A DNA stretch of 64,000 bases from Alphaproteobacteria bacterium (GTDB lineage Bacteria; Pseudomonadota; Alphaproteobacteria; CBDDJK01): contig OZ245897.1 in assembly GCA_965229675.1 (NCBI GenBank), positions 1,046,092 to 1,110,091 on the forward strand. The letters are read 5' to 3'. Below the pieces are notes generated by a model that did no database searches, was not told where the DNA came from, and saw nothing but the letters and a program-made list of their open reading frames with translations. How positions within the stretch are numbered: the stretch's first letter is position 1; each line of letters opens with the position of its first letter. The position numbers and the translations under genes are program-made. Shown here piece by piece: positions 1 through 64,000 of the stretch.

Positions 1-1
1 A

Positions 2-235
2 TTGCTTAGCGATTTTGACGTTCAAGCTGTGAATTATGGCATAGAAGTCCATGAAGGCAATGTATATATATTGGGAATTGCCCAATCACCGCAAGAAATT
101 GACCGCTTGCTTGGACATATTCGCCAGATTGAACGTGTACGTTCCATTACGCCTCATATACAGCTAAAAACAGATAAGGCACGCTTTGATAATCTTTATG
201 CGCTTGAACAACGCCGAAAGCGGCAAGGGGAATAA
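2..235 (+). CDS. C-terminal fragment of a BON-domain (OsmY-like) protein; the 5' end lies outside the window
   Basis: The ORF runs in from the window edge. The tail ...GNVYILGIAQSPQEIDRLLGHIRQIERVRSI... fits the BON-domain pattern (G-V-L-G-V, S-e-e-a-v...GV--V). Confidence 0.35.
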   Translation: MLSDFDVQAVNYGIEVHEGNVYILGIAQSPQEIDRLLGHIRQIERVRSITPHIQLKTDKARFDNLYALEQRRKRQGE

Positions 236-243
236 GGCAAACG

Positions 244-1086
244 ATGCCTTCAACCTCCTCCCTCCTTCAAGCGGGTGATCCTGCGCCGTTCGAAACCTTA
301 TATGAGGATCAAATAAGGCAAGCTTTAACCGCTTCCAAGCCCTTATTATTATGTGATCATGCAGGGGCAGCCTTTCCAAAAGCCTTAAACCAATTAGGAT
401 TGCCTGCTGAAGCCCTTGAACGCCATATTACTTATGATATTGGTGCTGGTGGGGTCACCAAACATCTTGCAAATTATCGACAATTGCCAGCTATTTTAGG
501 AACATATTCAAGGCTAGTGGTTGATCTTAATCGTGCGCCTGATGATCCAACCTGCATGCGTGCCATTTATGATTATACACTGATCCCTAGGAATCGTGGC
601 TTAAGCATTGATGAAAAAGCAGAGCGTCAACATATGATTTTTGAACCTTATCACCAAAAAATCGCTACGACTCTTGAAGCAATGGTGACAGCAGATGACA
701 AGACAGATAACGCACCAATTATTTTATCTATTCACAGCTTTACACCGCAAATAAGAACGAAATCTAGTTTTGGAAAAGCCTCTCATTTAACAGACAGACC
801 ATGGCATATTGGAATTTTAAGTAACCATGATCGGCGATTGGCTGATCTTGCCTTAACATTTTTCAATGAGAATCACCCTGAACTTGTAATTGGTGATAAT
901 TTACCTTATTCAGGGCTGGATTTATATGATTACACCCTGTCCACGCATGTTTTTAATAAAGGCTTTCCTAACTTGCTAATTGAAATTCGTCAGGATTTAA
1001 TCAACACAGAAGCAGGACAGCAGCGTGTAGCATCATGGCTAATGCCGCTTATTGATCTTATTATGGAACAAGCCCCTTATGGATAA
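244..1086 (+). CDS. N-formylglutamate amidohydrolase family protein
   Basis: 280 aa. It carries the motifs LLLCDHAG...SRLVVDLNR...HSF typical of the FGase (PF05013) family. Confidence 0.6.
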   Translation: MPSTSSLLQAGDPAPFETLYEDQIRQALTASKPLLLCDHAGAAFPKALNQLGLPAEALERHITYDIGAGGVTKHLANYRQLPAILGTYSRLVVDLNRAPDDPTCMRAIYDYTLIPRNRGLSIDEKAERQHMIFEPYHQKIATTLEAMVTADDKTDNAPIILSIHSFTPQIRTKSSFGKASHLTDRPWHIGILSNHDRRLADLALTFFNENHPELVIGDNLPYSGLDLYDYTLSTHVFNKGFPNLLIEIRQDLINTEAGQQRVASWLMPLIDLIMEQAPYG

Positions 1087-1768
1087 CAGCCCATTTGCAT
1101 TTTATGATTTAATTGTGCTTGGTGTGCTTGGCTTTTGTGGGTTGCTAGCAGCATTTTGGGGCATTGTTGGTTTGCTTGGCACCGTGGGGGCTTGGATTGG
1201 TGCAGGATTACTGGCTTTAACCCTTTATCCGCAAACGCAAAAACTATCCCATCAATTTATAAGCCAAGGCTTAGTTGGCGATTTAGTTGCAGCCGCAGGT
1301 GGATTTGCGATCTTTTTAGCTCTTCTTATGTTAATTGGCACTTTAATTTCAAGACGGGTTCAAGCCAGCGTGTTAGGGCCAGCAAATCGTGCGCTTGGTT
1401 TTGCCGCAGGGATTGGGCTTAGTTATGGTTTTTTATCGATTGGGCTTGTGGTGGTGATGCTAAGCTTTGGTGAAGATATGTTTCCAAAACCGTGGAAAGA
1501 AAGCCGTAGCTATAGCTATCTTATAAGTTCTGGCTTTGTCTTAATTAGTCAGTTACCAGATGAAATGAAAACCAATGCATTGCTTGCGATTGAGCGTGAA
1601 CGCAAAACGGCAAGTGATGCCTATAATGCTTATCAGCTTTATAAGCGTTATGTGGCACCGCGTCCAAATAATGATCAAACCGAAGATTCCCCATCTTTTT
1701 ATGAGGATGAAGACCGTAATCTGCTTGAACAGTTGATTAATCGGGCTAATTCAGGCAATAATCCTTAA
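1079..1768 (+). CDS. cvpA: Colicin V production protein CvpA (membrane protein)
   Basis: The N-terminus FAFYDLIVLGVLGFCGLLAAFWG is hydrophobic with multiple TM segments. The gene sits immediately upstream of purF, the conserved cvpA-purF arrangement. I chose the start at the internal Met after the overlap with the upstream gene. Confidence 0.7.
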   Translation: MDNSPFAFYDLIVLGVLGFCGLLAAFWGIVGLLGTVGAWIGAGLLALTLYPQTQKLSHQFISQGLVGDLVAAAGGFAIFLALLMLIGTLISRRVQASVLGPANRALGFAAGIGLSYGFLSIGLVVVMLSFGEDMFPKPWKESRSYSYLISSGFVLISQLPDEMKTNALLAIERERKTASDAYNAYQLYKRYVAPRPNNDQTEDSPSFYEDEDRNLLEQLINRANSGNNP

Positions 1769-1803
1769 TAATTTATTTGTGGGCTAGGGTTAGGATTTAG
1801 TGC

Positions 1804-3297
1804 GTGAGTTTTGACGATAAATTTAAGGAAGAATGCGGTGTTTTCGGTATTTATAATGCCGAAAGTGCCGCGACTTATGTTGTGTTAGGGCTTCATGCCC
1901 TCCAACATCGGGGGCAGGAGGCAGTTGGTATTGTTTCTTATGATGGCAAACAATTTCATGCCCACCGTGCGATTGGTGAAGTTGATCGTACCTTTGGCGG
2001 GGATGGGGCGATTGTCAAGTCATTGTTGGGAAAATCAGCCATTGGTCATAACCGCTATGCAACCACAGGCGATTCGATGCTTCGTAATGTCCAACCTTTA
2101 TTTGCAGATTTGAGTGAAGGGGGGGTTTCCCTTGCTCATAATGGTAATTTAACCAATGCCTATGCGTTAAGAAAAAAACTGGTTCAAGAAGGACGAATTT
2201 TTCAAAGCACCAGCGATACCGAAGTTATTTTGCATTTATTGGCCGCTAATGAAGGTGAATCCGTCACGGATCGTTTAATGGGCGCACTGCGTGATGTAGA
2301 GGGGGCTTATTCATTAATCGCACTAACCCGCACAAAGATGATTGGTGTGCGTGATCCGTTTGGCTTTAGACCCCTTGTTATTGGACAGTTAAACGAGGCT
2401 TATATCCTAGCTTCTGAAACTTGTGCGCTTGATATTATGGGTGCCGAATTTGTTCGGGAAGTGGAACCGGGAGAAATGGTTGTTATCGATCCCGATGGAC
2501 TTAAATCCTTATCGCCATTCAGAATAGGAAAGCCCGATGAAAAGCAATATAAACAGCATTTTTGTATTTTTGAATTAATTTATTTTGCACGTCCTGATTC
2601 CGTTATGCAGGGGCAATCGGTTTACCATGTTCGTACCCGCATTGGTGAAGAATTAGCCGCCGAGCATCCAGTTGAAGCCGATGTGGTTGTCCCAATTCCT
2701 GATTCTGGTGTGCCAAGCGCGATTGGTTTTGCTGAAGCGGCTAATCTACCCTTTCAATATGGGATTATTCGTAACCATTATGTTGGACGAACGTTTATTG
2801 AACCTGGGGCAGAAATCCGTAATTTGGGGGTTAAATTAAAACATAATGCTAATCGCCATGTGGTTAATGGTAAGCGGGTTGTGCTGGTGGATGATTCAGT
2901 TGTGCGAGGAACAACATCAAGAAAAATTGTCGAAATGGTTCGCGCCGCAGGTGCCACAGAAGTCCATCTTAGGATTGCCAGCCCCCCCACTTCCCATAGC
3001 TGTTTTTTTGGTGTGGATACCCCAACCAGAGAAGAATTAATGGCCTACCAACATGATATTGATCAGATGGCTGAATTAATCGGGGTGAATAGTCTGGGGT
3101 TTATTTCGTTGGATGGGTTGTATCGTGCAGCGGGTAAGGCACAAGGAAGATCAGACCATAGCCACCAACGCGGCTTTTGTGATGCTTGCTTTAGCGGTGA
3201 TTATCCTATTCAGCTTCATGATCATCAACAAGAACAACGTGGCGAAAATCAACGCCAGCTTTCTCTACTTCTTGAGCAAGGGCATTATAGTCGATAA
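1804..3297 (+). CDS. purF: Amidophosphoribosyltransferase (glutamine-PRPP amidotransferase)
   Basis: A short propeptide is followed by the catalytic Cys in CGVFGIY. Ntn-amidotransferase and PRTase motifs are present (VLVDDSVVRGTTS), and the C-terminal Cys are consistent with an Fe-S type PurF. Confidence 0.9.
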   Translation: MSFDDKFKEECGVFGIYNAESAATYVVLGLHALQHRGQEAVGIVSYDGKQFHAHRAIGEVDRTFGGDGAIVKSLLGKSAIGHNRYATTGDSMLRNVQPLFADLSEGGVSLAHNGNLTNAYALRKKLVQEGRIFQSTSDTEVILHLLAANEGESVTDRLMGALRDVEGAYSLIALTRTKMIGVRDPFGFRPLVIGQLNEAYILASETCALDIMGAEFVREVEPGEMVVIDPDGLKSLSPFRIGKPDEKQYKQHFCIFELIYFARPDSVMQGQSVYHVRTRIGEELAAEHPVEADVVVPIPDSGVPSAIGFAEAANLPFQYGIIRNHYVGRTFIEPGAEIRNLGVKLKHNANRHVVNGKRVVLVDDSVVRGTTSRKIVEMVRAAGATEVHLRIASPPTSHSCFFGVDTPTREELMAYQHDIDQMAELIGVNSLGFISLDGLYRAAGKAQGRSDHSHQRGFCDACFSGDYPIQLHDHQQEQRGENQRQLSLLLEQGHYSR

Positions 3298-4016
3298 TGG
3301 TACCGTCTTCCATTTCTGATGATACATTTTTTAAAGATAGGTTAGCCTTAATTACAGGGGCTAGCAGGGGATTAGGCCGCGCACTTTCAATTGCATTAGC
3401 TGCTAAGGGAGCTAAATTAGTGCTGGTTGCAAAAACAACGGGCGGTTTGGAAGAAACGGATGATTTAATTCGTGCGGCGCAGGCAGAACATGGCTTGCCA
3501 GAGATCGGTGCAACATTAGTCCCCCTTGATCTTAGCGAAGGGGATCATATTGATGGCTTGGCGGCTAATCTTTATCAACGCTTTGAACGATTGGATATAT
3601 TAATCGCCAATGCTGCGATTTTAGGTAATCTTACGCCTTTATCCCATGTCGAACCAGACCGCTTTAACCAAGTCATTCAGATCAATTTAGCCGCAAATTA
3701 TCGCCTTATTCGGGCTATGGAACCATTATTGCGTCAAAGTAAAATCGGTGCGCGTGCCTTATTTATTGGCTGTGCGCAACAGGAAATTGATAAGGCTTAT
3801 TGGGGGGCTTATGCGGCAAGCAAGGCTGGGCTGCAAGCTATGGTTTCTTGTTGGGGGCAAGAGGTTGCGCATGCAAATATTAAAGCCCATTACCTGCCGT
3901 TAGGGGCAATGGCAACAAATATGCGTCTTAACGCCTTTCCTGGTCGTCCGATGGAATCATGGCCGTCACCAATGGACGAAGCCGTACCAAAATGCTTAGC
4001 ATGGCTTAGCCATTAA
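3297..4016 (+). CDS. Short-chain dehydrogenase/reductase (SDR) family oxidoreductase
   Basis: Glycine-rich NAD(P)-binding motif TGASRGLGRA near the N-terminus, and a YxxxK-like region YAASKAG. Confidence 0.7.
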   Translation: MVPSSISDDTFFKDRLALITGASRGLGRALSIALAAKGAKLVLVAKTTGGLEETDDLIRAAQAEHGLPEIGATLVPLDLSEGDHIDGLAANLYQRFERLDILIANAAILGNLTPLSHVEPDRFNQVIQINLAANYRLIRAMEPLLRQSKIGARALFIGCAQQEIDKAYWGAYAASKAGLQAMVSCWGQEVAHANIKAHYLPLGAMATNMRLNAFPGRPMESWPSPMDEAVPKCLAWLSH

Positions 4017-4023
4017 TACTGCT

Positions 4024-4641
4024 ATGGATTATGTAAAGCGCAATGTGCGGCTGGTTAGCCAAGATCAAATGGCAACAAATCTGCTTTTAGAATGTTTTGA
4101 AACCCCTGAACTTGCTACCATGTTTCATTTTAGCCATTTTGATTCTGAACCTTCATCAAAACAAGGTGAATTTATTGATTTATGGCTAAAAATAGACGGC
4201 CAAACAATAATGATTAGCGATCAATCTCCAGAAAATCCACAAGAACAAAACTTACATAATGCAAATCTACCCATCCGTTTATGTGACTTATTACAGGCAA
4301 TGGAAAAGACCTTAAAATTCGCAGAAGCCCCCTTTGATCAAAGCTTTTATATGGGTTCAACCCTATGCAATCCACGCACACGAACGCTAAGCTTTAAAGA
4401 AAAAACAGAAAAAACCACCGATAAAGAAATGTTAATTTTGCAACATTTATGGCGATTAAACGGTGATTTTGCAGAACGCCAAGATTTATTGCGGCGTATA
4501 TGGGGGTATGATGAAGCAATTGATACGCACACGCTGGAGACCCATATTTATCGAATACGCCAAAAATTAACGAATCTCAGCCAAGATCACCACCCGATTA
4601 TTGCTGGTACTGGTGGTTATGGGTTAAGTAGGCAGTCGTGA
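4024..4641 (+). CDS. OmpR/PhoB-type winged-helix transcriptional regulator with a degenerate (non-canonical) N-terminal receiver
   Basis: The C-terminal 90 aa match trans_reg_C (KEMLILQHLWRLNGDFAERQDLLRRIWGYDEAIDTHTLETHIYRIRQKL). The N-terminal ~120 aa lack the acidic pocket and phospho-acceptor Asp pattern. Confidence 0.55.
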   Translation: MDYVKRNVRLVSQDQMATNLLLECFETPELATMFHFSHFDSEPSSKQGEFIDLWLKIDGQTIMISDQSPENPQEQNLHNANLPIRLCDLLQAMEKTLKFAEAPFDQSFYMGSTLCNPRTRTLSFKEKTEKTTDKEMLILQHLWRLNGDFAERQDLLRRIWGYDEAIDTHTLETHIYRIRQKLTNLSQDHHPIIAGTGGYGLSRQS

Positions 4642-4645
4642 TTGA

Positions 4646-5146
4646 CTATTCTTCTTTCAATTTTTTTACCCGCTTCATGATCATATCACGGCGCAAACGG
4701 CTTAGATGATCAACAAAGGTGATCCCATCCAGATGATCAATTTCATGTTGGACGCAAACCGCAAGTAATCCATCTGTTTCAAGCGATTGTGCTTTTCCTA
4801 CTTCATCAAGATAATCAACGCGCACCTTATCAGGTCTTGTGATTGGGGCATATTCATTTGGAAAGGATAGGCAACCTTCATTGTAACTTTTTGTTTCTTC
4901 CGATGAAAAAACAATTTTTGGATTAACCATGCAGATTGGATTGGATTCACTATCTTCTTCAACCACGTCCATGACTAACATCCGTTTGGATAGGTTGACT
5001 TGCGGGGCGGCAAGCCCAATGCCCCCCGCTTTATACATTGCATCTAGCATTTGTTGAAGAAAATCTTGTTCCCATTGGGTGATTTCTTCGACTGGATCGG
5101 CTTTCTTTTTTAAAACAGGGTGGGGAGCAATAATAATTTCTAACAT
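4646..5146 (-). CDS. def: Peptide deformylase
   Basis: GIGLAAPQV, EGCLS and HEIDHLDG, the three PDF signature motifs, are present. 166 aa. Confidence 0.9.
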   Translation of the reverse strand: MLEIIIAPHPVLKKKADPVEEITQWEQDFLQQMLDAMYKAGGIGLAAPQVNLSKRMLVMDVVEEDSESNPICMVNPKIVFSSEETKSYNEGCLSFPNEYAPITRPDKVRVDYLDEVGKAQSLETDGLLAVCVQHEIDHLDGITFVDHLSRLRRDMIMKRVKKLKEE

Positions 5147-5152
5147 GGTATT

Positions 5153-6322
5153 TTAGGCTTCATTAAAAAAATCAATAATGAATTGATGATAGATTTGGGT
5201 TAGGGTTTCAAGCTCTTCAAGCGTGCTTTCTTCATTTATTTTATGAATAGAACGGCTGACCAGCCCATAATCAACCACAGGACAATAATCTTTAATAAAT
5301 CTGGAATCGGAAGTCCCGCCCGTTGTGCTAAAAATTGGTATATTTCCCGTGATTTTTTGACAGGCATTGGCAAGCGTTTCAGATAATTCCCCTTGCTCTG
5401 TTAAAAACGACTCGCCTGATAAATGACATTCCAGCAAGAATAAATCTTCTGATTCAACTTTACTAAGATGGGAACGAATCTGCTGTTCCAATGACGCACC
5501 TGTATGGAGGTTATTAAACCGAATATTGAAATAGGCGATAGCCTTATTGGGGACAATATTTCGCCCTTCATTGCCAACATCAATGGAGGAAATCGCAAGG
5601 GTGGAAGGTTCAAAAGCAGCATTACCTTGGTCAAGTTCCAAATTAATTAACGCCTGACAAAGGCGGGTAATGCGATGGGCGGCATTATCAGCCAAAGCTG
5701 GATAGCCCGTATGACCTTGCGTTCCAAATGCAGTGAGTTTTCCATGAAACGATCCACGACGGCCAATTTTAATCATCTCCCCACTATGGTTTGGATTGGT
5801 TGGCTCACCCGTAACGCAAGCATCCCAACGTTCCCCCCGTGCGGCTAGTTTTTGTAATAGCGGGTTCATCCCGTATTTAGCTGGTCCTTCTTCATCGCCT
5901 GTAATTAACAATGCAAGCTTACCAATATCATCAGACTGTTCTGTTTCATTCAGCCGTGCAATCGCTGCAATAAAAGCGGCAATCGCGCCTTTCATATCAG
6001 CCACGCCTCGCCCATAAAGCCTACCCTCATGTTCAACCGCTTCAAAAGGGTTATGCGTCCAGCCCTCTAAATCTCCAGCAGATACAACATCCGAATGCCC
6101 TGCAAAGCACAATATTTTATTTGCTTCGCTACTTTGACGATAGGCATACAGATTATCAACCATTGCCTCGCCTTCTCCAAAGGGGTGATGTTCAACTGTA
6201 AAGCCAAGCTGTTTTAGCCAATGTTCAATTTGCGCTAAGCCAATGCCTTGGTCAGGGGTAACGGTTGGAATTGCCACCAACGCTTTCGTTAGGGCAATTG
6301 GATCTGTTAAGGGTGCGTTCAT
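5153..6322 (-). CDS. dapE: M20-family amidohydrolase, probably succinyl-diaminopimelate desuccinylase
   Basis: 389 aa. M20 metal-binding motifs HSDVV and GDEEG are present, with the dimerisation domain. Assignment as DapE rather than ArgE rests on family resemblance only. Confidence 0.7.
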
Positions 6323-7932
6323 AAATCAGCAAAAAAATCATTACCCTTATCATCAACAATGATAAAGGCAGGAAAATTTTCAACTTCTATACGCCAGATC
6401 GCTTCCATTCCAAGTTCAGGATAATCAATACAAGTAACCTCTTTGATGCAATCTTGGGCTAATCTTGCCGCGGGGCCTCCTATCGAACCAAGGTAAAACC
6501 CACCATGGGTTTGGCAGGCTTTGGTTACCTGTTTTGAACGATTACCTTTTGCAAGCATAATCATTGATGCACCTTCAGCTTGGAATTGGTTAACAAAGGA
6601 ATCCATACGCCCTGCCGTTGTTGGGCCAAACGAACCCGAAGCATAGCCTTCTGGTTTTTTGGCAGGGCCTGCATAATAAATTGGGTGCTGTTTAAAATAA
6701 TCTGGTATGCCTTCACCATTTTCCAGCCGTTCACGTATTTTACGATGCGCTGAATCGCGTGCGACAATGATCGTTCCGCTAAGGCTTAAGCGGGTTTTGA
6801 CGGGATATTGCGTAAGCTGTTGTAGCACTTCTGCCATTGGCCGATTAAGATCAACGGATACCACTTGAGTAGAAAATTGTGATTCATCAATCACAGGCAT
6901 GAAACGCGCTGGATCTTCTTCCAACTGTTCAAGAAAAACTCCGTCTTTGGTAATTTTTCCCAAAGCCTGCCGATCAGCTGAACAAGATACGCCAAGCCCA
7001 ATCGGCAAGCTTGCGCCATGCCGTGGCAGGCGAATAACCCGCACATCGTGACAAAAATATTTACCGCCAAATTGTGCGCCAATTCCCATAGCTTGGGTTA
7101 ATTTAAGAACGGCCTGTTCCATCGCCTTATCACGAAAAGCCAAGCCTTGATCGCCGCCATGATCAGGTAAATCATCCAAATAGCGGCAGGATGCCAGCTT
7201 AACCGTTTTCATCACTAATTCGGCTGAGGTGCCACCAATGACAATTGCCAGATGATAAGGCGGGCAGGCGGCGGTGCCTAGGGTACGGATTTTCTCATCA
7301 AGAAACGCCATCATGCGTTGCTGTTCCAATAACGCAGGGGTTGCCTGATAAAGGAATGATTTATTCGCACTCCCTCCGCCTTTTGCAATGAATAGGAATT
7401 TATAAATATCTTCTTCAATCCCATCACCGCCAACGCTACCAATATCAATTTGGGCGGGTAGGTTCGTTTTTGTATTGACTTCTTGAAACATTGATAGCGG
7501 GCTAACTTGTGAATAACGCAAATTACACTCATTATAAGCAGCTTCAATTCCTGCGGCTAATGCGGTTTCATCAGATATGCCATCAGTTATAATGCGCCGC
7601 CCACGCTTTGCGTTGATAATGGCTGTTCCCGTATCTTGACACATGGGCAAAACACCGCCCGCCGCGATATTTGCATTTTTTAATAAATCATAAGCAACAA
7701 AACGATCATTATCGGAAGCTTCTTCATCCTCAAGAATAGCGCGTAACTGTTCAAGATGGCCACTTCTTAGATAAAAATTAATATCGATAAAGGCTTGACG
7801 TGCAAGCATTTCAAGGGCGGAAGCATCGATTTTAAGATAATTCATCCCATCCAATGTTTTGGATAAAATACCTTCTTGGCTTAGGCAACGATATTGCGGG
7901 GCATGATTCCCAGAATGCTGAAAAATAGACAT
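6319..7932 (-). CDS. fumA: Class I (Fe-S) fumarate hydratase
   Basis: 537 aa single-chain FumA/FumB type. Conserved Cys ([14 protein letters not shown]...) are present across the fused alpha and beta catalytic regions. Confidence 0.85.
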
Positions 7933-7941
7933 AATAATCCT

Positions 7942-8346
7942 TTAATATTCACGCATTTTTAAAAATTGAGGTGCACCATCATCAAGCGCGTAATAACCGC
8001 CCTTATCTGCGGTAAAAATATGGCGTGTAATCGGCGTTTCAACGGGTTGATCCAATAATCCAGCCATTAAGGTAAGCCTATCGCTGTTATCCGCCTTATA
8101 AAATAATTGGCTACCGCAAAATTTACAAAACGCACGCTGTGCAAAATCAGAAGAACGGTACCAAGTCACCCCCGTCTCTTTCGTAAAGTTTAAATTATCA
8201 ACATTCACGGTCGTTCCAACAAGAAAATGCCCCGTGGTTTTACGGCACATGGTACAGTGACAGGCATGCACCCCATCTAATTCTTGGTTGATTTCAAAAT
8301 GAACTTCCCCGCAAAGACAAGACCCTGTTTGTGCGTGATTTGACAT
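7942..8346 (-). CDS. GFA-family (glutathione-dependent formaldehyde-activating / CENP-V-like) zinc protein
   Basis: 134 aa with the Cys pattern CLCG...CHCTMCRK...C characteristic of the GFA domain. Confidence 0.7.
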   Translation of the reverse strand: MSNHAQTGSCLCGEVHFEINQELDGVHACHCTMCRKTTGHFLVGTTVNVDNLNFTKETGVTWYRSSDFAQRAFCKFCGSQLFYKADNSDRLTLMAGLLDQPVETPITRHIFTADKGGYYALDDGAPQFLKMREY

Positions 8347-8418
8347 TAGTATTCTCCTAAACCAATCAATCTATCTTAAGAGATACTTGATTTTTGTCAA
8401 TAGAGAAGAAAAAGGAAG

Positions 8419-8494
8419 TGGTGCCCAAGGGCGGGTTCGAACCACCGACACAGCGATTTTCAGTCGCTTGCTCTACCGACTGAGCTACTTGGGC
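8419..8494 (-). tRNA. tRNA-Phe (anticodon GAA)
   Basis: The reverse complement reads GCCCAAGTAGCTCAGTCGGTAGAGCAAGCGACTGAAAATCGCTGTGTCGGTGGTTCGAACCCGCCCTTGGGCACCA. It folds as a cloverleaf with GTTCGAA in the T-loop, anticodon-loop CTGAAAA, and an encoded CCA. Confidence 0.9.
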
Positions 8495-8564
8495 GCGATG
8501 CATTGTTTAAGAGATATTCAATGAGGATGCAAGACAAAAGATAAAAAACACAACGTTAGAACAT

Positions 8565-9740
8565 TTAATCTGTGTTGCGTAATAAAAATTCACGGCCTGT
8601 TTTAACCCTTGGTTGCCCATCATAATCAACAATATCGGCGGTGGCGTAGGTCTCACTCCATCTTGAAGGCAAGAACGAACCCGTGCCAATCACATCGATT
8701 GGGGCATTAGCAAGTGCCATAATTTTACATTTTTCAGGATTAAAACCAGAAGAACACACGATTTTTACTTGTGAAAGCCCAGCTTGGTCAAGGGATTCAC
8801 GCATATGCCATACGGCAGCAGCAGATACGCCCGCACCAATTAAATGCTGTAATTCGCTTTCATTACGAAACCCACGAATGGCGCGTGGTGCGTTACGATC
8901 AAGCACTTCATAGGAAGCGGCGGGGTCTAACCCCTCGCAAAAGCGACTGCCTTGTGTGTCCAGCCGTACTGATAATCTTTGTTCAGCCGCCAAGGTCTTA
9001 AACGCCGAACATACTTCCAACGCATCGGTAATTTCTTGACCAAAATAATCAACAAGAACAGTTAAAGGTTGATCAGGATGGGTTTTATGAAAAAGCTTAG
9101 CAGCCTCAAGCGTTGAACCCGCATAGCCAATCAGTGCGTGGGGCATGGTACCAAACCCTGCTTCATTGTCAAAATAATGGGCGGTGGCATCGGTTGCATT
9201 GCCGATAAATCCCTTAAGCGGTTCACCATGACGGTTTTGATATTCCGCTTTGGCATGGGCTGAACCAACAGAAGCGGCATAGGCCATGGCCTCCGCCATC
9301 TCAAGGCCAGAACAATGGCGGGCATCCATTGCCAAAAACCCCGTATTGGGTAAATCCAAACACATGCTACTGGCATTATAAGCAGCGACACAAGCAGGCC
9401 CTAATTTTTGTAACATCAAAGTTTCAAGATCAACCAGATGGTAAAAAGAACCCGTAATATAAACAAGCGGTTCACCTGCACCGACCCATTCGCCTTCCTG
9501 CTTCATTAAATCAATTTTAAGGGGAATGTTACGGTTTTTAGCGATTTGCTCCAACCAATCAATCATCAGGCGTGGCGCACAGATCACAGGGCGGCGCATG
9601 AAGCAAGCATAGGTAACTTGCTTATCCCCATGCTGCTTGATAATTTCTTTCGTTCGTTGAAAATAGCTATCTGTCCAGCGGCTTATTTCTTGATCATTCG
9701 CTGGCACATGCAATTTGTGCGAAGATAGGTTTGAAGTCAT
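8565..9740 (-). CDS. Nicotinate phosphoribosyltransferase-family protein
   Basis: 391 aa. NAPRTase-like core (GTMPHALIGYAG...LVDYFG). The exact substrate (nicotinate versus nicotinamide) cannot be read from the sequence. Confidence 0.55.
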   Translation of the reverse strand: MTSNLSSHKLHVPANDQEISRWTDSYFQRTKEIIKQHGDKQVTYACFMRRPVICAPRLMIDWLEQIAKNRNIPLKIDLMKQEGEWVGAGEPLVYITGSFYHLVDLETLMLQKLGPACVAAYNASSMCLDLPNTGFLAMDARHCSGLEMAEAMAYAASVGSAHAKAEYQNRHGEPLKGFIGNATDATAHYFDNEAGFGTMPHALIGYAGSTLEAAKLFHKTHPDQPLTVLVDYFGQEITDALEVCSAFKTLAAEQRLSVRLDTQGSRFCEGLDPAASYEVLDRNAPRAIRGFRNESELQHLIGAGVSAAAVWHMRESLDQAGLSQVKIVCSSGFNPEKCKIMALANAPIDVIGTGSFLPSRWSETYATADIVDYDGQPRVKTGREFLLRNTD

Positions 9741-11131
9741 CCACCCGAATTTAAAGATTCAGCCAATAAAAAGGCAAGTTCAATCGCCTGTTGACCATTT
9801 AAGCGTGGATCACACAAGGTTTCATAACCTGCGCCAAGCAAATCTTCATCGCTTACCTGATGCGCCCCACCAATACATTCTTGAACATCAAGGCCAGTCA
9901 ATTCAAAATGAACGCCACCTGGATGCGTGCCATGTTCACGATGAATCTGAATGAATTGACGTGTTTCTGATAAAATAGCATCAAATGGGCGGGTTTTACG
10001 ACCAGACTGGCTACTGATTGTATTTCCATGCATCGGATCACAAGACCAAACAACCGCCGCCCCCATGCCTTGCACTTGTTTAATTAAAGCAGGCAATCCA
10101 TTTGCAATTTTATCATGCCCCATACGAATGATCAGGGTAATTCGACCTGCACGGTTATTAGGATTCAAGGTTTCAAGCAGACGCGCTAAATCCTCTGGTT
10201 TAGTGGTTGGACCACATTTAATTCCAATTGGGTTCATAAGCCCACGCAAAAATTCAACATGTGCGCCATCTGGATCGCGTGTGCGCTCTCCAATCCATAA
10301 GAAATGGGCTGAACAGCCATAATAGCCGCCGCCGCCAATTTGATCTTGACGAACAAGCGGGGTTTCATATTCCAATAATAACGCTTCATGAGATGTATAA
10401 AAATCAACCTCGCTTAAAGGCAATGTGGTTTCGGGCGTTACCCCGCATGCTTTCATAAATTTAAGGGTTTGTTCAATCTGCCCTGCTAATGCTTCATAGC
10501 GTTGCCCTTGCGGACTATTTGCGACAAAATCAAGATTCCATTGATGAATATGATTGAGTGAGGCAAGACCGCCACGCGAAAATGCCCGCAATAAATTTAA
10601 AGTGGAAGCAGATTGATGGTAAGCCGCCAACATCCGATTAGGATCAGGCCGTCTTGCTTCTGCTTCAAATATATGATCATTGACGATATCGCCGCGAAAA
10701 CTAGGAAGGGAAATGCCATCTTTTTCTTCTGTATCGGAAGAACGCGGCTTGGCAAATTGCCCCGCCAAACGTCCAACTTTAACCACAGGCAAACCGCTTG
10801 CAAAGGTGAGTACAACCGCCATTTGTAATAATACTTTAAATGTATCACGAATGCTATTTGCCGAAAAAGCTTCAAAACTTTCTGCACAATCACCACCTTG
10901 TAATAGCAAGGCTTCCCCTCGACAAACGCTAGCAAGCGATTCGGTTAATTGATCTGCTTCTAAGGCGAAAATAAGTGGGGGTTGCTTTGCTAATTTATCA
11001 CTAACAGCTGCAAGTTTGGACGCATCTTCATAAACAGGCATTTGCAAGGCTTTATGTTGACGCCAGCTATCAGGTGTCCAGCCTTGTGCAAATTTAGGGG
11101 CAAGCCGTACCGATTGATTCATATTATTCAT
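9737..11131 (-). CDS. 3-deoxy-D-arabino-heptulosonate-7-phosphate synthase, class II
   Basis: 464 aa, the class II size. The class II signature KPRS is present in GQFAKPRSSD. It overlaps the accD stop, so the two are co-transcribed. Confidence 0.8.
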   Translation of the reverse strand: MNNMNQSVRLAPKFAQGWTPDSWRQHKALQMPVYEDASKLAAVSDKLAKQPPLIFALEADQLTESLASVCRGEALLLQGGDCAESFEAFSANSIRDTFKVLLQMAVVLTFASGLPVVKVGRLAGQFAKPRSSDTEEKDGISLPSFRGDIVNDHIFEAEARRPDPNRMLAAYHQSASTLNLLRAFSRGGLASLNHIHQWNLDFVANSPQGQRYEALAGQIEQTLKFMKACGVTPETTLPLSEVDFYTSHEALLLEYETPLVRQDQIGGGGYYGCSAHFLWIGERTRDPDGAHVEFLRGLMNPIGIKCGPTTKPEDLARLLETLNPNNRAGRITLIIRMGHDKIANGLPALIKQVQGMGAAVVWSCDPMHGNTISSQSGRKTRPFDAILSETRQFIQIHREHGTHPGGVHFELTGLDVQECIGGAHQVSDEDLLGAGYETLCDPRLNGQQAIELAFLLAESLNSGG

Positions 11132-11987
11132 TTTTCTCTGCCTTATTCATCAATAAATCAAGAAAATTACCAATCACTTGTTTTTGTTGTGGACGGGCAA
11201 CAACTTGATCAATCATGCCATGTTCATGCAAATATTCAGCCGTTTGAAACCCTTCAGGCAAAGTTTCGCGTACGGTTTGTTCAATAACCCGCCGCCCTGC
11301 AAAGCCAATTGTTGCACCCGGTTCAGCAAGATGCACGTCACCAACCATTGCAAAGCTTGCGCTAATCCCCCCCGTGGTTGGATCAGTTAATAGCACAATA
11401 TAAGGTAATTTAGCACGCCTAACCCGTTCAACTGCTATTAAAGTACGGGGCAGCTGCATAAGGGATAAAATCCCCTCTTGCATTCTAGCACCCCCTGAAG
11501 CTGGAATCGCAATAAACCCTGCTTTTTCCTTTACAGCCAATTCTGCGGCATGGACAAAGTTCTCCCCCACAGCCATACCCATTGACCCGCCTTGAAATTC
11601 AAAATCAAATAAAGCCAAAACCGCTTTTTTTGCATTTATTGTGCCTTTAACAATTAATAATGCATCGGGGCGTTTTGTTTTAGCCTGCGCTTCTTTCAAA
11701 CGATCACTATAGCGTTTACGATCTTTAAATTTTAAGGGGTCTTGTAGGACAGTTGGCGGGGTAATATATTGCCAACCCTCGTCAAACAAAAGGTCTATTC
11801 GTGCCTCAACAGGAAGTTTCAAATGATAACCACATTCAGAACAAATGTAATTTTGTGCAGTTAAATCGCGATGAAAAAGGGTGGCACCGCACCCGGGGCA
11901 TTTATGCCAAAGATTATCAGGAACTTCAGTCTTTTTACCAACCAAATCCTTAAGGCGTGGTTTAACAATATCTGTAATCCAATTCAT
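11124..11987 (-). CDS. accD: Acetyl-CoA carboxylase carboxyltransferase beta subunit
   Basis: N-terminal Zn-ribbon CPGCGATLF...CSECGYH and the carboxyltransferase domain. Classic position after trpA. Confidence 0.85.
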   Translation of the reverse strand: MNWITDIVKPRLKDLVGKKTEVPDNLWHKCPGCGATLFHRDLTAQNYICSECGYHLKLPVEARIDLLFDEGWQYITPPTVLQDPLKFKDRKRYSDRLKEAQAKTKRPDALLIVKGTINAKKAVLALFDFEFQGGSMGMAVGENFVHAAELAVKEKAGFIAIPASGGARMQEGILSLMQLPRTLIAVERVRRAKLPYIVLLTDPTTGGISASFAMVGDVHLAEPGATIGFAGRRVIEQTVRETLPEGFQTAEYLHEHGMIDQVVARPQQKQVIGNFLDLLMNKAEKNE

Positions 11988-11996
11988 TTTAAACGC

Positions 11997-12830
11997 TTAA
12001 GCCCCCGTTTTCGTTTCAATTCGTGCGTTTTTACTTGCCGCACTTAAGGATTGCATCTGTTCTATAACGGCAGGCACAACGGCCTTATTTTCTTCTATTG
12101 CCACAGAAACCGCTTCCACCAATGCAGAACCAACAACAACTGCATCGGCAAACCGTGCTACCGCTTCAACATGCTTGGGCGTTTTGATGCCAAAGCCAAC
12201 GACAACTGGCAAATTAGTATTTTGTTTAATTACATTTATGGCCTGATTTACAGGGTCTGTATTAATCTCTTTAGAGCCAGTAATCCCCGTCATCGAAACA
12301 TAATATAAAAAGCCACTGGCTGATTTTAGGATTTTATCCAAACGCTTTTGATCGCTGGTTGGGGTTAGCAAACGGATAAAATCAATATCCGCTTCACGTG
12401 CGGGATGATATAATTCTTGATCTTCTTCTGGTGGCAGATCGACAATGATCAGCCCATCGACACCAACCTCTTTACAACGTGTTAAAAAGGCCTCTGCGCC
12501 AAAGCGATAAATTGGATTATAATAGCCCATTAAAATAATCGGTGTGTCTTGATTATCTTCCCTAAATTCGGCAACCATATCCAAGGTTGCTTGCAAGGTT
12601 TGCCCTGCCTTCAAGGCGCGTAAGGAGGCGGCTTGAATCGTAGGGCCATCTGCCATAGGATCGGTAAATGGCATTCCCAGTTCAATCAAATCTGCCCCTG
12701 CTTCAGGCAAAGCTTTAAGCAAACGCAGGCTAGTATTATAATCTGGATCACCTGCGGTAATAAAGGGGATGAAGCCTGCTTGGTTTTGTGCTTTTAAGCG
12801 TGAAAAGACAGTTTGAATACGCGAAGTCAT
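11997..12830 (-). CDS. trpA: Tryptophan synthase alpha chain
   Basis: 277 aa TIM-barrel TrpA ([25 protein letters not shown]). The start overlaps the trpB stop. Confidence 0.85.
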
Positions 12831-14035
12831 AAGGACACTCCAAGCATTTCAGCAACTGTAAACACATCCTTATCACCACGCCCACACATATTCATCACCA
12901 CAATCTTATCCTTATCCATATTTGGAATAATTTTGCCAACATGCGCTAATGCATGAGAAGGTTCAAGTGCAGGTAATATCCCTTCTTGTTTTGCGCAGAG
13001 CTGAAATGCCTCCAATGCTTCATCATCGCGGGCGGCCACATATTCAACGCGCTTTAAATCATGCAACCATGCGTGTTCAGGGCCAATCCCTGGATAATCA
13101 AGCCCTGCTGAGATGGAGTGTGCCTCGATAATCTGACCGTCTTCATCTTGCAAAAGGCTGGTGCGATTGCCATGCAATACCCCAGGACTTCCTTTAAGGA
13201 GGGAGGCCGCATGTTCATCCGTATCCAAGCCTTTTCCCGCCGCTTCAACGCCAATCAAATGCACCGATTCATCATCCAAAAATGGATGAAATAATCCCAT
13301 TGCATTCGATCCCCCACCAATGCACGCAACCAAACAATCAGGTAAGCGTCCTTCCGCTTCCATAACCTGTTCTTTTGTTTCTTTACCGATCACCGATTGA
13401 AAATCCCGTACCATCATCGGATAAGGGTGCGGTCCTGCAACAGTGCCTATGATATAATAAGTATCCTCGACATTTGCGACCCATTCGCGCAAAGCTTCGT
13501 TCATTGCGTCTTTAAGCGTTGCTGAACCTGAATGGACTGGCACGACTTCTGCGCCCAATAGCTTCATACGAAAGACATTTGGCGATTGCCGTGCAACATC
13601 GCTTGCGCCCATAAATACCCTGCAAGGTACATCAAATAAAGCACAAACAGTTGCAACGGCTACCCCATGCTGCCCCGCCCCTGTTTCAGCAATAATTCGT
13701 CCTTTTCCCATGCGCCGCGCCAATAGGATTTGTCCAAGCACATTATTGATCTTGTGGCTACCTGTATGGTTAAGCTCATCCCGCTTGAAATAAAGTTTTG
13801 CGCCACCATAATAATGGGTAAGCCGTTCCGCAAAATAAAGCGGACTTGGCCGCCCTGAATAATGGCGATTATAATAAGCAACCTCCTTGGCAAAATCGGG
13901 ATCGTTACGCGCAGCTTTATAAGCGTCCTCAACTTCAAGGATTAACGGCATCAGCGTTTCGGCAACGAATCTGCCACCGAACATGCCAAATTTACCTGTT
14001 TCATCAGGCCCCATCTTATAGGAATTATGTAACAT
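12827..14035 (-). CDS. trpB: Tryptophan synthase beta chain
   Basis: PLP enzyme with HTGSHKINN (PLP-Lys) and GGGSNAMG motifs. 402 aa. Confidence 0.9.
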
Positions 14036-14059
14036 CTTGGCTTTTACTCCCGCCCTTAT

Positions 14060-14100
14060 TTTTTAAGAAAAAAGCACCGCATCTTATGATGCGGTGCCTT
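14060..14100 (-). terminator. Rho-independent terminator downstream of the substrate-binding-protein gene
   Basis: Perfect 10-bp stem GCACCGCATC/GATGCGGTGC (14074-14083 and 14088-14097) with a 4-nt loop, followed on the minus strand by a T-run. Confidence 0.55.
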
Positions 14101-14125
14101 ATTCTTAGGTAAAATAAAGATTAGC

Positions 14126-15361
14126 TTAGCGAAGGGTTTCAACCTTTGTTAAGGTGCCATCTTTAACAAGATTCACACTATAAACACCAGATACATCACC
14201 AACTGAGTCAAAATCAAGTGACCCGCTAGCCCCTTCATAATTAATATCTTTGCCTGCTTTTAATAAGGCAACTGCCTTATCCCATTCACCAGGGCGAACA
14301 ACTTCACCAGGCGCAGAGGCAACTTTACGCAATGCTTCGGATAATCCTTGACGGCTATCTGAACCATTTGCTTCAATCGCAAGAGCTGCCAAATACATTG
14401 CATCAAAACTGGAAGCAACATAAGGACCATCTGGCGTGACTTCCTTATCAGCAGCTTCAATCATTTGTGCAAAATTACGATAAGAATCATTATCTGTTTC
14501 CACCGTGTTGGTTGTCCACCAGCTATTGCCCGTCAGGTTCGCAGCACCAATTTCATCAACCATTGCTTGGGCGGCCATGCCATCTGCGCCAACATAGCGT
14601 ACAAATAATCCATTTTCCAATGATTGCCGCAGTAATACATTACCACCAGCATTGTAATAAGAGAAAATTACCAGCGTATCTGCACCGCTTCTTGCTAAGG
14701 TTGCAAGCTCAGAACGATAGGAATTTTTTTCAGGCTCATGTACCTGATCACCAGAAATCGTTCCGCCACCTTTGGTAAATTCTGTACGAAATACATTTGC
14801 AATCCCGACATTATAATCATCATTGGCAAAGGTTAGCGCAACATTATCCATCCCCATCCCTAGGATATAGCTTGCGATTGCAGCCCCTTGGAACGCATCA
14901 GAAGGCGCAGTACGATATAATAGATCATTATCATCCATTGAGGTAATGGCAGGGGATGATGCCGATGGTGAAACCATAACGGTTCCAGAAGTAATCGAAG
15001 CATTTTCAGCCGCCGCAATCGTAGCCCCTGAACAAACTGGACCAACGATCATGCTAACCAATTCAAGGCTAATTAGCTTTTCAACTGCGTCAACAGCAGG
15101 TTGTGGGGAGCATTGACTATCAACCAATGGCGCAACCAAATCTTGACCCAATACCCCACCTTTGGAATTAATATCATTAATTGCAATTTGTGCGGCTTCA
15201 ACCATGGGGGCAACCAGTGAAGGAATCGGTCCCGTGACCGCCATCGCAACACCAACTTTAACTTCCGCTTCAGCAGAGTTTGTCATAAACGACAATCCAG
15301 CAACCGCTGAAAGCCCGAAAGCAATTTTTGTCATTGAGGATTTTAATAATCCATATTTCAT
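14126..15361 (-). CDS. ABC transporter periplasmic substrate-binding protein, branched-chain amino acid (LivJ/LivK-like) family; orphan
   Basis: 411 aa with an N-terminal signal peptide (MKYGLLKSSMTKIAFGLSAVAGLSFMTNSAEA) and a type I periplasmic-binding fold pattern. No permease or ATPase genes are adjacent. Confidence 0.65.
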   Translation of the reverse strand: MKYGLLKSSMTKIAFGLSAVAGLSFMTNSAEAEVKVGVAMAVTGPIPSLVAPMVEAAQIAINDINSKGGVLGQDLVAPLVDSQCSPQPAVDAVEKLISLELVSMIVGPVCSGATIAAAENASITSGTVMVSPSASSPAITSMDDNDLLYRTAPSDAFQGAAIASYILGMGMDNVALTFANDDYNVGIANVFRTEFTKGGGTISGDQVHEPEKNSYRSELATLARSGADTLVIFSYYNAGGNVLLRQSLENGLFVRYVGADGMAAQAMVDEIGAANLTGNSWWTTNTVETDNDSYRNFAQMIEAADKEVTPDGPYVASSFDAMYLAALAIEANGSDSRQGLSEALRKVASAPGEVVRPGEWDKAVALLKAGKDINYEGASGSLDFDSVGDVSGVYSVNLVKDGTLTKVETLR

Positions 15362-15510
15362 TATAACCTCCTAAATGGTAAATGTAGAATAAATAATTTT
15401 CCGCAATTACATTACTAAGAGGAAACCAGTTTGACAACATTAAAATATCCCTTTGAAATAAGGGGGGGATAAATTAAATGATGATCTAACCATTTGATTA
15501 AGAGGGGTTC

Positions 15511-16869
15511 ATGCGAAGATTATTGATTATCATTGCCTTTATGCTGGCTAATATGCATACGGCGCAGGCAGGCATTTTTAATGCAAAGGTTAAAATCCTT
15601 GATAATGGATTAGAGGTAATTGTTGTTGAAAATCACCGTGCGCCTGTGGTTAGTCAGCATTTGTTTTATAAAGTAGGTGGAATGGATGATCCACCTGGAA
15701 AATCGGGGATAGCGCATCTGCTTGAACATATGATGTTTAAAGGGACGTCATTAATCCCAGAGGGTGAATTTTCAGCCACTGTTTCAAAATTGGGTGGGCA
15801 GGATAACGCCTTTACCTCCCCCGATGTTACGGCTTATTATCAGCAAATTCCTGCAAGACATATTGTACGTATGATGGAAATGGAAGCAGACCGCATGCGG
15901 AATCTTGCCTTTGACACGCCAAATTTTGCGCAATCTTTTTTAAGTGAGCGCGATGTTGTGATTGAAGAGCGCACCCAACGAACCGATAATAACCCGCTTG
16001 CGCGATTGCGTGAACAGGTAAGCCCTGCTTTTTATCAAAGCCACCCTTATCGCAATCCCATCATTGGTTGGTTGGAAGAATTAGAACGGCTAACCTTAGA
16101 AGACGCAAAAGCGTTTTATGATCATTACTATCACCCTAATAACGCTTTGCTAATCATTGTTGGTGATGTGAAATCAGAAGAAATTTTTAAATTAGCCGAA
16201 AAAATTTATGGGAAAATCCCGCGCAAGCCAACAATCATAAGACCTGAATATGCGCGTGCCATTCCAACCGTAACCGCCGAATTAACCATGGTAGATCCCT
16301 TGATTCAAGTGCCATCATGGCAGATGTTATTACCCGCCCCTACTTATGGTTGGACCGCGATTGAGGCGATACCCGACTTGATAGCGTTGGAGATTGGGAT
16401 TGAAGCGATTGCTAGCGGCAATTCCAGTCCACTTTATGTTCGGCTTGCAATTGAAGAGAAAAAAATGGTTTCTGTTGGCGGCTATAGTTTTTTGCAACGG
16501 CGTGGCCCTGGACAAATAGGGTTTTATTTCACTCCTGCTGATGGTGTATCCATGGACGAAGCAGAACAAGCGTTTCATACTGCGCTTGAAGAAAGTCTTG
16601 AAACTGCCCTTACACCCCAACGCATTCAAATCATAAAAAATCGTATGATTGACCGCACCGAATATATTACAGACTCTTTAACTGAACCAGCGCAATGGAT
16701 TGCCACTATGCGCTTGCTTGGTATTCCACTTGATCTGTTAGAACAATGGACAGATGGGATCGAAGCGATTGCTCCTGATCATGTAAAAACCGTGATAAAA
16801 CGCTATTTAAACCAATCTGGACGCATCATTTCCCGTGGTCTTCCAGAAGCACAAGCAACAACCAATTAA
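15511..16869 (+). CDS. M16-family zinc metallopeptidase (pitrilysin-like), catalytic subunit
   Basis: Signal peptide, then the inverted zinc motif HLLEHMMFKGT (HxxEH). 452 aa. Confidence 0.8.
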   Translation: MRRLLIIIAFMLANMHTAQAGIFNAKVKILDNGLEVIVVENHRAPVVSQHLFYKVGGMDDPPGKSGIAHLLEHMMFKGTSLIPEGEFSATVSKLGGQDNAFTSPDVTAYYQQIPARHIVRMMEMEADRMRNLAFDTPNFAQSFLSERDVVIEERTQRTDNNPLARLREQVSPAFYQSHPYRNPIIGWLEELERLTLEDAKAFYDHYYHPNNALLIIVGDVKSEEIFKLAEKIYGKIPRKPTIIRPEYARAIPTVTAELTMVDPLIQVPSWQMLLPAPTYGWTAIEAIPDLIALEIGIEAIASGNSSPLYVRLAIEEKKMVSVGGYSFLQRRGPGQIGFYFTPADGVSMDEAEQAFHTALEESLETALTPQRIQIIKNRMIDRTEYITDSLTEPAQWIATMRLLGIPLDLLEQWTDGIEAIAPDHVKTVIKRYLNQSGRIISRGLPEAQATTN

Positions 16870-16882
16870 TTTAGGAAACGAT

Positions 16883-18205
16883 ATGATCAGGATGATTATC
16901 CCGCTTAAAATAATCTTATTTATTTTTTGTGCTTTGATTCTTTTTCATACATCGCCTGTTCATGCTTGGCAGCAGATTGAGGAATTTATCAGTGCGTCTG
17001 GTTTGAAAGCATGGATGATCCGTGATCCCAATGTAAAAGTAACGGCGATCCATTTTATATTTGCTGGTTCTGGTAGTCGCCAAGATACGCAAGGGCATGA
17101 AGGTTTAGCCAATATGGTGAGTGGTTTGTTGGATGAGGGGGCAGGAGAACGCGATAGCCAAAATGTACGTGAATTGCTGGAAAATCATTCAATTTCAATG
17201 ACTTTTTCAGCAAGTCGCGATCATTTTTCTGGTAAATTGGTAAGCTTGGAACGGCATTTGGAATTAGGTGCCTCTCTTTTAAAGGATGCGTTGGACACCC
17301 CACGCTTTGACGCAGAGCCGATTGCACGGATTAAGGGGCAAATTTTAACCAGTATTCGTTATGACCAAACCAAGCCAAACAGTCTTGCCTATCAAAAATT
17401 GCATGAGGTTGTCTTTGATGATCATCCTTACGCGCGCCCTGTGGAAGGAACCGAGGCAAGCGTTCAGTCCATTAAAAAACAAGCTTTAACCCAATTTGTT
17501 AAACATAATCTGGTACGCTCCAGATTATTTATTGGCATTAGTGGCCCTATTTCTAAGGAAGCGGCCAGTCAATTAATTGATTCTATATTCGCACCTTTGC
17601 CAGAAGGCGAACCTGTTAAACCACAATTTTTTCCCCCTAATTTAGACAATATAAACCATCATGTTCAGCTTGAAGTGCCGCAAAGTTCGGTTTTATTTGC
17701 ATTGCCTGGGGTGCCTTATGATGATCCAGATTATTTTGATGCCATCGTTTTGAATTATCTGTTGGGGGGCGGTTCGTTTGAATCGTTAATGATGCAAGAA
17801 ATACGCAAAAAGCGCGGGCTTGCTTACAGCACCTATAGTTTTCCTTATCCTTTAATGGAGTCTGCGATTATGGTGGGTAGCCTTGCAACCCGTAATTCTA
17901 ATGTCGCAGAAGCCCAAACAATTACGGAAGCGATATTGAAACAATTACGCGAAGAACCTATATCTGAAAAGAAGCTAGTGGCGGCAAAATCCTATTTGAT
18001 TGATTCTTATGTATTGGATATGGTTTCTGCTGAGTCCATTGCATCAAGGCTTGCTAATTTGCAGCGACTTGGCTTCCCAGTTGATTATTTGGCAACGCGC
18101 CCACAGCGTTTTGATCGCGTAACACAAAATTCGCTTCTTCGTCTTGCCAATCGTTTATTTAAGCCTGATCAGCTAACTTGGATCACGGTAGGCAATAAAG
18201 AATAA
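16883..18205 (+). CDS. M16-family peptidase, probable non-catalytic partner subunit
   Basis: Same fold and length class as the upstream gene but without an HxxEH motif. A signal peptide is present. I prefer the ATG at 16883, which has an AGGAA RBS 7 nt upstream, over the GTG at 16835 that overlaps the upstream gene. Confidence 0.7.
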   Translation: MIRMIIPLKIILFIFCALILFHTSPVHAWQQIEEFISASGLKAWMIRDPNVKVTAIHFIFAGSGSRQDTQGHEGLANMVSGLLDEGAGERDSQNVRELLENHSISMTFSASRDHFSGKLVSLERHLELGASLLKDALDTPRFDAEPIARIKGQILTSIRYDQTKPNSLAYQKLHEVVFDDHPYARPVEGTEASVQSIKKQALTQFVKHNLVRSRLFIGISGPISKEAASQLIDSIFAPLPEGEPVKPQFFPPNLDNINHHVQLEVPQSSVLFALPGVPYDDPDYFDAIVLNYLLGGGSFESLMMQEIRKKRGLAYSTYSFPYPLMESAIMVGSLATRNSNVAEAQTITEAILKQLREEPISEKKLVAAKSYLIDSYVLDMVSAESIASRLANLQRLGFPVDYLATRPQRFDRVTQNSLLRLANRLFKPDQLTWITVGNKE

Positions 18206-18279
18206 TCACTTGCTTTTTGCCGTGAATTAAGATAATTGAAACGGCTTTTTAAATACCTTATTCTTCTAAACTTAATGAA

Positions 18280-20373
18280 ATGAATCGCATGAATAATTCT
18301 GCAAAAGACAGCAAAACAAATACAGCTGAGCAATCCTCCGCCAAGCAGGAAGCACCCAAACAAGGAACAACAAGTGAAACTGAAGAATCCAAACGTGATT
18401 TTTCTGGCTTGCGGGCGGCGTTTGATAAATTGCTGAAACGGGGCAAAGACCGTGGCTATATTACATTTGATGAATTAAACCAAAACTTGCCCGAAGATAA
18501 ACTTTCGTCTGAACAGATTGAAGATACGATCACCCGCTTGAACGAGATGGGAATTTCTGTGGTCGAAAATGAAGAAGAAGAGACATCGGAAAAGGATGAT
18601 GGTACCGAGGATGAACCAGATGCCGTTGGCTTAACTGGTGATCAAGAGGCCGATGAAGTTACCGAAACCAAGGATGTAGGGCGCACGGATGATCCTGTTC
18701 GGATGTATTTACGTGATATGGGGGCAGTTGAACTGCTAACCCGCGAAGGCGAAATCGCAATTGCCAAACGCATTGAATATGGTCGGGAAGATATGATTTG
18801 CGCCCTTTGTGAAAGTCCTCTTACGATGCGTAAAATTGCTGAGTGGCATGACCAGCTTGTTGAAGGTACCTTATTATTACGTGATGTGATTGATCTTGAT
18901 GCAACCATGAATGCAGGGCCTTCCTTTGAAGATGAAGAAGAGGGAGAAGAAACAGAAGAAGGAGCCGAAGAAACACTTGTGGCTAAGGCACAAGATGCAA
19001 AACGATCCGCATTGCAAGCGGGCGATTCCAATCCTGATTTAAAATCGGATCAAGAAGATGATACGTTTGATGAAGATTCTGAAGAATTGGATGAAGATGG
19101 TTTTAATAATATGTCAATGGCGGCGATGGAAAATGTCTTAAAAGTTTCGGTGCTTGAGATGTTTGAAAATATTGCTGACACTTATAAAAAATTACAAAAA
19201 TCGCAAGAAAAACGAATTGCTGCCTTGCAAGCTGGTAAAAAAGTTGCGCCTGCGACCGAGCGTAGTTACCAGCGCAATCGCGATAGTTTGGTGCAGCTGA
19301 TGCAAGAAGTTAAATTGAATGATGCGCGCATTGAACAGCTGGTAGGGGAACTTTACACCATCAATAAAGACCTGCTTGGGCTTGAAGGTAAATTGATGCG
19401 TATGGCACTCGATTGCAAAATCTCCCGCGAGGATTTTTTAAAACATTATTATAATCGTGAACTTGATCCTAATTGGTTGGAACAAGTCTCTGGTCTATCT
19501 AAGGCTTGGGGTAAGTTTGCAACCAATAATGCAACTAAGATTGAAAAAGTTCGCACAGAAATTGCCGATCTTTCCGATCAAACACGCATGCCAATTGCTG
19601 AATTTCGTCGTATTTCTCAAGCTGTCCAGCAAGGAGAGCGAGATGCAAATGAAGCCAAGAAAGAAATGATTGAGGCAAATTTACGCCTAGTCATATCCAT
19701 TGCTAAGAAATATACCAATCGCGGCTTGCAATTCCTAGATTTGATTCAAGAGGGTAATATTGGCTTGATGAAAGCGGTTGATAAATTTGAATATCGCCGT
19801 GGGTATAAATTTTCAACCTATGCAACTTGGTGGATTCGCCAAGCCATTACGCGTTCCATCGCTGATCAAGCGCGAACCATCCGCATTCCAGTGCATATGA
19901 TTGAAACAATCAATAAGCTTGTCCGCACCAGTCGCATTATGCTGAATGAGATTGGACGGGAAGCCACGCCAGAGGAGTTAGCAACCCGCTTGCATATGCC
20001 CGTTGATAAGGTGCGTAAAGTGATGAAAATTGCCAAAGAGCCAATTTCACTTGAAACCCCAGTTGGGGATGAAGAGGATTCGCATCTTGGTGATTTTATT
20101 GAAGATCGTAATGCCTTGTTGCCATCCGATTCAGCGGCGCAATCTAATTTGCGGGAAACAACAACGCGGATTTTAGCGTCCTTAACTGCGCGCGAAGAAC
20201 GTGTATTGCGGATGCGATTCGGAATTGGGATGCAGTCAGATCATACATTGGAAGAAGTTGGACAACAATTTTCAGTTACCCGTGAGCGGATTCGCCAAAT
20301 TGAGGCCAAAGCGTTACGCAAATTAAAACATCCAACACGTTCACGTAAATTACGTAGCTTTCTTGATCATTAA
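18280..20373 (+). CDS. rpoD: RNA polymerase primary sigma factor sigma-70
   Basis: Regions 1.2-4.2 are all present, including [19 protein letters not shown] and the 4.2 [31 protein letters not shown] long acidic non-conserved region is typical of alphaproteobacteria. Confidence 0.95.
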
Positions 20374-20376
20374 ATC

Positions 20377-20832
20377 ATGATAACCCGCATTGGGGCTGAG
20401 ATTGCAACATTAGGGGTTGGTAAAAGCCCGATCGCCCCAGGCACAATGGGAAGCCTGCTTGGGTTTGTTCTTGCATTCTTATTGATGCCAAATTTATCCT
20501 TAATCCTAAACTGGGGGATAATTATTGGTGCGGCACTGATTGGCTGGTGGGCTGCCGATTGCTATCAAACTTATCATAAAAAGATTGATGCGCCCGAAGT
20601 GGTGATTGATGAATTATCTGGGTTGTGGCTTTGCTATGGTTTAATTGAATTAACCCCGATAATGATGATCGCTGGACTTATTTTGTTTCGGTTTTTTGAT
20701 ATTATTAAGCCTTGGCCGATTGGCTGGATTGATAAGCGATTGAAAAATCCGTTTGGCACGATGTTGGATGATTGGTTAGCAGGGCTTGCTTCTGCTGGTA
20801 CGCTTTTGCTTATTGAATTTTTATGGCTTTAA
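20377..20832 (+). CDS. pgpA: Phosphatidylglycerophosphatase A
   Basis: 151-aa membrane protein with the PgpA N-terminal motif GVGKSPIAPGTMGSL. Confidence 0.7.
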   Translation: MITRIGAEIATLGVGKSPIAPGTMGSLLGFVLAFLLMPNLSLILNWGIIIGAALIGWWAADCYQTYHKKIDAPEVVIDELSGLWLCYGLIELTPIMMIAGLILFRFFDIIKPWPIGWIDKRLKNPFGTMLDDWLAGLASAGTLLLIEFLWL

Positions 20833-21590
20833 TCGTCGATAATCTTGTTGGAAGCTATCAAAGCGAAGATGGTTCGCTTAAACCCGCAATAGGCTCTTTA
20901 TCATTTACGCACCAAGCGGGTAGCTTTTTAACCATTGTTGGCCCTTCTGGTTGTGGAAAATCAACGCTTTTAAATCTAATTGGTGGCTTTATAAAAGCAG
21001 AATGCGGTAGCATCCATTTTAATAACAAACAGGTTATAGCCCCCTATTCTGGTTGTGGTATTGTTTTTCAACAGGGAGATTTATTTGATTGGCTTACCTT
21101 ACGCCAGAATATTGAATTTGGATTAAGAATGGGTGGCAAATCACGCGCTGAATATCGAAAATGTTCTGATGAATGGCTTGCTAAAATTGGGCTTCAACAT
21201 GCTGCCGATCAATTACCCCCAACCTTATCGGGGGGAATGGCGCAGCGTACTGCATTGGCACGGGCATTAGCAAATGATCCGGAAATTTTATTGCTGGACG
21301 AACCATTGGGGGCATTGGATGCTTTGACACGTGAATCCATGCAACAATTATTGCTTAGTTTATGGTTGGATAGCCGCAAAACAATGGTGATGGTCACCCA
21401 TAATATTGAGGAGGCTATTTTGCTTGGTCAAAGGGTATTAATCCTCTCCCCCTCTCCTGGTATTATCATTGGTGATCTTGAAATCCCATTTTCAGATGCA
21501 GAACGCGCTAATCCCACTATCCTTTATGCCAATCCTGATTTTATCGCCTTACGGCAGAAAATTTATGGTTTATTACATAGCAATTCATAA
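20823..21590 (+). CDS. ABC transporter ATP-binding protein (NitT/TauT-like family), orphan
   Basis: Walker A GPSGCGKST, signature LSGGMAQRTALARAL, Walker B LLLDEP. No adjacent permease. Confidence 0.8.
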   Translation: MALIVDNLVGSYQSEDGSLKPAIGSLSFTHQAGSFLTIVGPSGCGKSTLLNLIGGFIKAECGSIHFNNKQVIAPYSGCGIVFQQGDLFDWLTLRQNIEFGLRMGGKSRAEYRKCSDEWLAKIGLQHAADQLPPTLSGGMAQRTALARALANDPEILLLDEPLGALDALTRESMQQLLLSLWLDSRKTMVMVTHNIEEAILLGQRVLILSPSPGIIIGDLEIPFSDAERANPTILYANPDFIALRQKIYGLLHSNS

Positions 21591-21718
21591 AAAATCATTG
21601 CTAATTTACGATAAATGTTAAGAAATATTACATGAAAAAGATGGAAATTAAATAATTAGTCCGCTATAATCCTATTTGAATTTATTACAGGATTATTCGT
21701 TCGATTTAGGGGAAGCGT

Positions 21719-22024
21719 TTGATTAGAGTATTAATAAATATGATAATTGGTATAGGCCTAGTGTCTTTTGTTGCCAATGCAAATGCAGATGATTTGCTTT
21801 ATGGGGAATATCTTGCAGGCGAATGCACAAGTTGTCATAGTCCAAGTGCTGAAAACATCCCATCATTAGAAGGGATGGAGCCTGATTATTTTATTGAAGC
21901 CATGAAAGATTATGCTTCTGGTGAACGAGAGAATCAGGTAATGCAAAATGTGGCCTTATCGTTAGGAGAGGCAGAACTACGTGCGCTTGCTTTGTGGTTT
22001 AAAACGCAAGGAGAGCAAAATTAA
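21719..22024 (+). CDS. Small secreted cytochrome c-like protein (single CxxCH)
   Basis: Signal-peptide-like N-terminus, then GECTSCHS (CxxCH), with a downstream Met (NQVMQN) as a possible axial ligand. 101 aa. Confidence 0.45.
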   Translation: MIRVLINMIIGIGLVSFVANANADDLLYGEYLAGECTSCHSPSAENIPSLEGMEPDYFIEAMKDYASGERENQVMQNVALSLGEAELRALALWFKTQGEQN

Positions 22025-22073
22025 AATCAATAATTTTAAAGCTTTTTATTAAAAACCATCTTAGGAGAAAATA

Positions 22074-22583
22074 ATGCGGCCAATGATTGAAAATGCGTTG
22101 ATCGTTGCCTTATGGTTAGAAAATGAAAGTAAAAAAGACTGTTATCGTTTGCAACCCACGCATCTCCATCTTTTGCTTTATCAAGCACAAGTAATTTACA
22201 CCTTGGAAGCGCCAGGTTCCATGTTAATGCCCGCACAATTTGCTGCCTTTAAGGATGGCCCGCGTGAACCCACCCTTTATGCGATTATGAGTGAATTGCC
22301 TTATCTTGGTGATGCGCCACCTTTAACCGATGAGCCGCAAGCATTTTTAGATCGCTTTTGGTCAAAATTTGGGCATAAACAGGCTAAAACCCTATTAAAA
22401 GAAATTCATAATCATCCGCCATTTTCTAAAAGCCTTAAGCGCGGGGAAGGCTCAATCATTCCATTGGATACGATTATTGATTATAGCAAACAATATAAAC
22501 AGCGTAAGGATTTTATCAAAGTTGCCGATGGTCGCCATCTTATGCGATGGACACCACAACGCCATAAAGCGGCGCAACGATAA
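22074..22583 (+). CDS. Panacea-domain (DUF4065 / SocA-like antitoxin-type) protein
   Basis: The N-terminal half matches the DUF4065 pattern: ...HLHLLLYQAQVIYTLEAPGSMLMPAQFAAFKDGPREPTLY (K/H-L-x-K-L-L-Y-x-A-Q...W..GPV.P..Y). Confidence 0.55.
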   Translation: MRPMIENALIVALWLENESKKDCYRLQPTHLHLLLYQAQVIYTLEAPGSMLMPAQFAAFKDGPREPTLYAIMSELPYLGDAPPLTDEPQAFLDRFWSKFGHKQAKTLLKEIHNHPPFSKSLKRGEGSIIPLDTIIDYSKQYKQRKDFIKVADGRHLMRWTPQRHKAAQR

Positions 22584-22589
22584 AAATTT

Positions 22590-23780
22590 TCAGTCTTGAA
22601 CAGTTAATGTTTTTTGAAATAAGGCGAATATTGCCGCAATCAAAAGAATAATCCCACCTGCAATTAATCCAGTTGATAAATCCGCACTATAATCTGAAAG
22701 GTAACCTGCGCCGATTGGTCCTATCGTCTGGCCAATTGAAAAAGCGGTTGTATAAAGTGCAATTGCACCGCCCCATTGTGCCTTAGGTAGATTTTTCTTA
22801 CTAAATGCTGTTACTGCAGTTGGCGCAATAAGAAAAGATAGGCCAAATAAAATCGCCGAGACCATTACCCCAATCCATCCATAAAAAAATATGGGAAATA
22901 AGGTGCCAACTGCGGTTGCCAGCGAAGAAGCCGCCAAGGGAAACCCATTATTATAGCGTTGAAGCACATGCCGCCATAAGAAAGGGGCAATCATAACTGC
23001 CCCGCCGATTAATCCCCAGCATAGCACAACCATCGCCACAGGTGCGCCATTTTGTTGCAACCAAGCAATTACAAAAGTCATATAGATAATATAACCAATC
23101 GCGAAAATGAAATATCCCACTAAAGAGGGAAAAAGACGCCTTATTGGTAATCCAAATTGCGTAGATTGTGTTTGTTTTGCCGCAAAATAATTATAAAAAA
23201 ACAAACATAATAACGTTAAGCCTAGGCTGATTGAACCCAAAATAATCCATGCAGTTCCCCAAGCAGCATCACCAATAATTGCAAACATTGGGGGTAATAT
23301 CAGTGCGGTTGCTAGCATACCAGCCCCAACGCCACCAAAATAAATTGCAATGGCTAACGCATTTTTTAAAGCATGTTCTGACCAAAATGCCGCAGCAATC
23401 ACTGCCCCTGAAATAAATACAGCCGCACCGCCTATGCCAGATAATATTCGTGTTAAATTTAATAGGTAAAAATCATTGGTTAAACCTGAACCTAGTAATG
23501 AAAGCGAGGTTAATAGCATCCCAGCTAAAAATAATTTCACAGGTTGCACATGATAACTAAATAACAAAGCCAATACTGCGCCGATTAAATATCCAAGTGC
23601 GTTGGTTGTATTAATCCATCCTGCTAACGCATAAGTCCAGCCAAGCTCTGTTTTCATGGAAGGTAGGATCAAAGCATAGCCAAAGCGCGCAAAGCCATTA
23701 CCAACCGCAGGGCCAAGTGCCAGAATGATCAAAGGAATCCATGAACGCATTTTAAATTTTTTTAAGATAAACAGGAACAA
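22590..23780 (-). CDS. MFS-family transporter (probable efflux/export permease)
   Basis: 396 aa with about 12 predicted TM helices and glycine-rich loops typical of MFS. Transcribed divergently from the carrier-protein cluster together with the TetR gene. Confidence 0.7.
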   Translation of the reverse strand: MFLFILKKFKMRSWIPLIILALGPAVGNGFARFGYALILPSMKTELGWTYALAGWINTTNALGYLIGAVLALLFSYHVQPVKLFLAGMLLTSLSLLGSGLTNDFYLLNLTRILSGIGGAAVFISGAVIAAAFWSEHALKNALAIAIYFGGVGAGMLATALILPPMFAIIGDAAWGTAWIILGSISLGLTLLCLFFYNYFAAKQTQSTQFGLPIRRLFPSLVGYFIFAIGYIIYMTFVIAWLQQNGAPVAMVVLCWGLIGGAVMIAPFLWRHVLQRYNNGFPLAASSLATAVGTLFPIFFYGWIGVMVSAILFGLSFLIAPTAVTAFSKKNLPKAQWGGAIALYTTAFSIGQTIGPIGAGYLSDYSADLSTGLIAGGIILLIAAIFALFQKTLTVQD

Positions 23781-23795
23781 GAATATATTTGATTT

Positions 23796-24473
23796 TCAAG
23801 CATGATCAACAGTTTCAAAAGCGGTAGGTGCTTTAACAATCGAAAGCGCAGATTGAAGGGCATAATCAATTGGTTCAGGCGCTTGCTGAATATAAGATTC
23901 AATAATTGCGCCATCCCATAGCATAAGAATTTGTTGGGCTTTAACTTCGGCGTTTTTTGCGTTCATATATTGTAGAAGCGTTTGTTCAATTTCTCGTTTG
24001 ATCCATAATTTGTGATTACGGACAAGCTGATGCACTTCACTATCAGGATCGCTCACTTGAACGGCAGAATTCATAAACATACACCCCCTAAAATTATCTT
24101 CTTTTCTAAGGCAAAAAACAATATCAAATAAGGTTTCAATACCCAATACAGGATCATTTTTATCCTTAAAAGCTTCTTTGACCATTTCACGCCGCTTATT
24201 CAGATAACGTTCCAGCACCGCAATGGTTAAATCATGCTTATTTTTAAAAATATTATAAAGGGACATTCTGGATACATTTGCGGTTTCGATAATTTCTGTA
24301 ATTCCAACCGAAGGAATACCCTTTTGATACATTAATTTAGAGGCCGCATCAATTAACCGTTCCCTTGCCCCGCTTTGATGTTTGATAACCCTTTGATTTT
24401 TATCGTTAGGTGTATTTTGTTTAAGCGTATCTTTTTGATCAGCCTCATGCTTTTTCTTTTGTTTTTTCATCAT
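23796..24473 (-). CDS. TetR-family transcriptional regulator
   Basis: TetR_N HTH: RERLIDAASKLMYQKGIPSVGITEIIETANVSRMSLYNIFKNKHDL, with a Lys-rich N-terminal tail. Confidence 0.75.
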   Translation of the reverse strand: MMKKQKKKHEADQKDTLKQNTPNDKNQRVIKHQSGARERLIDAASKLMYQKGIPSVGITEIIETANVSRMSLYNIFKNKHDLTIAVLERYLNKRREMVKEAFKDKNDPVLGIETLFDIVFCLRKEDNFRGCMFMNSAVQVSDPDSEVHQLVRNHKLWIKREIEQTLLQYMNAKNAEVKAQQILMLWDGAIIESYIQQAPEPIDYALQSALSIVKAPTAFETVDHA

Positions 24474-24587
24474 TGCAGTTCCATAAAAATTACACCTAAT
24501 CCGTTTAAATAAAAAAAATATAGTTTTTTAGTAATTTGTTGTTTTTGGATGCTTGACTCCCATTAAGCAGACCGATATAAAATTAGG

Positions 24588-24603
24588 TAGACCGATCAGT
24601 CTA
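24588..24603. promoter_or_regulatory. Candidate TetR operator: imperfect palindrome TAGACCGATCAGTCTA, with an upstream direct half-site repeat AGACCGAT at 24569-24576
   Basis: A 16-bp inverted repeat with one mismatch lies in the 275-bp AT-rich divergent intergenic region between the TetR gene and the ACP-like gene. Confidence 0.3.
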
Positions 24604-24748
24604 ATTTTATTAATGACGCTAACTTTTGTCAAGTTAAGTTTTTATGTATTAAGCTGTTATTTAAATATTTTAACAATTTAATGTCTTAATTTGGCTAGTT
24701 GAAATTAAAAACGTTTAAAACTTTATTTATTGTGAAGAGAGCCCAACC

Positions 24749-25030
24749 ATGGACGATGCTATTAAAAAAATTCAATCCTATATTGAAGCAAAAAATCCAG
24801 AATATACTAATCTTTCTGTGAATACCGATATTATTGAAAATCGCTTGATCGACTCCCTCCAATTTGTCGAGTTTGTTCTATATATTGAAGAAGTTGCTGA
24901 AGTCACAATTGATATGGAACTTGCTGATATTGAAGATTTTCGTAGCCTTAATAACCTTACTGCTTTTATCGATCGCTTACGACAAGAAGAAAGCGCTACA
25001 GCCCCCACCCTAAGCGAGGTTGAAGCTTAA
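24749..25030 (+). CDS. Acyl/peptidyl carrier protein (PP-binding, ACP-like)
   Basis: 93 aa, acidic. RLIDSLQFVEFVLYIEE matches the ACP phosphopantetheine-attachment region (DSL, with Ser as the presumed 4'-PP site). Confidence 0.7.
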   Translation: MDDAIKKIQSYIEAKNPEYTNLSVNTDIIENRLIDSLQFVEFVLYIEEVAEVTIDMELADIEDFRSLNNLTAFIDRLRQEESATAPTLSEVEA

Positions 25031-25484
25031 AAAAATGCAATTTGCCGAGGATTATAAAAAGGGTGATATTTATTACTTGGGTAGTTATCAGCTTGAAGCA
25101 GAAGAAATGATTACATTTGCAACCCAATATGATCCACAACCTTACCATTTAAGCGAGGAAGAAGGTGCAAAATCTCCTTTTAATGGTCTGATTGCAAGCG
25201 GTTGGAATATTGCTGGTATATGGATGAAGCTTTATGTCACCCATATGCTGGACGGCGCGAAGGTTTTTGGCTCCCCAGGTGTGGACGAAGTTCGGTTTAA
25301 ACAACCTGTGCGCCCAGGTCAAATCCTAGAAGGTAAGGTTGAGATTTTAGACCGTTTGCCTTCTTTTTCAGATAAAAGCATTATGATCATCCGTAAATAT
25401 GGAACGTTGAGCGTTGCGGGCGATGACCGTCCTGTTTTCAGCCTTATTCTTAATAGTCGCTTTGCAAAAAGGACATATTACTGA
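25020..25484 (+). CDS. MaoC-like hot-dog fold protein (dehydratase/hydratase or thioesterase-like)
   Basis: 154 aa. It has the MaoC signature region FNGLIASGWNIAG...PVRPGQILEG. Confidence 0.65.
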   Translation: MKLKKMQFAEDYKKGDIYYLGSYQLEAEEMITFATQYDPQPYHLSEEEGAKSPFNGLIASGWNIAGIWMKLYVTHMLDGAKVFGSPGVDEVRFKQPVRPGQILEGKVEILDRLPSFSDKSIMIIRKYGTLSVAGDDRPVFSLILNSRFAKRTYY

Positions 25485-26350
25485 TGAAGGCTGTTTCTTA
25501 TACGGCACAATGGACTGCAGCAATCAGGGCGCGTGAAAGCACACTTGCCGAAGGGCGTTTGTTCAATGATCAGCTGGCAGAAGAGCTTGCACAACCAGAT
25601 GGTTTTCGCTTACTTGAAAAATATAAAGGTGGAGGTGTACAAGAATTTGTGATCATTCGTACCCGCTATTTCGATGACGCGATTCAGGCAGCATTAGATC
25701 ATGATCAATTTCGTCAGATTGTTTTTATTGCAGCTGGCATGGATACCAGAGCTTTTCGTCTAAACTGGCCAGATGGTGCAGTGCTTTATGAGATTGATCA
25801 TGAAGGTTTACTTGAAGAAAAGCAAAAACGCCTGTCAAAATTGGGGGCATCGCCAAACGTAAAACGGATTGAGGTCGCAGCCGATTTTTCACAGCCATGG
25901 ATTAATTCTCTTATCAATGCAGGCTTCTTACGTGATCAAAAAACTTTATGGGTTGCTGAAGGTTTATTATTTTTTCTTGAACAAAAGGAAGTTATCGACC
26001 TGCTTGAAGTAACGGGTGGGGCTTCTGCGCCTCATAGTCGATTGTTAACGGATATGAATAATAATATTTTGTTGCAAAGCCCGATGAGTCGATTTTTCAT
26101 GGAAACACTTAAAAGAGATGGGACACCATGGCGATTTGGTACCAATGCCCCCAGTGAATTTTTAGGCAGCCATCATTGGCAGGTGATTGAGCTTAAAGAG
26201 CCAGGGCAAACCAAGGCAGGGCTTACGCGATGGCCCTATGAAACCCACGATAGTGCAATAAAAAATGTGCCAAGAAGCTGGCTTATTCAAGCGCAGATTG
26301 ATCACAACCGAACATTATTTAATAATGAAAGAGAGGGTATATGCGCATAG
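25484..26350 (+). CDS. SAM-dependent methyltransferase of the LCM/TcmP (putative O-/carboxyl-methyltransferase) family
   Basis: TRYFDD...FIAAGMDTRAFRL...YEIDHEG...WVAEGLLFFL match the PF04072 Leu-carboxyl methyltransferase-like family. Confidence 0.7.
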   Translation: MKAVSYTAQWTAAIRARESTLAEGRLFNDQLAEELAQPDGFRLLEKYKGGGVQEFVIIRTRYFDDAIQAALDHDQFRQIVFIAAGMDTRAFRLNWPDGAVLYEIDHEGLLEEKQKRLSKLGASPNVKRIEVAADFSQPWINSLINAGFLRDQKTLWVAEGLLFFLEQKEVIDLLEVTGGASAPHSRLLTDMNNNILLQSPMSRFFMETLKRDGTPWRFGTNAPSEFLGSHHWQVIELKEPGQTKAGLTRWPYETHDSAIKNVPRSWLIQAQIDHNRTLFNNEREGICA

Positions 26351-27201
26351 TCGGAGGGTGGCTTGATGTTCAGCATCGCCTTGAAAAAACGCTTGATACT
26401 TTGTTTGAGCTACCCACGCATCAACATATTCACTTTGATTCCATTTTATCGATTGAGGAATTAGATAAGATTGATTATGCGCGTAACTTCCCGCATCTGA
26501 CTTGCCTTGGTTGCGCCTTGGCAGATAAAACCCATCAAGGGCTTTCGGATAATGAACTTAGCTTGAAATCCGCCGCCAGAATAGGAAATACAAGATTTGC
26601 GCTTTTACCAGCGACTTGTTTTAAAGTCTATCTTTCACTTGAAGGATTGGAGCTTAACCATAGCCATCATCTTGGCTGTAGTGCTTCATGTTTTCGCAAT
26701 GAAGACAAGGCGTTGGATGACTATCGTGGTCTTAATTTTACGATGAAAGAGTTTGTTTGCGTTGGTAATCAGATGGATGCAAAACGCCATATTGAACAAG
26801 GCATAGCACGCGTTAGTTTGTTATTTTAACGGCTTGGTATTCCGTTTAATATTGAAAATGCCATGGATCCTTTCTTTGATAATAAAGCTTCTCAGGCGAT
26901 TCTTTCAAAGCTTTCCCCAACAAAACGGGAATTCATATTTGATGGCCATGCCGTGGCTTCAGCGAACTTTCACCGCAATTTCTTTGGTGAAAAATTATCA
27001 ATTACCCTTAATGGTGAAGCAGTTAATACAAGCTGCGTTGCTTTTGGTATTGAACGATGGCTAGCAATGCTCCGCCAGATTTTTGTCAAACCAGAAAATG
27101 CGCTTTATGCCTTGAACGAATGTATGGTTGATTACCATATTGAAACCGTTCTTGGCACCTCTTCACGACAAGAAAAAGTTACAGAAGGAATAACAAAATG
27201 A
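26341..27201 (+). pseudogene. Class II aminoacyl-tRNA-synthetase (SerRS)-like amino acid:[carrier protein] ligase, interrupted by a single in-frame TAA at 26827-26829
   Basis: Both halves are in the same frame. The upstream half has SerRS motif 2 (SCFRNEDKALDDYRGLNFTMKEFVCVG, compare [26 protein letters not shown]). The downstream half has motif 3 (ITLNGEAVNTSCVAFGIERWLAML, compare TLNGSGLAVGRTLVA). There is no N-terminal tRNA-binding arm, and the total is about 285 aa. Confidence 0.6.
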
Positions 27202-28067
27202 TTGAAGCTAAACGGATGGATCGCCTGATTTCTCTTTCACATTCACATAAGGAATCATGTGATATTTACACACAGTTTGATTGGCCAGAAGCCCTTGCAG
27301 TTGATCGTTTGTGGTGCGATGAAGACCTGCTAACAACATATGACACAGAAATTCATGCACAATTAACCGATGAACAAAAATATCATTTAAGCAAGTGGGA
27401 GGCGATTAATTTTTGTAGCCTTAATGTTCATGGGATTAAAACGGTTTTGGAATTTGTTAGCCGCATTATCTATAGCCGCCGCTATGAACCCATTTCAGAA
27501 TATTTGCATTTATTTTTGTCCGAAGAAAATGATCATATGTGGTTTTTTGCAAAATTCTGTTTGATGTATGGTGGTAAGCTTTATCCTGCTTTCGCCTTTC
27601 CTGTTGGCAAGCCAAATAATCCTGTTGAAAATGACCTATATATGTTCGCAAGCACATTGATTTTTGAGGAGTTTGTCGATTTTTATAATCATCGTGTTGG
27701 CAAAAATAAGGAGGTTCACCCTGTTATTCAAGCGATTAATCATCACCACCACATTGATGAATCGCGTCATGTGTCTTTTGGCAGAGAGATTGTTAAAAGC
27801 CTATTTGATGAGCTATGTGAACAAAATGAAGACCCAGAACAACGGGAACGCATTAGCAAAACCGTTAAAGGGTTAATTGATCATTTTACGGGGCTAATGT
27901 ATAATGCCCGTGCTTATAAAGATGCAGATATTGCGCTTGGTTTAGGGTTTAAAACAGCGGCCGCCCTTCGTAATCACCTTCGTAATGATCAGCAACGCAT
28001 TCCCCATCATCATCGCTGGTTTAATCGTACTGAACGTTATTTTGAACGGATTGGACTATTTTCATAA
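27198..28067 (+). CDS. AurF-like diiron (ferritin-like) oxygenase / N-oxygenase family protein
   Basis: 289 aa with spaced carboxylate/His motifs EENDH, IFEEF...NH and IDESRH (E/DExxH), as in PF11583 p-aminobenzoate N-oxygenase AurF/CmlI. His-rich segments HHHH are also present. Confidence 0.55.
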   Translation: MIEAKRMDRLISLSHSHKESCDIYTQFDWPEALAVDRLWCDEDLLTTYDTEIHAQLTDEQKYHLSKWEAINFCSLNVHGIKTVLEFVSRIIYSRRYEPISEYLHLFLSEENDHMWFFAKFCLMYGGKLYPAFAFPVGKPNNPVENDLYMFASTLIFEEFVDFYNHRVGKNKEVHPVIQAINHHHHIDESRHVSFGREIVKSLFDELCEQNEDPEQRERISKTVKGLIDHFTGLMYNARAYKDADIALGLGFKTAAALRNHLRNDQQRIPHHHRWFNRTERYFERIGLFS

Positions 28068-28120
28068 AATAAGTTAGATTATGTGTGCGAAAGTTTTTCT
28101 GCACAAGGCATTAACGATTT

Positions 28121-28555
28121 ATGAAAATTACGATTGATAAAGTTTCGTCATCAGAAGCGTTTCAAAAATGTATGGATATCCGTATTGCCGTTTTTGTTGA
28201 AGAACAAAAGGTACCTATGGAAGAAGAAGTAGATGGAAAAGATAGTGCTTGCGATCATTATTTATTAAGCACTGATGATTCTCCCATTGGTACAGCACGG
28301 ATATTTTTAACAGGCAATATTGCTAAAATTGGACGGGTTGCGATAGTAAAAGATTATCGGGGAAAAGGATTGGGGCGTGCCTTAATGCAACATATGATTA
28401 CTGATATTCGCACAAACCATGAAATAGAAAAAATAAAATTAAGTTCGCAGACCTATGCCATCCCGTTTTATGAAGCGTTAGGATTTATGGTTTGCAGCGA
28501 TGAATATATGGACGCTAAAATTCCCCATAAGGATATGGAATTTATCATATGTTAA
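28121..28555 (+). CDS. GNAT-family N-acyltransferase
   Basis: 144 aa. The acetyl-CoA binding motif VAIVKDYRGKGLGRALM (Q/RxxGxG/A) is present. Confidence 0.7.
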   Translation: MKITIDKVSSSEAFQKCMDIRIAVFVEEQKVPMEEEVDGKDSACDHYLLSTDDSPIGTARIFLTGNIAKIGRVAIVKDYRGKGLGRALMQHMITDIRTNHEIEKIKLSSQTYAIPFYEALGFMVCSDEYMDAKIPHKDMEFIIC

Positions 28556-28558
28556 GCC

Positions 28559-29065
28559 TTAGAGGTAAGGATTTTCGATATTTTGCGCCTTTAATAAGCT
28601 TATTTCGATTGCTTCCATGCGTTCCGCCATTTCTGATGTTTGATGATCTTCGCCCATTAAGTGAAGCATTCCATGGATTAATAGGTGAATAAAATGATGA
28701 ATAGGTTGCTTTTGTTGCGCTTCGGCTTCTTCCATAATTCGGTCAAGGGAAAGAAATATATCCCCCAAACAAGCTAATTGATCGGGGGGAAGCATAAAAT
28801 CAGTTGGGGTGGGGAAGGATAACACATTGGTTGGTTTGTCTTTGTCCCGCCATTCATTATTTAGCGTTTGTAACAATTCATCATCTGCCAAGGTTAAATT
28901 GATCGAAAATTCAAGATGATCTGATAAAATTTGTGAATCTATTTTATGAAACCGATAATAAGTTTCAAACGCTTTGCCAAGAACAGGAACAGCTTGATTT
29001 TGCCAAGATTGCGGCCATTCGCCAGCTGCAATTTCTAGTTCAACGGTGAGTATTGGAATCGTCAT
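28559..29065 (-). CDS. ybeY: Endoribonuclease YbeY (rRNA maturation factor)
   Basis: Zinc motif HLLIHGMLHLMGEDH (HxxxHxxxxxH). I placed the start at the internal Met to limit the overlap with phoH. Confidence 0.8.
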   Translation of the reverse strand: MTIPILTVELEIAAGEWPQSWQNQAVPVLGKAFETYYRFHKIDSQILSDHLEFSINLTLADDELLQTLNNEWRDKDKPTNVLSFPTPTDFMLPPDQLACLGDIFLSLDRIMEEAEAQQKQPIHHFIHLLIHGMLHLMGEDHQTSEMAERMEAIEISLLKAQNIENPYL

Positions 29066-29963
29066 AGCGTGCAATAATTTTGCTGATGAGTGCATGGCGC
29101 ATTACATCTTGTCCATCGAAGGAACAGATTGCAATTTCCTCCATCCCCTCCAAGCGATTAAGCGCATCTTTAAGCCCTGATAATTGTCCATGCGGCAAAT
29201 CAGTTTGGGTAAGATCACCATTAATGACCATTTGCGAACCAGTCCCTATGCGCGTTAATACCATCTTCATTTGCATTGGGGTTGTGTTTTGCGCCTCGTC
29301 AACAATGATGAATGCATCTTTTAAATTACGCCCACGCATATAGGCAAGTGGCGCAATTTCAATTTCTGCGGCTTCTAATTTATGAGCAAGCATTTCCTCA
29401 TTAACCATATCGCCCAACGCATCATAAATTGGGCGCAGATAAGGATCGACCTTTTCTTTTAAGGCACCAGGTAGAAAGCCAAGTCGCTCCCCTGCCTCAA
29501 CTGCTGGGCGTGTTAAAATAATGCGTTTAACCTTATGGGTAAGCAAGGCCTCGATTGCTGCTGCTGCCGCTAGCCAAGTTTTTCCGCATCCAGCAGGGCC
29601 AACGCCAAACACCATTTCCATTGTCTGCAAGGCGGTCACATAGCGCAACTGATTTTCTGTTCTTGGACTTATTTTTAATTTAGGTGTGGATAGGATAGGC
29701 GGTGTAGGCGCTGATAAATGGCGTTCAGCAAGATAATCCTTAATTAAATCGGTGGTAATATCCTCCCCCGCTTCAGCATGCTGATAAAGCCGCATTAACA
29801 GATGATGGGCGATTTCTTTAGCAGGCTCGTTCCCTTGAATATCCAGTTGGTTACCGCGATTGCGAAGGATAACCCCAAGAGCCTGCTCAATTTGCGTTAA
29901 ATGTGTGTCTTGGGTTCCGTAAACCGTGGCAGCCAGCTGATTGCTGTCAAACTCAACCCGCAT
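29040..29963 (-). CDS. PhoH-like ATPase (YbeZ)
   Basis: Walker A GPAGCGKTWLA and the PhoH family core. Conserved miaB-phoH-ybeY linkage. Confidence 0.85.
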   Translation of the reverse strand: MRVEFDSNQLAATVYGTQDTHLTQIEQALGVILRNRGNQLDIQGNEPAKEIAHHLLMRLYQHAEAGEDITTDLIKDYLAERHLSAPTPPILSTPKLKISPRTENQLRYVTALQTMEMVFGVGPAGCGKTWLAAAAAIEALLTHKVKRIILTRPAVEAGERLGFLPGALKEKVDPYLRPIYDALGDMVNEEMLAHKLEAAEIEIAPLAYMRGRNLKDAFIIVDEAQNTTPMQMKMVLTRIGTGSQMVINGDLTQTDLPHGQLSGLKDALNRLEGMEEIAICSFDGQDVMRHALISKIIARYDDSNTHR

Positions 29964-31399
29964 TAGCGAATATTTAGGGGGGTTGCGAATAAAGAATGCC
30001 CTTGTAAGCGGTCAATCTTGCATTCTATTTGCGTTCCAAGCCAAGAGTCAGGGGCATCAATATGAACAGGCTGTAAATAGGCCGAACGCCCAACCAGCTG
30101 CCCGTCGTAACGCCCTTTTTTCTCAAGTAAAATTGAGCATGTTTTTCCAATCATGGATTGGTTAAATTGCCGCTGTTGCTCAGCAAGTAATGCTTGTAAT
30201 TCGGCAAGTCTTGTTTGTTTAATAGGTTCTTCAAGCTGCGGACGTTCTGCGGCAGGTGTCCCAGGACGCGGTGAATATTTAAAGGAGAAAGACGCTGCAT
30301 AACCAACCTTACGAATTAAATTCAGGCTTGCTTGATGATCTTCATCACGTTCTTCGGGATAGCCGACAATAAAATCTGATGTAAATGCAGTTTCAGGCTG
30401 TGCGTCACGAAATTGATCGATTAACCGCAAATAATCATCTGCTGTATGCTTACGATTCATTGCCTTCAGAATTTGATCTGAACCAGATTGCACTGGCAAA
30501 TGAATAAGCGGCATTAATGCTTCAAGTTCAGCATGTGCGTTAATTAAAGATGGCGTTACATCACGGGGATGGCTGGTTGTATAGCGTAAGCGTTTTAGCC
30601 CATCAAGGCCACATAACGCATAAAGCAATCGACCAAAATCCCAATTTTTTTGTGTATCTAAGCTACTAGCTTTTGGCGGCAAGCCGTGCCAACCATTAAC
30701 ATTTTGTCCAAGCAATGTAATTTCTTGCACACCACCTGCAATTAACTGCTGCGCTTCTTGTAAGATCGCATCTGCGGGCCTAGAATATTCTGCGCCGCGT
30801 GTATAAGGAACCACACAAAAGCTACAAAATTTATCGCACCCTTCTTGGATTGATAAAAACGCCGTAACCGCCGATACGCTGGTTGGGCGTTGTTGCGGCA
30901 AATGATCAAATTTATCATATTCAGGAAAATCAGTTGCCAATAAATGAATGGGACGCATTGCTTCAGCTTGGGCATCTGCTTCTGCCAATAAGCGCGGTAA
31001 TTCTTGATAATTTTGTGGCCCAAAGACGAAATCCACTTCGGGTTGGCGGGCAAAAATCTCATCGCCTTCTGCTTGGGCAACACAACCTGCTACGGCAAGT
31101 CGTAATCTTGGATTATAACGTTTTAGGGGGATTAATCGTCCCAATTCAGAATAAAGCTTTTCAGACGCTTTTTCACGAATATGGCATGTATTTAAAATGA
31201 TTAGATCGGCTTGATTGGCTTCTGAGGTTGCGGCATAGCCCAATTCACTTAAAATATCTTGCATGCGTTCTGAATCATAAACATTCATCTGGCATCCCCA
31301 GCTTTTTATCAGCACGCGATAAGGTGCTTTTAAAGGGGAATCAATGGCTTGAAAATTTTCTGAATTTTCAATCGGTAAAGCGTTTACTCTATTCGACAT
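29963..31399 (-). CDS. miaB: tRNA-2-methylthio-N6-dimethylallyladenosine synthase (radical SAM methylthiotransferase)
   Basis: An N-terminal MTTase domain with Cys, the radical-SAM motif CDKFCSFC, and a C-terminal TRAM domain. 478 aa. Confidence 0.85.
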   Translation of the reverse strand: MSNRVNALPIENSENFQAIDSPLKAPYRVLIKSWGCQMNVYDSERMQDILSELGYAATSEANQADLIILNTCHIREKASEKLYSELGRLIPLKRYNPRLRLAVAGCVAQAEGDEIFARQPEVDFVFGPQNYQELPRLLAEADAQAEAMRPIHLLATDFPEYDKFDHLPQQRPTSVSAVTAFLSIQEGCDKFCSFCVVPYTRGAEYSRPADAILQEAQQLIAGGVQEITLLGQNVNGWHGLPPKASSLDTQKNWDFGRLLYALCGLDGLKRLRYTTSHPRDVTPSLINAHAELEALMPLIHLPVQSGSDQILKAMNRKHTADDYLRLIDQFRDAQPETAFTSDFIVGYPEERDEDHQASLNLIRKVGYAASFSFKYSPRPGTPAAERPQLEEPIKQTRLAELQALLAEQQRQFNQSMIGKTCSILLEKKGRYDGQLVGRSAYLQPVHIDAPDSWLGTQIECKIDRLQGHSLFATPLNIR

Positions 31400-31493
31400 T
31401 ACTGATAAAAGTTATTGTTGAGGTCATTTGTTTTTTAAAATCGTTACAAGGTTTCTAAAGATAAAACAACCCTATTTAAATGGAAAAAGGGTC

Positions 31494-32954
31494 ATGTCGG
31501 GTCATCATTTTGCTTCCACCATTATTCGTGAATATGATATTCGCGGTATCGTTGGTAAAAATTTAGGCGTACAAGATGCGCTTGCCATTGGGCGAACGCT
31601 GGGGGAATTTTTTTCGGTTGAAACATCCCATATCGCAGTCGTTGGTCGTGATGGGCGTAATACTTCACCCGAACTTGCAGAATCGCTGATTTATGGCTTA
31701 AAGCTATCTGGTATGATTGTGATGGACATTGGCCTTGTTGCAACGCCCATGCTTTATTTCGCCAATAAGGTCTTGGAAAGTGATGTTGCGATTATGGTGA
31801 CTGGCTCTCATAACGCTGCAGAATATAATGGCTTTAAGATCATGATTAATGGCAAGCCATTTTATGGGCAGCAACTTAAACACTTAGCTGAACACGCAAA
31901 ACAAGGAAATTGGCGAACACAAAATAAAAATGGCCACGCAATTAAAACAGATATGGAGGAAGCTTATATCAATCGTATTTTGCGTGATATGAAGCAGTTA
32001 GCTAAGTCAGGAACAAATAATAATTATGGAAGAAGGGCGTCCGTAAAGCCGCTTAAAGTAGGGTGGGATCCAGGAAATGGTGCCTTTGGCCCAACAATAA
32101 AAAAATTAATCCCTCAATTATCAGGACAGCATAGTTTAATCAATGAAACGATTGATGGAACCTTTCCTGAGCACCATCCTGATCCTACGGTTGCTGAAAA
32201 TCTACAGCAGTTAATAAAATTAGTTAAAGACAACCAGCTAGATATTGGCATTGCCTTTGATGGAGATGGGGATCGTATTGGCCTTGTTGATTCAAAAGGT
32301 CGAATCTTATGGGGTGATCAAATTTTAATGTTGTTGGCTGAAGCAATTTTGCCAAATTGTCCTCCTGAAAGCCCTGTTATTTTTGATGTGAAGGCCAGTG
32401 ATATTTTGGTTGATCAAATAAGCCGTTTAGGTGGTAAGCCTGTTATGGCACCAACAGGCCATTCAATTATTAAAAGTAAAATGGCTGAATTGAACGCACC
32501 GCTTGCTGGGGAGATGAGCGGGCATATTTTCATTGCCCATCATTATTATGGCTATGATGATGCGCTTTATGTTGCTTTACGCATCTTGGATTATTTGATG
32601 GAGACAGGGAGTAAGCTATCCGATTTTGTGGATCGGTTACCTGCAAGCTATAATACGCCAGAGATTAGAATTGATGTCGCAGAAACAGAAAAATTTAAAC
32701 TGATAGAAAAAGTTGGAAAGGCACTTGATCACTATAATCAAAATCAAATAAATAAGCAGGATGGGCTTAGGGTTCGTGTTGATCACGGTTGGTGGTTAAT
32801 CCGTGCGTCCAATACACAGCCATGTCTTGTAGTGCGGTGTGAGGGAAAAACCAAGGAAGATTTAATTAAATTATGTAAAGAGGTTCAAGGGTTGTTATCA
32901 GCTGAAGGAGTTGAAACCTCATCATTAAATCAAATCATTGAACAAAAATTATAA
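31494..32954 (+). CDS. Phosphomannomutase/phosphoglucomutase (alpha-D-phosphohexomutase family)
   Basis: The active-site Ser loop TGSHNAAEYNGFK, the metal-binding FDGDGDR and the sugar-binding GEMSGH are all present. Confidence 0.75.
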   Translation: MSGHHFASTIIREYDIRGIVGKNLGVQDALAIGRTLGEFFSVETSHIAVVGRDGRNTSPELAESLIYGLKLSGMIVMDIGLVATPMLYFANKVLESDVAIMVTGSHNAAEYNGFKIMINGKPFYGQQLKHLAEHAKQGNWRTQNKNGHAIKTDMEEAYINRILRDMKQLAKSGTNNNYGRRASVKPLKVGWDPGNGAFGPTIKKLIPQLSGQHSLINETIDGTFPEHHPDPTVAENLQQLIKLVKDNQLDIGIAFDGDGDRIGLVDSKGRILWGDQILMLLAEAILPNCPPESPVIFDVKASDILVDQISRLGGKPVMAPTGHSIIKSKMAELNAPLAGEMSGHIFIAHHYYGYDDALYVALRILDYLMETGSKLSDFVDRLPASYNTPEIRIDVAETEKFKLIEKVGKALDHYNQNQINKQDGLRVRVDHGWWLIRASNTQPCLVVRCEGKTKEDLIKLCKEVQGLLSAEGVETSSLNQIIEQKL

Positions 32955-32973
32955 AAAATTAAAAGGAATAAAA

Positions 32974-34614
32974 ATGACTAATCATGAACGGGAAGTAATG
33001 GAATTTGATGTCTTAATTGTTGGTGGGGGGCCAGCTGGTTTGGCAGCTTCCATTCGCCTTAAACAATTAGAACAAGAACAAGGAAAAGAGCTTAGCGTTT
33101 GCGTTTTGGAAAAAGGTCCTGAAATTGGTGCGCATACGTTATCTGGTGCGGTTATGGAGCCACGTGCTTTAAACGAGTTACTTCCTGATTGGGAAACCAT
33201 GAATGCTCCCATTGATACCCCTGCGACTAAGGATTATTTCTTATTTCTAACGGAAAAGCGTTCTTTTCGTCTGCCAACACCGCCGCAAATGCACAATGCT
33301 GGTAATTATATTGTGCGACTTGGTAATGTTGTGAAATGGCTTGGTGAACAAGCAGAAGCAATGGGCGTAGAGGTCTATCCTGGGTTTGCGGCAAGTGAGG
33401 TGCTGTATAATGATGCTGGGCAAGTCATTGGTGTTGCTACGGGTGATATGGGGCTTGATAAAGATGGCAATCCTGGGCCAAATCATGAACCAGGGGTGGA
33501 GCTTCATGCGAAACAAACCATGTTTGCTGAAGGGTGTCGCGGTCATCTTGGAAAACAGCTTATGGAAAAATTTAATTTGCGCGAAGGCGTTCAACCGCAA
33601 GTTTATGCGCTTGGTATGAAAGAATTATGGGAGGTGGATGAAAATCTATCTGATCCAGGTGCAATCACCCATACGGTTGGCTGGCCAATGAAATCCGATA
33701 CGTTTGGTGGTTCGTTTTTATATCATTTAAAAGGTGGCTTGGTATCGGTTGGTTATGTTGTGGGTTTAGATTATAAAAACCCGCATCTTTATCCTTATAT
33801 GGAGTTTCAACGCTTTAAGCATCATCCAACCATCGCCCGCCAGTTTGAGGGTGGACGACGCATTGCCTATGGCGCACGTGCTTTGAATGAGGGGGGGTAT
33901 CAATCCATTCCCAAATTAGTATTTCCAGGGGGAATGTTGATTGGTTGTGACGCTGGATTTTTAAATACACCAAAAATTAAAGGCTCCCATACCGCGATGA
34001 AATCGGGGATGGTTGCTGCTGAAGCGGTCTATGAAGCATTAACGCAGTCCGTGCCACCGGCCGTTATTGAAACTTATCCCGAACGGTTAAAGCAAAGCTG
34101 GTTATGGCAAGAACTTTATCAGGCGCGTAATATTCATCCTTCTTTCAAATGGGGACTATATGGCGCAATGGCCTATAGTGCGGTGGATAGCTATGTATTG
34201 CGTGGGCGCGCGCCATGGACATTATCGCATCCAGGGGCAGATCATGACCATCTTGAAACAAAAGACAAAGCACCGAAAATTGATTATCCTAAACCAGATA
34301 ATATGTTAAGCTTTGATCGATTAACCAATCTTTCTTTTTCAGGTACGAATCACGAAGGGGATCAGCCCTGTCATCTTGTTTTAACTGATAAAAAACGCCC
34401 CGTTGATCATAATTTATCCTTGTTCGATATGCCAGAGCAACGTTATTGCCCTGCGGGTGTTTATGAACTTGTTGAGGAAGATGGTGTGCCTGAATTACAA
34501 ATCAATGCCCAGAATTGTCTTCATTGCAAAACATGCGATATTAAAGACCCAACACAGAATATTAATTGGCAAACCCCGCAAGGTGGCGAAGGGCCAAGCT
34601 ATAGCGGCATGTAG
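32974..34614 (+). CDS. Electron-transfer flavoprotein:ubiquinone oxidoreductase
   Basis: An FAD-binding N-terminus FDVLIVGGGPAGLAA and a C-terminal 4Fe-4S ferredoxin-like segment CLHCKTCDIKDP. About 545 aa. Confidence 0.8.
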   Translation: MTNHEREVMEFDVLIVGGGPAGLAASIRLKQLEQEQGKELSVCVLEKGPEIGAHTLSGAVMEPRALNELLPDWETMNAPIDTPATKDYFLFLTEKRSFRLPTPPQMHNAGNYIVRLGNVVKWLGEQAEAMGVEVYPGFAASEVLYNDAGQVIGVATGDMGLDKDGNPGPNHEPGVELHAKQTMFAEGCRGHLGKQLMEKFNLREGVQPQVYALGMKELWEVDENLSDPGAITHTVGWPMKSDTFGGSFLYHLKGGLVSVGYVVGLDYKNPHLYPYMEFQRFKHHPTIARQFEGGRRIAYGARALNEGGYQSIPKLVFPGGMLIGCDAGFLNTPKIKGSHTAMKSGMVAAEAVYEALTQSVPPAVIETYPERLKQSWLWQELYQARNIHPSFKWGLYGAMAYSAVDSYVLRGRAPWTLSHPGADHDHLETKDKAPKIDYPKPDNMLSFDRLTNLSFSGTNHEGDQPCHLVLTDKKRPVDHNLSLFDMPEQRYCPAGVYELVEEDGVPELQINAQNCLHCKTCDIKDPTQNINWQTPQGGEGPSYSGM

Positions 34615-34647
34615 CTTTTTGAAGGTATTATCAATAGAAAAATAGAT

Positions 34648-36021
34648 TTAGTTAAAATATCCAATTGCAACGCTGAATAGCTTTTCAATCTTTTTTATAT
34701 TTTTGGCAAGGGCAAGTAAGATCACTAAATCTTGTGGTTCAATAACCGTATCGGGGCGGGGAATAACCAGCGTGTTATCACGAATGATCCCACCAATGAT
34801 AGTTTGCGGAGGAATCACCAATTCTTTGATAGAAGTTCCAATCAAGCTGGAGCTTTCAACCGCTTCAATCGCAAGTAATTCTGCTTCGCCATCGAACAGG
34901 CTATGAACCGCATGAATCCTTCCACGGCGAATAAATTGAAGAATGGAGGAGGCCGTAACCTCCCTCGGGTTAATAATCACATCAACCCCTAATCTTGATA
35001 CAAGCGGTGCAAATTCGGTCTTATTGATAAGGCTAATCGTCCGCTTAATTCCAAGATGCTTACATAGAAGGGAAGAGAGGATATTAACCTCATCACCATC
35101 GGTGACCGAAATTGCGACATCGCTGTGATCTAACCCTGCTTCTTCCAAAATATCTGTTTTCAAACCATCGCCATGGATAACATTTAAATCAGGAAGCTGT
35201 TCAGCAACTTGATGCGCACGTATTTCAGAAGCTTCAATCAATTTAAGATGATAGCCTTGTGCCGAAGTTTGCATCATTTTAGCAAGGTTAAACCCAATAT
35301 TTCCGCCCCCAATGATAATGCCGCGTCTGGTTATTTCAGTTTCAATACCAAATGCATTCATTGCGCGTGTGATATGCGTCTCGTCCGTTAGGAAATAAAC
35401 ATTATCCCCCTCTAACATCTGATCATGAGAAGAGGGAATGATTAACTCGCCCGATCGGTTGATTGCTAACACATTGATCGAAAGATCAGGAAATAAAGAG
35501 GTAAGTTGGCGCAAAGGCGTATTGATCAAAGGGCATGATGCATCACAACGCACACCAATTACCCTCGCTGGTGGAATCTCGATTGAATTAAATGCCCCTG
35601 AAATACGAATGCGGCGAAAAATTGCCTCAGCAACGGCTAATTCAGGTAAAATCACATGGTCAATGGGAAGCTGTTGCGGATGAAATAAATCACCATATTC
35701 TGGCAATAAATAATGTTGTTGGCGAATACGGGCGATTTTGGTGGTGATCCCAAACAGGCTATGCGCAACCTGACAGGCAATCATATTGACTTCATCCACT
35801 TTGGTAACCGCAATCATCATGTCGGCATCATCAGCACCAGCAAGCTTTAAAATTTCAGGCGATGACCCCTCCCCCACCACGGCCTTAACATCCAAACTAT
35901 CATTAATTTGGGCAATTAAAGTTTCTGACTGATCAATCACACAGATATCATGGCCATCTTCCGATAAATATCGCGCCAGATTAATCCCGACCTGACCAGC
36001 TCCACAAATAATAACGCGCAT
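34648..36021 (-). CDS. trkA: Trk potassium uptake system NAD-binding protein TrkA
   Basis: Two Rossmann (RCK_N) motifs, IICGAGQVG and IIIGGGNIG, each followed by an RCK_C domain. About 458 aa from the MRVII start. Confidence 0.75.
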   Translation of the reverse strand: MRVIICGAGQVGINLARYLSEDGHDICVIDQSETLIAQINDSLDVKAVVGEGSSPEILKLAGADDADMMIAVTKVDEVNMIACQVAHSLFGITTKIARIRQQHYLLPEYGDLFHPQQLPIDHVILPELAVAEAIFRRIRISGAFNSIEIPPARVIGVRCDASCPLINTPLRQLTSLFPDLSINVLAINRSGELIIPSSHDQMLEGDNVYFLTDETHITRAMNAFGIETEITRRGIIIGGGNIGFNLAKMMQTSAQGYHLKLIEASEIRAHQVAEQLPDLNVIHGDGLKTDILEEAGLDHSDVAISVTDGDEVNILSSLLCKHLGIKRTISLINKTEFAPLVSRLGVDVIINPREVTASSILQFIRRGRIHAVHSLFDGEAELLAIEAVESSSLIGTSIKELVIPPQTIIGGIIRDNTLVIPRPDTVIEPQDLVILLALAKNIKKIEKLFSVAIGYFN

Positions 36022-36104
36022 TGGTTTACCCCAATCACAGATAAACAAGTTATAGTCATTCAAATAGTAAGATTTTTTAGTATAGTCCTACTTAATCGAC
36101 AAGC

Positions 36105-37109
36105 TTAATTTATCATTAGTGATAGACCAATTGGACAATGATCGGACAATCTTGATAAAATATTAGGGTCAAGATCAGTAAAATATTCTTTAAAAGACCC
36201 CAGTTCTACCAAGGCGGCAGCTGGTTCATTCATGACAAAATGATCGATGAAATAAGCATATTTGCTATCATGGCACAGCGATTTCATAAAACGATTAGGG
36301 CGCACCAACCCAGCAAGATAGCCTTTGGCCTCATGATCAAACAGGCTAGGCCACATCCAATTGGTAGGTGTTTTTTCTAGTGAATGGGATAAATCAGGGG
36401 CGGGTTCAATATCAAAGCGTCGATTAAAATCTCCAACGATTACAAATGGTTTACCCTTATGAATGCGTTGATGCATCCATTGTTTTAACCCTTTTATTTG
36501 TGCCTTTAATGTAGCGCAATTTTTGTTATTGGCACGCGATAATGGTATTTGGTGGCAATTTGATTTTAAATGCACGCCCAACAGATCAACTTCAAATTGA
36601 TTAAGGCTTAATGATAAAGATAACCCGCCACGCAAATAACCATTAATATTTAAACTTGGCAAAGGCTTAATTTGGCTGATTGGTACCAACCAAGCTTTGC
36701 GTAAAATTGCCTGTTTCATATTACGACCATCCGCAGAAATATGAATATCATATTGATTTGCAAAAATTCTTTTTAAAGCTTCAACAGAGCTAACTTCTTG
36801 AATAAATAGTAAATCTCCTTCCAATTTAGCCGCATAGTCTGCAAGCAGGTTTAAATCTTCATTTGTCCGCCTGCCAGCAGTAACCGTACCATCCTCATTT
36901 TGTTTTGGTGTAGAGAGATGTTGCAAATTCCAACTAATAATCTTTAAAACAGGCGGTATCTTATTGATTTTATTATGATTATCAAAAGGATCATCTGAAT
37001 TTGGATAGGGTGTAGCGAATCCATCCCATCTAATCGCCAAGCCTACCCCCAGCAAGATCAAAATGAATATTCCAATAAAAATAATGAATTTTCTATTATC
37101 AAACACCAT
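36105..37109 (-). CDS. Endonuclease/exonuclease/phosphatase (EEP)-family protein with an N-terminal membrane anchor
   Basis: N-terminal TM FIIFIGIFILILLGVGLAI. The EEP-like features are SWNLQHL near the N-terminus and SDHCP near the C-terminus. Confidence 0.55.
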   Translation of the reverse strand: MVFDNRKFIIFIGIFILILLGVGLAIRWDGFATPYPNSDDPFDNHNKINKIPPVLKIISWNLQHLSTPKQNEDGTVTAGRRTNEDLNLLADYAAKLEGDLLFIQEVSSVEALKRIFANQYDIHISADGRNMKQAILRKAWLVPISQIKPLPSLNINGYLRGGLSLSLSLNQFEVDLLGVHLKSNCHQIPLSRANNKNCATLKAQIKGLKQWMHQRIHKGKPFVIVGDFNRRFDIEPAPDLSHSLEKTPTNWMWPSLFDHEAKGYLAGLVRPNRFMKSLCHDSKYAYFIDHFVMNEPAAALVELGSFKEYFTDLDPNILSRLSDHCPIGLSLMIN

Positions 37110-37335
37110 AATATTTGTTTTGTTCTATAAAAATATTGACATTAACTTTTAAAATAGAACATAACATGGGTATTGTCGTGAATCAATGAAAAAATATCTT
37201 TAAATTAAAAAATTTATTAAAAACAACTTTTAATTGTTAAATTATTGTTATTTTAATAATTGACGGTTACGGTTAAACACGATAATTAACACATCTTGTC
37301 ATATTGGCTAATCAAGCCAAATATAAGTTGATTGA

Positions 37336-37409
37336 GCGGGTGTAGCTTAGTGGTAAAGCCCCAGCCTTCCAAGCTGGTTAGGAGGGTTCGATTCCCTTCA
37401 CCCGCTCCA
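37336..37409 (+). tRNA. tRNA-Gly (anticodon TCC)
   Basis: GCGGGTGTAGCTTAGTGGTAAAGCCCCAGCCTTCCAAGCTGGTTAGGAGGGTTCGATTCCCTTCACCCGCTCCA. The anticodon loop is CTTCCAA, the T-loop is GTTCGATTC, and CCA is encoded. Confidence 0.9.
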
Positions 37410-37529
37410 GTTTTTAATAATGATCCGCAACCATCAAAGAAAATCGGTGTGGACTTGTTTCATTAAACCCCTTAGTATGCGCTTGTTTTAAATATATTTT
37501 AAGCAACTGCATTTTTGTAAATTATCACT

Positions 37530-38228
37530 ATGATCACATTATATCATCATCCGATGTTGCCAGAATGTAGGCGTATTCGCCTAAACCTTGGGGAACGTGC
37601 GATTGCATTCACCTTAAAGGAGCATAAGTTCTGGGAACGTGATGAGTTTTTGCTTGCCATGAACCCAGCAGGGAATTTACCTGTTATGATTGATGATTCA
37701 GGACATAAAATTTGCGGCGCACGACCAATTGAAGAATATCTTGACGAGGCTATGACTGATTTAGGTGATGAAAAAGCTCTTCGGCATCCTGTTGGTTTTA
37801 GCGGGATAGATCCAGTTGAGCGCGCAGAAATTCGTCGATTAATTGACTGGTTTGATCATAAATTTTTTAATGAGGTTGTAGCATTAATCGTTGGCGAAAA
37901 AATTTTCAAACGCCTTGCGCGTGCAGGTGAACCTGAACCAAGTCAGTTGCGTATTGGCGGACAAAATTTACGCATTCACCTTGCTTATTTAACTTTTTTA
38001 TTGGAACGCCGTGAATGGTTGGCGGGCAACCACATGACGGTAGCTGATTTAGCAGCCTCAGCAGGGCTTTCGGTCTTGGATTATTTACATGAATTGAATT
38101 GGAATGATTATCCGATTATAAAATCATGGTATATGAATATTAAGCATCGCCCAAGTTTTCGGCCACTTTTGCAAGATCGTATCATTGGCATTCCACCGCA
38201 TCAAGATTACCTTAATTTGGATTTTTAA
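37530..38228 (+). CDS. Glutathione S-transferase-family protein
   Basis: 232 aa with a thioredoxin-like N-terminus (ITLYHHP...) and a helical C-terminal domain. This is a family-level call only. Confidence 0.5.
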   Translation: MITLYHHPMLPECRRIRLNLGERAIAFTLKEHKFWERDEFLLAMNPAGNLPVMIDDSGHKICGARPIEEYLDEAMTDLGDEKALRHPVGFSGIDPVERAEIRRLIDWFDHKFFNEVVALIVGEKIFKRLARAGEPEPSQLRIGGQNLRIHLAYLTFLLERREWLAGNHMTVADLAASAGLSVLDYLHELNWNDYPIIKSWYMNIKHRPSFRPLLQDRIIGIPPHQDYLNLDF

Positions 38229-38248
38229 AAAAAATAGATTCGACAAAG

Positions 38249-39133
38249 ATGATAAAGAAAGTTGATAATTTCCCACTTGGTGTCGTATTTATCGTGATAA
38301 CAATGATTTGCTTCACGATCCTTGATTCCATTGCAAAATATCTGATCATTCATGGCATTCCTGCTTATCAAGTCGCGTTTACCCGCTATGCTGTTCATAC
38401 AATCCTTGCAACTGCTGTGCTTTATCCAATTATGAAAGGCAAGTTGTTTGAAAATCAATCAGGCCCGCTTGTTTATATACGTGGTATTTTATTAGCCGCG
38501 ATGACAGGGCTTAACTTTTGGGCATTACAATATATTTCAATTGCAACAACAGCTGCAATCTTAACCATGATCCCTATTACAATCTGTTTATTATCCATTA
38601 TAGTTTTAAAAGAAAAAGTTGGAATACATCGTTGGCTTTCGATTTTAATGGGTTTTGTTGGCGTAATCATCATCATTCGTCCCTTTGGGGTTAGTTTTCA
38701 TTGGGCGATGCTTTTGATGCTTGGAATGGTCTTATGTGCAGGATTATTTACCATTATTACCCGCAAAATAGCTGGCGTTGACTCACCTTATAGCCTACAA
38801 TTTTATAGCGGCATTTTTGGTATTTTATTCCTTTTGCCTTTTCAATTCCAAGGTTGGGTTCTTCCATTTGATTGGTTTTTGCTATTTCTTCTGTTTGCAA
38901 CTGGTTTAATGGGATGGTTAGGGCATCAATTTTTGATTCTTGCCCATCATTATGCCGAAGCTTCCAGCCTTGCACCCGTTGGCTATATTCAATTTTTATT
39001 TATGGGGCTTTCAAGCTGGTTGATTTTCAATGATGTACCTGATTTACCTGTTTTTATTGGTGGGGGAATTGTGTTGATCAGCGGCTTATATATCCTTCAC
39101 CGCGAGCGTAAAGCTAGAACATTTTCGTTTTAA
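38249..39133 (+). CDS. DMT-superfamily (EamA-like) transporter
   Basis: 294 aa with 10 predicted TM segments and two EamA-like halves. Confidence 0.65.
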   Translation: MIKKVDNFPLGVVFIVITMICFTILDSIAKYLIIHGIPAYQVAFTRYAVHTILATAVLYPIMKGKLFENQSGPLVYIRGILLAAMTGLNFWALQYISIATTAAILTMIPITICLLSIIVLKEKVGIHRWLSILMGFVGVIIIIRPFGVSFHWAMLLMLGMVLCAGLFTIITRKIAGVDSPYSLQFYSGIFGILFLLPFQFQGWVLPFDWFLLFLLFATGLMGWLGHQFLILAHHYAEASSLAPVGYIQFLFMGLSSWLIFNDVPDLPVFIGGGIVLISGLYILHRERKARTFSF

Positions 39134-39160
39134 GATACAATTTGTTATGCTTGCGTAAGT

Positions 39161-39967
39161 TTATTTTTTATAATGAAAGTGATCTCTTAATCCTTCAGCG
39201 ACTAAATTAACTGCGATAATGAAGGAAAAAATCACGCCGCCTGAAAATAGCATTAAATGCGGAGCAGTATAAAGATAGGTTTGTGAATTAGCAAGCAATC
39301 GGCCAAGGCTGGGTTCAGGCGGTGCTAATCCGAACCCTAAATAGCTTAGGCCGCTTTCTATTAATAAAGCAATGCCACATTGTATTGCGCCTTGAATGAT
39401 TAAGATGGGTTTAATATTGGGTAGAATATGCAAAAAAATAATTCCTGCCTGAGACCGACCTCCCATCAATGCAGCACGCACATAATCTTTATGAAGGATA
39501 TCGCGAGCCGCTACCCTTGTCATGCGCATAAAGACAGGAAGATTAAATAAAGCAATTGCAATCATCACATTAAATCCATCCGCCCCACGAATGGCTGTTA
39601 ATAAAATTGCCGTCAATAAAGCTGGAAAGGCAAAAATAAGATCACTGGTAGAACCGATCATACGATCAAGCCAGATTTGTTGAGTGGGCTGGCTATGAAG
39701 CGCACTGATTAATCCCAATATAATTCCAGCGATGCTACCAATTAAAACTGCGGGGAGGCTGATGCTAAGGCTGTTAAAGCTACCAACCATAATCATACTT
39801 AACAAATCACGGCCATAAGCATCTGTGCCTAGCCAATATTTGCCAAATGGAGGGGATAAACGATCTTGAATATGCATCATATCGGCGGCATAAGGTGTCC
39901 AGAATAGGGATAGTAAAGCTAAGCTGGTAAGCACAAAGAGGATTATGGCACCTAAACTTAGTTTCAT
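39161..39967 (-). CDS. ABC transporter permease, DppC/OppC-type
   Basis: N-terminus YWLGTDAYGRDLLS and the binding-protein-dependent transport (EAA) loop. 268 aa. Confidence 0.8.
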   Translation of the reverse strand: MKLSLGAIILFVLTSLALLSLFWTPYAADMMHIQDRLSPPFGKYWLGTDAYGRDLLSMIMVGSFNSLSISLPAVLIGSIAGIILGLISALHSQPTQQIWLDRMIGSTSDLIFAFPALLTAILLTAIRGADGFNVMIAIALFNLPVFMRMTRVAARDILHKDYVRAALMGGRSQAGIIFLHILPNIKPILIIQGAIQCGIALLIESGLSYLGFGLAPPEPSLGRLLANSQTYLYTAPHLMLFSGGVIFSFIIAVNLVAEGLRDHFHYKK

Positions 39968-40914
39968 TATCCTAACCTTGGGTCAAGCATAGAAGCCAAC
40001 CTATTTAATCCAAAATTAACCAGCATGATGGTGATAACCATCAATAAAACAACCGCACGAACCGTGATTAAATCGCGTTGTAACACCGCTTGGAATAATA
40101 AGCGTCCTAGCCCTGGTAAAGAAAATAAGGTTTCAACAAGAATGGTTCCCGATAATAAAAACGAAAATTGTAAGCCAACCAAGGTTGCCATGATGATTAA
40201 CGCATTGGGAAAAGCGTGCCGCCAAAGACAAACACGCCACGAACATCCCTTGGCACGTGCGGTTCTTAGAAAATCTTGATTTAAAACATCAATCATTGTG
40301 CTTCTGGTAATGCGCGCTAGTATAGCTATTTGTGGAACGGCCAGTGCGAATGCAGGTAAGGTTAAACGATACATCCCATCTGCCATTGATGAAATAATAG
40401 ATTGATCTTTACTAAACCAGCTTTGAAAGCCACCCGCAGGAAACCAGCCCAGAGTCACACTAAACAAAAAAATAAGCAACAACCCTAACCAGAAATTTGG
40501 AATTGCAATACCAATTCTTGTAAATAAGGCAATGAGTTTATCCAGCCTTTGATGATAATGAAACGCTGAATAAATTCCAAGCGGAATGGCTAACAATAGA
40601 GTTAAGCCCATACAATAAAAAATTAATGGTAGGGATAGAAATAACCGTTCAAGGATTAAATCGGATACGGGGACATTATAGGTAAAACTTAGCCCAAAAT
40701 CGCCTTGAACCATTCCCCATAACCACAGCCCATAACGCACCCATAAAGGTTGATCAAGGTTAAGTTCCGTCCTTAATGCTTGTAGGGTATCTTCGCGCGC
40801 TTCCAGCCCTAACATTAGGCTTGCGGGGTCTCCAGGTAGGCCTTCTATAATCAAAAAAACAATAAGGCTTGCAAACAGACTACCGAAAATTAGTCTAAGG
40901 AATATAGGAAACAC
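39967..40914 (-). CDS. ABC transporter permease, DppB/OppB-type
   Basis: EGLPGDP near the N-terminus, the FLRTARAKG EAA-loop, and 6 TM helices. 315 aa. The stop/start overlaps the DppC-like gene. Confidence 0.8.
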   Translation of the reverse strand: MFPIFLRLIFGSLFASLIVFLIIEGLPGDPASLMLGLEAREDTLQALRTELNLDQPLWVRYGLWLWGMVQGDFGLSFTYNVPVSDLILERLFLSLPLIFYCMGLTLLLAIPLGIYSAFHYHQRLDKLIALFTRIGIAIPNFWLGLLLIFLFSVTLGWFPAGGFQSWFSKDQSIISSMADGMYRLTLPAFALAVPQIAILARITRSTMIDVLNQDFLRTARAKGCSWRVCLWRHAFPNALIIMATLVGLQFSFLLSGTILVETLFSLPGLGRLLFQAVLQRDLITVRAVVLLMVITIMLVNFGLNRLASMLDPRLG

Positions 40915-40920
40915 AGCCGT

Positions 40921-43900
40921 TTAAAGTACACGTTCACGATAGGTTTTCATAAAATCTTCAAAGGAAGAACGTGCGGTAAGCTTTTGGACATAATCTTCAA
41001 TCTCAGCCTTTTGTTGCAAATCACGTGGCGCAAAATCTCTGCTGGTTAGATAATCGAAAACATCAGCTATTTCTGTACGACTCATCGAAGGGCCATAGAC
41101 TTCTCTTAGATAATCAAGCCCACGCCGATCATTATCTAATTTAAGTGCAACCGCCCAATCCACAACATATTGCGCCCGCTCTTCAGGTAGCGATTGCCGC
41201 GCCCGTTGTGGTGGTTTTCCAGCTAAGCGTTGAAGATTTTTTGCAACTTCTCCCCATTGTCGATTCTTCCAGTAAATATCACGGCGGAGTAAATTCGCTT
41301 CATCGCTAATATCTCCTGCTAATAACTTTAATGCTTCTTCAGGACGATTAAGTTCAAACTGTGCTTGTGCGCGCAATCTACGCCGATCATCATAAAGCGC
41401 ACCTTGAGAGGTAATATCTTCGGTTTTATCCAAAGCTTCCAATGTTTTATCGGGCTTACTTTCAAGCAACCGAACAAGTGCTAATTTTGTGCCTGTTTCA
41501 ATGCGCTCTTCCCCTTCAAGGCGATGGTCAATTTGATAATCCAACAATGTGGCGGCATGATCCAACAAATCGACCTGAATAAGTCGTTGTGACAGGTAAT
41601 TGATCATCTGATCCCCTTCTTCATCAGGCGGTGTTAGCTCCCGATAAGCATCAAAAAATGCAAGGGCTTGAGCGGCAGGCATTTCATTTGCTTTACGGTT
41701 CAAAAATAAATCCCGAAAGGTCGATTGCATACGATTACCAATAACTTCAACCATCGGATTATCTGGAAAATAGCTTAACGCTGTCTTATAAACATCAAAT
41801 CCTTCAAAATATAGGCCATTATTAATGTACAGCTTTCCTAATTGATCAAGCACGGCCAATTCAAATTCATTACCGCGCCATTGATAGCGTAACTGTTCAA
41901 GAATTTCTAAGGCTTCTTGGTTAGAGATTGTCTCTTGCCTTAAATTTAACCCCACATAAGCAAATGCAGCACGTGCTGCATTTTTACGATCATTGCCTGC
42001 CATTAATTCCTGCCAATATTGATTGGCAAGGGCATAATCAGAACGTGACGCAACCATTCGCCCTTTATTATATTGTAAATCGCCAAGCACGCCACGTGGC
42101 AATAGGTCTTTTTCACGATCCAATTGGTCGATGATTGCCGTTGCCATTCGAACATCGCGATTTTCCATGGCAGCTTCAATCGCCATGATCCCCAATTTTC
42201 CTTTTAAGGGTTGTGGATAATTTCGTAACTGATTGACTGCAAGGCGAAAATATTCCAATGCCCTTGCGCTATTGCCACGTTCGGCAAGTAACGCAGCATT
42301 CCATAAAATTCCTTCGCGATATTGTCCAACTTCACGGTCACCTAAATCTTGTTCAGCTTCATCAAGCCGTCCTGCCATGAAATTTGCAACACCACGCAAG
42401 GCGCGTACAGGTACAGATTCAATCAATTTTGGGTGATCTCGTTCTATTAAATCTAAAACCCCTAAGGCTTCTTGTCCCAAATCATGTGCTACATAAAACC
42501 GTGCCAAATAAAGCCGTGCGCGGGCAATATCTGCTTTAGACATTTCTGTTATATTGTTTAATAAGCGTTGCTTGTTTGTATAAAAATCTTCCGCAGGCCC
42601 AAGCGCCCATTCTTTGAAATCAAACAGATTTGCAGTTTTAAAACTGATATTAGATTCAGTGGCATTTTCAGGTGAAACGCCAGATAGCTGTAAACCGTTG
42701 GGGGCAGAAATGCGAAAGCCATCTTCGGCCTTTGTGAAAACCATACGATCCGTTAAAGTTTCAATGGCCAAACCTTGCGCAGAAGGTAAAAGATTAAATT
42801 CAGGATAGCGTCGTAGCCCATTAACGCCAAGCCCTGCTTCGCGGAATGTAATAATATTAAGTTCATCGCCTGTAACTGGATCAATAACAGAAATATGCTC
42901 TCCTGGTTCTTGGCTAGCTAAAAACATATGGCTACCAAGGTCTGCATTAACGCTAATATCAATCGGCAATTGGCTTGCGGGCATAATGGGCCCAAGGCGT
43001 AAATCAACCTGCCATAGGCCGCCCTCTCTTTTTAATGATGGGTTGATCCTTGTATCGGGAACATGCAAACGAAAAAGGGTTTTTTGTTCAATCGGCATTT
43101 GTTCAATATCGATAATCACATCTTGATTAATACCGCCTAAGGGTTCCATATCCATGGGTGTTGAATCGTCAAATACCAGCCATATATATTCACCGCGACG
43201 AAAAACGGCACCGCCCACTGTTGTTGGCCAATCAAAGCGCATATTCACCAAGGTAGGGCCAATAACATTTTCTGGTTTATCTGTTTCGCTTTCTTCGTTT
43301 GACAGGAGATTAGCGTCTTTCCCTTCGGCAGCAACTAAAATTTCGCGTGCTTGATCTTTGGTCATGAATTTTGTGTCTAATGTCCCAGCTAAAACAGCGC
43401 GTGCCGCTTCAATTTCAGTTTGACTATATTGCCGTGTTCCTCTTTTTGTTTTTCTTGCCAAGGAAATTTCGGGGGGCAGTAAACGAATAATAATTCGTGC
43501 GCTTTGTGATTTTGTTTCTATTTCATGATGGCGTGTCATATTGAATAGAATAGAGGTTTTAGAACTCTCCGATGTGATAACAGGCGCACGTAACCAATCA
43601 GGCAATTTTTGTTTAAGTTCTTCACGGTCAATTTCTGCACCAGCTGAGAAGGATAAATCTAAATTACCTTGACGATTAACCGCATCAAAACTGACTCGTA
43701 CTGGCCAATCAAAGATAAGATCGGTTACCCCATCTTGATCTTGATCAACCATAACATCAACTTGATAGAATACATTTCCTTCTTGATCACGCTTCGTGCG
43801 TTTTAAACGATCAAGCGGCGATATAACGGGGGCTGCTTGTTCGGCAATCGGTATTCTGGAAGGTTCAATACGGTTGCTTTGTGCTTGTTGATTGTTTTCT

Positions 43901-44457
43901 ACTGGTTCAAATCCAGGGGATGAAGGCCGCAACGAATTTGTTTGTTCAATAAATTCTTCTTCTAATTCAAAAGATTGTGGTTCAGAATTTACGGATTGAA
44001 ACCCGTCATCCTCTTCATTTACATTCTCTGATGTTGTCCCCCCGCCATCTGTTGCCAAATTAGAATTAGACGCTTCATCAGCCGCATATAATTCCAAGAT
44101 GACGCGATTGGAACGATTGAATGCCAATATTTCTACATTACGCTTAAGAATAATGACAACATTTTTACCATCTTCTGTGATCCGTCCCCCTGAAATATAG
44201 CTTGGTGCTAATCGACCAATCGGGGCAATATTAGCAATTAACGGTTCAGAAAATTTAACCGTTATTTTTTGCCCACTTAATTGCGCTTCATAATTTACTT
44301 GTTTTGGCCAATCAAACGAAACTTGTGCTTTTGCAGGCTGTTCCCACGCACGAACAAGTACGGGCGTTTGCGCATTCGCAACCGAGGAAAATAATAAAAT
44401 AAATAATAGCCCTGCTAGAAAAGCTACAAACCGTATGTTATGTTGATTAATCATCAT
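40921..44457 (-). CDS. Large (1178 aa) secreted protein with an acidic low-complexity region and a C-terminal TPR-like helical repeat region; function unknown
   Basis: Signal peptide FVAFLAGLLFILLFSSVANA. An E/D/S/N-rich linker follows. The C-terminal ~500 aa are rich in helical repeat-like segments (ARLYLARFYVAHDLGQEALGVL...). Confidence 0.45.
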   Translation of the reverse strand: MMINQHNIRFVAFLAGLLFILLFSSVANAQTPVLVRAWEQPAKAQVSFDWPKQVNYEAQLSGQKITVKFSEPLIANIAPIGRLAPSYISGGRITEDGKNVVIILKRNVEILAFNRSNRVILELYAADEASNSNLATDGGGTTSENVNEEDDGFQSVNSEPQSFELEEEFIEQTNSLRPSSPGFEPVENNQQAQSNRIEPSRIPIAEQAAPVISPLDRLKRTKRDQEGNVFYQVDVMVDQDQDGVTDLIFDWPVRVSFDAVNRQGNLDLSFSAGAEIDREELKQKLPDWLRAPVITSESSKTSILFNMTRHHEIETKSQSARIIIRLLPPEISLARKTKRGTRQYSQTEIEAARAVLAGTLDTKFMTKDQAREILVAAEGKDANLLSNEESETDKPENVIGPTLVNMRFDWPTTVGGAVFRRGEYIWLVFDDSTPMDMEPLGGINQDVIIDIEQMPIEQKTLFRLHVPDTRINPSLKREGGLWQVDLRLGPIMPASQLPIDISVNADLGSHMFLASQEPGEHISVIDPVTGDELNIITFREAGLGVNGLRRYPEFNLLPSAQGLAIETLTDRMVFTKAEDGFRISAPNGLQLSGVSPENATESNISFKTANLFDFKEWALGPAEDFYTNKQRLLNNITEMSKADIARARLYLARFYVAHDLGQEALGVLDLIERDHPKLIESVPVRALRGVANFMAGRLDEAEQDLGDREVGQYREGILWNAALLAERGNSARALEYFRLAVNQLRNYPQPLKGKLGIMAIEAAMENRDVRMATAIIDQLDREKDLLPRGVLGDLQYNKGRMVASRSDYALANQYWQELMAGNDRKNAARAAFAYVGLNLRQETISNQEALEILEQLRYQWRGNEFELAVLDQLGKLYINNGLYFEGFDVYKTALSYFPDNPMVEVIGNRMQSTFRDLFLNRKANEMPAAQALAFFDAYRELTPPDEEGDQMINYLSQRLIQVDLLDHAATLLDYQIDHRLEGEERIETGTKLALVRLLESKPDKTLEALDKTEDITSQGALYDDRRRLRAQAQFELNRPEEALKLLAGDISDEANLLRRDIYWKNRQWGEVAKNLQRLAGKPPQRARQSLPEERAQYVVDWAVALKLDNDRRGLDYLREVYGPSMSRTEIADVFDYLTSRDFAPRDLQQKAEIEDYVQKLTARSSFEDFMKTYRERVL

Positions 44458-44466
44458 TGCCCTAAC

Positions 44467-45333
44467 TTATTGACCACGCAAAATTTGACCGATTAAAATC
44501 GTTACCTGATTCCCATCAGGTTCGGTATTTTCTTTAGCCACTGTTGTTTCAGACATTTGTTCCTTAGATGGAGACGAAATATCACCCGCAACGATGATTG
44601 GTAACCCTAAATATCCACCTGCAATGAATAAGCGCGCCATTTTACGCCCGCGTGCTAAGGACATACGAAGGGATTCTTGAATAAGTTCACTGCGTTCGAC
44701 CTCATTATTTGGTAAATTATCTAATCCTTCAAGGGCGACTTTGATTTCAATTTGATTAGGCAATTCATTCAAAGTTAAAGCAAGTGTCCTTAACATTTCT
44801 TGCGTTTGTTCGGGAGCTTTTAAATTAACAGTTTTTTGAGTAAATTGCACATCAGAACTTAAATATAGCATAAGGCGATTCTGATTTTGGCCAAATTTAA
44901 CTTGAGAGAGAAGCTCCAACCCTTCAAATGTTTTCGGCAATGTTTTCGCCATATAATCTAAATTTTGTCCATAGCCGATGCGAAAGCTATCTATTCCAAG
45001 GGCGGCGGTTCGCTGTTCCACCCTTTGCGGGCTAAAACTACTATTGAAGGTTTGAACCAGCTCATCCCATTTTCCTTCCTTGATTGAAGACATTGAAAAC
45101 ATCATCACAAAAAAGGTTAGCATTAACGCAGTTAAATCACTAAAACTGATTAACCACATCCGCCTTGCAACAAAGCTTCTTTGCTGCGTTTTTTTGATTA
45201 AATGCGTTGTATGATGGCTTTCTTCATACTCTTCAAACGGTTGCGCTTGATCTGGAAGTCCAAATGGATTGCCTGCTTCTGCCTTTGGGGCATTCAAGAT
45301 ATTTTCTGTTGAGGAATTATTATTGGACGACAT
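44467..45333 (-). CDS. MotB/OmpA-like membrane-anchored protein (degenerate peptidoglycan-binding C-terminus)
   Basis: A single TM WLISFSDLTALMLTFFVMMF resembles the MotB plug/TM region (W..YADLMT.L..FF). The C-terminal LSLARGRKMARLFIAGG resembles the tail of an OmpA_C domain. Confidence 0.45.
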   Translation of the reverse strand: MSSNNNSSTENILNAPKAEAGNPFGLPDQAQPFEEYEESHHTTHLIKKTQQRSFVARRMWLISFSDLTALMLTFFVMMFSMSSIKEGKWDELVQTFNSSFSPQRVEQRTAALGIDSFRIGYGQNLDYMAKTLPKTFEGLELLSQVKFGQNQNRLMLYLSSDVQFTQKTVNLKAPEQTQEMLRTLALTLNELPNQIEIKVALEGLDNLPNNEVERSELIQESLRMSLARGRKMARLFIAGGYLGLPIIVAGDISSPSKEQMSETTVAKENTEPDGNQVTILIGQILRGQ

Positions 45334-45338
45334 CGTGA

Positions 45339-46283
45339 TTATCCTATTGTGCGCAACGTAAATTGAACAGAATTAAACGCCTGTACTGATTCTTGTGGTG
45401 CGGCCTGCGGTGTTTCTGATTCTGGAGTGTCAGTAGCAGGTTGTGGCACATCTTCATTATCCGTTGACGGATCAGTTTCTTCAGAAGGTTCTGGTAGGAA
45501 TTCTAAGCGAAAATAAAATCTGGTTCCTTCTGGTAGCGTGGGTTCACTTTCACGAATATTAAAACTTAACCTTTCAGGGTTAAACCCTGCTTCTTCAAAA
45601 ACAGAGGTCAGGGTGATAATACGCTCGATTGCAATTCTGGACGCTTCAGGCATTTGTCCTATGCCTTCTGGAATTGATAATTTTAAATCACCTGGCAATA
45701 ACTCCCAAGCACGTTTATTTTCAAGGATAGAATCGGTTGTCTCTTGTGTGGTTTCAACCTCTTCAGATTTCTCAGTTAAATAATCATCAACAAAAAAGAT
45801 AACATCCAAATAAAAAAGCTGGTTTCCAGGAAAATTTTCCATCACTTCAACGGTTGAAGCTAATAATTTTTCACGATCATCATGAAGGATAGCCTGCCCC
45901 CTAACAAATAGTGCGTCATAAGGCACATCCAGCATCATATGTTCTCCACGCGAAAAGATAGATATATCAGCTAATGGAATAAGCGTAGCCCATAATTTAT
46001 GGCTGGTTGAAATAATGCTGGAAGCATCAGGAAATGGACCAAAATTTGATAAGGCAAGATCATCTTCATCTGGTGCAACCACAACCACTTTATCTTCTGC
46101 AACAAAATGCCCTGTCACTTCCTCAAGCCGTGCCGCATCGATATCCGATAAGGCATTAAGTAGAATAAAAAAGGCCAATAATAATAAGAATAAAGATAAA
46201 AATAGCAAAATCTGCCCACCAACGCCAGCATCTGGTGCTTGGCGAAGCCATCGACTTTTTTTTATGATATAAGTCCCTTCCAT
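45339..46283 (-). CDS. Hypothetical bitopic membrane protein with a Pro/Glu/Thr-rich C-terminal tail
   Basis: A single TM ILLFLSLFLLLLAFFILLNAL and a C-terminal low-complexity segment PEPSEETDPSTDNEDVPQPATDTPESETPQAAPQ. Confidence 0.4.
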   Translation of the reverse strand: MEGTYIIKKSRWLRQAPDAGVGGQILLFLSLFLLLLAFFILLNALSDIDAARLEEVTGHFVAEDKVVVVAPDEDDLALSNFGPFPDASSIISTSHKLWATLIPLADISIFSRGEHMMLDVPYDALFVRGQAILHDDREKLLASTVEVMENFPGNQLFYLDVIFFVDDYLTEKSEEVETTQETTDSILENKRAWELLPGDLKLSIPEGIGQMPEASRIAIERIITLTSVFEEAGFNPERLSFNIRESEPTLPEGTRFYFRLEFLPEPSEETDPSTDNEDVPQPATDTPESETPQAAPQESVQAFNSVQFTLRTIG

Positions 46284-46429
46284 ACCCTAAAAATCTCTTT
46301 TGAAAAGCTAACTTTTGCACAAGGATCTACTATTAACATTGCCTGATTTGCCTTATGATTGCAAGTCTATTGAAAACAGTCAAAAAACTAGATAAAACCA
46401 CCATAATCAAAAGAAATTATAGGATATTG

Positions 46430-48274
46430 ATGAGAACAAAAGATCGAAAACGCTTTTCAATGCTTAGCCGCCGTTCCGCCTTGCTATTAGGAGGGCAAGC
46501 GGCACTTGTTGGGATTATGGGGGCGCGTCTGTTTCAATTGCAAGTGGTTGAGCATGACCGTTACCAAGATCAAGCAACGAAGAATAGTTTGAGCTATCGT
46601 ATGCTTACGCCAACACGGGGGCTTATTCGTGACCGCTATAATAGGATTTTGGTTGATAATACCAAACGTTTTACCCTTAAAATTACCCCTGACCAAACAA
46701 AAGACCGCGATCTGCGGGAGGTATTGGAACAAGTCGCACAAATTATTCCGCTGAATAAGAAATCAATTGATCAATTGATTGCTAGGCGTGCAAAGCAGTT
46801 TGGATTTGTGCCTTTGATTATTCGTGAACATTTAAGTTGGAAAGAATTAGCAAAAATTAGCGTTGAAATTCATAAACTTCCTGGCATCGAAATTGTTGAT
46901 GGGTCAAGGCGCACTTACCCGCATCATTTTTATACAGCACCTGTAACAGGTTATGTTGGGCGTGTTAGCCCTGAAGAAATGAAAGCGGATCAACCCTTAC
47001 TTAACATGCCTGATTTTAGGATTGGCAAACAAGCGATTGAACATGTTTATGACAATAAGTTGCGTGGCACTGAAGGGTATCAAAAACAGCTTGTTAATGC
47101 GCATGGACGGCGAATTGCAATTAAAGAAACGGATTCTCCTAAACAAGGGCAGGATTTAAAACTCACCTTGGATATTGACCTGCAAAAATATGCTTATGAT
47201 GCCTTGATAAAACACCAAGCAGGTGCTGCTGTGTTGTTGGAGGTTGATAGCGGTGCGGTACGCGTACTCGCCTCCTGCCCATCTTACAATCCTAATCAAT
47301 TTGTGGATGGCATTGCGCCAAGCCTTTGGAAGGCTTATTTGAACGATCCTTATTATCCGCTGGTAAATAAAGCCGTTACGGGGCTTTACGCACCAGGCTC
47401 AACCTTTAAACTGATAACCTTATTGGCCGCTTTGAAAACTGGCATTTCCCCTAATTTTAATGTCCCATGCTTTGGGGATATTGAATATGGTGGTCATCAA
47501 TTTCATTGTTGGAAAGAACGCGGTCATGGACAGATGAACGCAATAAGTGCAATGAGGGAGTCTTGTGATGTATGGTTTTATGAAGTTGCCAAAAAAGTTG
47601 GAATCCAAGCCATCGCAGATATGGCACGTGATTTAGGGTTAGGTGCGCTAACAGGTATTGATCTTGAAGGGGAACGGGCAGGGCTTATCCCTGACCCTGA
47701 TTGGAAACGAAAAGCGCGAAATGCTTCTTGGTATGGCGGGGAAACCTTGATCAACGCCATTGGTCAAGGTTTTGTCCTTGCAACCCCCCTTCAGCTTGCA
47801 ACCATGATGGCAAGATTGGCGAAAGGTGGAAGGAATGTTACGCCTTATCTTAATGAGGCTTTGAAAGCTAAGCGTTTATCACAACAAGCGGCGGATTCTA
47901 CGCCCCTTATTCCAAGCGCACATTTAACCACCCTTAATCTTGCGTTAAGTGAAGTGGTCAATCATTCGCGTGGTACTGCCTATCAAAGCCTTTATGATAA
48001 ACAAGCACCAATGATTATGGGAAAAACAGGCACAAGTCAGGTTCGTCGCATTACCATGAAAGAGCGTGAAGAAGGTGTATTGAAGAATGAAAATATAGCA
48101 TGGCGGTTGCGTGATCATGCGTTGTTTGTTGGTTTAGCACCCGTGAAACAACCGCGTTATGCCGTTGCAGTTGTCGTTGAGCATGGAAAAAGTGGGTCTT
48201 CCACCGCAGCACCAATTGCTGGGATGCTTTTAAGAAACGCACTTGAAAAAGATCAAGCGCATCAAAATGTATAG
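46430..48274 (+). CDS. mrdA: Penicillin-binding protein 2 (peptidoglycan D,D-transpeptidase)
   Basis: N-terminal TM, then the transpeptidase motifs STFK (APGSTFKLIT), SxN and KTG (GKTGTSQV). The start may lie at 46355, 46430 or 46460. Confidence 0.85.
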   Translation: MRTKDRKRFSMLSRRSALLLGGQAALVGIMGARLFQLQVVEHDRYQDQATKNSLSYRMLTPTRGLIRDRYNRILVDNTKRFTLKITPDQTKDRDLREVLEQVAQIIPLNKKSIDQLIARRAKQFGFVPLIIREHLSWKELAKISVEIHKLPGIEIVDGSRRTYPHHFYTAPVTGYVGRVSPEEMKADQPLLNMPDFRIGKQAIEHVYDNKLRGTEGYQKQLVNAHGRRIAIKETDSPKQGQDLKLTLDIDLQKYAYDALIKHQAGAAVLLEVDSGAVRVLASCPSYNPNQFVDGIAPSLWKAYLNDPYYPLVNKAVTGLYAPGSTFKLITLLAALKTGISPNFNVPCFGDIEYGGHQFHCWKERGHGQMNAISAMRESCDVWFYEVAKKVGIQAIADMARDLGLGALTGIDLEGERAGLIPDPDWKRKARNASWYGGETLINAIGQGFVLATPLQLATMMARLAKGGRNVTPYLNEALKAKRLSQQAADSTPLIPSAHLTTLNLALSEVVNHSRGTAYQSLYDKQAPMIMGKTGTSQVRRITMKEREEGVLKNENIAWRLRDHALFVGLAPVKQPRYAVAVVVEHGKSGSSTAAPIAGMLLRNALEKDQAHQNV

Positions 48275-48285
48275 ACAATAAAATT

Positions 48286-49434
48286 ATGATTAAATCCGAA
48301 GAAATTTTATTGCCGCCTTTGTTTCAAGGCAGCTTTTTAACAAAATTAATAAGGCTTAATCCTGTAATCCTATTGCTGCTAATAATATGGGCTGGTGTAG
48401 GGATTATCATGCTTTTTTCAGCCGCAGGTGGTTCATTTGACCCTTGGGCAAAACGCCAAACAATCTATCTTGTGATTGGTTTTTGTATGATGTTATTTCT
48501 TGCCTTAACCAATCCTGATTTTTGGCTCTATTGGGCTTATGGCATTTATGGGCTTGCTTTACTATTATTAGGTGCTGTTGAATTGGTTGGAACAACGGGA
48601 ATGGGAGCTAAGCGGTGGCTTGATTTAGGAATCCTCCGCATCCAACCTTCAGAACTTATGAAACCTGCTTTAATCCTTGCACTTGCGGGGTATTTTCACA
48701 AACTTTCGCTTGAGGATACCCATAAACTTCGCCATTTATTAATTCCGATAGTTTTGATTGTGATCCCCGTTATGATGGTAATCCGCCAACCCGATCTTGG
48801 AACGGCAATTGTCTTAATGCTGGGCGGGGTGATGGTGTTATTCTTAGCTGGCGTAAAGCTATGGAAATTTTATGTAATGGCAGTGGGGGTGCTTTTGTCG
48901 CTTCCAATCGCATGGAATTTTATTTTACATGATTATCAAAAACGGCGTATTTTAATCTTTCTTGAGCCAGAACAAGACCCGCTGGGCGCGGGCTATCATA
49001 TTACCCAATCAAAGATTGCTTTGGGTTCTGGAGGGGTTACTGGGCGGGGTTATATGGAAGGCACCCAAAGTCAATATAATTTTTTACCTGAAAAACATAC
49101 AGATTTTATTTTCACGATGTTAGGGGAAGAATTTGGCCTGCGTGGAACCTTTGGGCTTTTATTCATATTTTGTTTGCTTGTTGGTACGGGGACATGGTTA
49201 GCATTACGCGCGCAAAGTCAATTTAATCGGCTTTTAGCCTTTGGATTAATCAATAATTTTGCGCTTTATGTGATGATTAATATTGCAATGGTTACTGGCA
49301 TGGCACCCGTTGTTGGCTTACCGCTTCCAATGATTTCTTATGGCGGTTCTGCGATTATCAGCGTGTTATTAGGGTTTGGGTTGATCTTAATGGTTGGCAT
49401 CAATCGTGACCATCTAACCGATTTACGATCTTAG
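48286..49434 (+). CDS. rodA: SEDS-family peptidoglycan glycosyltransferase RodA
   Basis: About 10 TM helices, and the conserved SEDS segments (PSELMKPALILALA..., GYMEGTQSQYNFLPEKHTDFIF). It lies immediately downstream of mrdA. Confidence 0.85.
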   Translation: MIKSEEILLPPLFQGSFLTKLIRLNPVILLLLIIWAGVGIIMLFSAAGGSFDPWAKRQTIYLVIGFCMMLFLALTNPDFWLYWAYGIYGLALLLLGAVELVGTTGMGAKRWLDLGILRIQPSELMKPALILALAGYFHKLSLEDTHKLRHLLIPIVLIVIPVMMVIRQPDLGTAIVLMLGGVMVLFLAGVKLWKFYVMAVGVLLSLPIAWNFILHDYQKRRILIFLEPEQDPLGAGYHITQSKIALGSGGVTGRGYMEGTQSQYNFLPEKHTDFIFTMLGEEFGLRGTFGLLFIFCLLVGTGTWLALRAQSQFNRLLAFGLINNFALYVMINIAMVTGMAPVVGLPLPMISYGGSAIISVLLGFGLILMVGINRDHLTDLRS

Positions 49435-49536
49435 ATTAAGCTTTAAAAAATAATGGATTTGACATTATTTAGGTTTGGTTTTAACTTAAAGCCATGCAAT
49501 AAAGCTAATTAAATTTAGTTATTATGGAGGTTGGGA

Positions 49537-50547
49537 GTGGCAACAAAAAAAGCAGACAACAAAGCAAATAAGCAGTTGAAATCAAATTCGAATCCTCAAG
49601 AATTATTGGAGGATTATCGTGCGATGTTGCTAATCCGCCGCTTTGAAGAAAAAGCGGGGCAACTTTACGGCATGGGGTTAATTGGCGGCTTTTGCCATCT
49701 TTATATTGGGCAAGAGGCGGTGGTGACTGGAATGCAAGCCTACACAGAAGAAGGGGATACGGTGGTCACCAGCTATCGTGATCATGGGCATATGTTGGCT
49801 TGTGGCATGGATGCAAATGGCGTGATGGCGGAGCTTTTAGGACGATCAGATGGCTATTCTGCGGGTAAAGGCGGCTCCATGCATATGTTTTCGCGTGAAA
49901 AAGGTTTTTTTGGTGGTCATGGAATTGTTGGGGCGCAGGTTCCGCTTGGCGCAGGCACAGGCTTTGCACTGAAATATCAGGGATTAGATCGGGTGGCAGT
50001 GACCTATCTTGGTGATGGTGCAATTAACCAAGGACAGGTATATGAAACCTTTAATATGGCCGCCTTATGGAAATTACCCGTGATTTTTGTTATTGAGAAT
50101 AATCAATATGGCATGGGAACTTCGGTCACGCGTTCTTCGGCTAGTGGGACGAATTTACATGACCGTGGTATTGCCTATGGCATTCCCGGTAAAGAAGTTG
50201 ATGGTATGGATGTTGAAAAAGTACGGGAAGCTGCAAAAGTAGCCTTTGAACATTGCCGCGCTGGTAAAGGACCAATTATATTGGAGATGAAAACCTATCG
50301 CTATCGCGGGCATTCGATGTCTGATCCTGCAAAATATCGTCCCAAAGAGGAAGTTGATTATATGAAACAAACTTCTGATCCAATTGAACGGGTTAAAGCA
50401 AAAATTTTGGAAAATGGTTATGCCGATGAAGCCGCCTTAAAGGACATTGATCGCGAAGTTAAAAAAATCGTTTCTGAGTCGGCTGATTTTGCCCAAGCAA
50501 GTCCAGAACCTGATCTTTCTGAACTTTATACAGATGTGATCGTGTAA
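49537..50547 (+). CDS. pdhA: Pyruvate dehydrogenase E1 component alpha subunit
   Basis: ThDP-binding motif [23 protein letters not shown]. The GTG at 49537 sits 6 nt after a GGAGG RBS (the tabulated ORF begins at TTG 49531). Confidence 0.85.
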
Positions 50548-50563
50548 GGGAGGGGGGGAAGAT

Positions 50564-51976
50564 ATGACAATCAAACTTTTAATGCCAGCCTTATCGCCAA
50601 CTATGACGGAAGGAACGCTTGCAAATTGGCTTGTGAAAGAAGGCGATTCCATCGAATCAGGACAGGTCATTGCTGAAATTGAAACCGATAAAGCGACCAT
50701 GGAAATTGAAACGGTCGATGAAGGAATCATTGGAAAAATCCTTATTGAAGCTGGAACAGAAAATGTTGCAGTGAATGAAGTGATTGCTTTGTTGCTGGAG
50801 GAAGGGGAGGATGCAACCGCCCTTGATAGCACCCTTGACACCGTGATGGTGCAATCTCCACAGCAATCTTCACAACAGGCAGAACCCAATAAAGAAGAAA
50901 ACACGCCAACACAGATTGCACCAACACAGATTGCAACAGAACCAAAAGCGGTTGAAGCTGAAACGCTTATTGAACCAGAATGGGACGGAGCTGTCACGAG
51001 CTTAACAGTGCGCGAAGCCCTACGCGATGCAATGGCAGAAGAAATGCGGCAAGATGAAGCCGTCTTTGTAATGGGGGAAGAGGTTGCAGAATATCAAGGT
51101 GCTTATAAAGTAACCCAAGGATTATTGGATGAATTTGGCGATAAGCGGGTGATTGATACCCCGATTACTGAACATGGATTCGCAGGTATTGGGGTTGGTG
51201 CTGCTTTTATGGGGTTAAAGCCAATCGTTGAATTTATGACCTTTAATTTCGCGATGCAAGCGATTGATCATATCATTAATTCTGCGGCAAAAACTTTATA
51301 TATGAGTGGTGGGCAGTTGGGTACGCCGATTGTTTTTCGTGGCCCTAATGGTGCGGCTTCACGTGTGGCGGCACAGCATTCACAATGCTATGCAAGCTGG
51401 TATGCGCATTGCCCTGGGCTTAAAGTTGTTTCGCCTTATTCAGCTGCTGATGCTAAAGGCCTACTTAAATCGGCAATTCGCGACCCTAATCCCGTGATTT
51501 TTCTTGAAAATGAATTATTATATGGACAAAGTTTTGATGTGCCTGATAGCGAAGATTGGACGGTTCCAATCGGCAAAGCAAAAATTGTTAGATCAGGAAG
51601 TGATGTTACAATCACCGCCTTTTCGATTATGGTGGGGCATGCGCTGGAAGCCGCCGAACAGTTAGCAGAACAAGGAGTATCTGCGGAGGTCATAGATTTA
51701 CGCACCTTGCGTCCATTGGATGAACAAACTATCATTGCATCGGTTAAAAAAACCAATCGCCTTGTTAGCTGTGAAGAAGGTTGGCCTTTTGCGGGTATTG
51801 GTTCAGAATTAGCAGCCTTGATGATGGAACAATGTTTTGATCATTTGGATGCGCCTGTGATCCGCGTGACTGGTAAGGATGTGCCTTTGCCCTATGCTGC
51901 TAATTTAGAAAAGCTAGCCCTGCCAAAGGCGGAAGATATTGTTAAAGCCGCTTTTCAGGTCTGTTACAAGGATTAG
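50564..51976 (+). CDS. pdhB: Pyruvate dehydrogenase E1 component beta subunit with an N-terminal lipoyl domain
   Basis: N-terminal lipoyl domain ([10 protein letters not shown]), then a Pro/Gln-rich linker, then the transketolase-like E1-beta core. This alphaproteobacterial PdhB architecture gives 470 aa. Confidence 0.9.
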
Positions 51977-51991
51977 GAGGAGAGCAAGAAT

Positions 51992-53266
51992 ATGGCGCAG
52001 ATGATTTTGATGCCAGCCTTATCCCCGACTATGACCGAGGGGACATTGGCAAACTGGCTAGTTAAAGAGGGCGATCCTGTTGAATCAGGGCAAGTGATTG
52101 CCGAGATTGAAACCGATAAAGCAACCATGGAAGTTGAAGCGGTTGATGAAGGTGTGATTGCCAAAATCTTAATCGAAGCTGGTGCAGAAAATGTCGCTGT
52201 CAATAGCCCAATTGCGGTATTGGCAGAAGAAGGCGAGTCTGCTGAACAAGCAATTAATCAAGTTGGTGGTCAACAACAAACGCCACCACCACCATCGGCA
52301 GCAACGCCAACTCCTGTTCAACAATCTGCACCAGCTCCACAACAGACGCAGTTAAATTCGCCCGCCACAATCAATTCATCTTCAAGGGTTTTCGCAAGTC
52401 CGCTTGCAAAACGGCTTGCGGCTGAACAGGGGCTTGCGCTTGATAAAATTACAGGCACAGGGCCACATGGTCGTATTATCAAACGCGATATTGAACTCGC
52501 TATAGTTTCTGGTGGTGCCAAGCAAACGTCACAAACAACACAGGAAACAATCACAGTTGAGGCAGAAAGCACGTTAAAACCAATGAATAATATGCGTAAG
52601 ACAATTGCGCGGCGATTGGTTGAAGCGAAGCAAACCGTGCCACATTTTTACCTTTCGCGTGATGTATGTTTGGACGATTTATTAAAAGCGCGCCAACAAT
52701 TAAACGCCAAAGCTGAAATGAGTGATGATGGCAAACCTGCTTATAAGTTATCGGTAAATGATTTGATTATCAAGGCCTGTGCGCAAGCCCTGATCAAGGT
52801 TCCTGAAACAAATGCAACCTATGAAGATAATGCGGTGCGTTATTATCATCGTGCAGATATTTCAATTGCAGTTGCAACCGATGGCGGCTTAATCACGCCT
52901 GTGATCAGGGGCGCAGATGGTTTAGGGCTGATTGCAATTTCCAATCAGATGAAGGAACTTGCATCACGCGCACGAGCTGGAAAATTAATGCCAGAAGAAT
53001 ATCAAGGCGGTGCTTTCACGATCTCCAATCTTGGCATGTACGGCATTGAACAGTTTCAGGCAATTATTAACCCGCCGCAGGCTTCCATTCTTGCGGTTGG
53101 TGCGGGCATTCAAAAGCCCGTTGTCGTCAATGGCGAAATGGTGATAAGAACCATGATGACCTTAACCCTTTCGGTCGATCATCGCGTTGTTGATGGTGCG
53201 CTGGGTGCGCAATATCTTGAAGCACTCAGCGGCTTTATTGAACAACCCATTACCCTATTAGCTTAA
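51992..53266 (+). CDS. pdhC: Pyruvate dehydrogenase E2 (dihydrolipoamide acetyltransferase)
   Basis: Lipoyl domain, E3-binding domain ([33 protein letters not shown]) and a catalytic domain with DHRVVDG. Confidence 0.9.
52008..52221. repeat. Paralogous lipoyl-domain coding repeat; near-identical copy of 50577-50790
   Basis: About 215 nt with roughly 80% nucleotide identity by eye. Both encode [23 protein letters not shown]...[12 protein letters not shown]... Confidence 0.7.
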
Positions 53267-53283
53267 TTTTAAAGGAAAAATAA

Positions 53284-53568
53284 ATGAATTTTGTTGCAAT
53301 CCTTCATGATAAATCCGAAGAAGGCACGATTGAAAAAAGGTTATCTGTGCGCGATGTGCATTTGGAAGGAATGGCGGCCTTAAGACAATCAGGAAATCTT
53401 TTGAAAGGTGGGCCAATCTTAAATGATGATGGGGCAATGGTTGGGTCTTTTCTTTTGACTGAATTTGATACGCAAGAACAGCTTGAGGCCATTATCAAGC
53501 AAGATATCTATTATCGTGAGGATGTTTGGGATCATTACGAGATTTACCCCGTTAAATTACCTGTTTAA
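53284..53568 (+). CDS. YciI-like protein
   Basis: 94 aa. The pattern FVAILHDK...HLEGMAALRQSGNLLKGGPILNDDGAMVGSFLL is typical of the YCII-related domain. Confidence 0.55.
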   Translation: MNFVAILHDKSEEGTIEKRLSVRDVHLEGMAALRQSGNLLKGGPILNDDGAMVGSFLLTEFDTQEQLEAIIKQDIYYREDVWDHYEIYPVKLPV

Positions 53569-53636
53569 TTTATTTCGATTCACCTATAGACATTTTTGAA
53601 ATACTTCCTATCTCTATCATCGGAGAATGAAAACTA

Positions 53637-54275
53637 ATGAGTCAAAAAAAGAAAAAATCACCTAAAAAAGAAACCGCAGAGAATTTTGATTATGCTTTGC
53701 CACAAGACGACATTATTCACACAGAATCTTTTGATTTAAAGGGAGAGGACACACAAATAAGCGAAGAAGAAGCGCAAGCCATTGATCCAAATACACAAAT
53801 TGTTGAACTCCAAACAGAAATTGATTCATTAAATCAGCAGCTTGAAGAACAAAAAGATCGTATGTTACGCCTTGCTGCAGAAGCTGAAAATATTAAACGC
53901 CGTGCCGATAAGGAAAAAGCGGATAGCCAGAAATATGCAATTTCTAACTTTGCAAAGGATATGGTGGAGGTTGCTGATAACCTCACCCGCGCATTAAGTG
54001 CTATTCCTGAAGGCGAGCTTGCAAGTGATAACCCTTTAAAATCCGTGATTGAAGGGGTTGAAATGACCAACAATCAATTACAAGAATGTTTTGCACGGGT
54101 TGAAATTAAAAAAGTTTCAGGGGTTGGTAGTAAATTTTCCTATGATGAACATCAAGCCGTTTCGCATGTCGAACATGCCGATCATGAATCAGGCACGATC
54201 ATTGAAGTCTTTCAAGAAGGTTATAAAATTCACGACCGCCTACTCCGCCCCGCCATGGTTGTTGTTGCAAAATAA
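53637..54275 (+). CDS. grpE: Nucleotide exchange factor GrpE
   Basis: A coiled-coil N-terminus, then the GrpE core (LRLAAEAENIKRRADKE...) and a C-terminal beta domain. 212 aa. Confidence 0.85.
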   Translation: MSQKKKKSPKKETAENFDYALPQDDIIHTESFDLKGEDTQISEEEAQAIDPNTQIVELQTEIDSLNQQLEEQKDRMLRLAAEAENIKRRADKEKADSQKYAISNFAKDMVEVADNLTRALSAIPEGELASDNPLKSVIEGVEMTNNQLQECFARVEIKKVSGVGSKFSYDEHQAVSHVEHADHESGTIIEVFQEGYKIHDRLLRPAMVVVAK

Positions 54276-54399
54276 ACCAGTTGCCTCATAATCAAATTAG
54301 TATTTGTTTAATATCTTATAAAATCCATTTTAAAAAACTGTGCTTGGTGGTATAGAACCTATGATCAGTTTAAGTTAATAAAATAAATATGGATTTTTT

Positions 54400-57015
54400 A
54401 TGGGCAAGCATGTTGTCATTGTTGAATCTCCTTCCAAGGCGAAAACGATTAATAAATATCTGGGTGCAGAATATGAGGTGATTGCATCTTTCGGACATGT
54501 GCGTGATCTTCCTTCCAAGGATGGTTCGGTTTTGCCAGATCAAGATTTTTCCATGAAATGGGAGGTTGATGGGCGTGGAAAAAAGCAGCTTGATTTAATC
54601 GCGAAGGCTTGCAAAACCGCCGATGAGCTTTATCTTGCAACTGACCCTGATCGGGAAGGGGAGGCGATTTCGTGGCATATTTATGATGAGCTTTCCCAGC
54701 GTAAGCTAACCAATGATCTGCCAGTTCATCGCGTGGTTTTTCATGAAATTACCAAAGGTGCGGTCAAACGTGCTTTTACCCAACCGCGTGTGCTTGATCA
54801 GGCATTGATTGATGCCTATCTTGCAAGGCGCGCCCTTGATTATCTGGTTGGATTTAATTTATCGCCAATTTTATGGCGGAAGCTTCCTGGCGCACGTTCA
54901 GCAGGGCGGGTACAATCGGTTGCCTTGCGCCTAATCTGCGAACGCGAATCGGAAATTGAAGCATTTAAATCACAAGAATATTGGACGGTATTAGCCGATC
55001 TTACCAATCAAGAAGGAACGCCTTATCAAGCAAGCCTAACCTATCTTAATGGTAAAAAGCTGGATAAATTTTCGCTTAAAACGGAAGCCATGGCAATGGA
55101 GGCGATGGAACAAGTTAAGGTCGCTGAGCTATTGATCAAGCAGGTAGAGAAAAAAGAAACATCGCGCAATCCAGCACCGCCATTTACGACTTCGACTTTA
55201 CAGCAAGAAGCCAGTCGAAAATGTTATTTTTCAGCATCGCGTACTATGCAATTAGCACAAAAACTCTATGAAGGGTTCGAAATTGGTGGGGAAACAGTTG
55301 GGTTGATTACTTATATGCGTACTGATAGCGTGCAGATGAGCAATGATGCAATAGCGGAAGCACGCACCTATATTCACTCCATCTATGGGGATGCTTATTT
55401 GCCCGAACAAGCGCGCCGATATAAAAGCAAGGCACGCAACGCACAAGAAGCGCATGAGGCAATCCGTCCCGTCGATTTATCAAAAACACCTGATAGCCTT
55501 AGCAGAATCCTTGATAGCGATTTGTTAAAACTCTACACTTTGATTTTTCAGCGTACTTTGGCAAGCCAGATGGCTTCCGCAAAATTCGATCAGGTAATTG
55601 CAATTCTTGAAGGTGGCTCGGTTGGGTTACGTGCAAGCGGACAAAGTCTTAAATTTGATGGGTTTTTAAAACTTTATCAGGAAGATCAGGATGAAAAAGA
55701 AGATAAAGATGATGAAGACGGCGCAAAAGCAATCTTGCCACCATTGAAAGAAGGGGAACCTGCAACCCTTAAAAAAGCAACGCCAAATCAGCATTTTACA
55801 CAGCCTCCCCCCCGCTTTAGTGAAGCCTCTTTGGTTAAAAAACTTGAAGAACTTGGGATTGGTCGTCCTTCAACTTACGCCTCAATCCTAAAATTATTAC
55901 AAGATCGTGATTATGTTACGCTGGATAAGCGGCGATTTATTCCTGAAGAGCGCGGGCGGCTTGTCACCGCCTTTTTAACTGGCTTTTTTGGCGATTATGT
56001 TGATTATGAATTTACAGCACAGATGGAAACGGATTTAGATCGCGTATCTAATGGTGAATTAGAATGGCGGCAGTTAATGTTTTCTTTCTGGCAAGCGTTT
56101 ATCGAGCGGGTTAATCATTCCACCACACTGAATTTTGAACAGGTGCGCGAAGTATTGGATGATGCGCTAGGTGCGCTTTATTTTCCAAAAGATGAAGCAG
56201 GCAGTGATAAAATCGCCAGAACTTGCCCTGCTTGTAAAGATGGGCGTTTATCATTAAATTATGGAAAATATGGTATTTATATTACCTGCTCAAACTATCC
56301 TGATTGTATTTATAAGCGTTCCAAGCCCGTTAATCTGGGTGAAGATGGCGATACAGATCATTTAACCGAATATCCAATTCATCTTGGGGAAGATCCAATT
56401 ACGGCGGCTGCAATCTCTTTACGTGAAGGGCCTTATGGCTTATATATCCAGCGTGAAATTATTTCAGAGCAAAAAACCAAGAAATCTACAAAAGACAAGC
56501 CGCAACGGGCTAGCCTGCCAAAATTCCTTAATCCGCATCAAATTAATTTGGAAATTGCCTTGCAGTTGCTAGCTTTGCCGCGCGATATTGGTGCGCACCC
56601 TGATACAGGGGAAATGATTCAAGTTGGGTTGGGTCGCTATGGGCCTTATTTAAAGCATCAGGGGAAGTTTACCTCCCTTCCTGATCCTGAAGAATTATTA
56701 TCAATCGGCCTTAATCGTGCGGTGATTGTGCTGGCTGAGGGCGGTGGCAAGGGAGCTGGAAGGGGAGGGGCTAAACAAGCAACCCCTGCCATTCAAATTG
56801 GTGAACACCCGCTTGGTGGCATGATCGGGCGCGGAAGTGGACGATTTGGCCCTTATGTTAAATGGGGTAAATTATATGCCAGCATTCCAAAATCAATTGA
56901 TCCTGAAGCGATTTCTCTTGATGAAGCGGTCGAACTTGTGAATGCAAAAGCTGAACGTTCAGCAGGTTCATCAAAGAAGAAACCTCCTGCAAAGAAGCGA
57001 AAACGCGCATCGTAA
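54400..57015 (+). CDS. topA: DNA topoisomerase I (type IA)
   Basis: Toprim N-terminus VIVESPSKAKTI, the active-site Tyr region YITYMRTDS, a C-terminal Zn-ribbon CPACKDG...C..C and a Lys-rich tail. 871 aa. Confidence 0.9.
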   Translation: MGKHVVIVESPSKAKTINKYLGAEYEVIASFGHVRDLPSKDGSVLPDQDFSMKWEVDGRGKKQLDLIAKACKTADELYLATDPDREGEAISWHIYDELSQRKLTNDLPVHRVVFHEITKGAVKRAFTQPRVLDQALIDAYLARRALDYLVGFNLSPILWRKLPGARSAGRVQSVALRLICERESEIEAFKSQEYWTVLADLTNQEGTPYQASLTYLNGKKLDKFSLKTEAMAMEAMEQVKVAELLIKQVEKKETSRNPAPPFTTSTLQQEASRKCYFSASRTMQLAQKLYEGFEIGGETVGLITYMRTDSVQMSNDAIAEARTYIHSIYGDAYLPEQARRYKSKARNAQEAHEAIRPVDLSKTPDSLSRILDSDLLKLYTLIFQRTLASQMASAKFDQVIAILEGGSVGLRASGQSLKFDGFLKLYQEDQDEKEDKDDEDGAKAILPPLKEGEPATLKKATPNQHFTQPPPRFSEASLVKKLEELGIGRPSTYASILKLLQDRDYVTLDKRRFIPEERGRLVTAFLTGFFGDYVDYEFTAQMETDLDRVSNGELEWRQLMFSFWQAFIERVNHSTTLNFEQVREVLDDALGALYFPKDEAGSDKIARTCPACKDGRLSLNYGKYGIYITCSNYPDCIYKRSKPVNLGEDGDTDHLTEYPIHLGEDPITAAAISLREGPYGLYIQREIISEQKTKKSTKDKPQRASLPKFLNPHQINLEIALQLLALPRDIGAHPDTGEMIQVGLGRYGPYLKHQGKFTSLPDPEELLSIGLNRAVIVLAEGGGKGAGRGGAKQATPAIQIGEHPLGGMIGRGSGRFGPYVKWGKLYASIPKSIDPEAISLDEAVELVNAKAERSAGSSKKKPPAKKRKRAS

Positions 57016-57029
57016 TTTAAGGAAGACCA

Positions 57030-58004
57030 TTGGCAGATACGTCATTTACCCCTCCTCATCCAAACTGGCGATTTCGTCATGAAGATTTATTGGCGATTGA
57101 GGGGTTGGATAGCCATGATCTAACCCCAATACTGGATATTGCACAATATTATGCTGATTTACCCAAAAATTGCTCCGACACCTCAACGCTTTTAAAAGGT
57201 TTTGAAGTCGTTAATCTATTTTTTGAAAATTCAACACGTACCCGAACTAGTTTTGAAACAGCGGCGATTCGTCTTGGGGCGAATGTGATTAATATTGTTG
57301 CGCAAGCCTCCTCCATCAAAAAGGGGGAAACTTTGATTGATACCGCCGTTACACTGAATGCTATGTCGCCCGATCTATTGGTGGTACGTCATCAAGAGGC
57401 AGGAGCCGTTACCCTGCTTGCACAAAAAATTTCTGCCGCCGTTATCAATGCGGGGGATGGTGCGCATGAACATCCAACACAAGCCTTGCTTGATGCGTTG
57501 ACGATCCGCCAGCATTGCGGCAAGCTTCATGGGTTACGGGTGGCGATTTGTGGCGATATTGCGCATAGCCGTGTGTGTCGTTCCAATTTGCATTTATTAT
57601 CGGCAATGGGGGCAGAAGTGCGTCTAATCGCACCGCCAACCCTTATGCCACCAGCCATTTCTGATTTGGGGGCTAATTGCTTTACTGATATGAAAAAAGG
57701 GCTGGAGGGGTGTGATATTGTCATGATGCTACGCCTGCAACAAGAGCGGATGCAGGGAAGCTATGTTCCCTCCATTCGTGAATATTTTGAATTTTACGGT
57801 TTGGATCATGATAAATTGCAGGCCGCAAAACCGCATGCTTTGATTATGCATCCAGGACCAATGAATCGCGGTGTAGAGATTGATACCGATCTTGCTGATC
57901 ATAGCGAACGTTCGCTAATCAACCAACAAGTAAAAATGGGGGTGGCGGTTCGTATGGCTTTACTTGATATCTTAACGCGGCCACAACGTATGCAAGCTGC
58001 TTAA
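57030..58004 (+). CDS. pyrB: Aspartate carbamoyltransferase catalytic subunit
   Basis: Carbamoyl-phosphate binding motif STRTR and the aspartate-binding HPGP... region. 324 aa. Confidence 0.9.
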
Positions 58005-58022
58005 TATGAATAAGGATTACTG

Positions 58023-59318
58023 ATGCGCACCATCCTGTTTAATGCCAAAATTTTACATGCTGATCATGAAGAACCACAGCAAGGTGGTTTGTTGATTGAT
58101 GGAAACCGAATTATTGAAATTAGCCCTAAACTGGCTGATAGGGCGGCTGCCCCCTCCGCCCGCAAGGCGATTGATTGCAAAGGGCATACTATTATTCCAG
58201 GCTTGATTGATGGGCGCGTTCATTGCCGTGAACCTGGTGAAGAACATAAAGAAACCATTGCAACGGCAGCGGCAGCAGCCTTAAAATCAGGGATCACAAC
58301 CCTTATTCAACGCCCTGACACCCGCCCGCCCATTGATAATGTCGCGATGATTGAACGAATTAAGACTTTAGGCGAAGCACATGGTACGCGTTTCCATCCG
58401 ATTGGTGCAATTAGTAAAGCCCTTAATGGGCAGGATTTATGCGAAATTGGTCTTATGAAACAAGCAGGTGCGCTTGCTTTTGGCGATGGGGAAAGCCCAA
58501 TAAAATTAGCAAAATTATTACGCCGCGCCCTTGCCTATGGTAAAGCCCATGATGCGCTGATCCTTGATTTACCGCAAACGGCTGATTTGGTTGAAGGCGG
58601 GGTGATGAATGCAGGGGTAACTGCCACGCGGATGGGGCTTTCTGGTATTCCAGCGATTGCTGAAGTCATCCAAGTTGAACGCAATCTGCGCATTCTTGAA
58701 TCAGTTGCAGGCGCAAAGCTACATTTATCGCTTATTACAACAAAAGCAGCGATTAAAGCAATCAGGCAGGCAAAACAACAAGGGCTGGATGTTACCTGCG
58801 ATACTGCACCGCCTTATTTTATGATGAATGAGATGGATATTGGTACCTATCGTACTTTTGCCAAAATTTTTCCGCCTTTGCGTGATGAAACTGATCGTAA
58901 GGCGGTGCGTGAGGGGTTGTGTGATGGCACAATTGATATGGTGGTCAGCGATCATAACCCACAAGACCAAGAATCGAAACGCATTCCTTTTGGGCAGGCC
59001 GAATTTGGTTCAGTTGGGCTGGAAACCCTGCTTCCTGCCTTGCTATCCTTTTATCATTCAGGCGAAATGTCCTTAAAACAAGCAGTCAATCTAGCAACCC
59101 AAGCCCCCGCCAAACGCTATGGTCTTCAATCAGGGAATTTGCAAAAAGGCACTTATGCCGACCTAACCTTAATTAACCCCGATTATAGTTGGAAAGTAAA
59201 GGATAAAGATTTGATTAGTAAATCGAAAAACACAGTTTTTGAAGGCGTCACGGTTCAAGGCAAGGTTTTATTCACAATGATTGATGGCAATATTTTATAC
59301 CAATCTCATGATTTTTGA
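58023..59318 (+). CDS. Dihydroorotase-like amidohydrolase (PyrC or non-catalytic PyrC' partner of ATCase)
   Basis: 431 aa with a class I DHOase fold. The canonical N-terminal HxH metal motif is altered to RVHC (DGRVHCREPG), while DHNP is retained. Confidence 0.65.
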   Translation: MRTILFNAKILHADHEEPQQGGLLIDGNRIIEISPKLADRAAAPSARKAIDCKGHTIIPGLIDGRVHCREPGEEHKETIATAAAAALKSGITTLIQRPDTRPPIDNVAMIERIKTLGEAHGTRFHPIGAISKALNGQDLCEIGLMKQAGALAFGDGESPIKLAKLLRRALAYGKAHDALILDLPQTADLVEGGVMNAGVTATRMGLSGIPAIAEVIQVERNLRILESVAGAKLHLSLITTKAAIKAIRQAKQQGLDVTCDTAPPYFMMNEMDIGTYRTFAKIFPPLRDETDRKAVREGLCDGTIDMVVSDHNPQDQESKRIPFGQAEFGSVGLETLLPALLSFYHSGEMSLKQAVNLATQAPAKRYGLQSGNLQKGTYADLTLINPDYSWKVKDKDLISKSKNTVFEGVTVQGKVLFTMIDGNILYQSHDF

Positions 59319-59456
59319 TATAGTAAATTAGTGTTTTGAATAACTTGTTTTGCTATTTTAAGATGAGAAAATAGAGCCGTTACAATAATTAAAATGCAAT
59401 ATCCAACCAGAAAATAAATATTGTCAATCATTCTAATCAAGTTTAGATAAGCCCGC

Positions 59457-60833
59457 ATGTATTATAAAAATAAAATTATTATTCAACTTTTTTCTATTTT
59501 ACTGGGTATAGTGACGGCTTCATTTATACTATTCCCTGAAAGACTGTCTTTTATAACAATCAGCTTTAATGGGTTTTTACTAGCAATTATATTTTCAATT
59601 CATTTGGTCTTCCATGGAGGAAGAAGAACGAGTTTTGGAATTTTTCATCGGCTAAATCATATTTTTAAAATACGTTTAGCATTGTTTCCGTTAATATGTT
59701 TTTTTGCTCCTTATTTGTTTGTTGTTTTGGGTGTACATGTCTTTTTATTAGACAATCTTGAACAAATACATCAGTATTTTATTCAAAAATTTCCTTTCGT
59801 TAGAAATTTAATTTCAGGAGGGGTTATTGCTTACTTATGCGGTTATTATCTTCGGTTCACGAAAACCTTAAATATTTTCCTGTGTATTGTTTGTGTAACG
59901 ATATTTATTATATCAATCGTTGATTTAACTCACTTGTTTTTAATTGAGCCTACATGGCTTGTTACCTATATCAATGATTTTAAACTAGCTTATACTTGGG
60001 CAAGCTATGCTCAGCCCATAATTTATGGAATCGCATTAATAATAGCAGGAATAGGATTGCTCTATTTTTATTATATGATTATAAATACCAATTATAATTT
60101 TAAACGTTTAAAGAAAAGTTTATTGTTAATCGTTATTTTTATGTTCCTGATTATATCAATAAATTCTATAATCTTGGGATCAAGGTCAATATGGTTAGGG
60201 TTTATTATCGCTATTTTTACGTTTTTCTTAGTGAATAAAAAATATGGCCATGCAGTATTTGTATCTCTTTTTTATGGAATTTTATTTTTAATTGTAACGA
60301 ATTTTTTCGACTTAAGCTTAGCAAATATATATAGCGATTCACAATTACTAAAAATGCATAATAATAACCCGCTTTCTGATTCAGGTATAGAAAAATTTTT
60401 TACAGATTTGTTAAACGAGCGGTTTATATTTATAATGAGTGGGTTGAATATGTGGCTAAACAACCCTTTTTTTGGAGTTGGCATTGAAAATTTTTCAATT
60501 TATTCAAGGGATTATACGCCTAATGCTATGTTAGATAAATTAGTAATTGACGAATTATATTGGCAACCACACAATATGTTCGTTAAATTATTGGCTGAAA
60601 GTGGTATCATAGGATTTGGTGGATTTATTTTAATGTTAGGATGGATTATTATCCAATCTTTCAAACAATATTGTTTCGGCAATCAAAAGCAACGCGCACG
60701 AATAGCCGTTGGAATCGCAACTCTTTTGCCCTTATTTTCAATAGCCATGTTACATGATGTTCATGACGAAAGAATATGGTGGTGTGCTCTTGGATTATTG
60801 CTGGCTTCAACAAACGGTTCATACAAAACATGA
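59457..60833 (+). CDS. O-antigen ligase / Wzy-like polymerase family membrane protein
   Basis: More than 10 TM helices and a Wzy_C-like periplasmic loop (YWQPHNMFVKLLAESGIIGFGGFIL). Very AT-rich codon usage. Confidence 0.5.
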   Translation: MYYKNKIIIQLFSILLGIVTASFILFPERLSFITISFNGFLLAIIFSIHLVFHGGRRTSFGIFHRLNHIFKIRLALFPLICFFAPYLFVVLGVHVFLLDNLEQIHQYFIQKFPFVRNLISGGVIAYLCGYYLRFTKTLNIFLCIVCVTIFIISIVDLTHLFLIEPTWLVTYINDFKLAYTWASYAQPIIYGIALIIAGIGLLYFYYMIINTNYNFKRLKKSLLLIVIFMFLIISINSIILGSRSIWLGFIIAIFTFFLVNKKYGHAVFVSLFYGILFLIVTNFFDLSLANIYSDSQLLKMHNNNPLSDSGIEKFFTDLLNERFIFIMSGLNMWLNNPFFGVGIENFSIYSRDYTPNAMLDKLVIDELYWQPHNMFVKLLAESGIIGFGGFILMLGWIIIQSFKQYCFGNQKQRARIAVGIATLLPLFSIAMLHDVHDERIWWCALGLLLASTNGSYKT

Positions 60834-61996
60834 AATGTTTAATCGTTACGGGAATATTTCCGCCTGATATTGGAGGACCTGCGCGTTATGTACCAGAAAT
60901 CGCTACCTTTCTTACTAATAAAGGAGTAAATTGTAATGTTGTTACGCTAAGCGATACGACAATGCGAAATGACTGCGATAAATGGATTTTTCCTATATAT
61001 AAAATTCAACGTAAACAGAATATCCTACTCCGCATGCTAGTTAGTATGGTAAAAATATATCAATTATCTCGGTCAAGTGATGTTGTTTTTTCAAATGGTT
61101 TATATTGGGAATGTGCGATTGCAACCTTTCTTGCAAGAGAACCGTTAATTATCAAAATTGTTGGTGATGAGGTTTGGGAAAGGATGTCCAATCGTGGTTG
61201 GACAGATAGCGAAATGATAAAATTTCAAGAAAAAAAAGGCTTGAGGATTAGTTTTTTAAGGATGATGCGTGATGTTGCTCTTTGGCGTGCTACTAGTATC
61301 ATTGTGCCAAGCCAGTTTACCAAAAAAATGGTGCTTGGATGGGGAGTGAGGCCAGAAAAAATTCACGTCATATATAATGCGGTTGAACAAAAATTGGTAG
61401 GCAGGCTTCCGTTTTCTTTGCATAATAAATTAAATACACATAAACGACATGCTAAAAAATTTGCTGTGATGGCATCGCGCCTTATTCCATTAAAACGCAT
61501 TGATGCCGTGATCCATAATTTAAAATTATTTCCTGATTTAGGGTTAATCATCATCGGGGATGGATCAGAGAAAAAATATTTAGAAGCTTTAGTAAGCCAA
61601 TTAAAATTAAAGCAACGTGTGATTTTCACAGGATCACTTACTTCAGCACAAGTTTTTGCAACATTTAATTTCGCTGATTTTTTCGTCTTAAATTCTTCAA
61701 CAGAAAATTTCCCGCATGTAGTTTTGGAAGCAATGGCTGTAAATCTTCCTATTCTTGCGACAAAAGTGGGGGGAGTTAGTGAAATTATCACTCACGGTAA
61801 AAATGGTTTTTTAATTGATCCCAAGAAACCAAAAGAACTTGAAGAAGGAATGCGGCTTTTTTCAAATCAACCAAAATTCGCAAACGCTTTAGCTGAAGAA
61901 GGCAAAAAAACGGTTATACAATATAATTGGGAAGATATTGGCAAAGCCGTTTTGTCCTTGTTGATGGCCGCTAATTTAAAGGGAGAGTCACCTTAA
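60830..61996 (+). CDS. Glycosyltransferase family 4 (GT-B, retaining)
   Basis: C-terminal GT1 motif EAMAVNLPILATKVGGVSEII. The start ATG overlaps the upstream stop (ATGA). Confidence 0.7.
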   Translation: MKCLIVTGIFPPDIGGPARYVPEIATFLTNKGVNCNVVTLSDTTMRNDCDKWIFPIYKIQRKQNILLRMLVSMVKIYQLSRSSDVVFSNGLYWECAIATFLAREPLIIKIVGDEVWERMSNRGWTDSEMIKFQEKKGLRISFLRMMRDVALWRATSIIVPSQFTKKMVLGWGVRPEKIHVIYNAVEQKLVGRLPFSLHNKLNTHKRHAKKFAVMASRLIPLKRIDAVIHNLKLFPDLGLIIIGDGSEKKYLEALVSQLKLKQRVIFTGSLTSAQVFATFNFADFFVLNSSTENFPHVVLEAMAVNLPILATKVGGVSEIITHGKNGFLIDPKKPKELEEGMRLFSNQPKFANALAEEGKKTVIQYNWEDIGKAVLSLLMAANLKGESP

Positions 61997-62000
61997 TATT

Positions 62001-63185
62001 ATGAATATTGAAAAAATGAATGTTCTTATGATCGGGATTGGAGCACAAATCCTTTCTGCACACGGAGGCGGAGGAGCTCAAGATCGCCATAAAGATTATG
62101 CCAAGAAAGCTGGAAATCTTACCATGGTTGTAAGTTCTTTTCGTACACAAAAGTTAAAACCCCAACGTTTATCTGATGAATTGATGGTTTATCCATCCAA
62201 TTCATTAAACAAGCTGTTATTCTTATGGGACGCATGGCGGCTATGTATTTCGATTTGCAGGCAACAAAAAGTTGATTTGATTGTTACACAAGATCCTTTT
62301 GCAACAGGGCTTGTTGGTTGGTTCGTGAAAAAGCAATTTAAAATTCCATTATTAATCGGAAACCATAGTGCATTTATAGGTAATAAATTTTGGTTACGAG
62401 AAAGACCCGTGCAAAATCGTATTTTCCATTCAATCGCAACATTTTTATTACCACGCGCTGATGGGGTTCGTATTGTTAATCCCAAACAACGGGATATTTA
62501 TCACAAGCTTGGTGTTCCTGACGAAAAAATCTGGTTTCAGCCGACACCCGTGCCAATTGGCCATTTTATGGCCTCAAACCATTATAAAGCTCAAGAAAAT
62601 TTGCGAAAACAGTTGAAAATAAATAATAAACGCATTTTATTATGGGTGGGTGATCCTTCACAAAAATTCAAGGATTTACCAACATTGCTGAAAGTTATTG
62701 AATGTACGCGTTTGATATATCCAGATGTTCTTTTGATATTAGTTGGTGATTTTTCTAAAAGCATATTCATACGGGAAAGAGCAGCTAAACTTGAACAATC
62801 AGGAAATATTGTTTTTGCTGGTGCGGTTGAACATAATCAGCTTCCTGCATATTATTATCTTTGTGAATTATATATTCATACATCAACTTATGAGGGATTA
62901 GCAAAAGTTATGGTAGAAGCCTCAGCCTGCGCGAAACCGATTGTTTCAACCAATTTTGATGGTGTTGATGGCATCGTGGTTGATGGACGGAATGGATTGC
63001 TCTCTCCGATTGGCGATCACAAGCAAATGGCAAAGAACCTTGTTGCATTATTATCCGATCAAGAGCATGCTAAAGAAATGGGTAAAGTGGGACAAGAATT
63101 TGTTAAAGCTAATTTTCAACGCGATGACATGGTTGACTCGGTAGTGAATATCTGGAAGAAGGCACTCGAAGGAGTGAAAAAATAA
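62001..63185 (+). CDS. Glycosyltransferase family 4
   Basis: EASACAKPIVSTNFDGVDGIVVDGRNG matches the GT4 E-x7-E region. Confidence 0.7.
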   Translation: MNIEKMNVLMIGIGAQILSAHGGGGAQDRHKDYAKKAGNLTMVVSSFRTQKLKPQRLSDELMVYPSNSLNKLLFLWDAWRLCISICRQQKVDLIVTQDPFATGLVGWFVKKQFKIPLLIGNHSAFIGNKFWLRERPVQNRIFHSIATFLLPRADGVRIVNPKQRDIYHKLGVPDEKIWFQPTPVPIGHFMASNHYKAQENLRKQLKINNKRILLWVGDPSQKFKDLPTLLKVIECTRLIYPDVLLILVGDFSKSIFIRERAAKLEQSGNIVFAGAVEHNQLPAYYYLCELYIHTSTYEGLAKVMVEASACAKPIVSTNFDGVDGIVVDGRNGLLSPIGDHKQMAKNLVALLSDQEHAKEMGKVGQEFVKANFQRDDMVDSVVNIWKKALEGVKK

Positions 63186-63189
63186 TCGC

Positions 63190-64000
63190 ATGAACTTGAT
63201 TTGGGTTAACCAAAAAACAGATATTGATGATTCAGGATTGGGCGTAACCATTGATTGGATTAACGCCTTTGCTAATAATGTTAATAAAATCTATGTGATT
63301 ACCCATGACGCTGGACGCCTTCCAGATATTCCAAATGTAGAAATTGTTAGTATTGGGAAAGAAAAAGGCTATTCAAAGGTAAGAAAAGCTTGGGAACTTT
63401 ATCGTCATTGCTGGCGCATTATTCAAAACAATAAAATTGACGGATGCTTTGTTCACATGGTACCCATATTTGGGGTGATGTTATCTCCTCTGTTACGCTT
63501 AAAAGGAATTCCAATTTTACAATGGTACACCCATGGGTATACGTCTTGGGCTGCTCGCCTTAGTTATTATCTTGCCAATCAAATTTTAACCGCCTCCCAT
63601 GAAAGCTTATCAATAACAGGTTCTAAAATACTTGCTATTGGTCACGGAATTGATACTGATCATTTTAGTCCGGCTAGCGTAGAAAAAAAGGACGGACAAC
63701 CAGTAAAAAGGATAAGAAAAATTATTACGGTGGGAAGAATTTCTCCAGTGAAAAGGCTAGAAGTTTTAATTTCAGCTGTAAAGGAATTGCGACAACAAGA
63801 GATTGCGTGCGAATTATCTATTATCGGAGAGCCAAGAGGAAGTGAAGGGGAGAGTTTTCTTGCCGCTTTAAAACAGCAAGTGAGGCAAAATAAGTTAGAA
63901 CAATTTGTACATTTTATTGGTACGGTTCCCCGCTATGAATTGCCAAATTGGTACCAAAATGCAGATTTGTTTGTTAATTTATCGAATTTAGGCGGTATGG
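63190..64000 (+). CDS. Glycosyltransferase family 4 (3' end outside the window)
   Basis: The ORF runs to the window edge. Its GT-B N-terminal domain is similar to the two upstream GTs (IGHGIDTDHF...). Confidence 0.6.
   Translation, partial: MNLIWVNQKTDIDDSGLGVTIDWINAFANNVNKIYVITHDAGRLPDIPNVEIVSIGKEKGYSKVRKAWELYRHCWRIIQNNKIDGCFVHMVPIFGVMLSPLLRLKGIPILQWYTHGYTSWAARLSYYLANQILTASHESLSITGSKILAIGHGIDTDHFSPASVEKKDGQPVKRIRKIITVGRISPVKRLEVLISAVKELRQQEIACELSIIGEPRGSEGESFLAALKQQVRQNKLEQFVHFIGTVPRYELPNWYQNADLFVNLSNLGGM

Follow-up and report, generated by a model that had tools for sequence, protein, structure and literature searches.

What a pair of short forward-strand genes in an alphaproteobacterial chromosome represents, the first encoding a small exported protein with a single CxxCH and the second (gene X) a Panacea-like protein, is the question raised by this locus, for which the first-pass annotation had proposed a foreign, AT-rich islet or the remnant of a toxin-antitoxin or phage-defence system. 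The window, that is, the whole 64 kb stretch of DNA that was analysed, is core chromosome as judged from the window ORFs scanned, in a genome whose total length is 2.47 Mb. Both ORFs are genuine by sequence reading, with a TTG start for the 101-aa product and an ATG start for the 169-aa product, and the translations agreed with the earlier description, including the peptide strings quoted there. A gene caller picked the identical 101-aa product. The convergent MFS gene reported downstream was also present, as an MFS_4 transporter gene ending 6 nt past X. The features of the locus are as follows.

21642..21670, + strand: candidate promoter of the cytochrome c-X bicistron (TGGAAA, 17 nt, TATAAT; 10/12 match)
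21709..21713, + strand: Shine-Dalgarno-like GGGGA of the cytochrome c gene, separated from its TTG start codon by 5 nt, by sequence reading
21719..22024, + strand: pre-cytochrome c gene, 101 aa, assigned from PDB phmmer matches
22025..22073, + strand: spacer separating the two genes, 49 nt, 18% GC, by sequence reading
22063-22067, + strand: AGGAG ahead of X, 6 nt before its start codon
22074..22583, + strand: gene X, encoding a predicted 169-aa cytoplasmic Panacea-superfamily protein (profile, homology and fold model)
22257..22265, + strand: codons of G62-P63-R64, where Panacea proteins have their 'GPV' signature, in strand beta2 (subfamily alignment, model and PMC8832971)
22530..22556, + strand: codons of G153-R-H-L-M-R-W159-T-P161, the C-terminal motif G-x(3-7)-W-x-P (subfamily alignment and model)

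The promoter-like site precedes the cytochrome c start by ~49 nt and was recognised solely by its match to the consensus. Sites of this kind number 11 in the region and 5.0 ± 2.3 in shuffled sequences, an excess that is expected of an AT-rich spacer. No terminator-like hairpin was found in the spacer between the two genes, which are probably co-transcribed. An Rfam search returned two tRNAs and nothing else.

The composition of the locus did not bear out an AT-rich islet, the upstream spacer having 26.6% GC where intergenic DNA of the window averages 31.0 ± 5.9%. Relative to 58 window genes, the GC contents of the cytochrome c gene (38.9%, z -0.8) and of X (42.2%, z +0.2) were unexceptional, and the codon usage of X scored above average (z +1.7). 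Both genes are native in composition and AT-rich spacers are usual in the window. Horizontal acquisition finds no support in this native composition or at the flanks, where no mobile-element scars were seen, and a repeat search around the pair gave only weak, chance-level matches. Nor did the degraded toxin-antitoxin or defence remnant fare better, since the gaps around the two genes (128, 49 and 6 nt) are too small for a decayed toxin gene and PADLOC detected no defence family, its one JAB match being at chance level. The absence of a toxin partner for X at the locus, and the membership of X in the Panacea superfamily, were both upheld.

The 101-aa protein contains the signal peptide and the single CxxCH previously ascribed to it, the latter being the sole CxxCH among window ORFs of at least 80 aa. 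As read from the sequence, the signal peptide comprises residues 1-23 (nt 21719-21787), with an initial MIR, a 15-residue hydrophobic core and an ANA/DD junction, leaving a mature cytochrome of ~78 aa. The haem motif C36-T-S-C-H40 lies at nt 21824-21838, and the putative sixth ligand, Met75 within 'VMQ', at nt 21941-21943. A phmmer search of the PDB returned 5n1t_B at 2e-11 (5n1t is the T. paradoxus enzyme) and cytochrome c4 6q2u_A at 2e-10, followed by flavocytochrome c haem subunits (3vrd_A and 1fcd_C) and cytochromes c552-c554. Both the CxxCH and V-M75-Q aligned with 5n1t_B, 6q2u_A and 8uf3_A. The Pfam cytochrome models matched below threshold (PF13442, 17.3 vs 27; PF00034, 15.9 vs 21.3).

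Judged by these alignments, the 101-aa protein is a monohaem class I cytochrome c that leaves the cytoplasm by the Sec route and most resembles the haem domains of flavocytochrome c and cytochrome c4; in it, His40 and Met75 would serve as haem ligands. It shares with the small haem subunit of flavocytochrome c sulfide dehydrogenase (5n1t_B, 3vrd_A and 1fcd_C) and with c4/c552 the class I fold, as far as sequence can tell, the CxxCH near the mature N-terminus, the Met ligand in 'VMQ' and a precursor of ~100 aa with a signal peptide. Unlike FccAB, it has no FccB gene adjacent or among the window ORFs scanned, and it has one haem domain where cytochrome c4 has two. The search for an FccB-like flavoprotein was negative for the neighbouring genes up to ~6 kb away in either direction and for 30 further window ORFs (~ten ORFs lay outside the scan), and the gene downstream of the cytochrome is X, not a flavoprotein subunit. 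Most likely it carries electrons in the periplasm as a soluble protein of the c4, c552 or flavocytochrome-c-subunit type. A bona fide c-type cytochrome with respiratory partners had been named as the finding that would speak against a toxin-antitoxin reading. This was borne out in large part: the class I cytochrome was indeed recovered (2e-11), but partners were not located within the 64 kb.

Protein X matched PF13274 over residues 56-116 with 17.4 bits (E 0.0085), under the gathering score of 25.7, so that the profile search proposed earlier gave a direct match that is not significant by the Pfam threshold. Word-indexed homologue searches, run for both proteins, returned the query alone, and the relatives were recovered by exhaustive scanning. 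An exhaustive phmmer search at E<=1e-3 yielded 138 proteins, counting X itself, and PF13274 was matched by 48 of 125 aligned relatives (E<=0.01; best 7.3e-17). A precomputed PF13274 assignment was carried by ~30 of 120 profile matches, and some members already bear the NCBI name 'Panacea domain-containing protein'. Furthermore, phrog_1281 matched X at 1e-10 over residues 1-142. The Panacea assignment thus stands by way of the relatives, phrog_1281 and the fold, but not by the sub-threshold score of X itself, and on homology together with the structural model X is a divergent Panacea/DUF4065 relative.

The hallmark of the subfamily is a conserved C-terminal hairpin, G-x(3-7)-W-x-P, present in 105 of the 138 phmmer-set proteins, X included, most of the motif-less ones being fragments. 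In alignment A2, W159 and P161 do not vary and G153 is almost invariant. At the GPV position the consensus is GP[ILVM]EP in most members. Named members are all alphaproteobacterial, mostly Rhodospirillales, save one MAG that looks mislabelled. The family members are chromosomal, and the subfamily is apparently vertically inherited, to judge from synteny in a few genomes.

The AlphaFold2 model of X (pLDDT 95.8) has helices at residues 8-21, 28-45 (the central helix), 86-99, 104-112 and 115-122, and strands at 56-59, 62-64 and 127-129. Its core spans residues ~1-130, followed by a subfamily-specific C-terminal extension consisting of helix 131-145 and strands 147-149 and 155-157, with the C-terminal motif modelled as a beta-hairpin (pLDDT 81-91). 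Compared by description, the topology is that published for PanA (PMC8832971), in the order of helices and strands and in the placement of G62-P63 in beta2. Matches to the model in BFVD (TM 0.62-0.78) were phage proteins of ~147 aa, one of them named a SocA-like Panacea protein.

The homologous domain of known function is that of the PanA antitoxins of PanAT type II systems (Kurata et al. 2022, PMC8832971). In the model, X resembles PanA in its central helix with surrounding helices, its small three-strand sheet and its Gly-Pro at 62-63; both are cytoplasmic, of ~150-190 aa, and have phage relatives. The GPV motif and its numbering were described for Vibrio harveyi PanA (PMC8832971), and X keeps this numbering, with G62-P63 inside the strand but Arg at residue 64 where GPV has a hydrophobic residue, a substitution that may give X a binding mode differing from that of PanA. 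X departs from PanA further in its sub-threshold Pfam score, its additional C-terminal G-x-W-x-P hairpin and the lack of an adjacent toxin both here and across its clade. The clade shows conserved chromosomal synteny, in contrast to the mobile, partner-swapping pattern of PanA (PMC8832971). Like X, solo DUF4065 or 'phage-associated protein' (GepA-like) genes, including phrog_1281, stand alone; the X clade differs from them in being chromosomal, alphaproteobacterial (named members) and equipped with its own C-terminal motif.

The gene neighbourhoods of the relatives were compared with a five-member subgroup alignment used for the locus scan, relatives P0005 and P0007 being omitted from the context comparison for their short contigs. 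In the closest relatives, X lies between PPDK and mannitol dehydrogenase genes, or between a glucosaminidase gene and one for an unknown protein. Cultured Aestuariispira and Hwanghaeella carry X solo and oriented divergently to coxG, and CitMHS and DUF192 recur among the flanking genes. Many marine relatives have X after genes for a 143-aa protein and a FlgE-like protein; of the 53 informative marine loci, 38 have X as the closing gene of a same-strand block (hydrolase, 143-aa protein, FlgE-like protein, X). The 143-aa protein ends in a rod-like 'AYE-N' helix, and the FlgE-like protein is either full-length or reduced to the D0 termini. A recognisable toxin was seen at no X-family locus, and a cytochrome c homologue at none of 95.

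We favour, with a probability of roughly 0.55, a locus of two native chromosomal genes that have no functional relation to each other and probably share a transcript, of which one encodes an electron-carrier cytochrome c and the other a solo Panacea-fold protein from a subfamily normally without a toxin partner. X, a cytoplasmic protein, combines the Panacea fold with the conserved C-terminal beta-hairpin and, by analogy with characterised PanA proteins, would most likely act by direct binding of another protein. The predicted binding surface comprises central helix alpha2, the G62-P63 strand and strand beta3, and the partner would not be encoded next door in this genome. Since the X clade is chromosomal, alphaproteobacterial and without a toxin partner, both a toxin-antitoxin pair and a foreign islet are improbable readings of the locus. 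The appropriate catalogue entry is a native gene for cytochrome c with a solo gene of the Panacea superfamily behind it, not a toxin-antitoxin system, a genomic islet or the remnant of a defence system. Solo proteins of this kind are common, as just ~1,268 of 2,281 DUF4065 proteins were found in TA-like loci (PMC8832971), leaving ~44% outside. For these roughly two in five, the X clade offers a defined test case of a non-antitoxin role, because it is chromosomal and syntenic, has its own C-terminal motif and is present in cultured Rhodospirillales.

The recurrent FlgE-like neighbour supplies a concrete hypothesis for such a role. X may, as a tentative proposal that we consider unlikely, belong to a domesticated non-antitoxin Panacea clade, conserved in Rhodospirillales-like Alphaproteobacteria and recognisable by the C-terminal G-x-W-x-P hairpin, whose ancestral function was to bind or chaperone flagellar axial-type proteins, the partner genes having moved or been lost in the window lineage while X was kept. 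Searches with HMMs for the c4-like and mini-FlgE proteins gave no match in the window or in the loci of the closest relatives.

It is likewise improbable that X is what remains of a PanAT pair after loss of the toxin, an orphan antitoxin retained against phage or plasmid toxins (anti-addiction) or paired with a toxin encoded elsewhere in the genome. Many members of the Panacea superfamily to which X belongs are validated antitoxins and their toxin partners are often exchanged (PMC8832971); X also matches the phage family phrog_1281, and a distal toxin or other partner is conceivable with 64 kb of 2.47 Mb covered. However, none of the three gaps at the locus could hold a toxin pseudogene, the entire clade is toxin-less in conserved chromosomal synteny, and native composition and the PADLOC result likewise argue against it. 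Moreover, the conservation of the clade-specific C-terminal motif suggests that X has maintained a function of its own.

Quite doubtful is a SocA-like role, in which X would be a type VI proteolytic adaptor delivering a distal substrate to ClpXP, with the C-terminal motif docking the protease. SocA of Caulobacter crescentus, a type VI antitoxin and ClpXP adaptor for SocB, is like X an alphaproteobacterial Panacea-domain protein (PMC8832971) of similar length, and the arrangement of a core, a variable linker and a conserved C-terminal motif would recall tethering adaptors. The similarity to the NCBIfam SocA profile (NF047745) is weak and N-terminal, with 13.6 bits for X over residues 12-73 and 27.9 bits for the L121 homologue, scores far under the cutoff of 190 bits and confined to model positions 7-71. 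X was rejected as a SocA orthologue. A SocB-like neighbour was not recognised, the flanks being the cytochrome c and MFS transporter genes, and the C-terminal motif is modelled in a hairpin, not a free tail.

Scarcely credible is a true two-gene module, in which either the 101-aa protein would play the PanT part, as a toxic or membrane-active partner, or the pre-cytochrome would be controlled or chaperoned by X: the shared strand, the terminator-free gap of 49 nt (inside the 100-nt criterion of PMC8832971, and a spacing that a functional operon could also have) and retention of the pair in two strains accord with it, as do PanAT systems with toxin-first order and PanT toxins that are small membrane proteins, but the 101-aa protein is homologous over its mature length to solved c-type cytochromes with the haem ligands aligned, it is exported while X is cytoplasmic, no related cytochrome occurs at the 95 X-family loci, and other neighbours stand beside the closest relatives of X. 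The cytochrome was rejected as a PanT toxin, being an exported c-type cytochrome by its homology and its pairing with X not being conserved.

The order pgpA, cytochrome c, X, MFS was absent from RpoD-anchored loci of 80 species (<=63% identity, distant), and the cytochrome c-X pair was seen in the window genome and in one 98%-identical strain only. Between these two strains X shows 0 differences and the cytochrome 2 non-synonymous ones, numbers too few to estimate selection, and the spacer between the genes carries small indels and substitutions.

Both open reading frames of the first-pass annotation were reproduced from the sequence, with their coordinates and sizes, and a consensus-type promoter-like site lies upstream of them:

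21642-21670: promoter-like site, upstream of the cytochrome c gene
21719-22024, + strand: cytochrome c gene, 101 aa, TTG start, GGGGA in front
22074-22583, + strand: gene for the Panacea-like protein (X), 169 aa, ATG start, AGGAG in front

The two genes are separated by 49 nt, with no terminator-like hairpin between them or after X. The MFS gene described as convergent does run towards X; it encodes an MFS_4 transporter, its stop codon lies 6 nt past the end of X, and a TetR regulator gene follows. Upstream are genes for M16 peptidases, rpoD, pgpA and an orphan TauB/NrtD-like ABC ATPase. The ATPase gene (20823-21590; TauB/NrtD/SsuB-like, scoring under the equivalog cutoffs) shares 10 nt with pgpA, and no permease or binding-protein gene adjoins it. 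Core chromosomal genes make up the remainder of the window (purF, fumarase, DAHP synthase, accD, trpAB, ybeY, phoH, miaB, phosphoglucomutase, ETF-QO, trkA, PBP2/rodA, pyruvate dehydrogenase, topA). Two minus-strand ORFs, 40921-44457 (1178 aa) and 36105-37109 (334 aa), had no Pfam match at E<=1e-5.

Our preferred reading, with a probability of roughly 0.55, is that the cytochrome acts as a periplasmic electron carrier independent of X, and X as a Panacea-type module that binds protein in the cytoplasm and whose partner would not be encoded next door in this genome. The position of X beside the cytochrome gene, and their probable co-transcription, would then be circumstantial.

Pfam cytochrome models matched the 101-aa protein below threshold. 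Among solved structures, the best match was 5n1t_B (2e-11, residues 14-91), from the crystal of the Thioalkalivibrio paradoxus flavocytochrome c sulfide dehydrogenase with cytochrome subunit and CopC, followed by cytochrome c4 (6q2u_A, 2e-10), the flavocytochrome c haem subunits 3vrd_A and 1fcd_C, and cytochromes c552-c554. The CxxCH and the methionine of ‘VMQ’ both align with solved cytochromes and, as judged from sequence, the protein is a real cytochrome c. Its proposed signal peptide and single CxxCH were likewise confirmed, the N-terminus reading as a Sec signal peptide (MIR, a hydrophobic core, ANA|DD), which would imply export and maturation in the periplasm. It is the only CxxCH protein among the window ORFs of at least 80 aa. 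Thus the structure-database alignment upholds a bona fide c-type cytochrome, but no flavoprotein or other respiratory partner occurs among the annotated window genes.

The Panacea domain (DUF4065) assigned to X holds indirectly: the match to PF13274 itself is sub-threshold (17.4 bits, cutoff 25.7), whereas relatives, phrog_1281 and predicted fold agree. X matches phrog_1281 at 1e-10 over residues 1-142, and an exhaustive phmmer search of 1.84 billion representatives returned 138 proteins including X. PF13274 is matched by 48 of 125 aligned relatives (best 7.3e-17), and a profile search retrieves members named ‘Panacea domain-containing protein’ or ‘DUF4065 domain-containing protein’ by NCBI. 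On this independent evidence, X is a divergent member of the Panacea superfamily. The AlphaFold2 model built from the family alignment (pLDDT 95.8, pTM 0.86) has its central helix at residues 28-45, with strands at 56-59, 62-64 and 127-129, sharing the element order published for the Panacea antitoxin PanA: central helix alpha2 and a three-strand sheet in which beta2 holds G62-P63-V64 and beta3 lies near residue 131 (PMC8832971). In X, however, the tripeptide is G62-P63-R64. Among viral models, Foldseek matches the predicted fold to ~147-aa phage proteins (TM up to 0.78) and to a named SocA-like Panacea protein. No solved structure with this fold was found.

In this family the Panacea core is followed by a variable-length linker and then a C-terminal G-x(3-7)-W-x-P, which is G153-RHLMR-W159-T-P161 in X. 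This hallmark is invariant or nearly so among the closest 14 sequences and occurs in 105 of the 138 phmmer proteins, those without it being mostly fragments; X belongs to a coherent subfamily. In the model this clade-conserved motif forms an ordered two-strand hairpin (pLDDT 81-91) behind helix 131-145. Those members that have a taxonomic name are Rhodospirillales or unclassified Alphaproteobacteria (Aestuariispira, Hwanghaeella, Caenispirillum, Magnetovibrio), and one metagenome-assembled genome carries an Actinomycetota label. Panacea proteins are already known often to occur solo, and existing annotations of this clade's members read Panacea or DUF4065.

The neighbouring genes speak against a toxin-antitoxin module. 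As first proposed, X lacks a toxin partner: no recognisable toxin lies beside X in any of 95 X-family loci. The suggestion of a degraded toxin-antitoxin or phage-defence remnant fails, since the gaps around the locus (128, 49 and 6 nt) leave no space for a decayed toxin gene and PADLOC reports no defence family there. The nearest two relatives share 44% and 41% identity with X. The first is flanked by PPDK and mannitol dehydrogenase. The second (L085:1929-5010) follows a 371-aa protein whose C-terminal domain is a glucosaminidase (FlgJ-type muramidase domain), and the 431-aa protein downstream of it has no family match. Two cultured species, Aestuariispira insulae and Hwanghaeella grinnelliae, have X as a solo gene divergent from coxG; CitMHS or a nitroreductase comes next, and genes for DUF192 and a deacetylase lie slightly farther downstream, after a few others. 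Flanks of the coxG/CitMHS/DUF192 type recur in metagenomic loci and thus mark a conserved chromosomal position; this solo-X synteny suggests vertical inheritance of the clade. In such Rhodospirillales loci (L175:7136-10138, L176:6503-9583, L094:4130-5600), coxG is part of a CO-dehydrogenase cluster, with an ABC exporter, deacetylase and DUF192 further on.

An orphan antitoxin, retained to neutralise toxins in trans, would suit membership of the Panacea superfamily, and is unlikely given solo genes at a conserved position. A SocA-like protease adaptor is less probable still; the NCBIfam SocA model scores X at 13.6 bits (cutoff 190). The criteria of Kurata et al. were a gap of at most 100 nt and conservation in at least two species, and only about 1,268 of 2,281 DUF4065 proteins qualify (PMC8832971); a true cytochrome-X module is very improbable, the pair having a short enough gap but not the conservation, and none of the 95 loci holding a homologue of the cytochrome.

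A different neighbourhood emerged from 80 metagenomic loci fetched with the subgroup alignment and clustered by neighbours (L095-L174). In many, X ends a same-strand block of alpha/beta hydrolase, ~143-aa protein, flagellar axial protein and X; the group is a Rhodospirillales-like subgroup (e.g. L121:3008-5540, L113:14-3799, L126:2829-5549, L090:3047-5561). The ~143-aa protein has no family match and ends in ‘AI-AYE-NA...LGTS-S-L’. Upstream DNA of 1.5 kb or more was available at 53 loci; 38 of these carry one or both partners (both in 28, the 143-aa protein only in 7, the axial protein only in 3) and 15 carry neither. The axial protein is either a FlgE-family hook protein, ~430 aa long and including D1 and D2 (TIGR03506, 226-255 bits, cutoff 70), or a ‘mini-FlgE’ of 106-130 aa in which the D0 segments of the two termini alone are present (Flg_bb_rod and Flg_bbr_C), either an unusual hook-protein reduction or a distinct small axial-like protein:

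L110:4480-4800, L121:4554-4907, L154:4561-4881: mini-FlgE
L113:1794-3095, L126:3575-4894: full-length FlgE-like protein

No published DUF4065-flagellar gene link was found in a literature search, and no flagellar partner is among the DUF4065 partners of Kurata et al. (PMC8832971). Neither partner is encoded in the window or in the loci of the closest relatives, and the FlgE-like neighbour is a lead on the clade, not a property of this locus. A domesticated Panacea clade associated with flagellar axial proteins is a further, rather unlikely reading.

The proposed AT-rich islet and its horizontal acquisition were not borne out. The spacer 5' of the cytochrome gene (26.6% GC) is inside the norm of the 13 window spacers (31.0 ± 5.9%), and the cytochrome gene (38.9%, z -0.8) and X (42.2%, z +0.2) are ordinary among the 58 ORF calls (41.5 ± 3.3%; window 41.6%), the synonymous codon usage of X being above that of the average gene (z +1.7). 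A repeat search found no convincing direct or inverted repeats flanking the pair, and no tRNA is nearby. Both genes are kept in a 98%-identical metagenomic strain (L001), X identical and the cytochrome gene with two substitutions. Neither composition nor structure, then, points to recent acquisition.

Over 18280-26350 the two strains diverge in a mosaic pattern. In rpoD, 82 of 2094 nt differ (69 synonymous and 9 non-synonymous codon changes), and the LCM methyltransferase gene differs by 3.5% (14 non-synonymous changes); 20377-25484 differs by at most 0.15% per gene, except for the cytochrome gene and the spacer downstream of it, a near-identity that suggests recent recombination over the segment. 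The methyltransferase belongs to a small, biosynthetic-looking operon (24749-28555; 275-nt spacer of 26.5% GC ahead) encoding a PP-binding_2 carrier protein, MaoC dehydratase, LCM-type methyltransferase, class II aminoacyl-tRNA-synthetase-like ligase, AurF-like di-iron oxygenase and GNAT acetyltransferase. Directly after the acetyltransferase gene (28544) the strains part: L001:13498-17539 carries an integrase, HTH_17 protein, Toprim primase and AAA_25 protein, versus ybeY-phoH-miaB in the window, with no tRNA at the junction. The insert is an integrative element specific to that strain. In GC content, one window gene alone deviates strongly: the Wzy_C O-antigen ligase gene (59457-60833; 29.4% GC, ~3.7 sd under the mean). 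It is followed by two glycosyltransferase genes of 36-38% GC and is likelier than the cytochrome-X locus to represent acquired DNA.

Follow-up and report, generated by a model that had tools for sequence, protein, structure and literature searches.

A conserved carrier protein, aminoacyl-tRNA synthetase-like ligase and AurF-like diiron oxygenase cluster proposed to direct amino-acid N-oxygenation in an alphaproteobacterium, with a nonsense codon in its ligase gene

We analyzed a stretch of 64,000 nucleotides from an Alphaproteobacteria bacterium (GCA_965229675.1 OZ245897.1:1046092-1110091; hereafter the window) and identified a compact, divergently organized gene cluster. On the plus strand, a gene encoding a standalone carrier protein (CP; type II PCP/ACP-like; 24749..25030) is followed, after 4 nt, by a gene encoding a MaoC-like hot-dog protein (25035..25484, with an alternative TTG start at 25020) and then by genes encoding an LCM/TIGR00027-type SAM-dependent methyltransferase (25484..26350), a homologue of amino acid:[carrier protein] ligases that appears to be a pseudogene here (26341..27201), and an AurF-like ferritin-like diiron oxygenase (27198..28067). 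These ORFs overlap by 1 nt (MaoC/LCM), 10 nt (LCM/ligase) and 4 nt (ligase/AurF), and a gap of 53 nt precedes a gene encoding a GNAT acetyltransferase (28121..28555; Acetyltransf_10, 70 bits). On the minus strand, a TetR-family regulator (23796..24473; TetR_N, 37 bits, with a TetR_C_13 match under its cut-off) is encoded upstream of an MFS_4 (YbfB-type) transporter that is likely an exporter (22590..23780; PF06779, 201 bits). All nine genes located in an earlier note on this DNA, including its divergent tetR-MFS unit, were found where it had placed them, and every family assignment made there was upheld in Pfam, NCBIfam and PDB searches, that of the CP with profile scores under the cut-offs.

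The tetR and CP genes are separated by an AT-rich divergent control region of 275 bp (24474..24748), and the GC content of the 1-kb block 24001-25000 is 0.324. A promoter-like site lies on its minus strand (TTGACA-17-TAAAAT, 24632..24604). The region also contains, at 24562-76 and 24582-96, a direct repeat (ATTAAGCAGACCGAT / ATTAGGTAGACCGAT) and, at 24588-24603, a near-palindrome (TAGACCGATCAGTCTA), which together represent a candidate TetR operator.

Conservation of this arrangement was assessed in 84 independent loci, counting partner genes located within 6 kb of the ligase gene and on the same strand. A CP gene was present in 78 of the 84 loci and an AurF-like gene in 77, placing the ligase/CP/AurF-like triad in 77-78 loci from at least six phyla. 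The MaoC+LCM pair was found in 15 loci, and in 8 loci, all from other genera, an MFS_4 homologue lies beside the five-gene core. Nine proteobacterial loci repeat the order CP>MaoC>LCM>ligase>AurF exactly, and the same MFS_4 transporter often accompanies it. This gene arrangement is far beyond chance, and the five-gene core (CP, MaoC-like protein, LCM-type methyltransferase, aaRS-like ligase and AurF-type oxygenase) is a conserved unit that usually comes with an MFS_4 transporter. Since this synteny is conserved across phyla, the genes can be regarded as one functional unit around the CP, the SerRS-like ligase and the AurF-like oxygenase, as had been proposed. The earlier proposal that the regulator and the GNAT are also cluster members does not extend to the wider cluster family: among the loci compared, tetR adjoins the cluster only in this lineage (L001 and L091), and so does the GNAT gene (L001, L091 and L092). 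Our analysis also identified a sister cluster type composed of genes for an O-methyltransferase, a CP, an AurF-like protein, an NMO, a ligase, an FlK thioesterase and a PPTase, in which the PF03060 NMO-family gene adjoins the oxygenase gene. The methyltransferase, hot-dog and CP slots of the window cluster have parallels in this sister type.

The CP gives weak profile scores (PP-binding_2, 25 bits for a cut-off of 32; PP-binding, 18 bits for a cut-off of 20.8) and matches standalone PCPs/ACPs in the PDB (E = 4e-4 to 8e-4). Of 80 homologues adjoining ligase genes, at least 90% keep its R..DSL.FV.F motif, including the DSL serine, and Ser36 in this motif is the predicted phosphopantetheine attachment site. 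The MaoC-like protein (PF01575, 52 bits for a cut-off of 27) matches 3exz in the PDB (E = 4e-17) and aligns with the PhaJ-type (R)-hydratase 5cpg, whose DRNPVH segment corresponds to D-P-Q-P-Y-H in the window protein, with N replaced by Q. Of 17 homologues, at least 90% keep the DPQ and H residues, and the protein retains the Asp/His of true hydratases within a hydratase-type D-P-Q-x-x-H motif. The methyltransferase (PF04072, 153 bits; TIGR00027, 196 bits for a cut-off of 93.6) has Rv0731c and ML2640 as its closest structures. LCM-family enzymes are known for carboxyl (carboxylate) methylation, not for nitronate methylation.

The ligase gene had been described as a split ORF. We found that both halves lie in the same frame and belong to one 286-codon ligase homologue, in which a single TAA codon (26827..26829; codon 163) falls between motif 2 and motif 3. 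A Pfam search with each half alone gave no match; with the stop read as Glu, the ORF matched PF00587 (tRNA-synt_2b; 31.1 bits for a cut-off of 29.3), which places it in the class II aaRS core, and the joined sequence matched Bll0957 in the PDB (E = 3e-20). The structural model of an intact orthologue, P0001, which is 97% identical to the window ligase, has as its best matches the Bll0957 structures (TM 0.71, E = 1.5e-20), which are glycine:[carrier protein] ligase structures, followed by methanogen-type SerRS (TMq 0.65-0.70, TMt about 0.4). Sequence matches to methanogen-type SerRS extend only over the catalytic portion at its C-terminus (positions 311-489 of a 518-position profile), and the ligase comprises just the catalytic core of a class II aaRS, without a tRNA-binding domain. 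C93 does not vary among 19 ligase family members, nor do C117-F-R119-x-E121 and G236-x-E-R239, which correspond to motif 2 (fRxE) and motif 3 (GxGxxR-type); C232 is kept in at least 90% of the family alignment. C93, E121 and C232 align with the Zn-binding Cys/Glu/Cys residues of Bll0957, suggesting that the ligase inherited the zinc site of methanogen-type SerRS as a putative metal-binding site.

The window ligase shares with the Bll0957, Bll6282 and Atu2573 ligases (Mocibob et al., 2010, 2013; PDB 3mey, 3mf1 and 4h2s) a truncated methanogen-SerRS-like class II core, motifs 2 and 3, the Cys/Glu/Cys positions and a small CP gene beside it. However, it is 24% identical to Bll0957 and scores 101 bits against NF005479, below the equivalog cut-off of 357; its N-terminal residues align near position 50 of this 318-position profile, whose first ~50 positions have no counterpart in the window ligase. 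The earlier assignment to the SerRS-like amino acid:[carrier protein] ligases stands at the level of the family, but there is no close kinship to Bll0957/Atu2573, and the ligase belongs to a subfamily separate from the NF005479 equivalogs and Bll0957. The neighbourhoods differ as well, as Bll0957/Atu2573-type genes are surrounded by genes for an ACP, a Rossmann-fold redox enzyme, Atu2574-like proteins and LPS/glycan functions (PMC2922099), whereas the window ligase is paired with an AurF-like oxygenase instead.

The nonsense codon is a clean G-to-T substitution within otherwise colinear sequence. It is specific to the window, since three sibling contigs of one metagenome (L001, L089/L091 and L090/L092) read GAA (Glu) at this position; the ligase is intact in these sibling strains. 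The ligase gene is thus a predicted pseudogene through an in-frame TAA, and as a consequence both carrier loading and the pathway as a whole are probably switched off in this genome. Alternatively, the TAA could be an assembly or consensus error, or could be suppressed, in which case the pathway would be active in this organism. The GAA reading of the three sibling contigs, which differ from the window here by one base, would agree with this, as would the state of the remaining cluster genes, all of them intact and under strong purifying selection. Nevertheless, we consider an error or suppression unlikely: the stop is a clean substitution in colinear sequence, and TAA is not among the recoding codons for selenocysteine or pyrrolysine. 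Moreover, inspection of the sequence ahead of the downstream ATG at 26863 revealed no good ribosome-binding site, and neither ligase fragment has motif 2 and motif 3 together.

The ORF at 27198..28067 matches PF11583 (98.2 bits for a gathering cut-off of 29.6), and its AF2 model (pLDDT 96) has AurF (2jcd) and CmlI (5hyh) as top PDB folds in Foldseek (TM 0.60-0.66). Seven diiron ligands (E68, E110, H113, E157, H184, E188 and H191) do not vary among 48 homologues; E110 and H113 form an E110-x-x-H113 motif, and H184, E188 and H191 lie in H184-x-x-D-E188-x-x-H191. The ligands are spaced as AurF E196/H223/E227/H230 are, with E157 aligned to AurF E196. The assignment to a diiron oxygenase family made in the earlier note is thus upheld by profile, invariant 3-His/4-carboxylate site and AurF-like fold. 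The window enzyme shares PF11583, a four-helix-bundle diiron fold and a 3-His/4-carboxylate set with HxxDExxH with the arylamine N-oxygenases AurF and CmlI and with their carrier-protein-directed relatives (PvfB and HamC; Dob3 and VlmB). It differs from AurF and CmlI in having EExxH rather than DExxH, the residue preceding E110 being Glu (Asp in AurF, Gln in the halogenases), and in its substrate, which is presumed to be an aliphatic alpha-amine carried by a stand-alone CP that an aaRS-like enzyme loads. The substrate of PvfB is an amino acid tethered to an NRPS. Because identity to AurF and CmlI is only 12-16%, and the family profile barely detects both by sequence (E about 0.4), the N-oxygenase assignment is based on the Pfam match together with fold and ligand pattern. 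The 3-His/4-carboxylate criterion, which includes the extra His of HxxDExxH, was taken from PMC12101540 and PMC12154687; this ligand set is largely unique to N-oxygenases, and CylC-type halogenases carry QExxH instead (PMC12101540). By its ligands, the diiron site belongs to the N-oxygenase type, which would point to amine oxidation.

A different activity of the diiron enzyme, such as beta-hydroxylation, desaturation or halogenation of a carrier-bound substrate, with the MaoC-like (de)hydratase then processing a beta-hydroxy or enoyl thioester, seems improbable. Such an activity would be in line with the great distance of the oxygenase from AurF and CmlI, with the hydratase Asp/His of the MaoC-like protein, which call for a beta-hydroxy or enoyl substrate, and with the presence among PF11583-like ferritin-fold enzymes of the CylC/NocO dimetal halogenases, which share a distant AurF-like fold and act on acyl-ACPs, likewise carrier-bound substrates. 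However, QExxH is the motif of these halogenases, and their coordination site is predicted to be open at the position of AurF E196, with the equivalent glutamate moved out of the metal-binding sphere, whereas the family of the window enzyme has EExxH and all seven N-oxygenase ligands invariant, including E157. In addition, the NMO-family gene beside the oxygenase gene in the sister clusters fits a nitro or nitronate product.

We propose that these genes form an operon for carrier-protein-dependent N-oxygenation of an amino acid, a reading to which we give a probability of about 0.6, and in which the ligase probably loads a small amino acid onto the CP for amine oxidation by the diiron enzyme. 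In favour of this reading, dN/dS lies between 0.01 and 0.27 in every cluster gene showing synonymous divergence, with values of 0.03-0.04 in the ligase. The holo-CP would be made by a phosphopantetheinyl transferase of the host, as none is encoded in the window cluster. The ligase would then activate a small amino acid with ATP and thioesterify it to the holo-CP; glycine is our best guess for this substrate, by analogy with Bll0957 and the glycine pathway of He and Ryan (2021), while Ala, Ser or others may take its place. The diiron enzyme would use O2 to oxidize the tethered alpha-amine to a nitro/nitronate group, or to a hydroxylamine or oxime, and the LCM-type methyltransferase would add one methyl group, either to the carboxylate-like nitronate oxygen or to the carboxyl group freed at release. 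The MaoC-like protein may act on the thioester by (de)hydration or hydrolytic release, a hot-dog slot held by the FlK-type thioesterase in the sister cluster type. The small product would finally be exported by the MFS_4 transporter, with the divergent promoters under TetR control. The hydratase Asp/His of the MaoC-like protein would be less expected for simple hydrolysis of a nitroacetyl thioester than for a substrate with a beta-hydroxy or enoyl group, so that the model built on glycine may be incorrect or incomplete.

The earlier note had regarded the chemistry downstream of the carrier-bound amino acid as unknown, which is not wholly so. As described in papers that cite it (PMC9967187, PMC11035981, PMC12183544 and PMC12154687), the work of He and Ryan (2021, Nat Chem) provides a precedent in which glycyl-S-PCP is converted to a nitronate by a diiron oxygenase and then O-methylated, or denitrified by an NMO to nitrite; its scope, according to these papers, is enteromycin carboxamide and NMO-containing cassettes. 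The reference list that cites this work also includes PvfB, another FDO N-oxygenase. In this description, the pathway resembles the one proposed here in its carrier-bound amino acid thioester, its ferritin-like diiron amine oxidation and the subsequent SAM-dependent methyltransferase, and the NMO of the cassettes has a PF03060 counterpart in the sister cluster type; the window cluster itself has no NMO gene and has an LCM-type methyltransferase. In a related Micromonospora cluster, the loader is annotated as an NRPS A-PCP that feeds a PKS/NRPS line (PMC9967187), whereas here a class II aaRS-like ligase takes the place of the loader, the methyltransferase is LCM-type, and the operon is stand-alone and completed by a hot-dog protein of the MaoC type and by an MFS_4 transporter; no NRPS adenylation domain, NRPS or PKS is encoded in the window cluster. 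Among the differences from this nearest precedent, as far as the citing papers describe it, is the aaRS-like loader in place of an NRPS loader.

It is highly improbable that the aminoacyl group delivered by the ligase and CP serves to decorate cell-envelope sugars or lipids rather than to build a free exported small molecule. Envelope decoration was predicted for the Mocibob-type Atu2573/Bll0957 ligases from their LPS/glycan neighbourhoods (PMC2922099), and the adjoining GNAT might suggest it here. However, the ligase subfamily differs from Bll0957, none of the 15 MaoC+LCM loci has a conserved transferase, glycosyltransferase or lipid gene beside the core, the recurrent partner is MFS_4, and the GNAT, being confined to this lineage, is at best an accessory or neighbour outside the widely conserved cluster. 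In an IS-flanked copy (L092), the GNAT gene is still attached to the operon.

We assigned the genes of the cluster to families with Pfam and NCBIfam profiles, and the gene map proposed in the earlier note held throughout, with all nine genes in place at the coordinates that it had given and with the family assignments borne out. On the minus strand, tetR (23796-24473; TetR_N, 37 bits) is followed after 15 nt by an MFS gene (22590-23780; MFS_4, 201 bits). On the plus strand, the series opens with a standalone carrier protein of 93 aa (24749-25030). This protein scores below the Pfam cut-offs, but its assignment stands because the serine of the DSL motif is kept in at least 90% of 80 homologues adjoining ligase genes and because it is similar to standalone PCPs in the PDB. 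The genes that follow encode a hot-dog MaoC-like protein (25035-25484, or from a TTG start at 25020; MaoC_dehydratas, 52 bits), an LCM-type methyltransferase (25484-26350; LCM, 153 bits; TIGR00027, 196 bits), an aaRS-like ligase in a split ORF (26341-27201), an AurF-like protein that falls in a diiron oxygenase family as had been proposed (27198-28067; AurF, PF11583, 98 bits), and, 53 nt further on, a GNAT protein (28121-28555; Acetyltransf_10, 70 bits), whose stop codon lies 3 nt from that of the convergent ybeY gene.

The divergent spacer of 275 bp lies within the window's second-lowest-GC stretch (GC 0.324 for 24001-25000). It contains, at 24562-24603, a direct repeat (ATTAAGCAGACCGAT / ATTAGGTAGACCGAT, 20 nt apart) overlapped by a near-palindrome (TAGACCGATCAGTCTA) that adjoins a strong minus-strand promoter-like site (TTGACA-17-TAAAAT), and this region overlaps the predicted divergent promoters. 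Judged by sequence, the repeat, the near-palindrome and the adjoining promoter-like site form a candidate TetR operator. An Rfam search detected no riboswitch near the cluster and found only two tRNAs.

The two pieces of the ligase ORF share one frame, with a single TAA at 26827-26829 (codon 163) between them. Pfam returned no match for the two halves separately, an artefact of the split, since the sequence with the stop read as Glu clears the class II core profile (PF00587; 31.1 bits vs 29.3), which places the split ORF where the earlier note had put it. The joined sequence matches Bll0957, a glycine:[carrier protein] ligase, in the PDB (E=3e-20). In addition, a fold search with the AlphaFold model of an intact orthologue (P0001, 97% identical; pLDDT 87) retrieved the Bll0957 structures first (TM 0.71, 24% identity), followed by methanogen-type SerRS catalytic domains. 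The proposal of a SerRS-like ligase is thus upheld in fold and sequence, but the protein belongs to a subfamily separate from Bll0957/Atu2573, as it scores 101 bits against NCBIfam NF005479, far under the equivalog cut-off of 357. NCBIfam holds no model specific to this ligase subfamily or to this oxygenase subfamily, and the database names are generic ("aminoacyl-tRNA ligase-related protein", "diiron oxygenase"). In a set of 19 family members, C93, motif 2 (C117-F-R-x-E121) and motif 3 (G236-x-E-R239) do not vary, while C232 is kept in at least 90%. C93, E121 and C232 are predicted to correspond to the zinc positions (Cys/Glu/Cys) of the enzyme class, which we take to be those indicated by the Bll0957 alignment together with established knowledge of methanogen-type SerRS. 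Many relatives of the ligase are 376-410 aa long and carry an extra 110-130 N-terminal residues (P0404, P0432, P0468, P0470-P0472 and others), and may represent fusions with, for instance, a carrier protein or some other domain.

With the TAA located between motifs 2 and 3, each fragment by itself falls short of a complete enzyme. The operon also occurs, at 94-97% nucleotide identity, on three contigs of a single metagenome (ENA ERZ25074195), all of which have GAA (Glu) at codon 163, indicating that the stop is a one-base G-to-T change specific to the window. Recoding of the stop was rejected, as neither Sec nor Pyl is encoded by TAA. On these sequence grounds, the ligase is most likely a pseudogene in the window's genome, and its dN/dS of 0.03-0.04 indicates that the gene was functional until very recently.

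For the AurF-like protein, a phmmer search against the PDB gave only noise, and a 43-sequence profile of the family gave only weak matches there (R2lox, E=0.007; AurF, E=0.43). Since sequence searches against the PDB are too weak, the evidence for the relationship with AurF and CmlI comes from Pfam, the pattern of ligands and the fold. The AlphaFold model (pLDDT 96) has AurF and CmlI as its best PDB folds (TM 0.60-0.66), above R2-like oxidases. Moreover, E68, E109-E110-x-x-H113, E157 and H184-x-x-D187-E188-x-x-H191 are invariant in 48 homologues, with residues 157/184/188/191 spaced as in AurF E196/H223/E227/H230. A seventh ligand, a histidine, is characteristic of the N-oxygenases among ferritin-like diiron oxygenases (PMC12154687). 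CylC-type halogenases have a QExxH motif and a displaced glutamate at the position corresponding to E196 (PMC12101540), whereas the AurF-like family retains the E196-equivalent glutamate and has EExxH, which points to N-oxygenation as the most likely chemistry of this enzyme.

The ligase family comprises at least 547 confirmed stretches among GTDB species representatives and 622 representatives of 50%-identity clusters (E<=1e-30). To analyze synteny, the ORFs of fetched loci were searched with the window's proteins, which gave 84 independent loci spanning Proteobacteria, Actinobacteria, Acidobacteria, Chloroflexi, Paenibacillus and Melainabacteria. Single-linkage clustering of the neighbouring ORFs merged the ligase, the carrier protein and spurious high-GC ORFs into one cluster, and only the clean clusters from this grouping were drawn on. 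Within 6 kb on the ligase strand, a carrier protein gene was found in 78 of the 84 loci and an AurF-like gene in 77. The synteny suggested by the earlier note therefore holds for the triad of ligase, carrier protein and AurF-like enzyme and for the five-gene order described below, which recur in other genomes. It does not extend to TetR or GNAT, whose homologues adjoin the cluster in no lineage other than that of the window, and GNAT is therefore not part of a conserved core.

Our analysis identified three cluster architectures. Type A, that of the window (carrier protein, MaoC, LCM, ligase, AurF), occurs in this exact order in nine proteobacterial loci, from Ramlibacter, Salinarimonas, Bradyrhizobium, Ca. 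Spongiihabitans and MAGs, and a tenth locus (L011) had no detected carrier protein. An MFS_4 transporter homologous to the window's is present in 8 of these 10 loci, and Streptomyces has a rearranged type A with a PLP enzyme, a second methyltransferase and a phosphopantetheinyl transferase (PPTase). On a Ca. Spongiihabitans sp. chromosome (OZ250154; L024:9025-10745), the LCM and ligase genes are both in pieces in different frames, which reflects either independent pseudogenes or long-read indel errors.

Type B comprises an O-methyltransferase (Methyltransf_2), carrier protein, AurF, a PF03060 gene of the nitronate monooxygenase (NMO) family, ligase, FlK-type thioesterase and PPTase, and was seen directly in Bradyrhizobium and Robbsia. 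Loci of Achromobacter, Variovorax and Aliidongia share with these the order carrier protein, AurF, ligase and a gap of about 1 kb between AurF and ligase, and were assigned to type B by these two features. Finally, type C, mostly actinobacterial, combines the triad with a 342-aa protein, a PPTase, extra carrier proteins and sometimes an aminotransferase-reductase fusion. In 34 type C clusters, most of them actinobacterial, the conserved protein of about 342 aa is encoded directly ahead of the AurF-like gene (e.g., L048:7650-8678); it has no Pfam match. Types A and B have matching slots for a methyltransferase, carrier protein, oxygenase, ligase and hot-dog protein.

A comparison of window positions 24198-28544 with L001, L091 and L092, from co-occurring strains, showed a mosaic. 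Identity to L091 is 99.9-100% at the nucleotide level from MFS to MaoC and 92-97% from LCM to GNAT, while identity to L001 is 88-93.5% from TetR to the ligase and 99.9-100% in AurF and GNAT. This pattern places recombination breakpoints inside the operon, near 25484 and 27198. Every cluster gene showing synonymous divergence has a dN/dS of 0.01-0.27. L091 comes from a sibling strain, has the intact ligase orthologue at L091:9144-10004 and represents the same chromosomal locus, in which an integrase/Toprim-primase/AAA_25 element directly follows GNAT (L091:11537-16930) and homology to the window stops at 28544, 11 nt short of the GNAT stop. In L092, which lacks tetR and MFS, an IS (DDE_Tnp_1) cuts the carrier protein gene at window position 24807, leaving it truncated, and an IS630 lies downstream (L092:6844-7613 and 13979-14936). 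We rejected the view of the whole cluster as a mobile island, since L091 is the same chromosomal locus and only L092 is an IS-flanked relocated copy. A 169-aa ORF adjoining the MFS gene in the window (22074-22583) has a weak match to the SocA/Panacea antitoxin domain (17 bits, below the cut-off), and a stronger SocA_Panacea gene is located in the element inserted in L091.

The earlier note had regarded the chemistry downstream of SerRS-like ligases as unknown. Among described systems, the closest is the pathway of He & Ryan (2021) from glycine to a nitronate, as relayed in papers that cite it. There, a diiron oxygenase acts on glycine bound to a carrier and yields a nitronate that is either taken by an O-methyltransferase towards enteromycin carboxamide or converted by an NMO to nitrite (PMC9967187, PMC11035981, PMC12183544). 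On that account a precedent does exist, and the cassettes that He & Ryan (2021) are quoted as calling "widely distributed" may already include type B. The related Micromonospora cluster has as its loader an NRPS A-PCP protein that is part of a PKS/NRPS line, whereas in the window the loader is an aaRS-like ligase without an assembly line. Of the solved relatives, the Mocibob-type ligases come closest, but they belong to a different subfamily with a different conserved neighborhood. The N-nitroglycine route was set aside as a precedent because its chemistry is different and hydrazine-based, and a review of nitration offered no relevant material.

Taking family knowledge and gene context together, the following pathway can be proposed. 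A host PPTase would convert the carrier protein to its holo form, as none is encoded in the window's cluster, and the ligase would load a small amino acid onto it. Glycine is favored, given that a glycine ligase is the only relative to have been solved and that the precedent pathway uses glycine, but the MaoC-like protein retains the hydratase Asp/His (as D-P-Q-P-Y-H), which may point instead to a substrate with a beta-hydroxy group, for example Ser or Thr. The diiron enzyme would then oxidize the tethered amine, with a nitro or nitronate product favored by the NMO-family gene of type B clusters, and the LCM enzyme would methylate. Enzymes of the LCM family are known to methylate carboxyl groups (TcmP, LCMT1). 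Nitronates have been described as carboxylate analogues (PMC11035981), and since a nitronate oxygen is carboxylate-like, the LCM target may be this oxygen or a released carboxyl group. The MaoC-like protein would process or release the thioester; its role and that of LCM are proposed mainly from the slot parallel between types A and B. The MFS_4 protein would export the product, and TetR would probably bind the repeat and near-palindrome.

We would give a chance of roughly one in four to a broader reading, namely that the triad is an ancient, phylum-spanning, NRPS-independent route from amino acids to alpha-nitro/nitronate acids, that in the version with MaoC, LCM and MFS_4 a carboxyl-methyltransferase family was recruited to O-methylate the nitronate or esterify the nitro acid, and that the result is a small exported nitro/nitronate antimetabolite or signal. 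The overall interpretation in the earlier note was largely right in kind, with four corrections, concerning GNAT, the ligase subfamily, the chemical precedent and the ligase pseudogene.

Amino acid:[carrier protein] ligases were reportedly found in 2010 to charge carrier proteins with Gly or Ala, and to our knowledge their physiological role is still described as unsettled. Here, the genes of a large sister subfamily are in nearly every case accompanied by those of a carrier protein and a diiron enzyme of the N-oxygenase type. This linkage leads to a concrete chemistry that can be tested, in which a carrier-bound amino acid would be N-oxygenated with no NRPS involved, and offers a compact, directly testable way into the chemistry that an orphan enzyme family performs physiologically. 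The compact five- or six-gene operon defined here could directly be expressed, and the nonsense allele among intact sibling alleles in one metagenome provides a natural knockout for comparison. The nitronate reading, if true, would be the first physiological chemistry for this orphan superfamily, and a nitro/nitronate acid product would make these clusters a general bacterial source of nitronates and nitrite, as well as a small toolkit for biocatalytic aliphatic N-oxygenation.

The host, an uncultured alphaproteobacterium, has a low GC content (about 42%), and its MiaB is 55-59% identical to that of named genera, with Paracoccus, Pacificispira and Marivibrio among the named matches. The proteins of the window are recorded from a contig of about 2.47 Mb. 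Elsewhere in the window, a block at 59457-63185 has a GC content of 31-37%, compared with about 42% in the rest of the window. Two GT4 glycosyltransferases are encoded there alongside a Wzy_C O-antigen ligase/polymerase-like protein, and the block is probably a surface-polysaccharide segment gained by horizontal transfer.

Follow-up and report, generated by a model that had tools for sequence, protein, structure and literature searches.

The locus described here raises the question of whether a single in-frame stop codon in the gene for a putative ligase of the amino acid:[carrier protein] type (aa:CP ligase) marks a real loss of the enzyme, an error in the sequence, a site of recoding or an enzyme made in two pieces. 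Such ligases are truncated class II enzymes resembling seryl-tRNA synthetase (SerRS), which activate an amino acid by adenylation and hand it over to a carrier protein at its phosphopantetheine arm. We analysed a stretch of 64,000 nucleotides (the window) from an uncultured alphaproteobacterium whose closest named RpoD relatives come from Rhodospirillales-like MAGs (62-72% identity). The features of the window that bear on the question are collected in the table.

Features of the ligase cluster and its surroundings in the window
Feature	Coordinates	Strand	Remarks
MFS transporter, neighbour of the TetR gene	22590..23780	-	
TetR-family regulator, divergent	23796..24473	-	
Acyl carrier protein (ACP), 93 aa, DSL phosphopantetheine motif	24749..25030	+	presumed ligase substrate
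MaoC-like hotdog-fold protein	25020..25484	+	ATG 25035 called in relatives, 149 aa
LCM/TIGR00027-type SAM-dependent methyltransferase	25484..26350	+	10-nt overlap with ligase start
Ligase N-terminal part, 162 codons	26341..26826	+	motif 2 (CFRNE 117-121, FTMKE 133-137), C93, E137
A6 run, ligase 5' end	26384..26389	+	A7 in haplotype L001, +1 frameshift
Premature TAA, codon 163	26827..26829	+	ancestral GAA (Glu); tetranucleotide TAAC
In-frame ligase remainder, codons 164-286 and TGA	26830..27201	+	strand 170-174, A174/D176/F178/D180 (invariant), C232, motif 3 (G236, E238, R239)
AurF-like ferritin-type diiron oxygenase	27198..28067	+	start overlaps ligase stop (ATGA)
GNAT acetyltransferase	28121..28555	+	last gene of the co-linear block common to L001, L082 and L083
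ybeY, phoH and a further ORF	29963..31399 (ORF)	other strand	downstream

Translation of the window gives one frame of 286 codons that opens at ATG 26341 and closes at TGA 27199-27201, with the TAA as its only internal stop. Across the stop the frame reads GIARVSLLF-stop-RLGIPFNIENAMDPFFDNKA (in a shorter excerpt, ARVSLLF-stop-RLGIPFNIENAMDPFFD). The two open reading frames on either side, 26341-26829 (162 aa) and 26863-27201 (112 aa), share this frame, and the source annotation enters the two pieces as separate proteins. When the two parts are joined, NCBIfam NF005479 (‘amino acid--[acyl-carrier-protein] ligase’) is matched by residues 10-246 of the 286-residue product (E=6.6e-29, 100.8 bits) and Pfam tRNA-synt_2b by residues 115-244, and both matches span the TAA. 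Translation, frame check and family matches thus agree with the original prediction, which had described a ligase with exactly one in-frame TAA between motifs 2 and 3, two open reading frames in a common frame and a family alignment running straight through the stop. Since two halves of one family align contiguously over a single stop, the arrangement is not a chance pattern.

The region 26341-27201 encodes a homologue of the aa:CP ligases, and its predicted activity is the aminoacylation of a carrier protein. At 100.8 bits, however, the ligase falls far short of the NF005479 equivalog cut-off of 357 bits, and hence belongs to a distant, separate subfamily rather than counting as an equivalog of enzymes already characterised. 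When 32 members of the family are aligned, motif 2 (C117-F-R119-x-E121 and FTMKE133-137) lies 5' of the stop, with motif 3 (G236-x-E238-R239) 3' of it. C93, C117, R119, E121, E137, C232, G236, E238 and R239 are invariant or nearly so, and the conserved positions after the stop are A174, D176, F178, D180, C232, G236, E238 and R239. Column 163 itself is variable, with E, S, N, D, I and others. There are also frameshifted-looking copies in another lineage (P0072 and P0078).

The closest solved relative by sequence is Bll0957 (PDB 3mey; phmmer, E=9e-21). An AF2 model built from the 32-sequence alignment has a mean pLDDT of 85, and its best Foldseek matches are 3pzc and 4h2s, both Bll0957 and including a complex with the carrier protein (TM 0.77), followed by methanogen-type SerRS (M. 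kandleri and M. barkeri). The 286-residue model covers Bll0957 almost fully (TMt 0.75) and SerRS chains only to about 40%; the ligase, with a length in the range of roughly 280-320 aa expected for such enzymes, is the catalytic core alone, without a tRNA-binding domain. Because it is a core-only protein with an ACP gene in the same operon, it resembles an aa:CP ligase in its behaviour. Its Cys/Glu/Cys set aligns with the Cys/Glu/Cys of Bll0957, and from published structures we take these residues to bind zinc. Two of the three putative zinc ligands, C93 and E137, lie in the part before the stop.

A review describes the aa:CP ligases as dimers that depend on zinc, are devoid of the ancestral tRNA-binding domain and have an unknown biological role (PMC9437257). 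The top match by both sequence and fold is thus the Gly:CP ligase Bll0957 of Bradyrhizobium (3mey/3pzc/4h2s; Mocibob et al. 2010, 2013, as relayed in PMC9437257), with which the window ligase shares motifs 2 and 3, the Cys/Glu/Cys triad, the core-only architecture and a small carrier-protein gene in the operon. Unlike Bll0957, to which it is about 24% identical, the window ligase belongs to a subfamily of its own, whose genes nearly always come with one for an AurF-like diiron oxygenase, and it is interrupted by a stop.

The origin of the stop can be read from sister haplotypes. The cluster recurs on three contigs of an ENA metagenome assembly, ERZ25074195: L082, at 97.8% nucleotide identity (window 18346-28544), L083, which aligns over the cluster alone (window 24807-28544), and L001, at 94.2% (window 24157-30113). 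The three span 94-98% identity to the window. All three have GAA (Glu) at codon 163. L082 and L083 encode an identical intact ligase of 286 aa with Glu163 (P0123), and P0001 is the L001 orthologue. As GAA is found in L001, L082 and L083 alike, the stop in the window came from a G>T transversion at 26827. Over 739 nt (window 26566-27304) the window is the same as L082 and L083 except for this one base, and with flanks otherwise identical to intact alleles the nonsense mutation would be very young. The dN/dS was 0.03 for the N-terminal half of the ligase (window against relatives) and 0.016 for the part after the stop (window against L001), and comparison with the haplotypes showed no decay of the ligase after the stop. 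Judged from these ratios, the ligase was under strong purifying selection until very recently. The suggestion that any pseudogenisation would be recent is borne out by the three GAA haplotypes, by the 739 nt otherwise identical to two of them and by the lack of decay downstream. Two wider searches gave nothing closer: a 19-mer around the stop (TTGTTATTTNAACGGCTTGG), scanned through metagenome contigs, had 10 matches, none related to the window, and a search of genome contigs found no close relative among the matches listed, the best of which has 53% amino-acid identity; the lineage seems to be missing from the species representatives, or else to lie outside the listed matches.

The same observations could be read as a consensus error, in which the true genome has GAA at 26827-26829 and the ligase gene is intact. 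One base is the sole difference from two intact alleles across the 739 nt, and an undecayed downstream part is expected of an error too. Moreover, the G>T change extends a run of three T to four (TTTG to TTTT), lengthening it at a homopolymer edge, and homopolymer edges are somewhat enriched in long-read consensus errors. The related contigs bear names in the style of long-read metagenome assemblers and come from a strain mixture of at least four haplotypes, which complicates polishing. Against this, long-read errors are chiefly indels and not G>T substitutions, and the T at 26827 is missing from the other haplotypes, so the base cannot stem from a chimeric consensus of them. We also counted substitutions private to the window against five related contigs over 13,920 positions, each covered by at least two contigs. 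There were 22 such positions, 21 of them in three clustered, recombination-like tracts, and 26827 alone was isolated; isolated private substitutions are hence not scattered over these roughly 14 kb. No other gene is broken among the 58 ORFs in the window, and a search for further split genes among overlapping ORF pairs across the 64 kb found none, all being separate complete genes. With no other broken gene and no isolated singletons the window consensus looks accurate. Furthermore, sister haplotypes carry other lesions in the same cluster, which indicates that genuine inactivation is occurring. We therefore regard a consensus error as unlikely, and a very recent, real nonsense mutation that created a loss-of-function allele as the probable explanation of the TAA.

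Programmed readthrough, an option raised by the original prediction, would have the UAA decoded as sense at a useful rate to give the full-length ligase. The variability of column 163 (E/S/N/D/I and others) implies that any residue would probably be tolerated there, and TAAC is the context least used by genuine terminators in the window, where C comes next in just 1 case among 40 genuine TAA stops. The rarity of TAAC also fits an accidental stop that happens to lie ahead of the conserved Arg164 codon, CGG. The stop is, however, unconserved, with a sense codon in all three close orthologues and in all aligned family members. TAA is the main terminator of the window, ending 41 of the 58 ORFs of at least 90 aa, which indicates a standard genetic code. 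UAA is read by both release factors, and its basal readthrough in bacteria is very low. No stimulatory structure follows the stop, as the RNA 26815-26930 folds no better than its shuffles (z=+0.75). Rfam, run over the window, returned nothing apart from two ordinary tRNAs, and with ARAGORN these were tRNA-Phe(GAA) and tRNA-Gly(UCC) only. Given the unconserved stop, the use of UAA as main terminator and the absence of RNA structure downstream, the readthrough option is left unsupported and exceedingly improbable.

Two other ways past the stop were considered and rejected. Slippage by +1 at the T4 run (TTT-T) would lead into ORF 26834-27064, whose frame closes after 76 codons without restoring the ligase. 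A hop from UUU162 to UUU169 has no supporting structure and would delete the conserved L165.

An active enzyme might instead be assembled from the 162-aa N-terminal piece and a 112-aa C-terminal piece reinitiated at ATG 26863. This codon, number 175, is the first in-frame ATG past the stop and lies 33 nt after the TAA, near enough for some termination-reinitiation, and the calling of both pieces as separate proteins in the source annotation is consistent with such an arrangement. There is, however, no Shine-Dalgarno sequence at 26863, where the upstream sequence reads tattccgtttaatattgaaaatgcc, compared with GAGAGGG at the ligase start and GAAGGA at the start of the AurF-like gene; the earlier remark that this ATG has no good ribosome-binding site holds. 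Scanning for promoters and terminators inside the cluster gave nothing above shuffles and no promoter-like site before 26863. In the AF2 model codon 163 falls between a helix (144-161) and a strand (170-174), and codon 175 lies just past that strand. Residues 163-174, comprising the modelled strand, the near-invariant L165 and the invariant A174, would consequently be absent from both pieces. The orthologues are single polypeptides, and a split at or near codon 163 occurs in none of the best 120 homologues. Lacking a Shine-Dalgarno sequence, RNA structure, conservation of the stop and any split homologue, neither readthrough nor a two-piece enzyme is supported, and we consider the latter very improbable as well.

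We return to the nonsense mutation as the preferred reading. The single G>T change, turning Glu163 (GAA) into TAA, would end translation just past the helix that follows motif 2. The resulting 162-aa product would be without four core beta-strands, the third putative zinc ligand C232 and motif 3 with its ATP-binding Arg239; on the model, the loss of the strands, C232 and Arg239 means that this product should be inactive. An inactive ligase would leave the ACP unloaded. Because the start of the AurF-like gene overlaps the end of the ligase gene (ATGA), translation of the oxygenase is probably coupled to that of the ligase, and by such polarity the premature stop would probably also lower expression of the downstream oxygenase. 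The allele could nevertheless be leaky, through low near-cognate readthrough or reinitiation at ATG 26863; as position 163 is variable, any inserted residue would probably be tolerated, so residual activity is possible.

Intact orthologues with a sense codon exist and essential elements are lost 3' of the stop, as in a nonsense pseudogene. Like ordinary bacterial nonsense pseudogenes, the window allele has a stop made by one base change, intact sister strains and no compensating features. It differs from them in being extremely young, with zero further changes, and in that strains found together with it carry two further, independent lesions of this cluster. The stop itself is an ordinary phenomenon and demonstrates no new recoding mechanism.

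The remaining genes of the cluster, an operon-like block with closely packed junctions, have the lengths of their orthologues, in keeping with the earlier claim that they are intact. The lesions in the other haplotypes are of different kinds. L001 has the A7 run given in the table, its frameshifted product being MRIVGGWLDVQHRLEKNA followed by a stop; its ligase has been called from an internal out-of-frame ATG as 278 aa lacking the conserved N-terminus. This homopolymer frameshift may be an assembly error. L094 and L083, each at about 6-7x coverage, carry an identical 854-bp IS element (DUF4096 and DDE_Tnp_1) at a position corresponding to window 24807-24809, within ACP codon 20. In L094 the match to the window stops at 24809, and unrelated genes follow; L083 runs from unrelated genes through the IS into the match from 24807 onward. 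The insertion thus removes the ACP N-terminus and cuts the cluster off from the TetR gene and the promoter region. The original prediction had held that further frameshifts or stops in orthologues would favour a pseudogene. This expectation holds in part, L001 having a frameshift in the ligase gene itself and a further haplotype (L083/L094) the IS in the ACP gene.

Four co-occurring haplotypes therefore include a nonsense codon (window), a +1 frameshift (L001) and an IS insertion or rearrangement (L083/L094), and only L082 appears fully intact. It is conceivable, although we hold it unlikely, that the cluster is being repeatedly and independently knocked out in one natural population, on a background of strong long-term purifying selection (dN/dS about 0.02-0.03).

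The likely function of what was lost can be approached through gene content. We examined 80 genome loci with a ligase homologue, from Actinomycetota, Pseudomonadota, Acidobacteriota, relatives of Cyanobacteriota, Bacillota and others. An AurF-like oxygenase was found within 4.5 kb at 74 of the 80 loci, and an ACP gene beside the ligase at 65. MaoC and LCM-type methyltransferase genes accompany the ligase as in the window at 18 loci, 17 of which have the complete five-gene set, and a nitronate monooxygenase (NMO) gene is present at 19 (e.g. L039 5701-6672; Pfam NMO E=1.8e-35). Not one of the 80 loci belongs to both the NMO and the methyltransferase group. As read from its sequence, the AurF-like oxygenase of the window has the ExxH motifs together with an extra His four residues upstream (NHHHHIDESRH), which would place it in the N-oxygenase subclass.

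Ferritin-like diiron N-oxygenases that act on carrier-protein-bound substrates include PvfB and Dob3 (PMC12154687). The AurF-like neighbour is like these in its ExxH motifs and extra His and in having the genes for an ACP and a loading enzyme beside its own, whereas loading in those systems is by an NRPS or other adenylation enzyme and not by an aminoacyl-tRNA-synthetase-like ligase. According to secondary accounts of He & Ryan 2021 (PMC9967187, PMC11035981), a diiron oxygenase acts on glycine bound to a carrier protein and oxidises it to a nitronate, which is then O-methylated or denitrified by NMO. Such glycine-derived nitronate cassettes, as those accounts describe them, resemble the window cluster in combining a carrier protein, a loading enzyme, a diiron oxygenase and a methyltransferase or NMO, the likeness being one of gene content as secondarily described. 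The mutually exclusive NMO and MaoC-plus-methyltransferase sets among the 80 loci fit the bifurcation predicted from these accounts. On gene content and co-occurrence, the disabled pathway is most likely one in which carrier-protein-bound glycine would undergo diiron N-oxygenation to a nitronate and then O-methylation.

Annotators should join the two ORFs into a single ligase gene marked as carrying an internal stop, and rate the cluster in this genome as probably non-functional. That several independent lesions of one cluster occur side by side in a single community is of modest interest. If repeated knock-out is true, it would point to selection now acting for the loss of a reactive metabolite of the nitronate type, or to that metabolite having suddenly become dispensable; non-producer ‘cheaters’ are one possibility. 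Finally, the near-invariable linkage to an AurF-like oxygenase and an ACP across many phyla, together with NMO or a methyltransferase, suggests a testable physiological role for these ‘orphan’ ligases.

In the aa:CP ligase gene of L001 (L001:2239-3075), a contig that carries the same cluster and comes from one metagenome (ERZ25074195) together with L082 and L083, the 5' end (window equivalent 26384-26389) contains a run of seven A residues, compared with six in the window. The longer run puts the conserved ligase N-terminus out of frame (reading MRIVGGWLDVQHRLEKNA to a stop), and the gene as called starts at an internal ATG and encodes a 278-residue protein. The extra A may be a further lesion of independent origin, or else an error in the homopolymer. 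Terminator usage in the window is strongly biased, with TAA closing 41 of 58 ORFs; of the 40 genuine TAA stops, 31 have T or A as the next base and a single one has C. Genomic GC content is 41.6%.

Comparison of window positions 24810-28540 with L001, L082 and L083 reveals a mosaic of haplotypes. Across ACP-MaoC and across 26566-27304 the window has the same sequence as L082 and L083; it is identical to L001 from 27022 to 28540 bar one L001-private base at 27940, and has a third haplotype at 26140-26565. The mosaic indicates frequent homologous recombination among the co-occurring strains.

In another strain the ACP gene is broken at codon 20 (window 24807-24809) by an 854-bp IS element. L083 and the related contig L094, one from each side of this insertion, run on into differing genomic contexts, which means that the cluster in the IS-bearing strain has undergone IS-mediated rearrangement or translocation. 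Beyond GNAT (junction at window 28544), L082 has, in place of the ybeY of the window, an integrase-led island (L082:10394-16861) with integrase, Toprim/primase-like, AAA_25, PDDEXK and NYN genes, which is a strain-specific mobile-element insertion. Two small ORFs located between the ABC ATPase and MFS genes are both conserved in L082 and L094; for one of them the only match is a sub-threshold SocA/Panacea antitoxin-like one (E=0.0085).

Coordinates of the IS copies and of the small ORFs (window positions unless a contig is named)
Feature	Position	Strand	Remarks
IS element, DUF4096 + DDE_Tnp_1 ORFs	L083:5616-6469; L094:10220-11073		identical copies, 854 bp
Small ORF	22074-22583	+	between ABC ATPase and MFS gene; no family assignment
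Small ORF	21719-22024	+	between ABC ATPase and MFS gene; no family assignment

In another lineage, two ligase homologues from 5-6 Mb contigs, P0072 and P0078, appear to derive from a single ligase gene that was called with a frameshift or in truncated form; their N- and C-terminal stretches are garbled, and they may reflect further sporadic disruptions or assembly errors.

Among 80 genome loci with a ligase homologue (L002-L081; for example L039:3730-6672), an AurF-like diiron oxygenase adjoins the homologue at 74 and an ACP lies beside it at 65. Nitronate monooxygenase is an added gene at 19 of these loci, and MaoC together with an LCM-type methyltransferase at 18, with the full five-gene set present in 17; the two groups do not overlap. 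Collectively, the linkage of the ligase to the AurF-like oxygenase and ACP and the mutually exclusive monooxygenase and methyltransferase groups suggest a widespread two-branch nitronate pathway with aaRS-like loading enzymes.

Follow-up and report, generated by a model that had tools for sequence, protein, structure and literature searches.

An AurF/CmlI-type diiron oxygenase encoded with a carrier protein and a tRNA synthetase-like ligase in an alphaproteobacterial genome: a candidate cassette for N-oxidation of a tethered amino acid

AurF of Streptomyces thioluteus and CmlI of S. venezuelae are arylamine N-oxygenases; no arylamine pathway lies near the gene described here. Other AurF homologues act on amino acids that are held on a carrier protein. 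The proteobacterial enzymes PvfB and HamC oxidize valine tethered on PvfC and HamD, respectively, and PvfB, HamC and MgoC of Pseudomonas and Burkholderia carry out the oxidation of carrier-tethered aliphatic amino acids that is also proposed here (PMC11659414). Compared by description only, the partners of these three enzymes are a multidomain NRPS, HDO, a cupin and a cyclase. In the lipothrenin cluster of Streptomyces aureus, the diiron N-oxygenase LitN is needed for N-hydroxy-threonine, and its operon also encodes two ‘hypothetical’ proteins (LitK/LitL), one of 85 aa and one, which is essential, of 311 aa.

A glycine-derived nitronate pathway of the enteromycin class was reportedly described by He and Ryan (Nat Chem 2021), in a paper whose title has O-methylation or denitrification. 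The cassette reported here shares the logic of enteromycin-type biosynthesis, in which a carrier-bound amino acid is acted on first by a diiron oxygenase and next by an O-methyltransferase (summarized in PMC9967187). The loader differs: in the akazaoxime cluster it is an NRPS A-PCP, while here there are a free acyl carrier protein (ACP) and a ligase resembling class II aminoacyl-tRNA synthetases (aaRS). Beside the akazaoxime/enteromycin-type route, the cassette is further distinguished by an LCM-family methyltransferase, a MaoC protein and a GNAT protein. Ligases of this kind have been characterized before: Bll0957 and Atu2573 have, like the ligase here, a class II aaRS core without a tRNA-binding domain, and an adjacent ACP gene. 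The characterized ligases that charge a carrier protein with an amino acid (aa:CP ligases) take glycine or alanine, as listed in a table of a 2022 review that called their biological role unknown (PMC9437257).

The locus compared with these systems lies in a 64,000-nucleotide stretch of DNA, the whole of which is referred to as the window. Its GC content is ca. 0.36–0.46. The best named RpoD matches are of Alphaproteobacteria/Rhodospirillales type (62–72% identity), in agreement with the alphaproteobacterial origin given in an earlier note that was made from the sequence alone. That note had singled out an ORF at 27198–28067 on the forward strand (289 aa, ATG to TAA) as an AurF/CmlI homologue. 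Every motif that it listed is present in the encoded protein: EENDH at residues 109–113, EEF...NH at 157–165 and DESRH at 187–191, as well as the histidine runs HHHH (182–185) and HHHRW (270–274).

The family assignment held in profile and structure comparisons alike. Pfam model PF11583 (AurF) matched at 98.2 bits (E = 6e-28), far above chance and against a gathering cut-off of 29.6 bits, with model positions 12–282 of 282 aligned to residues 13–286; no NCBIfam model matched. A single-sequence search found 116 homologues and a profile search 1408, and all of the named homologues are annotated as ‘diiron oxygenase’ or ‘AurF’. The label carried over in the public annotation is ‘p-aminobenzoate N-oxygenase AurF’, while a look-up for a protein identical to the window oxygenase gave no entry. 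Identity to AurF and CmlI is 12–16%. A single-sequence phmmer search of PDB chains matched no solved structure, AurF and CmlI being absent from its results; when a profile of 55 homologues was used, AurF came up at E = 0.55 and R2lox at 0.006. The sequence match to AurF in the PDB is weak, and a structural comparison was therefore needed.

That comparison, which the earlier note had proposed, was made with an AlphaFold2 model built from the alignment (pLDDT 95.4, pTM 0.92). Foldseek ranked AurF (TM 0.64) and CmlI (0.60) at the top, with R2lox (ca. 0.5) and stearoyl-ACP desaturase (0.38) lower. The model has a helical ferritin-like fold that is nearest to AurF/CmlI, not to R2, R2lox, a desaturase or MiaE. 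Since the R2lox and desaturase scores fall under those of AurF and CmlI, neither a desaturase nor MiaE, which had been named in advance as competing families, provides a better match. Judged by the predicted structure, the ORF is an AurF/CmlI-type diiron oxygenase, with CmlI and AurF clearly ahead of the other structural matches.

Residues E68, E109, E110, H113, E157, E158, H184, D187, E188, R190 and H191 are invariant in 55/55 aligned homologues. From this alignment the metal ligands are predicted to be E68, E110, H113, E157 (or E158), H184, E188 and H191, with E109 and D187 as predicted second-sphere residues. The profile-to-PDB alignment places H184/E188/H191 on AurF H223/E227/H230, and E157 on AurF E196; alignment to the AurF ligands and invariance together therefore give the oxygenase a 3-His/4-carboxylate set. 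The seven-ligand pattern E, ExxH, E, HxxxExxH is complete, extra histidine included, and a seventh histidine is described as characteristic of FDO N-oxygenases (PMC13061610). D187 is the equivalent of AurF D226, and the position of AurF D135 is occupied by E109, so that AurF has DExxH and the window oxygenase EExxH. The latter motif is present in 84 of the 85 family members; the search pattern did not match the one other sequence. Three groups differ in the residue that precedes the first ExxH – Glu here, Asp in AurF and Gln in the CylC/NocO halogenases (PMC12101540).

The histidine runs, which had been thought unusual, proved unremarkable on alignment. H184 is the predicted ligand, H185 is kept in 53/55 homologues and H271 in 43/55, while H182, H183, H270 and H272 are lineage-specific among the same 55 sequences.

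The oxygenase gene is the fifth of six on one strand, in the order ACP, MaoC, LCM, ligase, oxygenase and GNAT, and the genes from MaoC through the oxygenase are joined by start/stop overlaps. The first gene (24749–25030, forward strand) encodes a free-standing carrier protein of 93 aa, with its phosphopantetheine serine (Ser36) in an IDSLQ motif; PP-binding_2 and PP-binding match it below their cut-offs, and several NCBIfam ACP models match as well. The second (25035–25484, forward) encodes a MaoC-like hotdog protein of the hydratase/dehydratase type (PF01575, 52 bits) with an intact Asp-x4-His motif, YDPQPYH. The third (25484–26350, forward) encodes an LCM/TIGR00027-family SAM-dependent methyltransferase (PF04072, 153 bits; TIGR00027, 196 bits), a candidate O-methyltransferase for the oxidized intermediate. 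The sixth (28121–28555, forward) encodes a GNAT acyltransferase with Acetyltransf_10, _1 and _7 matches.

Two metagenome contigs, L001 and the IS-flanked L002, carry the same cassette at 97–98% DNA identity. The GNAT gene accompanies the cassette only in these two and in the window, and in none of the 83 other loci. Its role is uncertain: it may transfer an acyl group from the carrier, SbzI being a precedent for a carrier-dependent GNAT (PMC11685415), or it may serve in self-protection. Upstream of the operon are two divergent genes on the reverse strand. The nearer one (23796–24473) encodes a TetR-family protein (TetR_N match), is found at the same position in L001, and is likely the local regulator of the cassette. 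The farther one (22590–23780) encodes an MFS_4 (YbfB-type) transporter (PF06779, 201 bits), which probably exports the product. In Salinarimonas chemoclinalis and Ca. Spongiihabitans, too, the cassette has an MFS_4 gene at its side, and MFS genes lie near other cassette variants as well. The promoter/terminator scan found fewer promoter-like sites than in shuffled sequence and no convincing terminator, and an Rfam scan found only two tRNAs, both far from the locus.

The fourth gene (26341–27201, forward) encodes a class II aaRS-like amino acid:carrier-protein ligase related to Bll0957. It matches PDB entry 3mey (Bll0957) in phmmer at E = 8.8e-21, and the motifs PAxC, CFRxE, M(K/R)E and CVAFGxER are conserved between the two. 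The class II aaRS core of the protein retains motifs 2 and 3, together with the Cys/Glu/Cys positions that we take to be a zinc site. C93, R119/E121, E137, C232 and G236/E238/R239 are invariant in nine members of the ligase subfamily. The NCBIfam model NF005479 gives 48.4 and 32.9 bits on the two fragments into which the ligase is split in this genome, and these scores are so far under the equivalog cut-off of 357 bits that the ligase belongs to a distant, distinct subfamily. Unlike Bll0957 and Atu2573, this subfamily is nearly always paired with a diiron oxygenase.

The pairing was examined from both sides. A genome scan with one genome per species found at least 201 relatives of the oxygenase, of which 80 were kept and joined with 5 earlier loci to make a set of 85. 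Of the 85 oxygenase genes, 82 have a ligase homologue as a neighbor and 80 have an ACP; in two of the three loci with no ligase match, L028 and L037, the sequence stops within ca. 0.7 kb of the oxygenase gene. A reverse search with the ligase profile yielded 80 metagenome loci. The count was made on the 27 of these with 1.5 kb or more of flank at each end, and the oxygenase is present in 26 of the 27, usually in the order oxygenase-ACP-ligase. One sequence, P0087, is a natural fusion of an AurF domain with a PP-binding domain. On its contig an AMP-binding enzyme is the sole candidate loader, with a methyltransferase, MFS and hydrolases nearby; the cassette loader is otherwise not an NRPS adenylation domain, and such an AMP-binding candidate is seen only in this fusion variant. 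A second possible fusion, P0127, of AurF with an NMO-family protein, was rejected, as its junction and C-terminus resemble frameshifted sequence.

Retention of oxygenase, ACP and ligase as a trio in both search directions, together with the P0087 fusion, strongly supports a carrier-tethered substrate, as the earlier note had supposed. With an ACP and an aaRS-like ligase as partners, the oxygenase probably acts on an aliphatic amino acid in tethered form. The note had also regarded the setting as unusual for an AurF-type enzyme, and this did not stand. The trio is widespread in Proteobacteria, Streptomyces and other groups, AurF homologues are already known in Proteobacteria, and the matches run to over 200 species-level genomes and to metagenome contigs in the hundreds. 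The alpha- and betaproteobacterial hosts include Salinarimonas, Bradyrhizobium, Agrobacterium vitis, Azospirillum, Tistrella, Achromobacter, Variovorax and Paraburkholderia; the others include many Streptomyces, Micromonospora and Kitasatospora as well as Acidobacteria, Blastocatellia, Melainabacteria and further groups. As a whole, the earlier interpretation was partly supported.

The same conservation bears on whether the enzyme could be a classical arylamine N-oxygenase that acts on a free substrate, like AurF and CmlI, next to a ligase and an ACP that are incidental neighbors. That AurF and CmlI are the best structural matches, and that the public annotation bears the AurF name, would agree with this reading. 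However, no aminobenzoate or aminophenylalanine genes were found among the flanking genes examined, searches from either side recover the trio, a fusion with a carrier domain exists, and identity to AurF is only ca. 12%; we regard a free arylamine substrate as very unlikely. Less likely still is a role like that of DnfA, in which the enzyme would form or oxidize hydroxylamine during the oxidation of inorganic or glutamine-derived nitrogen; DnfA is itself a proteobacterial AurF/CmlI homologue (PMC11440038). Kinship with DnfA (Dirammox) was set aside because the DnfB and DnfC partners are absent; a carrier protein and a ligase are conserved in their place.

The 85 loci also differ in a regular way in what accompanies the trio. 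The LCM methyltransferase is present in 34 loci and an NMO-family flavoprotein in 28, and the two never co-occur. MaoC, found in 28 loci, is with LCM in 27 and with NMO in none, while a Methyltransf_2 O-methyltransferase (7 loci) is with NMO in 6. The window cassette is of the LCM and MaoC type. One Streptomyces cluster of the LCM type also has a Cys/Met-family PLP enzyme, a second methyltransferase, a PPTase, a SAM synthetase and a PfkB kinase. The best match of the NMO-like partners is a weak one to the enoyl-ACP reductase FabK, so that their role as nitronate monooxygenases is putative. Neither LCM nor NMO is present in the remaining 23 loci; several of these are from Streptomyces, in clusters that also encode FAAL, an R2-like protein, KAS III and a thioesterase. 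By description only, the FAAL/R2-like/ACP/GDSL/KAS III surroundings of the lipothrenin genes resemble three Streptomyces trio loci (L086, L087 and L092), and LitK and LitL were considered as a possible ACP and ligase, but the LitK/LitL/LitN gene order was seen in no locus examined.

The choice between a methyltransferase and an NMO-family partner closely fits the two outcomes in the title of He and Ryan, with the NMO cassettes as the ‘denitrification’ branch, when the two are set beside each other by description. It also bears on the main competitor to N-oxidation, in which the diiron enzyme would act on a C–H bond of the tethered substrate, as a beta-hydroxylase, a desaturase or a halogenase of the CylC/NocO type, and MaoC would then dehydrate or otherwise process the product. 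CylC and NocO are AurF-like diiron enzymes with three histidine ligands and ACP-tethered acyl substrates (PMC12101540), and they share with the window oxygenase the AurF-like fold and an HxxDExxH motif. The operon encodes a MaoC hydratase/dehydratase whose Asp/His motif is intact and which co-occurs with LCM-type cassettes, and no CylC-type structure was among the PDB matches, so that the structural ranking is silent on closeness to CylC.

Several features set the window cassette apart from those dimetal halogenases, which are mostly cyanobacterial and have QExxH, a predicted open coordination site and fatty acyl-AMP ligases as loaders. The QExxH signature is absent and EExxH takes its place in nearly the whole family; the glutamate equivalent to AurF E196 is invariant; and the loader is an amino-acid ligase of the aaRS-like type, not a fatty acyl-AMP ligase, and the window operon has no FAAL. 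Partners that exclude each other, a methyltransferase in some loci and NMO in others, also suit N-oxygenation better than C–H chemistry. C–H functionalization therefore appears unlikely, and N-oxidation of a tethered amino acid is the reading developed here.

We propose, with a probability of about 0.6, that the genes form a compact thiotemplate cassette in which the ligase loads an amino acid on the ACP and the diiron enzyme oxidizes its amino nitrogen. The ligase would activate a small amino acid with ATP and transfer it to the ACP (93 aa), on its phosphopantetheine arm; we infer that this amino acid is most likely glycine. The reduced diiron enzyme, with O2, would then convert the alpha-amino nitrogen of the aminoacyl-S-ACP through a hydroxylamine/nitroso stage to a nitro/nitronate (aci-nitroacyl-S-ACP), or the oxidation might end at a hydroxylamine or an oxime. 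The LCM-family enzyme would O-methylate the oxidized product, the MaoC hotdog protein, the GNAT protein or both might process or off-load the thioester, and the MFS_4 pump, controlled by TetR, would export the product. The parts given to MaoC and GNAT, and the oxidation state at which the nitrogen ends, are likewise inferred. The MaoC dehydratase in particular is not explained by a glycine-nitronate route; a beta-hydroxy intermediate would suit it better.

Whether the cassette still works in this genome is a separate matter. The earlier note had described a carrier-protein loading enzyme next to the oxygenase, which the homology to Bll0957 bears out, but it did not report that the ligase gene is interrupted. 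A TAA nonsense codon at 26827–26829 (forward strand, codon 163) splits the product into fragments of 162 and 112 aa, and the public 2.47-Mb contig is annotated in the same way. Close relatives have GAA at this site: in L001 and L002 it encodes Glu and the ligase is intact at 286 aa. The stop is the sole difference from L001 between 26750 and 26999, and the next 250 bases are identical. It is thus a single isolated SNP, and so either recent or an error; unless it is a sequencing error, the nonsense codon means that the pathway has probably been recently inactivated here.

A stronger version of this reading is that the oxygenase itself is now a functionless remnant of a decaying cassette, because the ligase that supplied its substrate is broken. 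Apart from the two ligase fragments in the public genome, it draws on a related symbiont genome with frameshifts in the LCM and ligase genes and on a truncated ACP in the IS-flanked copy. Against it, the stop is a lone SNP, the other cassette genes are intact, and so are all of the oxygenase ligands. Between the oxygenase genes of the window and L001 there are 28 nucleotide differences, 27 of them synonymous and only 1 changing a residue, so that the oxygenase has been under purifying selection. Decay to a remnant is a possibility to be taken seriously, though not the reading that we favor.

In kind, the chemistry of the family is already published, and the cassette is possibly a variant in its loader. 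More tentatively, the trio may define the physiological role of the aaRS-like ligase subfamily, and the product of the version with LCM and MaoC (and MFS_4), seen here and in other Proteobacteria, may be an exported, N-oxygenated small molecule so far undescribed and unlike the enteromycin class, such as an O-methyl nitronate; this is somewhat doubtful at present. For this genome, the context is a common one, the AurF-type call is correct, and the pathway may have been switched off by the nonsense mutation. What keeps its value is the tie between aaRS-like carrier-protein ligases and N-oxygenation. If the proposed mechanism is true, the trio would be a widespread, NRPS-independent route from an amino acid to an aliphatic nitro/nitronate or hydroxylamine compound, and would give a concrete job to a subfamily of tRNA synthetase-like carrier-protein ligases. 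The mutually exclusive methyltransferase and NMO cassettes would then be natural test cases for the split between O-methylation and denitrification.

The cassette of six genes that includes the AurF-type diiron oxygenase (24749-28555, + strand, running from the ACP gene to the GNAT gene) appears to be mobile. The same ACP-to-GNAT cassette is found in a different genomic context in L002 (6844-11359), a contig from the same metagenome as L001, and there it is immediately preceded by DDE transposase genes. The N-terminus of the ACP has been replaced in L002, as homology with the window begins only from 24807. At the other end, homology between the window and the sister contig L001 stops shortly past the GNAT gene, at about 28544. 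Beyond this point the window continues with ybeY-phoH-miaB, while L001 (11537-16930) encodes an integrase, a Toprim/primase-like protein and further mobile-element genes. The only Rfam matches in the whole window were two tRNA genes (8422-8494, - strand; 37336-37406, + strand), with no riboswitch or other RNA near the cassette.

L001 is 98% identical to the window, and the differences between them are strongly clustered, at 18250-20000 (36 of them at 18500-18750, inside rpoD) and at 26000-26500 (47 differences). The clusters lie among long identical stretches, a pattern that suggests recombination patches.

The aa:CP ligase gene of the window (26341-27201, + strand) is cut by an in-frame TAA at 26827-26829 into pieces of 162 and 112 amino acids. 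The sister contigs have GAA at this position – the TAA is the sole difference from L001 within its 250-bp bin, and there are none in the following 250 bases. Split genes are also found in the complete chromosome of a Ca. Spongiihabitans sp. (L007, 6295-7942), where the coding sequences for the LCM methyltransferase and for the ligase each fall in two reading frames beside an intact oxygenase gene. Both are intact in the related L006 genome. The split genes of L007 reflect either gene decay or assembly errors.

In four Streptomyces/Kitasatospora loci (L086, L087, L091 and L092), the oxygenase, ACP and ligase lie within larger clusters. These also encode a fatty acyl-AMP ligase, KAS III, a GDSL lipase and a thioesterase, together with an R2-like diiron protein, a halogenase-like flavoprotein and a second ACP. 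In these surrounding gene types the clusters are much like the lipothrenin (lit) cluster described in the literature, in which LitK (85 aa) and LitL (311 aa, essential) are still annotated as hypothetical.

One relative, P0087 (L093, 2891-4039), is a natural fusion of an AurF-type domain to a C-terminal PP-binding domain, flanked by genes for a methyltransferase, an MFS protein, two alpha/beta hydrolases and an AMP-binding enzyme. A second apparent fusion, of AurF to a nitronate-monooxygenase-family flavoprotein (P0127, 552 aa, 10 member sequences), was rejected: its linker and C-terminus read as if translated out of frame, and the apparent fusion probably arose from a frameshift between neighbouring genes, as an artefact.

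Family members from Okeania sp. (L069) and Marinobacter sp. (L037) carry the variant motif HHxDEGRH. Neither a ligase nor an ACP was detectable near these two oxygenases, L037 being a short contig, and they may form a sub-branch with different partners.
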